This document shows, piece after piece, positions 1-20,000 of a stretch of 20,000 nucleotides of DNA. Position numbers and translations under genes: made by a program. Positions within the stretch are counted from its first letter, which is position 1. Every line of letters starts with the position of its first letter. The DNA lies in IMG/VR virus record IMGVR_UViG_3300027963_003549; one strand, given 5' to 3'. The notes beneath the pieces were generated by a model. The model was not told where the DNA came from, ran no database searches, and saw only the letters and a program-made list of their open reading frames with translations. Source of the stretch: an uncultured virus (IMG/VR IMGVR_UViG_3300027963_003549) (Duplodnaviria > Heunggongvirae > Uroviricota > Caudoviricetes).

Positions 1-405
1 TCTAGACCAAATTTTTTTATCTAATGGTCTTTCTATATTTAATAACGCAAAATATATCTGACTTCTTGACATGTAATCTTTATCTCCCGCCCTTAAATAA
101 CTCTTAGCCCTATTTTTACTACCTGTGAAATAAATCCCATGTTTTCCACCATATTCACCTGTAAAAGAATCTTTACCTCTATCATGAGGATTTAGAGTAC
201 CACCATGATAAACAATTTCATTTACTTTACTATTTGGAAAAACACTATTTAAATACTCTAAATAATCTTGTATATCACCATATTTTGATAGGTCATTAAA
301 ATTATTAAATATATCTGTTACAATATTCGCCTTATTTTCGTTTAACTCCTGTCCTTCAACAAACTCTCGTATGGTTTTTTTTATGGACGTTCTCAGATTT
401 CTCAT
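1..405 (-). CDS. Partial CDS (runs off left edge): ADP-ribosyltransferase-like (ART-PolyVal-like) domain protein with N-terminal leader
   Basis: Not in ORF track. Manual translation from ATG at 405 is open for 135 codons: MRNLRTSIKKTIREFVEGQELNE...EIVYHGGT...GKHGIYFTGSKNRAKSY...IYFALLNIERPL. VYHG / GIYFT..A..Y / LNI..P matches the H-Y type ART fold pattern. Confidence 0.7.
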   Translation of the reverse strand, partial: MRNLRTSIKKTIREFVEGQELNENKANIVTDIFNNFNDLSKYGDIQDYLEYLNSVFPNSKVNEIVYHGGTLNPHDRGKDSFTGEYGGKHGIYFTGSKNRAKSYLRAGDKDYMSRSQIYFALLNIERPLDKKIWSR

Positions 406-438
406 CGTTTTCTTTTATATATAAAAATTCAAATTTTT

Positions 439-2049
439 TCACTTTTTACTCTTGAAAAGTTTTTCTTTATACTTTTCGTAGTTAATTCCTTTAACCAACC
501 CTCTTTTATTGGGGTCCAAAATCTTTGCCGCCCTTACAGCCGAAAAGAATTCAGACATATAACCTCTTTGGGTTATCGGCCAACCACCACCAGGGATAAA
601 ATATTCACCGTCCTTTTTAACCAATCTTCCTGTCTTTACTAAGAAGTCCACTCTCGTACCGGTAATACCTTCAGGTAATGAATCCATGTACTTATACAAA
701 TCCATAAGGTTCTTACTTCTTTTTTCAAATGTATATTTGTCCAAGAATTTTTCTTTCATACCGAACTTTTTCAATACCTCAACACTATCATTATATACCG
801 CAATACGCCAATTAGCATATAAATCACGACTAATATTATCAATAAAACTTTCAATTTGGTCAACATTAAAATTTTCAACGGGAATAACTCTTCCGACAGA
901 ATCAAACATTTTCATACCATCATTCATTTCAAAATCCATACCAAGACCTATTGTCTTTTCTGAGGGAGATGGTATAACACTTAAACTTGCATGACCATCT
1001 GAATATGGAAATTCAGTTCTTCTGGATAACGGGATATCAACTTCGTGTTTGTTATTAAATAAAATTCCAGTTAGATTCATTGAATAAAAAAATCCCAATG
1101 TGTTAACGTCAAATTTATCAACTAATTGTAAACTTAATTGATATTCCAACTTGTATTTATCCATAGTAAAAATAAAGGTTGTCCTCCAAATATAATTTTG
1201 GTATTGGGTAAAAAATTTACTTGTTGCAAGTTCAATTAATTGATTAATATCAACTTTATTTTCTTCCTCAATCTTTCTAAACGCCTCATCGGGAACAAAT
1301 GTCATAAACATTCCCAATTCACCAGGTGTTAATAAATCATCCTTTGAATCATACCATTCACCTTGTTCAACATCTCTAGTTCCATATTTGAGGTGTAATG
1401 CAATCTTATAAAACTGGTTTTCAGGTGGAACATTCTTTAAGATAATATAATACAATCCACCTTTTGAACTATAATTCTCATAGTAACTCGGATTATCTTT
1501 TGAAGTTGTGCACCACTTTGTACCAGCACCATAATAACAAGAAGATTCAAATGATAATGGTCTAACAATTAAAACCTTGTCATTTTCAAAAATTCTTTTG
1601 GTATTTGATTTAACCTCGTCTTTTAATTGTTTATTAGTTTTTTCTTGCATTAACTTATCCGTGAAATCTAAAAACTGAAAAAATGTATTACCAACATAAT
1701 CATTCAAATCATTCTTATCATATTTTGATTTGTTGTTATCAAAAAACCATACTTTTTGAACAATGTTTTCGTACATATCCATCGTCGTTCTAAGATGACG
1801 TAACGCAATATCTCTACGAAGAGGTTCAATCTCATCAACATTCAAATCATTGTCAAACCAATCATAATTAAAATATTGGTTAACCAATGGGTCCAAATAT
1901 TTGTAATTGGTTTGTTTCATAAAATCGTCATTAACCAATACATCATAAAATGATAATGGTTGGACATCTGAAACTAATTTACGTTCATTGTCAATTAGTT
2001 TCTTATATTTCTCATATACGTTTTCTTTTCTTCCTTCAGTTAAAACCAT
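439..2049 (-). CDS. 536-aa phage protein with PcfJ-like domain; probable virion-associated protein
   Basis: Long ORF; motif IVRPLSFESSCYYGAGTKWCTT..N..YY..Y...G.LYYI; starts MVLTEG; TATTTAT 4 nt upstream of ATG. Confidence 0.75.
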   Translation of the reverse strand: MVLTEGRKENVYEKYKKLIDNERKLVSDVQPLSFYDVLVNDDFMKQTNYKYLDPLVNQYFNYDWFDNDLNVDEIEPLRRDIALRHLRTTMDMYENIVQKVWFFDNNKSKYDKNDLNDYVGNTFFQFLDFTDKLMQEKTNKQLKDEVKSNTKRIFENDKVLIVRPLSFESSCYYGAGTKWCTTSKDNPSYYENYSSKGGLYYIILKNVPPENQFYKIALHLKYGTRDVEQGEWYDSKDDLLTPGELGMFMTFVPDEAFRKIEEENKVDINQLIELATSKFFTQYQNYIWRTTFIFTMDKYKLEYQLSLQLVDKFDVNTLGFFYSMNLTGILFNNKHEVDIPLSRRTEFPYSDGHASLSVIPSPSEKTIGLGMDFEMNDGMKMFDSVGRVIPVENFNVDQIESFIDNISRDLYANWRIAVYNDSVEVLKKFGMKEKFLDKYTFEKRSKNLMDLYKYMDSLPEGITGTRVDFLVKTGRLVKKDGEYFIPGGGWPITQRGYMSEFFSAVRAAKILDPNKRGLVKGINYEKYKEKLFKSKK

Positions 2050-2053
2050 ACTA

Positions 2054-2060
2054 ATAAATA
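2054..2060 (-). promoter_or_regulatory. TATTTAT motif (putative phage late promoter)
   Basis: Reads GTATTTATTAGT-ATG on minus strand; lies just downstream of a terminator; same motif precedes most leader-bearing genes. Confidence 0.6.
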
Positions 2061-2072
2061 CTTCAAACTAAT

Positions 2073-2099
2073 AAAAAACCCCGACTTGTGATCGGGGTT
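2073..2099 (-). terminator. Intrinsic terminator
   Basis: Minus strand AACCCCGA-TCACAAG-TCGGGGTT followed by TTTT. Confidence 0.85.
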
Positions 2100-2104
2100 A
2101 TATC

Positions 2105-2131
2105 TTAAAGATTTTTTGAAATACTGATGAT
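2105..2131. repeat. 27-bp direct repeat, copy 1 (ttaaagattttttgaaatactgatgat)
   Basis: Identical to 3194..3220, the last 9 codons of the 84-aa ORF. Confidence 0.95.
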
Positions 2132-2167
2132 CAGGTTCATATCGGTGAGTTGAATAGTATTTTCCAT
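2105..2167 (-). pseudogene. 20-codon chimeric remnant MENTIQLTDMNLIISISKNL: probable host 2Fe-2S ferredoxin N-terminal stub fused to duplicated phage gene C-terminus
   Basis: ATG overlaps the reductase stop (TAATG); in frame with the duplicated IISISKNL*; MENTIQLT and TDMNL resemble two segments of Bacteroidota ferredoxin N-termini (recalled pattern M..I.I...DR.G..H...APTDM..NLME). Confidence 0.6.
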
Positions 2168-3180
2168 TAGAATCCGTTTACGCCGTTGACGGTGGTGTAT
2201 TTAAATTGAAGCTTGGCATCGGGGTAGATATGTTTGAAGGCACTTTGAACCATCAAAGTTCCTTCGTGAAAACCACAAAGGATGAGTTTTAGTTTTCCTG
2301 GATATTCATTGATGTCGCCGATGGCGTAAATTCCGGGAATGTTGGTGCTGTAATCAAAGGTATCTACGGCAATTCCGTTTTTGTCGAGGTTCAATCCCCA
2401 ATCAGCAATTGGTCCGAGTTTAGGAGATAACCCGAACAACGGTAAGTAATAATCGGTAAGATACGTGGTGGTTTCACCGTTGTTGAAGGTGATGACCACT
2501 TCTTCTAATTTTCCGTTACCATTGAGTGCGGTTACTTCGGCTTCGGTTACCAATTTGATTTTTCCTGCGTGAGCCAATTCGGTAACCTTTTCAGCGGAAT
2601 CGAGAGCACCACGGAAAGAAGAACGTCGATGTACTAGTACTACTTCCGCGGCAATATCGGCCAGAATGATAGACCAATCAAGGGCTGAATCACCACCACC
2701 AGCTACAACAATGCGTTGATTTCTAAATTTTTCTGGTTCTTTAATGATGTAATCCACCCCTTTGTTTTCGAAATTCGATAAGTTCTCGATGGGTGGCTTG
2801 CGGGGTTCAAAAACACCTAATCCCGCAGCAATGACCACGCAAGGAGCTCGGTGAATCGTACCACAAGTGGTGATGATTTCGAATTTTCCGTCTTCGGTTT
2901 GACGTATTTCTTCAGCTCGTTCACCCAAGGTAAACCCTGGTTTGAAAGGAGCAATTTGCTCCATCAGATTGTGGATGAGGTCTCCGGCCAAAACGGAAGG
3001 AAATCCAGGAATATCGTAGATGGGTTTTTTGGGATAAATTTCGGTGCATTGTCCTCCCGGTTGGGGAAGATAATCGATCAAATGACAACGAAGCTTGATC
3101 AATCCGGCTTCAAATACGGTGAAAAGACCAACGGGGCCTGCCCCAATGATCAATAAATCGGTTTCAATTGTGTGGTTCAC
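2167..3180 (-). CDS. Ferredoxin--NADP+ reductase, thioredoxin-reductase-like (YumC-type), Bacteroidota-like; auxiliary metabolic gene
   Basis: IIGAGPVG FAD motif, GGQC.EIYPKKPIYDIPGFP, GGGDSA NADP motif, HRR, GIYAIGD; no TrxB CxxC; GTG start; visibly more GC-rich, with many C/G-ending codons, than its neighbours. Confidence 0.92.
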   Translation of the reverse strand: MNHTIETDLLIIGAGPVGLFTVFEAGLIKLRCHLIDYLPQPGGQCTEIYPKKPIYDIPGFPSVLAGDLIHNLMEQIAPFKPGFTLGERAEEIRQTEDGKFEIITTCGTIHRAPCVVIAAGLGVFEPRKPPIENLSNFENKGVDYIIKEPEKFRNQRIVVAGGGDSALDWSIILADIAAEVVLVHRRSSFRGALDSAEKVTELAHAGKIKLVTEAEVTALNGNGKLEEVVITFNNGETTTYLTDYYLPLFGLSPKLGPIADWGLNLDKNGIAVDTFDYSTNIPGIYAIGDINEYPGKLKLILCGFHEGTLMVQSAFKHIYPDAKLQFKYTTVNGVNGF

Positions 3181-3193
3181 GTTTTATAAAGGA

Positions 3194-3220
3194 TTAAAGA
3201 TTTTTTGAAATACTGATGAT
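3194..3220. repeat. 27-bp direct repeat, copy 2
   Basis: Identical to 2105..2131; includes the stop codon of the 84-aa ORF. Confidence 0.95.
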
Positions 3221-3448
3221 TAGTTCCGTTTCTTCATTTGTCAATGTTAGATAGTTGGATTTAATCTTATCAATCGCTTCACTGAATTCTAAATAAAAAA
3301 GACCTCGAGGTTCTGATTGGGGATCTTTACCATTTTGTTTATTTTGCCAATCCAATAACAATTCCAACATTTCTTCTCGTTCAGAATCATCCATTTCACG
3401 AAAATACTCACTTGGATAAACATCAACTTCAGTAGTAAAGTAAGCCAT
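3194..3448 (-). CDS. Hypothetical acidic protein (84 aa)
   Basis: ORF 1 nt downstream of the previous stop; phage-like codon usage. Confidence 0.8.
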   Translation of the reverse strand: MAYFTTEVDVYPSEYFREMDDSEREEMLELLLDWQNKQNGKDPQSEPRGLFYLEFSEAIDKIKSNYLTLTNEETELIISISKNL

Positions 3449-3449
3449 A

Positions 3450-3671
3450 TTAGAACATATTATTTAAAAATTCTTCCTCAATTTCACTAATCGCAGCATT
3501 TTGATCAAAATCTTCAGGAACGTCATCCTCAAAATTTACTGAATCCACGACCCAATTATCCCAATCATTCCAATGTGCGTCAATAGAAATTTTGTAATCT
3601 TGGTATTCACCAAAGAATGTTTCATTTTTACTCGTTAATACCGAGTCATCATAGTTAATGTTTATGCTCAT
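3450..3671 (-). CDS. Hypothetical highly acidic protein (73 aa)
   Basis: ORF directly downstream of tRNA cluster on same strand; D/E-rich. Confidence 0.75.
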   Translation of the reverse strand: MSININYDDSVLTSKNETFFGEYQDYKISIDAHWNDWDNWVVDSVNFEDDVPEDFDQNAAISEIEEEFLNNMF

Positions 3672-3692
3672 AAAAAAATAATTTTAAGTTTG

Positions 3693-3778
3693 TACTAGAG
3701 GCCGGATTCGAACCAGCACGGATGCTACCATCCAAAGGGGCTTAAACCCTTCGTGTCTACCAATTTCACCACTCAAGC
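3693..3778 (-). tRNA. tRNA-Leu(UAA)
   Basis: GCTTGAG..CTCTAGT-A acceptor, TGGTGAAATTGGTAGACAC D-arm, AAGGG-TTTAAGC-CCCTT anticodon arm, long variable arm, GGTTCGAATCC; no encoded CCA. Confidence 0.93.
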
Positions 3779-3785
3779 ATTTTTG

Positions 3786-3858
3786 TGGGCCCTGTAGGAC
3801 TCGAACCTACGACTGTCACGTTATGAGCGTGATTTTCTACCTGCTGAAATAAGAACCC
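3786..3858 (-). tRNA. tRNA with CAU anticodon, most likely tRNA-Ile2 (lysidine type); elongator Met not excluded
   Basis: TCACG-CTCATAA-CGTGA anticodon arm; GGGTTCT/AGGGCCC-A acceptor; GTCGTAGGTTCGAGTCCTAC T-arm resembles bacterial Ile2; lacks initiator features (no C1 mismatch, no GGG/CCC anticodon stem). Confidence 0.85.
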
Positions 3859-3866
3859 TAAATTTG

Positions 3867-3939
3867 TTGGAACGATGGGAATCGAACCCATGACCTGATG
3901 TGTATAAGACATCTGCTCTAACCCCTGAGCTACGTTCCA
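3867..3939 (-). tRNA. tRNA-Ile(UAU)
   Basis: TGGAACG/CGTTCCA-A acceptor, TAGCTCAGGGGTTAGAGCA D-arm, GATGT-CTTATAC-ACATC anticodon arm, GGTTCGATTCC; no encoded CCA. Confidence 0.9.
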
Positions 3940-3988
3940 ATTAAAACCCCGTGTCGCGGGCTACGTAAACGCGGTCATCTCAAAATTT

Positions 3989-4063
3989 TGGTAGTCCCAC
4001 AGGGATTCGAACCCCAATTCTCGCATTAGAAGTGCGATGTCCTATCCATTGAACGATGGAACC
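3989..4063 (-). tRNA. tRNA-Arg(UCU)
   Basis: GGTTCCA/TGGGACT-ACCA acceptor, TCGCA-CTTCTAA-TGCGA anticodon arm, GGTTCGAATCC; CCA encoded. Confidence 0.95.
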
Positions 4064-4081
4064 ATTTCTTTAACAACGCTA

Positions 4082-4113
4082 CAAAGGTAGAAATAAATAT
4101 TCAATAAGTCAAA
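4082..4113 (-). promoter_or_regulatory. Bacteroidota primary-sigma promoter for tRNA cluster, with TATTTAT embedded in the spacer
   Basis: TTTG-N20-TACCTTTG, a perfect -33/-7 consensus; TATTTAT at 4093..4099. Confidence 0.85.
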
Positions 4114-4488
4114 TTATTTTGAAACAAAAACTCCTTTACCTAAAGTGTGCAATTTTTCAACCCGACTATTATCAGCAATTTCACCATCAATAACCCAATT
4201 TGGTTGTACTCTTGGGTTATACTTAACTTGTTGGATATTGTCCATGATTTTTGTTTCTGATAATACTGTAATCTCATCACACAAAATCCAAGCACATACT
4301 GTTTTATGAGATCCTTCAAAAATCTTTGTTGCCGTCTTTTTGTGGTTTTTGAGAACACATCCATTCATCACAAGTTGCACATCATCAGGACTGAGATATT
4401 CCACCATACCATTTGGGTGTTCAACCTTCCACTTCATAAAGTTCTTACCTGAACTTAAGTTAAATCGGACTTTGATGGTCTTTCTCAT
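4114..4488 (-). CDS. Hypothetical phage protein (124 aa)
   Basis: Start moved to ATG 4488, which forms an ATGA overlap with the upstream stop. Confidence 0.8.
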   Translation of the reverse strand: MRKTIKVRFNLSSGKNFMKWKVEHPNGMVEYLSPDDVQLVMNGCVLKNHKKTATKIFEGSHKTVCAWILCDEITVLSETKIMDNIQQVKYNPRVQPNWVIDGEIADNSRVEKLHTLGKGVFVSK

Positions 4489-4766
4489 TTTGACCACTCC
4501 TTCTCAACTGACCAACGTGGGTGTAAATCCCAATACTCTTCACAAAGAAAAATAATCGTGTTTTCTTTGTGGTTCTCTACTCGGACAATACCTTTTTGCA
4601 TTAGAGCCAATAACATTCCACGAACAATGATTTCAGATAATTTTGTTACCTTAACTAAATCTTTTTCTTGGACATCTGAGACACCAATATTCGAATACAA
4701 TTGTGCGATGAAAGCATCAAGTACTTTTTCCTCAAGTTGGGTTAGGTTTAATGTTTCGATTGTCAT
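4485..4766 (-). CDS. Putative winged helix-turn-helix protein (93 aa)
   Basis: Start moved to ATG 4766 (downstream of promoter); LTQLEEKVL...EKDLVKVTKLSEIIVRGMLLALMQKGIV fits a wHTH pattern. Confidence 0.65.
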   Translation of the reverse strand: MTIETLNLTQLEEKVLDAFIAQLYSNIGVSDVQEKDLVKVTKLSEIIVRGMLLALMQKGIVRVENHKENTIIFLCEEYWDLHPRWSVEKEWSK

Positions 4767-4788
4767 AACGTTTGTTTGTTTAGTATGA

Positions 4789-4820
4789 CAAAGGTACATC
4801 AAAGTTTTCAAACGCACAAC
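4789..4820 (-). promoter_or_regulatory. Bacteroidota-type promoter
   Basis: GTTG-N20-TACCTTTG. Confidence 0.75.
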
Positions 4821-4826
4821 ACCTAA

Positions 4827-5006
4827 TTACAATTTTTTTATTTCATATTTGTAACCTGAGTCTGAATTGTTCTGAAACAATAGTTTATAATTCTCAGCAT
4901 CAACATCATTATCAAATTCTAAGATCTCAGAATGAGAATCAACCAAAATTACAGGTAACTCAATACCATCATTACTCTTGATATACTTTACAATAACGTA
5001 CGACAT
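4827..5006 (-). CDS. Hypothetical protein (59 aa), absent from ORF track
   Basis: MSYVIVKYIKSNDGIELPVILVDSHSEILEFDNDVDAENYKLLFQNNSDSGYKYEIKKL*; fills the gap and has its own promoter. Confidence 0.8.
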   Translation of the reverse strand: MSYVIVKYIKSNDGIELPVILVDSHSEILEFDNDVDAENYKLLFQNNSDSGYKYEIKKL

Positions 5007-5022
5007 ATTTTAACTTTTTCTT

Positions 5023-5054
5023 CAAACATAAATGATAAATACGAGATAATCAAC
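5023..5054 (-). promoter_or_regulatory. Bacteroidota-type promoter with embedded TATTTAT
   Basis: GTTG-N20-TATGTTTG; TATTTAT at 5035..5041 on minus strand. Confidence 0.7.
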
Positions 5055-5070
5055 AATATTTATGAATGAA

Positions 5071-5102
5071 CTTGTTTTTTCAAACATTTAATCTTAAATT
5101 TG
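5071..5102 (+). promoter_or_regulatory. Bacteroidota-type promoter for HNH gene (divergent from previous)
   Basis: CTTG-N20-TAAATTTG; TATTTAT also at 5057..5063. Confidence 0.7.
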
Positions 5103-5121
5103 AAACATAAAATAAAAAATT

Positions 5122-5610
5122 ATGGAATCAGTACTAGTATTAAATGCGGACTTCACACCACTTAATGTCACTACCTTACAAAAAGGGGTGGGATTGGTAT
5201 TTCGTGGAAAAGCGGAAATCCTAAGAGAATCTACTGATCCTATTGTGTCAGGTTTCAAAAAATTTGCAAGACCTGTAATCATTCGTCTTCTGAGATACAT
5301 AAACTACAGAAAAGGATCAGTTAAGTTAAACAGAAAGAGATTGTTCAAAAGAGACAATAACTCTTGTGTCTATTGTGGTAATACTAAAAAACTTACGATT
5401 GATCATATCTTACCGAGAAGTAGAGGTGGAAAAAACTCTTGGGAGAATTTGGTAACCGCATGTCTTCCTTGTAACTTGAAGAAAGGTGATAAAACACCAG
5501 AAGAAGCCGGAATGAAAATGAAATCAAAACCATACACACCAAATGTTATTTCATCGGTTTTTAATTCAGAACTTACCGAGATTTATTTGGATTATATGAA
5601 ATCCTATTAA
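5122..5610 (+). CDS. HNH endonuclease (McrA-like family with VLVLNA N-terminus)
   Basis: VLVLNADFTPL...RDNNSCVYCG...LTIDHILPRSRGGKNSWENLVTACLPCNLKKGDKTPEEAGM. Confidence 0.93.
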   Translation: MESVLVLNADFTPLNVTTLQKGVGLVFRGKAEILRESTDPIVSGFKKFARPVIIRLLRYINYRKGSVKLNRKRLFKRDNNSCVYCGNTKKLTIDHILPRSRGGKNSWENLVTACLPCNLKKGDKTPEEAGMKMKSKPYTPNVISSVFNSELTEIYLDYMKSY

Positions 5611-5641
5611 CGGAGAAAGGGGACCGAAGTCCCCTTTTCCG
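5611..5641. terminator. Strong hairpin, probable bidirectional terminator between convergent units
   Basis: AAAGGGGAC-CGAA-GTCCCCTTT, extended by CGGA/TCCG; C(UUCG)G tetraloop on minus strand. Confidence 0.8.
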
Positions 5642-5700
5642 AGATGATAAACCCCCCTCTCTCATTAACGGATTTATATCAACGGAGCCATCCGTGATGT

Positions 5701-6396
5701 TTAAGTTGTTACTTTTGTTTTTGCATTATCAATAACATCCTTTGTTTTGTTGGCAAACCCTTCAATTTTTGGACAAATGATTGTTGAGATTTTATTTTCT
5801 AAACCATCAACAAATCTACTATCTAATATTGCGGTGGATATTTGATTTCTTATCATATCAACAATACCACCACCCCACAAGTTATTAGTAAATGAACCAC
5901 CTGCGGTTTTTTGGTCTAACATCTTCTTGAAATACCCTTCAACGATTGAATCCGCTATTATGTTTGATAAAAAATTACAATCAGTTAACTTTGAAAATTC
6001 TCCTTTTCGTATAACATTACCTATACCAACAACTACGGTTTGTGCTAATAATGAATTTTTATATTCAGGTCCGAATAAACCTTCCATTAACCAAGAGGTA
6101 AATCTTTCACCTAAAAGTGCTGGAAACTCAGAAAAAAATCCACCAAAGATACCTAAGAAAGAATCTAATATACCTTCATTAATCACTGATTCAGTTAGAC
6201 CTTGGTCAATTAAACGACTACGTTCAACCATAAGTCTTTCGAACATTTTGTTAAATTCTTTTTGATTTGACATTGCGTTTTCATTAATTAATAACGAAAA
6301 TCTACTTTTAACAATTTTTGATTCAATCAACAAAGAATTTTTCTTGTTCTTAGCCCCTTTCAATGATTCGTGTAATTTATTTTTCAAAGTTTTCAT
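5701..6396 (-). CDS. Hypothetical protein (231 aa) with amphipathic/hydrophobic helices; probable virion protein
   Basis: Start moved to ATG 6396, 1 nt after upstream stop; LIE, INE, LTE, INE sites precede GILDSFLGIFGGFF. Confidence 0.8.
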   Translation of the reverse strand: MKTLKNKLHESLKGAKNKKNSLLIESKIVKSRFSLLINENAMSNQKEFNKMFERLMVERSRLIDQGLTESVINEGILDSFLGIFGGFFSEFPALLGERFTSWLMEGLFGPEYKNSLLAQTVVVGIGNVIRKGEFSKLTDCNFLSNIIADSIVEGYFKKMLDQKTAGGSFTNNLWGGGIVDMIRNQISTAILDSRFVDGLENKISTIICPKIEGFANKTKDVIDNAKTKVTT

Positions 6397-6397
6397 A

Positions 6398-8653
6398 TTA
6401 AAATCTATTGTCAGTTTGTTTAGGTTGTGCTGGTTTTGGTGATGTTGCCATATATTTTCCTGCGGCAGGTGATAACACAAATTGTAAATATGTGTTCGCC
6501 TTCCTCAAGTCATATCTAGTGTTACCTCTATTATCTTTAATATTCTTGTATTTTGAATCATCTAGACTTGTAATAACATCAGCTTCAAAACCTCTATCCG
6601 TAAGTCGTTTTAAGATATTTCTATTTTCATAATTACCTTCTCTCATACACTGAAGAACTGTTCTTTTTACCATATCAGTTCCAGGGATTATTGGATCAGT
6701 CGGTTCTGATGTTGTCGCGTAATGGTATAACAAGAATAAATCACCAAAACATCTTCCTAATGATTGTACTTGTGGTGAAATTCTTGTTTGTTTTCCACCT
6801 GAAACAACCGCAGATTCTCCACCCATTTTAAATAAATAAATTGTTTGTGGTTTTGTAACACCTAACGCTGATAAATCAATTGTTAATGGTGTGTAATATT
6901 GATCTGTTCCTTGAGGTGGGTTTTTAAACTGATTAAAATCATCCTCAACTCCTCGATTGTAATTATTGTAAGTATCTTTCCAATCTTGTGTTTGTGCATT
7001 CCAGTATGTATTTTTATTTTGTCCTAAAGTATCACCATATTTTTGAACTTCAGGGTTTGAACTTCCTTTGAAAAGTCGTGCTGCCATTTCAAAAACCTGA
7101 CCTCTATATCCTTGTCTAATGTAAGTTCTTAACTGATTATATAAATCCTCCAACTGACCAAGGTCACCAGGTTTTGATACATCAACACCTAATTTACCTG
7201 CCGCCTCAGAACCCGCAGATGTTTCGATTGTTGATATATTTGGACAATTAAGATTACGAGTGTATTTAAAAGATTTATCACCTGATTTTAATGTATAAAC
7301 CTTAAGATTACCATCAACAATTATATTATATTTAACGGTTTGGTCATAATCAGCACTTGTTGATTTGTAAGTAATAGCTTCATTCCCTGGAAATCCAGCT
7401 ACGGAGATATTTCTTAATATTGTTGCTTTACTTTTTATAGGATCTTTAATACAAAATTCCATAACATCATTCAAAGGATAGTTAGCTTGGATTGGTTTTG
7501 CAGAAACTGCTTGCTCAATCAAAACATTTCTAACAATTCTACGAATAGATTCAGGTAAATCTGTTGTTGGTATTCCTCCAGTATCTAAAGGTTCGTCTTT
7601 TTTAGGTTCTGTCTTTTTATTAGACTTCTCACATTCTTTACTTCCCCAAATACCTGTCATTTCTAATCCATAATTTTTTTGCCACTCCTTAACAGCGTCT
7701 GTAGTTTTACTACCAAACTTAGCATCAAGTACTAAGGTTTGCCACTCACCTCTATTTTGACTATTTAAATATTCTTGTAGTGTTCTAACCGATTCACCTT
7801 TCATACCTCTTTTAATATCCTTACCAACACAATATTCTGGTGCTGTCACATATGTTGTCTGATTTCGAGGTGGTGGTGGAGTATCAGGTGATACTGGTTC
7901 GGTTTGAGGTACGTCTGAAGGTAATGGAATATTCTCATCTTTCAAAAAGTACCATAGTGCTGCCGCAGTTATTCCAGTTGTTGCTGCCCATTTAAGAATT
8001 GATTTCCAATTCCAATTTTTATTTCTTAACAACCAAACCTTAATACTTTGTTTTTGAGAATCAGTAACCGTCTTTACAACTTTTCCACCTGTTTTGGCTG
8101 AAGTTTTAGCTGAAGTTTTAGTAGTCGTCTTTACTGTAGACCCTGTTGATTTTTCAATTGCTTTAATTTCTGCAGCAATATCTCTTGCGATATTATCTGA
8201 ATAACCTGCCTGTTTTAGTTTATTAATTATAACCGCAGAATCCTGACCCGCCATTCTACTTGCCTTACTAGCGGCAATCTCTTTAACTATATTACGTTCC
8301 AAACTTGGTGTAACTTTACCAGTATTCAATAAATTTTGAACAACTTTAGCTCCCTCAGCCCCTTTTAAAGTCTTACCAAATGATTTAACTAATGTTTCAG
8401 CATCTTTAATTACCGCACCACCCTTTAAAACCAATCCCGTATTCCCATAAACCTTTTTGAAAGCACTTGCAAGTTCTTTAGCATAGGCAGCAGCACTCTT
8501 CGTTCCTATTTTTAAGGATTGAAACTGTTCGTCTAATTCATTAACATCTAAGTTTTCAGTTATTGTTTTAGTCAGATCATAATTCATTAGATATGAAATC
8601 TTTTCTAAATTTTCTCTTAAATTTTCCATACTCATATTTTTTTTTACGGCCAT
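6398..8653 (-). CDS. Large multidomain protein: leader, Lys/Ala-rich helical region, TM helix, Pro-rich linker, peptidoglycan-binding domain (PG_binding_1-like), C-terminal unknown domain
   Basis: IKRGMKGESVRTLQEYLN...DAKFGSKTTDAVKEWQKNYGLEMTGIWG (about 7634..7816); WAATTGITAAALWYFL; start may be 8635. Confidence 0.8.
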   Translation of the reverse strand: MAVKKNMSMENLRENLEKISYLMNYDLTKTITENLDVNELDEQFQSLKIGTKSAAAYAKELASAFKKVYGNTGLVLKGGAVIKDAETLVKSFGKTLKGAEGAKVVQNLLNTGKVTPSLERNIVKEIAASKASRMAGQDSAVIINKLKQAGYSDNIARDIAAEIKAIEKSTGSTVKTTTKTSAKTSAKTGGKVVKTVTDSQKQSIKVWLLRNKNWNWKSILKWAATTGITAAALWYFLKDENIPLPSDVPQTEPVSPDTPPPPRNQTTYVTAPEYCVGKDIKRGMKGESVRTLQEYLNSQNRGEWQTLVLDAKFGSKTTDAVKEWQKNYGLEMTGIWGSKECEKSNKKTEPKKDEPLDTGGIPTTDLPESIRRIVRNVLIEQAVSAKPIQANYPLNDVMEFCIKDPIKSKATILRNISVAGFPGNEAITYKSTSADYDQTVKYNIIVDGNLKVYTLKSGDKSFKYTRNLNCPNISTIETSAGSEAAGKLGVDVSKPGDLGQLEDLYNQLRTYIRQGYRGQVFEMAARLFKGSSNPEVQKYGDTLGQNKNTYWNAQTQDWKDTYNNYNRGVEDDFNQFKNPPQGTDQYYTPLTIDLSALGVTKPQTIYLFKMGGESAVVSGGKQTRISPQVQSLGRCFGDLFLLYHYATTSEPTDPIIPGTDMVKRTVLQCMREGNYENRNILKRLTDRGFEADVITSLDDSKYKNIKDNRGNTRYDLRKANTYLQFVLSPAAGKYMATSPKPAQPKQTDNRF

Positions 8654-9774
8654 ACTAGATCCGCCGATTTTATTGCATTTAATATTTCTTGTTCTTGACT
8701 TTGATTACCCTTACCCATAAACTTCTCAACCCCCTTCTCAATCCCATAAACAAGACCTGTAGTTGTAGCTCCGGCTTTACCACCTTTTACTACTTTTTGT
8801 CCTGTTGTTAGTTTAGGAGCTAATTGAGCTTTACTTATACTACGATTTAGTAACCCATTCACACTATTAGATAATTTATTTACAAACCCTGAAACTTTAC
8901 CCAAAATTGATTTTATAAAATCTGCAGCCTTTGGGAATTTTTTTGATAAAAACGAAACAGCTTGATTCATTTTTCCTGAAACAGATCCTAAAGCACCCCC
9001 AATTTTTTGGATGATTGATTTTAATCCTGGTGTTTTTGCAACAATTTTAGCCATTTGTTGTGTTGTCTTAGCACCTCTTAATGACGTTGTAATTAATGTT
9101 TTTGCGGCTTTAGCAACACCACCGGCCAAAACTAATCCGAGAATATCGGTACCAAAAAATAATAATCTAATCCCTAGTGGTAAATCTTTGTCTTCGGTTT
9201 CGACCATACCTGTCAATTCTGCAACATCTAAAGCCACAATTATTGCCCAAGGGATCCATTGTACCGATTTACCAATTCCGGTGGCAACAAGAATCGCATC
9301 TAAAACCAAACCAACAGGGTGATACATCGCACTTCTAATACTTCTTGCGATATATAAAAGACCTTTACCAATAATACTGAAGGCTTTAGCGAAATCTCCT
9401 TGTGAAATGTTTTTCACAAAATCACCCATTCCCTTAGCTGATTTGTCAATAAACTCACCAACTCCTTTAATCGCTTCACTACCTTTTTGTTTTATCCATC
9501 CGATAGGATCGAATTCAAACTCTAACAATATGTTTTTAATATTTTTAGTACTCTCAGTTAATAACAAATTATTTAACTCAGACATACATTCACTAACAAC
9601 TTGTCTTGGAAGATCAGAAACACTATATGAATGTCTCAAAAAGAATACAAAATTATTGAAATCTTCCAATACATTACCAAGTTTCGTTTTGTTCTCAATA
9701 TCATATAATTCATCCATAAAGATGACGTATTTTTCATCAGGAGACAACCAATCTGAAATTAAGTAATTTTTCAT
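8644..9774 (-). CDS. 376-aa protein with several hydrophobic helices and Lys/Gly/Ala-rich amphipathic C-half; probable virion membrane-active protein
   Basis: PVGLVLDAILVATGIG..QWIPWAIIVALDVA, LLFFGTDILGLVLAGGVA; TAATG coupling to upstream gene. Confidence 0.8.
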   Translation of the reverse strand: MKNYLISDWLSPDEKYVIFMDELYDIENKTKLGNVLEDFNNFVFFLRHSYSVSDLPRQVVSECMSELNNLLLTESTKNIKNILLEFEFDPIGWIKQKGSEAIKGVGEFIDKSAKGMGDFVKNISQGDFAKAFSIIGKGLLYIARSIRSAMYHPVGLVLDAILVATGIGKSVQWIPWAIIVALDVAELTGMVETEDKDLPLGIRLLFFGTDILGLVLAGGVAKAAKTLITTSLRGAKTTQQMAKIVAKTPGLKSIIQKIGGALGSVSGKMNQAVSFLSKKFPKAADFIKSILGKVSGFVNKLSNSVNGLLNRSISKAQLAPKLTTGQKVVKGGKAGATTTGLVYGIEKGVEKFMGKGNQSQEQEILNAIKSADLVWP

Positions 9775-10280
9775 TAGAAACCGTATTTTACTTGTCCTTC
9801 TGGTTTTATTTCACACCACTTCTTATTGTTTTTTCCAGTACTAGCACAATAATTATCAATCAGTGTTTGTAATATTTTATTTAATGTGGCTCTTGATTTA
9901 GTCGCAAACCATTCCCCTTCCATAGCATCACCCAATGATTCACCATAAGACGATTTATATTTAGATGAAATAAGAATACTTCTTTCCAAGGTATTAAAAG
10001 CGTCAGTATTTGATATCGCATAATATAGTCCATCACCTGTACCCGCACCTGAAATCGCATCATTAATTGTTTGGACAATCTTATCAACATTTTTTGTGTT
10101 TGCCTTTGGTAACCCCATTAAATTAATAACCGCTTCGGGTTTGTATAGTACAACATCAGGTGTTAAAAATCTAAGCATTTTACTAGATTCATTGATGTTT
10201 TCGTTTAAAGTTTTATCTAACTTATAGTTCATCATCAACAACACTCTTTTTAGGGATTCCTGACCTTCATTTATATTCAT
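9774..10280 (-). CDS. 168-aa protein with leader and a single annexin-like repeat
   Basis: Start moved to ATG 10280 (after TATTTAT; avoids overlap); INDAISGAGTGD...KYKSSYGESLGDAMEGE resembles the annexin repeat L..A..G.GTDE...Y...YG..L...I..E. Confidence 0.65.
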   Translation of the reverse strand: MNINEGQESLKRVLLMMNYKLDKTLNENINESSKMLRFLTPDVVLYKPEAVINLMGLPKANTKNVDKIVQTINDAISGAGTGDGLYYAISNTDAFNTLERSILISSKYKSSYGESLGDAMEGEWFATKSRATLNKILQTLIDNYCASTGKNNKKWCEIKPEGQVKYGF

Positions 10281-10294
10281 AAACTTTTTTTTTA

Positions 10295-10316
10295 ATAAAT
10301 ATACTATATTATAGTA
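10295..10316 (-). promoter_or_regulatory. TATTTAT motif with adjacent palindrome TACTATA-N-TATAGTA
   Basis: Motif 10295..10301, 14 nt before ATG; palindrome 10302..10316. Confidence 0.55.
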
Positions 10317-10530
10317 ATGTGTTCGCTTTACCTCGTTTTGTTTGATATAAATCTTTCCATTTACCAACTTTTACAGGATTTGCTAAACCTCTAGTTATAC
10401 CTGTTTCCCATTTTGTAATAGTAGGATATCCTCCACTACCACCTGTTTCTTCTTGTTCTCCCATTTCTTCTTTTGAAGTTTCGGTGATTTGATCAATAAG
10501 ATCTATGATGTAATCAACGTCTAATTTCAT
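10309..10530 (-). CDS. Hypothetical protein (73 aa) with two KW...RG.AN repeats
   Basis: KWETGITRGLANP and KWKDLYQTKRGKANT; 1 nt after upstream stop. Confidence 0.75.
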   Translation of the reverse strand: MKLDVDYIIDLIDQITETSKEEMGEQEETGGSGGYPTITKWETGITRGLANPVKVGKWKDLYQTKRGKANTLL

Positions 10531-10531
10531 T

Positions 10532-10819
10532 TCAGTAATTTTCTGGTTTTGGTAATTTATCAGGATTAATCAAAAAATATTCATTCATAAAAGAGATAAG
10601 TTCAACTTCATCAATTTCTTCTTCGTCATTTTCAAAGAATTCTTCCTCATCCAAAAAATCTAATGGGTATGAAATTACATCATACCCATAATCATCGATA
10701 ATATCTAATTCAAATTCGCTAATACGAATAACATCATCAGAATCGTCTATGGTTCTATAATGAACTTCGACCATTGATTCTCCGATTGAATATTCAACTA
10801 TCTCTCTAATTTCCATCAA
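10532..10819 (-). CDS. Hypothetical very acidic protein (95 aa)
   Basis: Overlaps upstream stop; D/E-rich. Confidence 0.75.
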   Translation of the reverse strand: MMEIREIVEYSIGESMVEVHYRTIDDSDDVIRISEFELDIIDDYGYDVISYPLDFLDEEEFFENDEEEIDEVELISFMNEYFLINPDKLPKPENY

Positions 10820-11415
10820 TTATAATTTTTGAATCTGTTAAACATTTCCGTGATTTGGTTTCTTTGGTCATTGAACGATTCTTTAATGTCTTTATCCATT
10901 TCGTTCATCCAACATTCACAAGTTTCTTCATACATTCCGCACTCATTACACATTTGACCTTCTTCCAAATCAAATTTTTCATCTTCAGGATCAAAAATAT
11001 AATCTTCGACACCTTTTTTTCCCATACTATGTGATGATTTTGGACCTCTAAAGGAATACATTGATTTATCTTTGTCTTCAAATGGAGTTTCACCGGTAAA
11101 TTCAACATCATCTTCATAATATGATGGAGCTTTAATTTTATATTTTTTTCCTAATTTCAAGTTTTCAATTCCAAGATCTTCCTTCATTTCATCAGTACTT
11201 TCATTGATTCCAACATTGGTATATGTTTTAATATCACCTTTGTTATTAACAACCAAACCTCCTTTGTCATTTGCGAAGTCTTGAACATACAATGGTTGTG
11301 GGTTTAAGTTTTGATTATGTCTTGTAACATAACCATCATATATTGTTTTGTGTTGGTTCAATATATTTTGTTTCTCTTCTGAGGACATTTGTCCTGATGC
11401 AAAAAATCCGTTCAT
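10816..11415 (-). CDS. Hypothetical protein (199 aa), CxxC...CxC near C-terminus
   Basis: ORF with TATTTAT at 11429..11435; MSSEEKQNILNQH N-terminal motif; CNECG..EETCEC. Confidence 0.8.
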   Translation of the reverse strand: MNGFFASGQMSSEEKQNILNQHKTIYDGYVTRHNQNLNPQPLYVQDFANDKGGLVVNNKGDIKTYTNVGINESTDEMKEDLGIENLKLGKKYKIKAPSYYEDDVEFTGETPFEDKDKSMYSFRGPKSSHSMGKKGVEDYIFDPEDEKFDLEEGQMCNECGMYEETCECWMNEMDKDIKESFNDQRNQITEMFNRFKNYN

Positions 11416-11435
11416 ATCTTTTTTGTTTATAAATA

Positions 11436-12437
11436 TTATTTAGATGTCATAAGTTTATAATTACGAATATATAACTCCATAATTGCTCTTGAAATAGTTC
11501 TAGTTTTACTTTCAACATTTGATATTGTTATCTCTTTTCCTTCATCTTCCAAGATTTTCATTGCTCCTGAAATAATCTCATTTCGGCAATCACTGGCAGA
11601 TTCAATGAGGTCTTCAAAACCATCAGTACCATCTTTGTGATAATTAAGTTCTTTTATTATTCCTTCTTTACCTAACATAAGATAAGGTGCCGCACCTAAC
11701 ATGTTTGTTAAGCCACTTTTTTGTAGTTCCACTAAAAATTTCATAACAACTTTTAAATTCATGGCGTCAAACATTTTTTTGTGTTTTGTCAATGTTTTAA
11801 AATCAAATTGTTCTTTAAGCGTGTCTTGATCTGTCACGACATTATTTACCAAAACTCTATCAAACCCAAAATATTTTGTTTTTTTCGCTATTTGTGTTTG
11901 AGATATAAATTTTTTGAATTTAAATCCTACATGATATTGGTCATCTGATGTAAGTATATTTGTTATAAGATTTACTAATTCCTGAGTTGGACCCTCAACT
12001 TTAATCTTAACATCACACATTAAATAATCATACCACTCACCAACACTAATCATCGGCTTAAAACCTATGAAATGAACTTTATATTTTACAACAACATCTA
12101 ACCCACTAATTAATTCATCACCATCCACAGTGAAAACTTTATCTTTAAAGATGTTATTCAAAGATGGGATAATTTTTTCTTTATCTGTTTTTACATTGAT
12201 AATTGATTCTTGGACATTATTATCTTTAGTATCTTTCATGTAGATATCAACAGATGGTACTATTGCCAATTTACTACCATTGTCCCAATCTACAGAATAT
12301 AAAGGTTCTCCAAACACTTCAGTAACATTCGTCACAGTACCTTTACTACCAACTCTAACACTCGCATATTTATCTTCCATACGAAGTAATATAACTCTAT
12401 CCCCAACTTCCAATTTTGGTTTTACATATTTTTCCAT
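11436..12437 (-). CDS. 333-aa protein: N-terminal DUF4314-like SH3-type domain, C-terminal SG.TNM.GA.PYL domain (DUF5049-like)
   Basis: VGDRVILLRMEDKY...GSKGTV...VDWDNGSKLAIVPSVD; LQKSGLTNMLGAAPYL. Confidence 0.7.
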   Translation of the reverse strand: MEKYVKPKLEVGDRVILLRMEDKYASVRVGSKGTVTNVTEVFGEPLYSVDWDNGSKLAIVPSVDIYMKDTKDNNVQESIINVKTDKEKIIPSLNNIFKDKVFTVDGDELISGLDVVVKYKVHFIGFKPMISVGEWYDYLMCDVKIKVEGPTQELVNLITNILTSDDQYHVGFKFKKFISQTQIAKKTKYFGFDRVLVNNVVTDQDTLKEQFDFKTLTKHKKMFDAMNLKVVMKFLVELQKSGLTNMLGAAPYLMLGKEGIIKELNYHKDGTDGFEDLIESASDCRNEIISGAMKILEDEGKEITISNVESKTRTISRAIMELYIRNYKLMTSK

Positions 12438-12442
12438 AACTA

Positions 12443-12464
12443 ATAAATATGTTGATGTATTTAT
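12443..12464. promoter_or_regulatory. Back-to-back TATTTAT motifs serving divergent genes
   Basis: ATAAATA 12443..12449 (minus, 5 nt from ATG 12437) and TATTTAT 12458..12464 (plus, 5 nt from ATG 12470). Confidence 0.7.
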
Positions 12465-12469
12465 ATGTT

Positions 12470-13084
12470 ATGAAAGTAACTATCACAGAATCCGATATTA
12501 AACAAATTATTCTTGAATCTGCAGAAAAAGAGAGTGAGAAGGTGGTTGAAGACATTAAAAGTTATACCAAAGACCTATATCAAAAAATTAAGGAACATTT
12601 AGGTCTTAATTTGAAATTCCTACTAACTTGGGGAATTGGGATTGGTGCGTTGATTAAACCGATTGAAGATTGGATAAATCTAAATGTTGTTGATCTATCT
12701 CCAACGGAGGTAACCTTAATTGCGGTCTCTGCGGTAATGACAGTATTCTTTGAAAAAAAATCCGACATTACTATGTTGATTGATAAAATTAAAGAAGAAA
12801 GTTTATATGAAACCTACTCTATGGTGGTTAAAAAAACGAAAGAATTCAAAAAAGCATATAAAAAACTATTGGACTATTTTGGTATTAGTTTAACCGGTGT
12901 TGCATCAATGGCGAATTATGCATTGATGTTACCTTTAATACCAATTATGAAAAATGTTTTTGTTAGTGGTAATTTTGAAGATGTTGATTTGGATAAAATG
13001 GTTAAAAGGTTGATTGCCATTGGTGTAACGGCAACAGTTGCTGAGGTGATAAAAAAACTAGCAACACGTATTTCCAAATTGTGA
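12470..13084 (+). CDS. Predicted membrane protein (204 aa) with ITE leader
   Basis: Start moved to ATG 12470 (MKVTITESDIKQIILES); several hydrophobic segments (FLLTWGIGIGALI, TLIAVSAVMTVFF, YALMLPLIPIM). Confidence 0.8.
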   Translation: MKVTITESDIKQIILESAEKESEKVVEDIKSYTKDLYQKIKEHLGLNLKFLLTWGIGIGALIKPIEDWINLNVVDLSPTEVTLIAVSAVMTVFFEKKSDITMLIDKIKEESLYETYSMVVKKTKEFKKAYKKLLDYFGISLTGVASMANYALMLPLIPIMKNVFVSGNFEDVDLDKMVKRLIAIGVTATVAEVIKKLATRISKL

Positions 13085-13106
13085 TTGTTAGTTTATTATT
13101 GATCTT

Positions 13107-13529
13107 ATGGATCTCATTTCGACGCACATTATTAAAAAACAAGACTTAGGTGTTCATGGAGCATTGTTCGGTGGTACTTTATTATCAATGATTGATGAAA
13201 GTGCTGCTGGGTATGCTATGCAACTATGTGACACACCAAGATTGGTTACTGTAAGTATTGATAAATGTTTCTTTGAAAGACCCGCAAAAGAAGGTCAATT
13301 ATTGAAAATATATGGATCACCTGTAAGACACGGAAGTAGTTCTATCACTCTATATTTGGAAGCTAGAAACCATAACGTATATACCGGAGAACAAAAGATT
13401 ATATTGAAAACAAATATAAAATTCGTTCGTATTGATGAAGAGGGTAATGCAATCCCATTAGGCGATAAAGCCAAAAATAGAATTTCCAAACTCATTGATG
13501 GTGAGAAGGTTGAAGATAAGGAAATTTAA
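13107..13529 (+). CDS. Acyl-CoA thioesterase, HotDog fold (YciA-like)
   Basis: DLGVHGALFGGTLLSMIDES...VTVSID...F.RP..G.L...G.SSIT...FVRIDEEGNAIP; weak host-type promoter TTTC-N19-TATTATTG ending 13101. Confidence 0.88.
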   Translation: MDLISTHIIKKQDLGVHGALFGGTLLSMIDESAAGYAMQLCDTPRLVTVSIDKCFFERPAKEGQLLKIYGSPVRHGSSSITLYLEARNHNVYTGEQKIILKTNIKFVRIDEEGNAIPLGDKAKNRISKLIDGEKVEDKEI

Positions 13530-14195
13530 TTACTTAGGGGTTTTTGATGTGTTAGCCAGAGATGATTGAGATTGTACGGTACTAAGTTGAGTTTCTAAAG
13601 ATGCTAAATTTTTTCTTATGTCTGATTTATTTTTGAAATACGTAATAAGTGTTCCTCCAACTCTAATTAAAAAAGCAGCAACTATTATAGCGAAAAAACT
13701 TATAATCATCGCTGAAACACCACCAAGACCAGCGCCTATCATTAGAGAAACAAAAAAGGTTATTGCAATATCATTCATAGCATGGTCAGAGAAGTATTCG
13801 GATAACTTTTTTTTCAACTCATTTTTATCCCAAGTTTTCTTACTTTTGTAAGCTCTCATTGCATCTACAATTACCTTTTCAATGTCTTCTGTATTGTCTT
13901 GTTCAGATAATTTATATTTATTTTTCACTAAAACATTATAAAACGCTTTAATATACCTAAAAAACTCACTTACTGATATATTATTTAATATATTAATAAT
14001 CTCCGGTGTTAATATGTTTGGAAACATTGACTTCAAACCTTCCATAGAAAAGTTTGATTTAACTAATACCTCTTTAACTTTATTAAGAAATACATCATCA
14101 AAACTTCTCAAGTTTTGAATAAATTCTTTAATATTTTTTCCTTCAGTAATTATTTGAACTCTGTTATACTGATTTTCTGTTATAATTATTTTCAT
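13530..14195 (-). CDS. Predicted membrane protein (221 aa) with ITE leader
   Basis: Start moved to ATG 14195 (ATGA overlap; MKIIITENQY); hydrophobic hairpin IAITFFVSLMIGAGLGGVSAMIISFFAIIVAAFLI. Confidence 0.8.
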   Translation of the reverse strand: MKIIITENQYNRVQIITEGKNIKEFIQNLRSFDDVFLNKVKEVLVKSNFSMEGLKSMFPNILTPEIINILNNISVSEFFRYIKAFYNVLVKNKYKLSEQDNTEDIEKVIVDAMRAYKSKKTWDKNELKKKLSEYFSDHAMNDIAITFFVSLMIGAGLGGVSAMIISFFAIIVAAFLIRVGGTLITYFKNKSDIRKNLASLETQLSTVQSQSSLANTSKTPK

Positions 14196-15295
14196 TTTTT
14201 TGGACAATTAAATTTTAGGGTAAATAATGTGTTTTTTAATGGTGAGTATGCCGTTAAAATAATAGTACTAACGTCTTTAAGACTGCTTATATTAAAACTA
14301 ATCTCATGGTCTCCAGAATTATTATCAAATTTTACCGTTCCTTTACTCATAGCATTCACATATCTAAATAACTTCGGGAGATTTGATAAATCTTTAACAG
14401 GTCTCAAATTTCCAAAATTAACTCCTTTAAATGCCACTTGATTAGGATGTTTTAATAGTAAATTATGAAACTGAAAAAATTCTGTATCATTAGGATTTCC
14501 AATAAAACCGGTGTCTAATAATACGTTATTAAATAAATCAGTAACAATAAATCTATCTGGTATTCTTAATGAATTGAAAGATACTGTTAGGTTATCATAA
14601 TCGCTAACATTGATTTTTCTTTGGAATCCGATAAATGGTGGGTCTCCAACTTGAGCACCTTTACCAGTCACTTCATAAGTATTGTCACATTCTAAGGTGA
14701 TAGTATCTTCACTAAAATTTTCAATTTTTGTTCCTGGCGGAATGTAGTTACGACCCTTTGTTGTTAGTCTAGGTGTTTTAGATTGTAATGGTTTTAGTGT
14801 TTTATCAACACCAACTTCCATATAAACATATTGGTCCGCCAAGTATTTAGGGTCAGTTGCTTTATCAACACCTCTTGTATATTTTTCTTGTCGTTCTTCA
14901 GGTTTTACAACATATTCTTCAATGGTTGCATTATTCTTCCAATCAGGAATTGATTTATTTAACCAACCTTCAACAACTGATTTAATTGTTTGTAATCTAT
15001 ATTTGGATAAATCACCATCCTTCATTCCAGGAGGTGGAGTGGAGTTAGACTCACTTGATTCAATATATAACTTGATATCACCACCTTCATTATCTGAAAA
15101 GAATTTTTTCAGTGGTTCCAATTTTTTATAAACCTCAGTTACATTCAAACTTTTAACGTCATATTTTCCTTGTTGGAAATCCGCACCGAAATCAATCCTT
15201 AATCTACCATCATTTTCGGCTTGTTCAAATAACAATCCGTTATATAAATTTTTAATATATCTTAATTCATTTTCAGATATGATAAGTTTACCCAT
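14192..15295 (-). CDS. 367-aa protein with ISE leader, divergent OmpA-C-like domain and C-terminal beta-rich domain
   Basis: F.QGKY...IKLYIESSES.....LSKYRLQTIK...ADQYV resembles the OmpA-like fold pattern; IPDRFIV...DTGFIG C-terminal domain. Confidence 0.6.
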   Translation of the reverse strand: MGKLIISENELRYIKNLYNGLLFEQAENDGRLRIDFGADFQQGKYDVKSLNVTEVYKKLEPLKKFFSDNEGGDIKLYIESSESNSTPPPGMKDGDLSKYRLQTIKSVVEGWLNKSIPDWKNNATIEEYVVKPEERQEKYTRGVDKATDPKYLADQYVYMEVGVDKTLKPLQSKTPRLTTKGRNYIPPGTKIENFSEDTITLECDNTYEVTGKGAQVGDPPFIGFQRKINVSDYDNLTVSFNSLRIPDRFIVTDLFNNVLLDTGFIGNPNDTEFFQFHNLLLKHPNQVAFKGVNFGNLRPVKDLSNLPKLFRYVNAMSKGTVKFDNNSGDHEISFNISSLKDVSTIILTAYSPLKNTLFTLKFNCPKK

Positions 15296-15310
15296 AAATC
15301 ATCTTTATTT

Positions 15311-15332
15311 ATAAATAGTCATATAATTATGA
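15311..15332 (-). promoter_or_regulatory. TATTTAT motif with adjacent TCATA-N4-TATGA palindrome
   Basis: Motif 15311..15317, 15 nt before ATG 15295. Confidence 0.55.
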
Positions 15333-15354
15333 AATTTTTTTTTAACAAAAATAA

Positions 15355-15386
15355 TTTGATAGTTCAATTTTCCTTTTTTATGATTG
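15355..15386 (+). promoter_or_regulatory. Bacteroidota-type promoter, probably leaderless transcript
   Basis: TTTG-N20-TATGATTG, ATG 4 nt downstream. Confidence 0.65.
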
Positions 15387-15390
15387 AAAC

Positions 15391-16374
15391 ATGGGAAAAT
15401 TTAGAACATTATTAGATCAAAAAGATTACCTAAATGGGACTTTAGGTGATATGGTTAGAACACTTGATATTAGTGGTAAGTCAAAATATGTTGAAATGAT
15501 TGTTAAGCTTTTGGAATCAAAAAATAATGACAATTTGTTGAGTAACAATAATGAGTTATTGTTTGAAATTACTTCATTGTTATCAATACCTCAAGACCAC
15601 ATTATAAAACTTAAAAATGAAAATCCGATTTACTTATTTTTTATGTTACGTGGTATTGCAGAGCTTTTGGGATGGAGAGAGTCTAGAAACCTCATGAAAT
15701 TTATGGAATATTGTGAAAATAATAAAATTAAAACAGATATCTCCAAAATAACAACAATTGAAGATGTTATGTTCCACGTCAGTATTGCTAATCTTGAAAA
15801 AGAAGATAAAGAAATTATGGAATACGTTATTAAGGATTATGAAGATGATGAATGGTTAATTGTTAGACCTTTATCCCATTTGTCATCTAGGAAATATGGT
15901 GCGGGAACTAAGTGGTGTACAGCATCTGATCACGATTCATCCACATTCTATGATTACACACAATCAGGAACTCTAATATATACAATGAATAAAACTAAAA
16001 ACTTTAAGGTTGCTACCTACAAAAGAACTTATGATGGTGTATCTTTTTGGAATCAAGTTGATAGTAGAATTGATTCGTTAGAATCCGAGTTACCTCATGA
16101 AATTTTGTTTAAAATAAAAGAAATTATAAATAAAGGTGAAGTTAATTTTGTTTTATTAACTGAAGACCAAAAAGAAAAATTATCAGGTCGTCATTTAGAA
16201 TTAAAAAAGTCTTATACCGATTACGACCTTACTAATGAGGTGATGGATATAGCAGGACGACAGGAACCTCTGAGGGGTTATTTAACTATTCAAGACCCCC
16301 CAAATTTAATTGCTGCTGGTTCTATTTCGTATCCTACAGACCAAGAAGCTCCTGTTGAGGAAAGATCCATCTAA
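15391..16374 (+). CDS. 327-aa protein with PcfJ-like domain
   Basis: WLIVRPLSHLSSRKYGAGTKWCTAS...FYDY...GTLIY; paralogous domain to 439..2049. Confidence 0.8.
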   Translation: MGKFRTLLDQKDYLNGTLGDMVRTLDISGKSKYVEMIVKLLESKNNDNLLSNNNELLFEITSLLSIPQDHIIKLKNENPIYLFFMLRGIAELLGWRESRNLMKFMEYCENNKIKTDISKITTIEDVMFHVSIANLEKEDKEIMEYVIKDYEDDEWLIVRPLSHLSSRKYGAGTKWCTASDHDSSTFYDYTQSGTLIYTMNKTKNFKVATYKRTYDGVSFWNQVDSRIDSLESELPHEILFKIKEIINKGEVNFVLLTEDQKEKLSGRHLELKKSYTDYDLTNEVMDIAGRQEPLRGYLTIQDPPNLIAAGSISYPTDQEAPVEERSI

Positions 16375-16608
16375 TATCAATCTGTGAAATATATGATTGG
16401 GGATGTTCAACACATCCCCTTTTTTTAATGTAATAGGTAATGAATTATCCATTTGAAATTTCCAATCACCTGTTATGTCAAGTATTGTTACTTCACGATC
16501 TTCTTTATCTCTATGCCATTGAAATTCATCGGGATCTGAATCTGAAGTGAATGTTCTTATTTTGGTGTTTTCATCAATTTCTTGATCAACATATGGTTTC
16601 ATCATCAT
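16306..16608 (-). CDS. Small cupin-like protein (about 100 aa)
   Basis: WHRDKEDR...WKFQMDN.LP..LKKGD...IP...FHRLI cupin metal motifs. Confidence 0.8.
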   Translation of the reverse strand: MMMKPYVDQEIDENTKIRTFTSDSDPDEFQWHRDKEDREVTILDITGDWKFQMDNSLPITLKKGDVLNIPNHIFHRLILDGSFLNRSFLVCRIRNRTSSN

Positions 16609-16669
16609 TATCTTCCTATATATTTTCTACCTTATATGGGCTGTTTATGTTAAAGTAATTTTCTTTGAA

Positions 16670-17578
16670 TCATTTAAAAGAATAATTTTGAAAATTATTT
16701 GATTTTAAACGATACCTTATTAAACTTCTATCTATTTTTAATTCATTAGATGCTTCTGTTATGGAATTATATTCCACATCATCAATAATAATAGGTTTTT
16801 TATGTTTACAAATGTAATTTGGGTTATTTTTTCGTATTACACATTTTTTTGAACAATAAATTTCCGTTCTGTTCTTGTAAATAAACTCTTTCCCACAATT
16901 AATACAAACTTTATTTTTTTTGTTTTTTCGTTTAAAAAGGGCATCAACTCTATCATCGTCAAAAAATTTGTAAAATCCTTGGACATTACCAAAGTTCATA
17001 ATATTATTATTAGTCCTTATTGATTTAAACAATAATAATAGATCTTCAGATACTTCGTCAATCTCACAATTTTTCAATTTGTCTTTAATATAATAACATT
17101 TTTTTTCATATTTTTTCCAGTAATTATCCCAATACTCTTTTCTATTCTGTTTGGATTTATCACAATTCAACGACAAGTGTAATTTTGATTTTAATTTATC
17201 TTTATATATTTTAGATTTTTCTTCCCCATATACTTTTTCATATGTATATCCTTTTGTTTTGGAATTGTTTGATATTTTCAGTTTAATCTTATCAATATCA
17301 GGATGTTTTGACAACGTATCTCCACCATCACCCCCTTTAGTAATATTATATAATATATGATTTTTCTTATATTCTTCTATCCAATAAATTTCTTTTCTTG
17401 ATAATTCTTCATAATTATCGGTTCTATCTATGATTTTTTTTGTAAAATTATCTTTACCGTACTTTTTTATTGATCTTTTAATAAGGACACCAGACCCATA
17501 ATAAGAATCTCTTTCGGTAGTGTCTTTTCCAATGTAAATCTTACCATTCACAATATTTCTAATCTCATATATAACCAT
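16670..17578 (-). CDS. Free-standing GIY-YIG homing endonuclease (Seg-like) with Zn-finger and NUMOD1-like HTH C-terminus
   Basis: VIYEIRNIVNGKIYIGK...YYGSG...YG..NF...E..WI...YNITKGGDGG; CINCG..YCSKKC; YNSITEASNELKI; TACTTAT variant motif at 17595..17601. Confidence 0.9.
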   Translation of the reverse strand: MVIYEIRNIVNGKIYIGKDTTERDSYYGSGVLIKRSIKKYGKDNFTKKIIDRTDNYEELSRKEIYWIEEYKKNHILYNITKGGDGGDTLSKHPDIDKIKLKISNNSKTKGYTYEKVYGEEKSKIYKDKLKSKLHLSLNCDKSKQNRKEYWDNYWKKYEKKCYYIKDKLKNCEIDEVSEDLLLLFKSIRTNNNIMNFGNVQGFYKFFDDDRVDALFKRKNKKNKVCINCGKEFIYKNRTEIYCSKKCVIRKNNPNYICKHKKPIIIDDVEYNSITEASNELKIDRSLIRYRLKSNNFQNYSFK

Positions 17579-17641
17579 ACAATAATCTTTACATATAAGT
17601 ATTATGAAATAAAAATTTTACCTGTAAACAAATGTGTATTT

Positions 17642-18265
17642 TTACCAGTACCCTGAATATGTACGATTTCCCCAAAGGTGAGCATATCGGTTAATTCTAC
17701 ACGCCCAGTACCCCGCCTTTGTTTTATCCTTCTTATCTTTACATTTATGTCTTGCAGCAAAACTTCTTCTTGCTTCAGGATTTGATACTTTCGCTGTTAA
17801 ACCACCATGAACATCACCGAAACTTATCTTTTTAACACGACCTGAGTTACCTTTAACATAAACGTAGTATTTCTTTTTACCACCTGACGCTCTCATCGGG
17901 TAATTTAATTTTACGGTTTTTCCAGCATATTCCGCTTCATTGATCATTTCATCTTCATCCAAAAACGGAACGTCCAAAAATACAACATCACCATCTTCGT
18001 TAATTGCTGTCTTTCCAATATCCATAGAAACAATCCACCTATCAAAACCTTCAAGTTGTAATTTACCTTCATTATATAGATCTCTAGCTTCGTTAATCAA
18101 ATTAAAAAATTCATCAGAATATGGTCTAAAAATTTGATTTTGTAATCTAATACCTTCGTTTAAGTGGTATTTCATATTTTCTGAGATAATAACTTGTTCA
18201 GTTAAAATCATTTTCTTATTAGTATCTTCTTTTAACACTTTTTTAATAAGATCCTTCATAGACAT
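17642..18265 (-). CDS. Conserved large-phage hypothetical protein (207 aa) with basic C-terminal R.SF.ARH.C...AGYW.C domain
   Basis: Start moved to ATG 18265 (8 nt after TATTTAT 18274..18280); EAEYAGKTVKLNYPMR...KISFG...RRSFAARHKC...KAGYWAC. Confidence 0.8.
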   Translation of the reverse strand: MSMKDLIKKVLKEDTNKKMILTEQVIISENMKYHLNEGIRLQNQIFRPYSDEFFNLINEARDLYNEGKLQLEGFDRWIVSMDIGKTAINEDGDVVFLDVPFLDEDEMINEAEYAGKTVKLNYPMRASGGKKKYYVYVKGNSGRVKKISFGDVHGGLTAKVSNPEARRSFAARHKCKDKKDKTKAGYWACRINRYAHLWGNRTYSGYW

Positions 18266-18292
18266 TTTTTTTAATAAATATACCGGTAATTG

Positions 18293-18323
18293 TTTGACAG
18301 TATAGTTTCCTTTTGTATTTTTG
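18293..18323 (+). promoter_or_regulatory. Bacteroidota-type promoter, probably leaderless transcript
   Basis: TTTG-N19-TATTTTTG, ATG 4 nt downstream at 18328. Confidence 0.75.
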
Positions 18324-18327
18324 TGAC

Positions 18328-18540
18328 ATGGATTCAAAATTTGTAAAAGATTACGTTAAAGTAACAAGAACAATTATGTCTGTTGAAACAAAGGAACAGA
18401 TGAAATGTGCCAAAAAAATGACTAATTTATTATTCAAGAAATGGGAAAAACATTCCAAGGTTATTTATGGATATGATGAAAGTGTTGAAAACTTATTCAG
18501 ACTAATTGATTCAAAAACTAATTTAATTTATATCGTATGA
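18328..18540 (+). CDS. Hypothetical protein (70 aa)
   Basis: Start moved to ATG 18328; ATGA overlap with next gene. Confidence 0.75.
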   Translation: MDSKFVKDYVKVTRTIMSVETKEQMKCAKKMTNLLFKKWEKHSKVIYGYDESVENLFRLIDSKTNLIYIV

Positions 18541-19061
18541 GTTTTGATTTCAAAGAAGGTAATGATCTTATCGCCTATTTTATGGGATATACCTATCGTT
18601 ATATCACTTACGAAGATTTAACAAGAATGGGTAATAATCAAAAGACGTTGTGTCATATCTATTCAAAGGTTCCTTTGGAAATCATTGACATGACTTTATA
18701 CCCGTCACATTGGGAAGTTGATGCCGATAAGATGTTGGTACTAACACCCTATGAATGTTCGGAATTTCCATCATATTTGGAATACCACGAGGATTGGAAT
18801 TATTTAATGGAGGTTATAAGTGCCATTGAATCCACACCTATTGGTGATGAATTACCAAGTATAACATTGGGATCGTCAATTTGTGAAATAATTTCAACAA
18901 AAGGAATATACGGTAAATTGATTTCACATCCTTACAAAAAATTAACGACAGTTTGGGAACTAATCGTTGAGTTCTTACAATTAAATGAAGGTTTGATTAG
19001 TTCTGATTTAGGAAGTATTCACATTGATAGATCAAGAATTAAATTTGATAATTTTAACTAA
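18537..19061 (+). CDS. Hypothetical phage protein (174 aa)
   Basis: N.LIA.FMG...L.YH.DWN.LM.V...IE motif; translationally coupled on both sides. Confidence 0.8.
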   Translation: MSFDFKEGNDLIAYFMGYTYRYITYEDLTRMGNNQKTLCHIYSKVPLEIIDMTLYPSHWEVDADKMLVLTPYECSEFPSYLEYHEDWNYLMEVISAIESTPIGDELPSITLGSSICEIISTKGIYGKLISHPYKKLTTVWELIVEFLQLNEGLISSDLGSIHIDRSRIKFDNFN

Positions 19062-19138
19062 TGATCGTTGGTTTATGTCTTTTTTTGGTGTTTTGTATTT
19101 TTCTTAATTTTTTGATTAGGAAAAATAAAAACTTTTAA
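19061..19138 (+). CDS. Putative 25-aa single-pass membrane peptide
   Basis: MIVGLCLFLVFCIFLNFLIRKNKNF*; TAATG overlap with upstream stop; hydrophobic run followed by basic tail. Confidence 0.5.
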   Translation: MIVGLCLFLVFCIFLNFLIRKNKNF

Positions 19139-19147
19139 TTACCTTTG
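19116..19147 (+). promoter_or_regulatory. Bacteroidota-type promoter
   Basis: TTAG-N20-TACCTTTG, followed by A-rich leader and ATG 19168. Confidence 0.7.
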
Positions 19148-19167
19148 TGTCGTTAAAACAAAACAAT

Positions 19168-19266
19168 ATGAAAATTGAAATCGGACATGGGGTTAGACAA
19201 AGACTTTGGTTCACATCTGATACTCACAATAATCATAAAAGTCATATTATGACTATTTATAAGTAA
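19168..19266 (+). CDS. N-terminal fragment (exon 1?) of calcineurin-like metallophosphoesterase, interrupted
   Basis: MKIEIGHGVRQRLWFTSDTHNNHKSHIMTIYK*; WFTSDTH..H is motif I of this family; stops after 32 codons. Confidence 0.75.
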   Translation: MKIEIGHGVRQRLWFTSDTHNNHKSHIMTIYK

Positions 19267-19270
19267 AAGT

Positions 19271-20000
19271 ATGGAGTGTCTAATATGTACCGAAGAGTTT
19301 GAAAACAAGACAAAGCGTGTGTTAATACTTTGTAAAGATTGCAGATCACAAAAGCATAAACTTGTCTGCACTGAATGTGGAGCATCTTGCAGTGTTAGTG
19401 CATACTACTATAAAACTGTATTAACTGATAAATACCTCTGTAAGAGTTGTAACAGTAAAGGAGAGAGAAATAGCAACTTTGGGAAAAGATGGGCTCAGGA
19501 ACAAAGAGACGCTCAATCAGAGTTAGTTAAATCCAAAGTCGATGATGAATATAGAGCTAGATGTGGAAAGTCGATGAGAGGTAAGACAGTCTCCCAGGAG
19601 ACTATAGACAAGCAGCTTAATACTAAAATGGAGAGGTACGGCACCCTTACTACATTTAACGGGCATACCCCCGAGACACTTATTTTAATAGGTGAGAAGT
19701 CAGCGGCTAAATTCACTCCCGAATATAAAGAGAAACGCAGGCAAATGATGGAACAGTCAGGACATTGGATTCCTCTAAGCGAAAAGGACCATTACCTTTT
19801 ATATAGAGAGTTAGCAGATTGGAAGGGTAGTATGTTAAGTGAGGAGATTGTTGGAAAAGAATTACTAAAGACCTATAGCTTAAAGTCAAAAGAAAACAAC
19901 GGTGCGAATAGTTTGGTTAGAGATCATATGTACGGGAGAAAGGCAGGGTTTAAAAACGAGGTCTTTCCTGAATTACTCAGGCACCCTGCCAACTGTCAGA
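19271..20000 (+). CDS. Partial CDS (runs off right edge): putative homing endonuclease with Cys-rich Zn ribbons, NUMOD3-like repeats and C-terminal HNH-like domain
   Basis: Not in ORF track; open for 243 codons: MECLIC...CKDC...CTECG...CKSC..KGERNSNFGKRW...RGKTVSQET...HTPETL...VRDHMYGRKAGFKNEVFPELLRHPANCQ; TATTTAT 10 nt upstream; more GC-rich than flanks. Confidence 0.8.
   Translation, partial: MECLICTEEFENKTKRVLILCKDCRSQKHKLVCTECGASCSVSAYYYKTVLTDKYLCKSCNSKGERNSNFGKRWAQEQRDAQSELVKSKVDDEYRARCGKSMRGKTVSQETIDKQLNTKMERYGTLTTFNGHTPETLILIGEKSAAKFTPEYKEKRRQMMEQSGHWIPLSEKDHYLLYRELADWKGSMLSEEIVGKELLKTYSLKSKENNGANSLVRDHMYGRKAGFKNEVFPELLRHPANCQ

Follow-up and report, generated by a model that had tools for sequence, protein, structure and literature searches.

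The question raised by this locus is how a ferredoxin-NADP+ reductase gene came to lie between two copies of the end of a phage gene. The window (the whole 20,000-nt stretch of uncultured-virus DNA analysed here) contains two identical 27-bp copies in direct orientation, at 2105-2131 and 3194-3220 (window sequence comparison), which can be extended to 30 bp with a single mismatch (C at 2132 vs T at 3221). This pair is the longest exact direct repeat of the window, and a repeat of 27 nt was not attained in any of 200 order-3 Markov simulations, whose longest repeats were 14-20 nt. The insert between the copies (2132-3193; 1062 bp) has a GC content of 0.441, compared with 0.314 in the remainder of the window, and consists, on the minus strand, of a 13-nt leader (3181-3193), a coding sequence of 337 aa (2167-3180) and a 35-nt tail (2132-2166), an anatomy that the original prediction had described and that the sequence check confirmed.

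All features of the surrounding unit are on the minus strand. The upstream copy (3194-3220) is the coding 3′ end of an intact 84-aa phage gene with no assigned function (3194-3448; cluster of 29 members), which is preceded by a 73-aa phage gene, also without assigned function (3450-3671), and by four tRNA genes called by ARAGORN (Arg, Ile, Met, and Leu; 3692-4063). The downstream copy (2105-2131; 30 bp with one mismatch when 2132-2134 are included) repeats the 3′ end of the 84-aa gene, and an intrinsic-terminator-like hairpin found by the terminator scan (2077-2099) closes the unit. On the 3′ side of this terminator is a 536-aa phage gene (439-2049), a flank common to empty and filled alleles of the site. 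The ends of the insert are not inverted repeats (end comparison), and neither a transposase nor an integrase was identified among 15 window ORFs scanned against Pfam (15 of 59 listed, most of the remainder being overlapping shadows), in agreement with the prediction; the insert is thus not an insertion sequence or transposon cassette, which would have both terminal inverted repeats and a transposase. No recombinase was seen in the window.

The setting is that of a large freshwater phage: in addition to the four tRNAs, the window encodes HNH (5122-5610; Pfam) and homing-type endonucleases and a peptidoglycan-binding protein, its IMG/VR relatives are 92-100% identical, and its proteins are matched on contigs of up to 130,734 bp. 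Several further features of this genome were observed. The proteins at 439-2049 and 15391-16374 are paralogs that share a domain (phrog_17056, phrog_28193), with 90 nt of inverted DNA similarity. A hot-dog-fold thioesterase gene (Pfam 4HBT; 13107-13529) has a phage-like GC3 of 0.24 and is perhaps an older host-derived gene. An exact 19-nt AT-rich repeat ahead of genes (10286-10304 and 18265-18283) is probably a phage promoter motif. The first tRNA gene (3989-4063) differs around the anticodon arm from its counterpart in the phage relative L001 (4390-4460), with variants there in metagenome runs X2 and X5, and tRNA swapping is a possible cause.

The best solved match of the 337-aa protein is the ferredoxin-NADP+ reductase of Rhodopseudomonas palustris (PDB 5YGQ; E 3.6e-107, residues 1-331). 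Two glycine-rich motifs, which we take to be dinucleotide-binding, and an HRR motif, presumably for NADPH, are at positions 13, 161, and 184. The intact protein contains no CxxC motif; the redox CxxC is absent from ferredoxin-NADP+ reductases of the thioredoxin reductase (TrxR) fold, according to the available portion of PMC10294844. Tyr328 (FAD re-face stacking) and Asp56 align with the same positions of 5YGQ, their roles being taken from the accessible text of PMC9137726. Based on these residues, the protein is assigned to the Tyr-stacking cluster of TrxR-fold ferredoxin-NADP+ reductases. Thioredoxin reductase, the label that homologs carry at JGI, was rejected, given the missing CxxC and a TIGR01292 score of 132 bits vs a cut-off of 343.

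The phage enzyme would most likely shuttle electrons between NADPH and ferredoxin, and the host's own ferredoxin would serve as partner during infection; the donor reductase gene overlaps a 2Fe-2S ferredoxin gene, which provides context for this pairing. Such reductase–ferredoxin pairs feed radical-SAM, Fe-S, and ribonucleotide-reductase chemistry. Regarding expression, a Bacteroidota-type -33/-7 promoter motif (consensus as given in the available part of PMC6847099) is located at 4113-4082, 19 nt before tRNA-Arg; the window contains three matches vs 0.86 expected, and 13 of 200 shuffles reach three. The terminator scan found no terminator-like site on the minus strand from the tRNAs to the beginning of the reductase gene, within which a single weak hairpin is present, and the motif scan found no promoter motif within the insert. 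These features are consistent with the proposal that the gene was placed last in a probable tRNA transcription unit, with which it would be co-transcribed. Folding of the start region is slightly weaker (-1.9 vs -5.2 kcal/mol), a difference too slight to carry weight.

The junctions were read in assembled contigs, rather than reads, of 4 of the 20 metagenome runs that hold the sequence (X1, X2, X4, and X5), and runs of three studies bridge them. None of the 20 runs, which came from a search for DNA, is recorded as an RNA run. In X1, possibly the source run of the window, two contigs with zero differing letters span both joints at even depth (13.2 and 15.6), and X4, from another study and year, spans both joints with variant letters; insert depth equals flank depth in both runs. 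X5 spans the 2131/2132 joint, and X2 spans the 3193/3194 joint, with a filled allele covering 3013-3272. X2 also contains the empty site that had been predicted, in a contig that joins 2132 to 3222, the depths of empty and filled alleles being similar and low (3.4 and about 4). X4 shares the joints of the window without an extra gap in the insert; its nine gap letters are all within the flank, and the scar that the window shows at the insert's 3′ end is therefore present in X4 as well. A deletion at about 2411-2612 in X2 and X5 was considered, where cover is absent, yet no contig joins across, and it was not read as a deletion.

The host origin that had been proposed is borne out by a Bacteroidota donor. 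Among 80 loci kept from the genome collection, those of two freshwater Bacteroidota MAGs encode proteins with 97% and 95% amino-acid identity to the phage reductase, vs 64-75% for the other 78, and the alleles of the donor lineage are 92-93% identical to the insert at the DNA level. Further alleles in like bacterial context come from genome G004 and from three metagenome loci, which represent two distinct alleles, giving a set of five distinct bacterial alleles. Each of the five has a gene for a 106-aa 2Fe-2S ferredoxin whose start is overlapped by the reductase stop. The tail of the insert (2132-2166) corresponds to the 5′ end of this ferredoxin gene: it begins with roughly eight codons, lacks the next 45 nt, a deletion flanked by short repeats (scar at approximately 2143-2147), and resumes for four more codons. 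The tail fits best with this 45-nt skip in all five alleles (2-4 mismatches vs 6-9 without it). The sequence comparisons thus place the donor in a freshwater Bacteroidota group, and this lineage is likely to be the phage host. No spacer-like match was detected to the window in G002 and G003 (incomplete genomes) or to 3194-4130 in G002-G004 (three incomplete genomes). The phage gene is nested among host alleles and lies in phage context, and it is therefore a host-derived auxiliary metabolic gene.

Short microhomology, picked out after the data had been seen and read against relatives of the donor rather than the donor itself, is present at all three joints of the captured piece. A word of 7-10 nt is common to the end of the phage gene and the donor leader at the 5′ joint; of this leader a 13-nt remnant with the A at -3 is kept (3181-3193). 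Among random phage 20-mers, 0.06-2.8% do equally well, and the proportion is 0.4-4% when the entire intergenic region is aligned more loosely. In the final register at this joint both similar words are retained in tandem, with a 2-nt overlap. The 45-nt deletion is bounded by a repeat of 4-5 nt, and at the 3′ joint the tail runs with a 4-nt overlap into the downstream phage copy. There the ferredoxin stub stays in frame as it passes into the duplicated end of the phage gene, forming a chimeric mini-ORF of 20 codons (2105-2167), probably a by-product; its frame was set aside as evidence, given a chance of about one in three.

The microhomology at these joints, together with the deleted ferredoxin stub, favors annealing or template switching. 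We propose a single event, in which a piece of a host reductase–ferredoxin operon would have entered the phage by microhomology-guided illegitimate recombination, a route of phage gene acquisition described in the accessible parts of PMC8136500 and PMC3945230. The phage strand would exit where the 84-aa gene has its stop codon, traverse the donor's gene for the reductase as far as the beginning of that for ferredoxin, and rejoin phage DNA 27-30 bp upstream of its exit, which would generate the duplication; the 45-nt deletion could have occurred at capture or later. The 84-aa gene would thereby stay intact, and the reductase would become the last gene before the terminator of a tRNA unit presumably driven by a host-type promoter. 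Afterward, purifying selection would keep the gene as it drifted toward AT, and ordinary homologous recombination in the flanks would transfer it between phage backgrounds, leaving a present/absent polymorphism. As a whole, this sequence of capture, selection, AT drift, and spread is the explanation that we consider probable.

The site exists in three states: empty, with the reductase, or with a phage gene between duplicated terminators. The last is found in L001, which has no reductase and in which a 147-aa phage gene (GC3 0.23; own AT-rich leader; cluster of four proteins, no PHROG) lies between exact 26-bp copies of the terminator (L001 5256-5815). In this relative the 84-aa gene is directly ahead of the terminator, the arrangement that removal of the insert was expected to restore. 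A 22-nt terminator hairpin identical in sequence was also observed in an otherwise dissimilar, unrelated viral contig (L083 3001-3022). In X4, the downstream copy carries two L001-type letters and one other, and 12 of 20 flank letters among those listed equal those of L001, a pattern suggestive of recombination with a different allele within that copy or close to it.

As to the proposed consequences of the repeats, the letters of the empty allele in X2 match neither window copy, and this allele may therefore be something other than a precise excision. Neither amplification nor a backward joint indicative of a mini-circle was seen in any of the four runs examined, in contigs, which drop rare forms. 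The suggested search for other host-like genes flanked by duplications covered the window and a 23.7-kb relative (G005): the only other exact repeats of at least 16 nt are the 19-nt AT-rich motif in the window, and the 26-bp terminator pair and one 16-mer in G005.

The phage reductase is strongly ameliorated, is under purifying selection, and has diversified among phage alleles. It differs from the five bacterial alleles at 74-130 letters, vs 15-32 among the four closest bacterial alleles. At sites where all five bacterial alleles agree, the phage copy shows 30 GC-to-AT changes vs 2 in reverse, and the identical polarisation for bacterial allele L002 gives 10 and 12. The GC3 of the phage copy (0.42) lies between those of the five bacterial alleles (0.53-0.57) and of 20 phage ORFs (0.18-0.40), and its branch is 0.084 long vs 0.004-0.011 in the four close alleles, among which the tree does not settle its placement (relative-rate test 44 vs 18, p 0.001; range p 0.001-0.014). 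Changes specific to the phage copy comprise 34 synonymous and 9-10 replacement changes, with a dN/dS of 0.037 vs L002. At fourfold sites 17 of 59 G/C and 0 of 32 A/T changed; under this measured bias, a 27-mer with five G/C would stay unchanged with a probability of 0.15-0.18, and the exactness of the repeat therefore does not date the insertion.

Change also continued inside phages, given that the X4 allele differs from the window at 11 reductase sites among those listed, and at 9 (L002) or 10 (L175) of these it has the bacterial letter. A host-derived conversion tract is a possible but tentative reading of six consecutive bacterial-type letters in X4 (2680-2710); the neighboring diagnostic sites 2632, 2638, 2641, and 2671 are not among the listed changes. 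Three database proteins (P0001-P0003) form a clade with the window protein (support 99/96); they are on contigs (4129, 2790) equal in size to those of relatives of the 84-aa gene, a pairing that correctly links the two known L001 proteins, and we infer that they belong to phage genomes. Another protein, P0121, starts like the phage type but ends in a C-terminal portion derived from a reductase that is more distant, and is either a recombinant or an assembly chimera. Because the branch of the phage copy falls within the alleles of a single living lineage, the capture is recent on the timescale of the host; for the phage it is old. The original prediction of a recent snapshot is not supported on the phage timescale, in view of the 30 vs 2 bias, purifying selection, and divergent phage alleles, with which the exact repeat is compatible.

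Other explanations of the locus have to be weighed against a single microhomology-guided capture. That the assembly joined phage and host contigs has a practically negligible probability: the sequence is of metagenomic origin, and a related reductase sequence in X1 does break contigs at 3011-3040, but the joints are bridged in three studies (both in X1 and X4, 3193/3194 in X2, 2131/2132 in X5), insert and flank depths agree in X1 and X4, and the phage gene is at least 74 letters from every host allele. As far as contigs allow, such a chimera is refuted. A true target-site duplication by a staggered cut (from a phage nuclease or hairpin-directed nicks), or a circle carrying a 27-30-bp piece and entering by single crossover, would make the terminator region a dedicated capture site, which we regard as unlikely. 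Two independent insertions a few bases apart, with repeats of 27-30 bp and 26 bp, and the HNH gene at 5122-5610 agree with such a site, as do the mini-circles between short repeats shown for T4-type phages and a Red-beta pairing minimum of 23-27 bp, in the portions of PMC2839356 and PMC3945230 available. Yet the sequences duplicated by the two insertions are not the same, the same two illegitimate joints would be needed before a circle could form, and microhomology at every joint requires no special enzyme. Moreover, two other indels between the window and G005 have no exact window repeat of at least 16 nt: one is a homing-endonuclease-like gene (16670-17578) missing from G005, which joins approximately 16602 to 17670 (indel at ~16.6-17.7 kb); the other is a hypervariable block (5.7-10.3 kb; window 5701-10300 vs L183 41-6517) in which large unknown genes are swapped for distantly similar ones in G005. 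Of the predicted acquisition by staggered break or circle, then, insertion with duplication stands, and the mechanism is better accounted for by annealing or template switching at the three joints. It is also conceivable, and put forward tentatively, that large freshwater phages share a recurring capture route, in which foreign genes would enter at gene ends beside terminator hairpins with duplications of 18-30 bp, forming exchangeable cassette slots; the duplicated piece might act as an exchange handle, because the downstream copy in X4 looks swapped.

The remaining alternatives concern age and function. A capture that took place recently, from a sister of the donor that is unsampled and lower in GC, with the exact repeat as the sign of a fresh event, would fit the unbroken 27-bp identity, the small number of distinct bacterial alleles seen (five), and a GC3 still well above that of most phage genes; it is rendered very unlikely by the uniformly higher GC3 of those five alleles, by the change within phages apparent from X4, and by the probability of repeat exactness under the measured bias. 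It is highly improbable that the gene is a neutral passenger being lost: it is polymorphic, with empty and filled alleles at similar depth in X2, and carries nine or ten amino-acid replacements seen in the phage copy alone, but its frame is open after approximately 44 lineage-specific changes (34 synonymous), the FAD, NADPH, Asp56, and Tyr328 positions are intact, and four full-length phage-type proteins exist.

The insert therefore represents a known type, a host-derived metabolic gene, here probably acquired by illegitimate recombination, with an unusually complete record. Phage uptake of host genes is usually inferred long after its traces have gone; here the donor lineage, three joints, empty site, alternative cassette, and phage alleles are readable, such that the joining mechanism and the pace of amelioration are testable at one locus. 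A caution also follows from the locus: where a genome has a GC-to-AT bias, the exactness of AT-rich flanking repeats gives no date for the insertion. In addition, a large uncultured phage gains a likely host lineage, and ferredoxin-NADP+ reductase joins the metabolic genes carried by phages of Bacteroidota.

Searches for similar cases gave no reductase relative in viral_contigs (0 of 6 candidate stretches), 57 protein records in INPHARED, all below 60% identity (best 41%), and only tRNA matches in the INPHARED DNA search; further viral scans returned only G005 and L083, the latter with the terminator in common. The literature covered, outside of which lie most subscription journals, held no report of such a capture. 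A moron is an inserted gene with its own promoter and terminator; the reductase, with a 13-nt leader, no promoter motif in the insert, and the terminator of the phage, is not a moron. Work by Morris and colleagues in 2008, cited in PMC8136500, reportedly described host DNA being captured through illegitimate recombination in mycobacteriophage Giles, which is similar in that host DNA resides in a phage without a transposase or integrase; the present locus differs in its 27-30-bp duplication and in the measurable selection on a whole gene.

Among other systems, ORF48 of the jumbo cyanophage PhiMa05 is annotated as a ferredoxin-NADP reductase, but the host there is a cyanobacterium, the best PhiMa05-like record is 26% identical, and the accessible text describes no capture anatomy (PMC8093824). 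The R. palustris enzyme 5YGQ resembles the phage protein in the lack of CxxC and in the placement of Tyr328 and Asp56, as far as described in the available parts of its sources (PMC9137726, PMC10294844); the present enzyme is phage-encoded and known from its sequence. In the PeSL cassettes and mini-circles of T4-type phages RB49 and phi1, as presented in the portion of PMC2839356 available, variable regions acquire or lose genes that lie between short direct repeats. The site described here likewise has short direct repeats at a variable position, and the L001 allele with its duplicated terminators is much alike; the reductase, however, is flanked by coding sequence, lacks its own promoter, and is host-derived, and with a single terminator in the window and no repeated promoter-stem-loop it is not a PeSL cassette. 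The closest parallel in kind is found in cyanophage psbA and psbD, host-derived metabolic genes for which the available text of PMC1484495 gives few acquisitions, an intermediate GC content read as amelioration or recombination, and later spread in the gene pool. The reductase shares with them a whole host gene, few acquisitions, intermediate GC, and spread in the phage gene pool, and differs in that the joints of the capture, the stub left by the adjoining host gene, and the empty site are all visible, the likely host is a heterotrophic Bacteroidota, and the gene encodes a redox enzyme.
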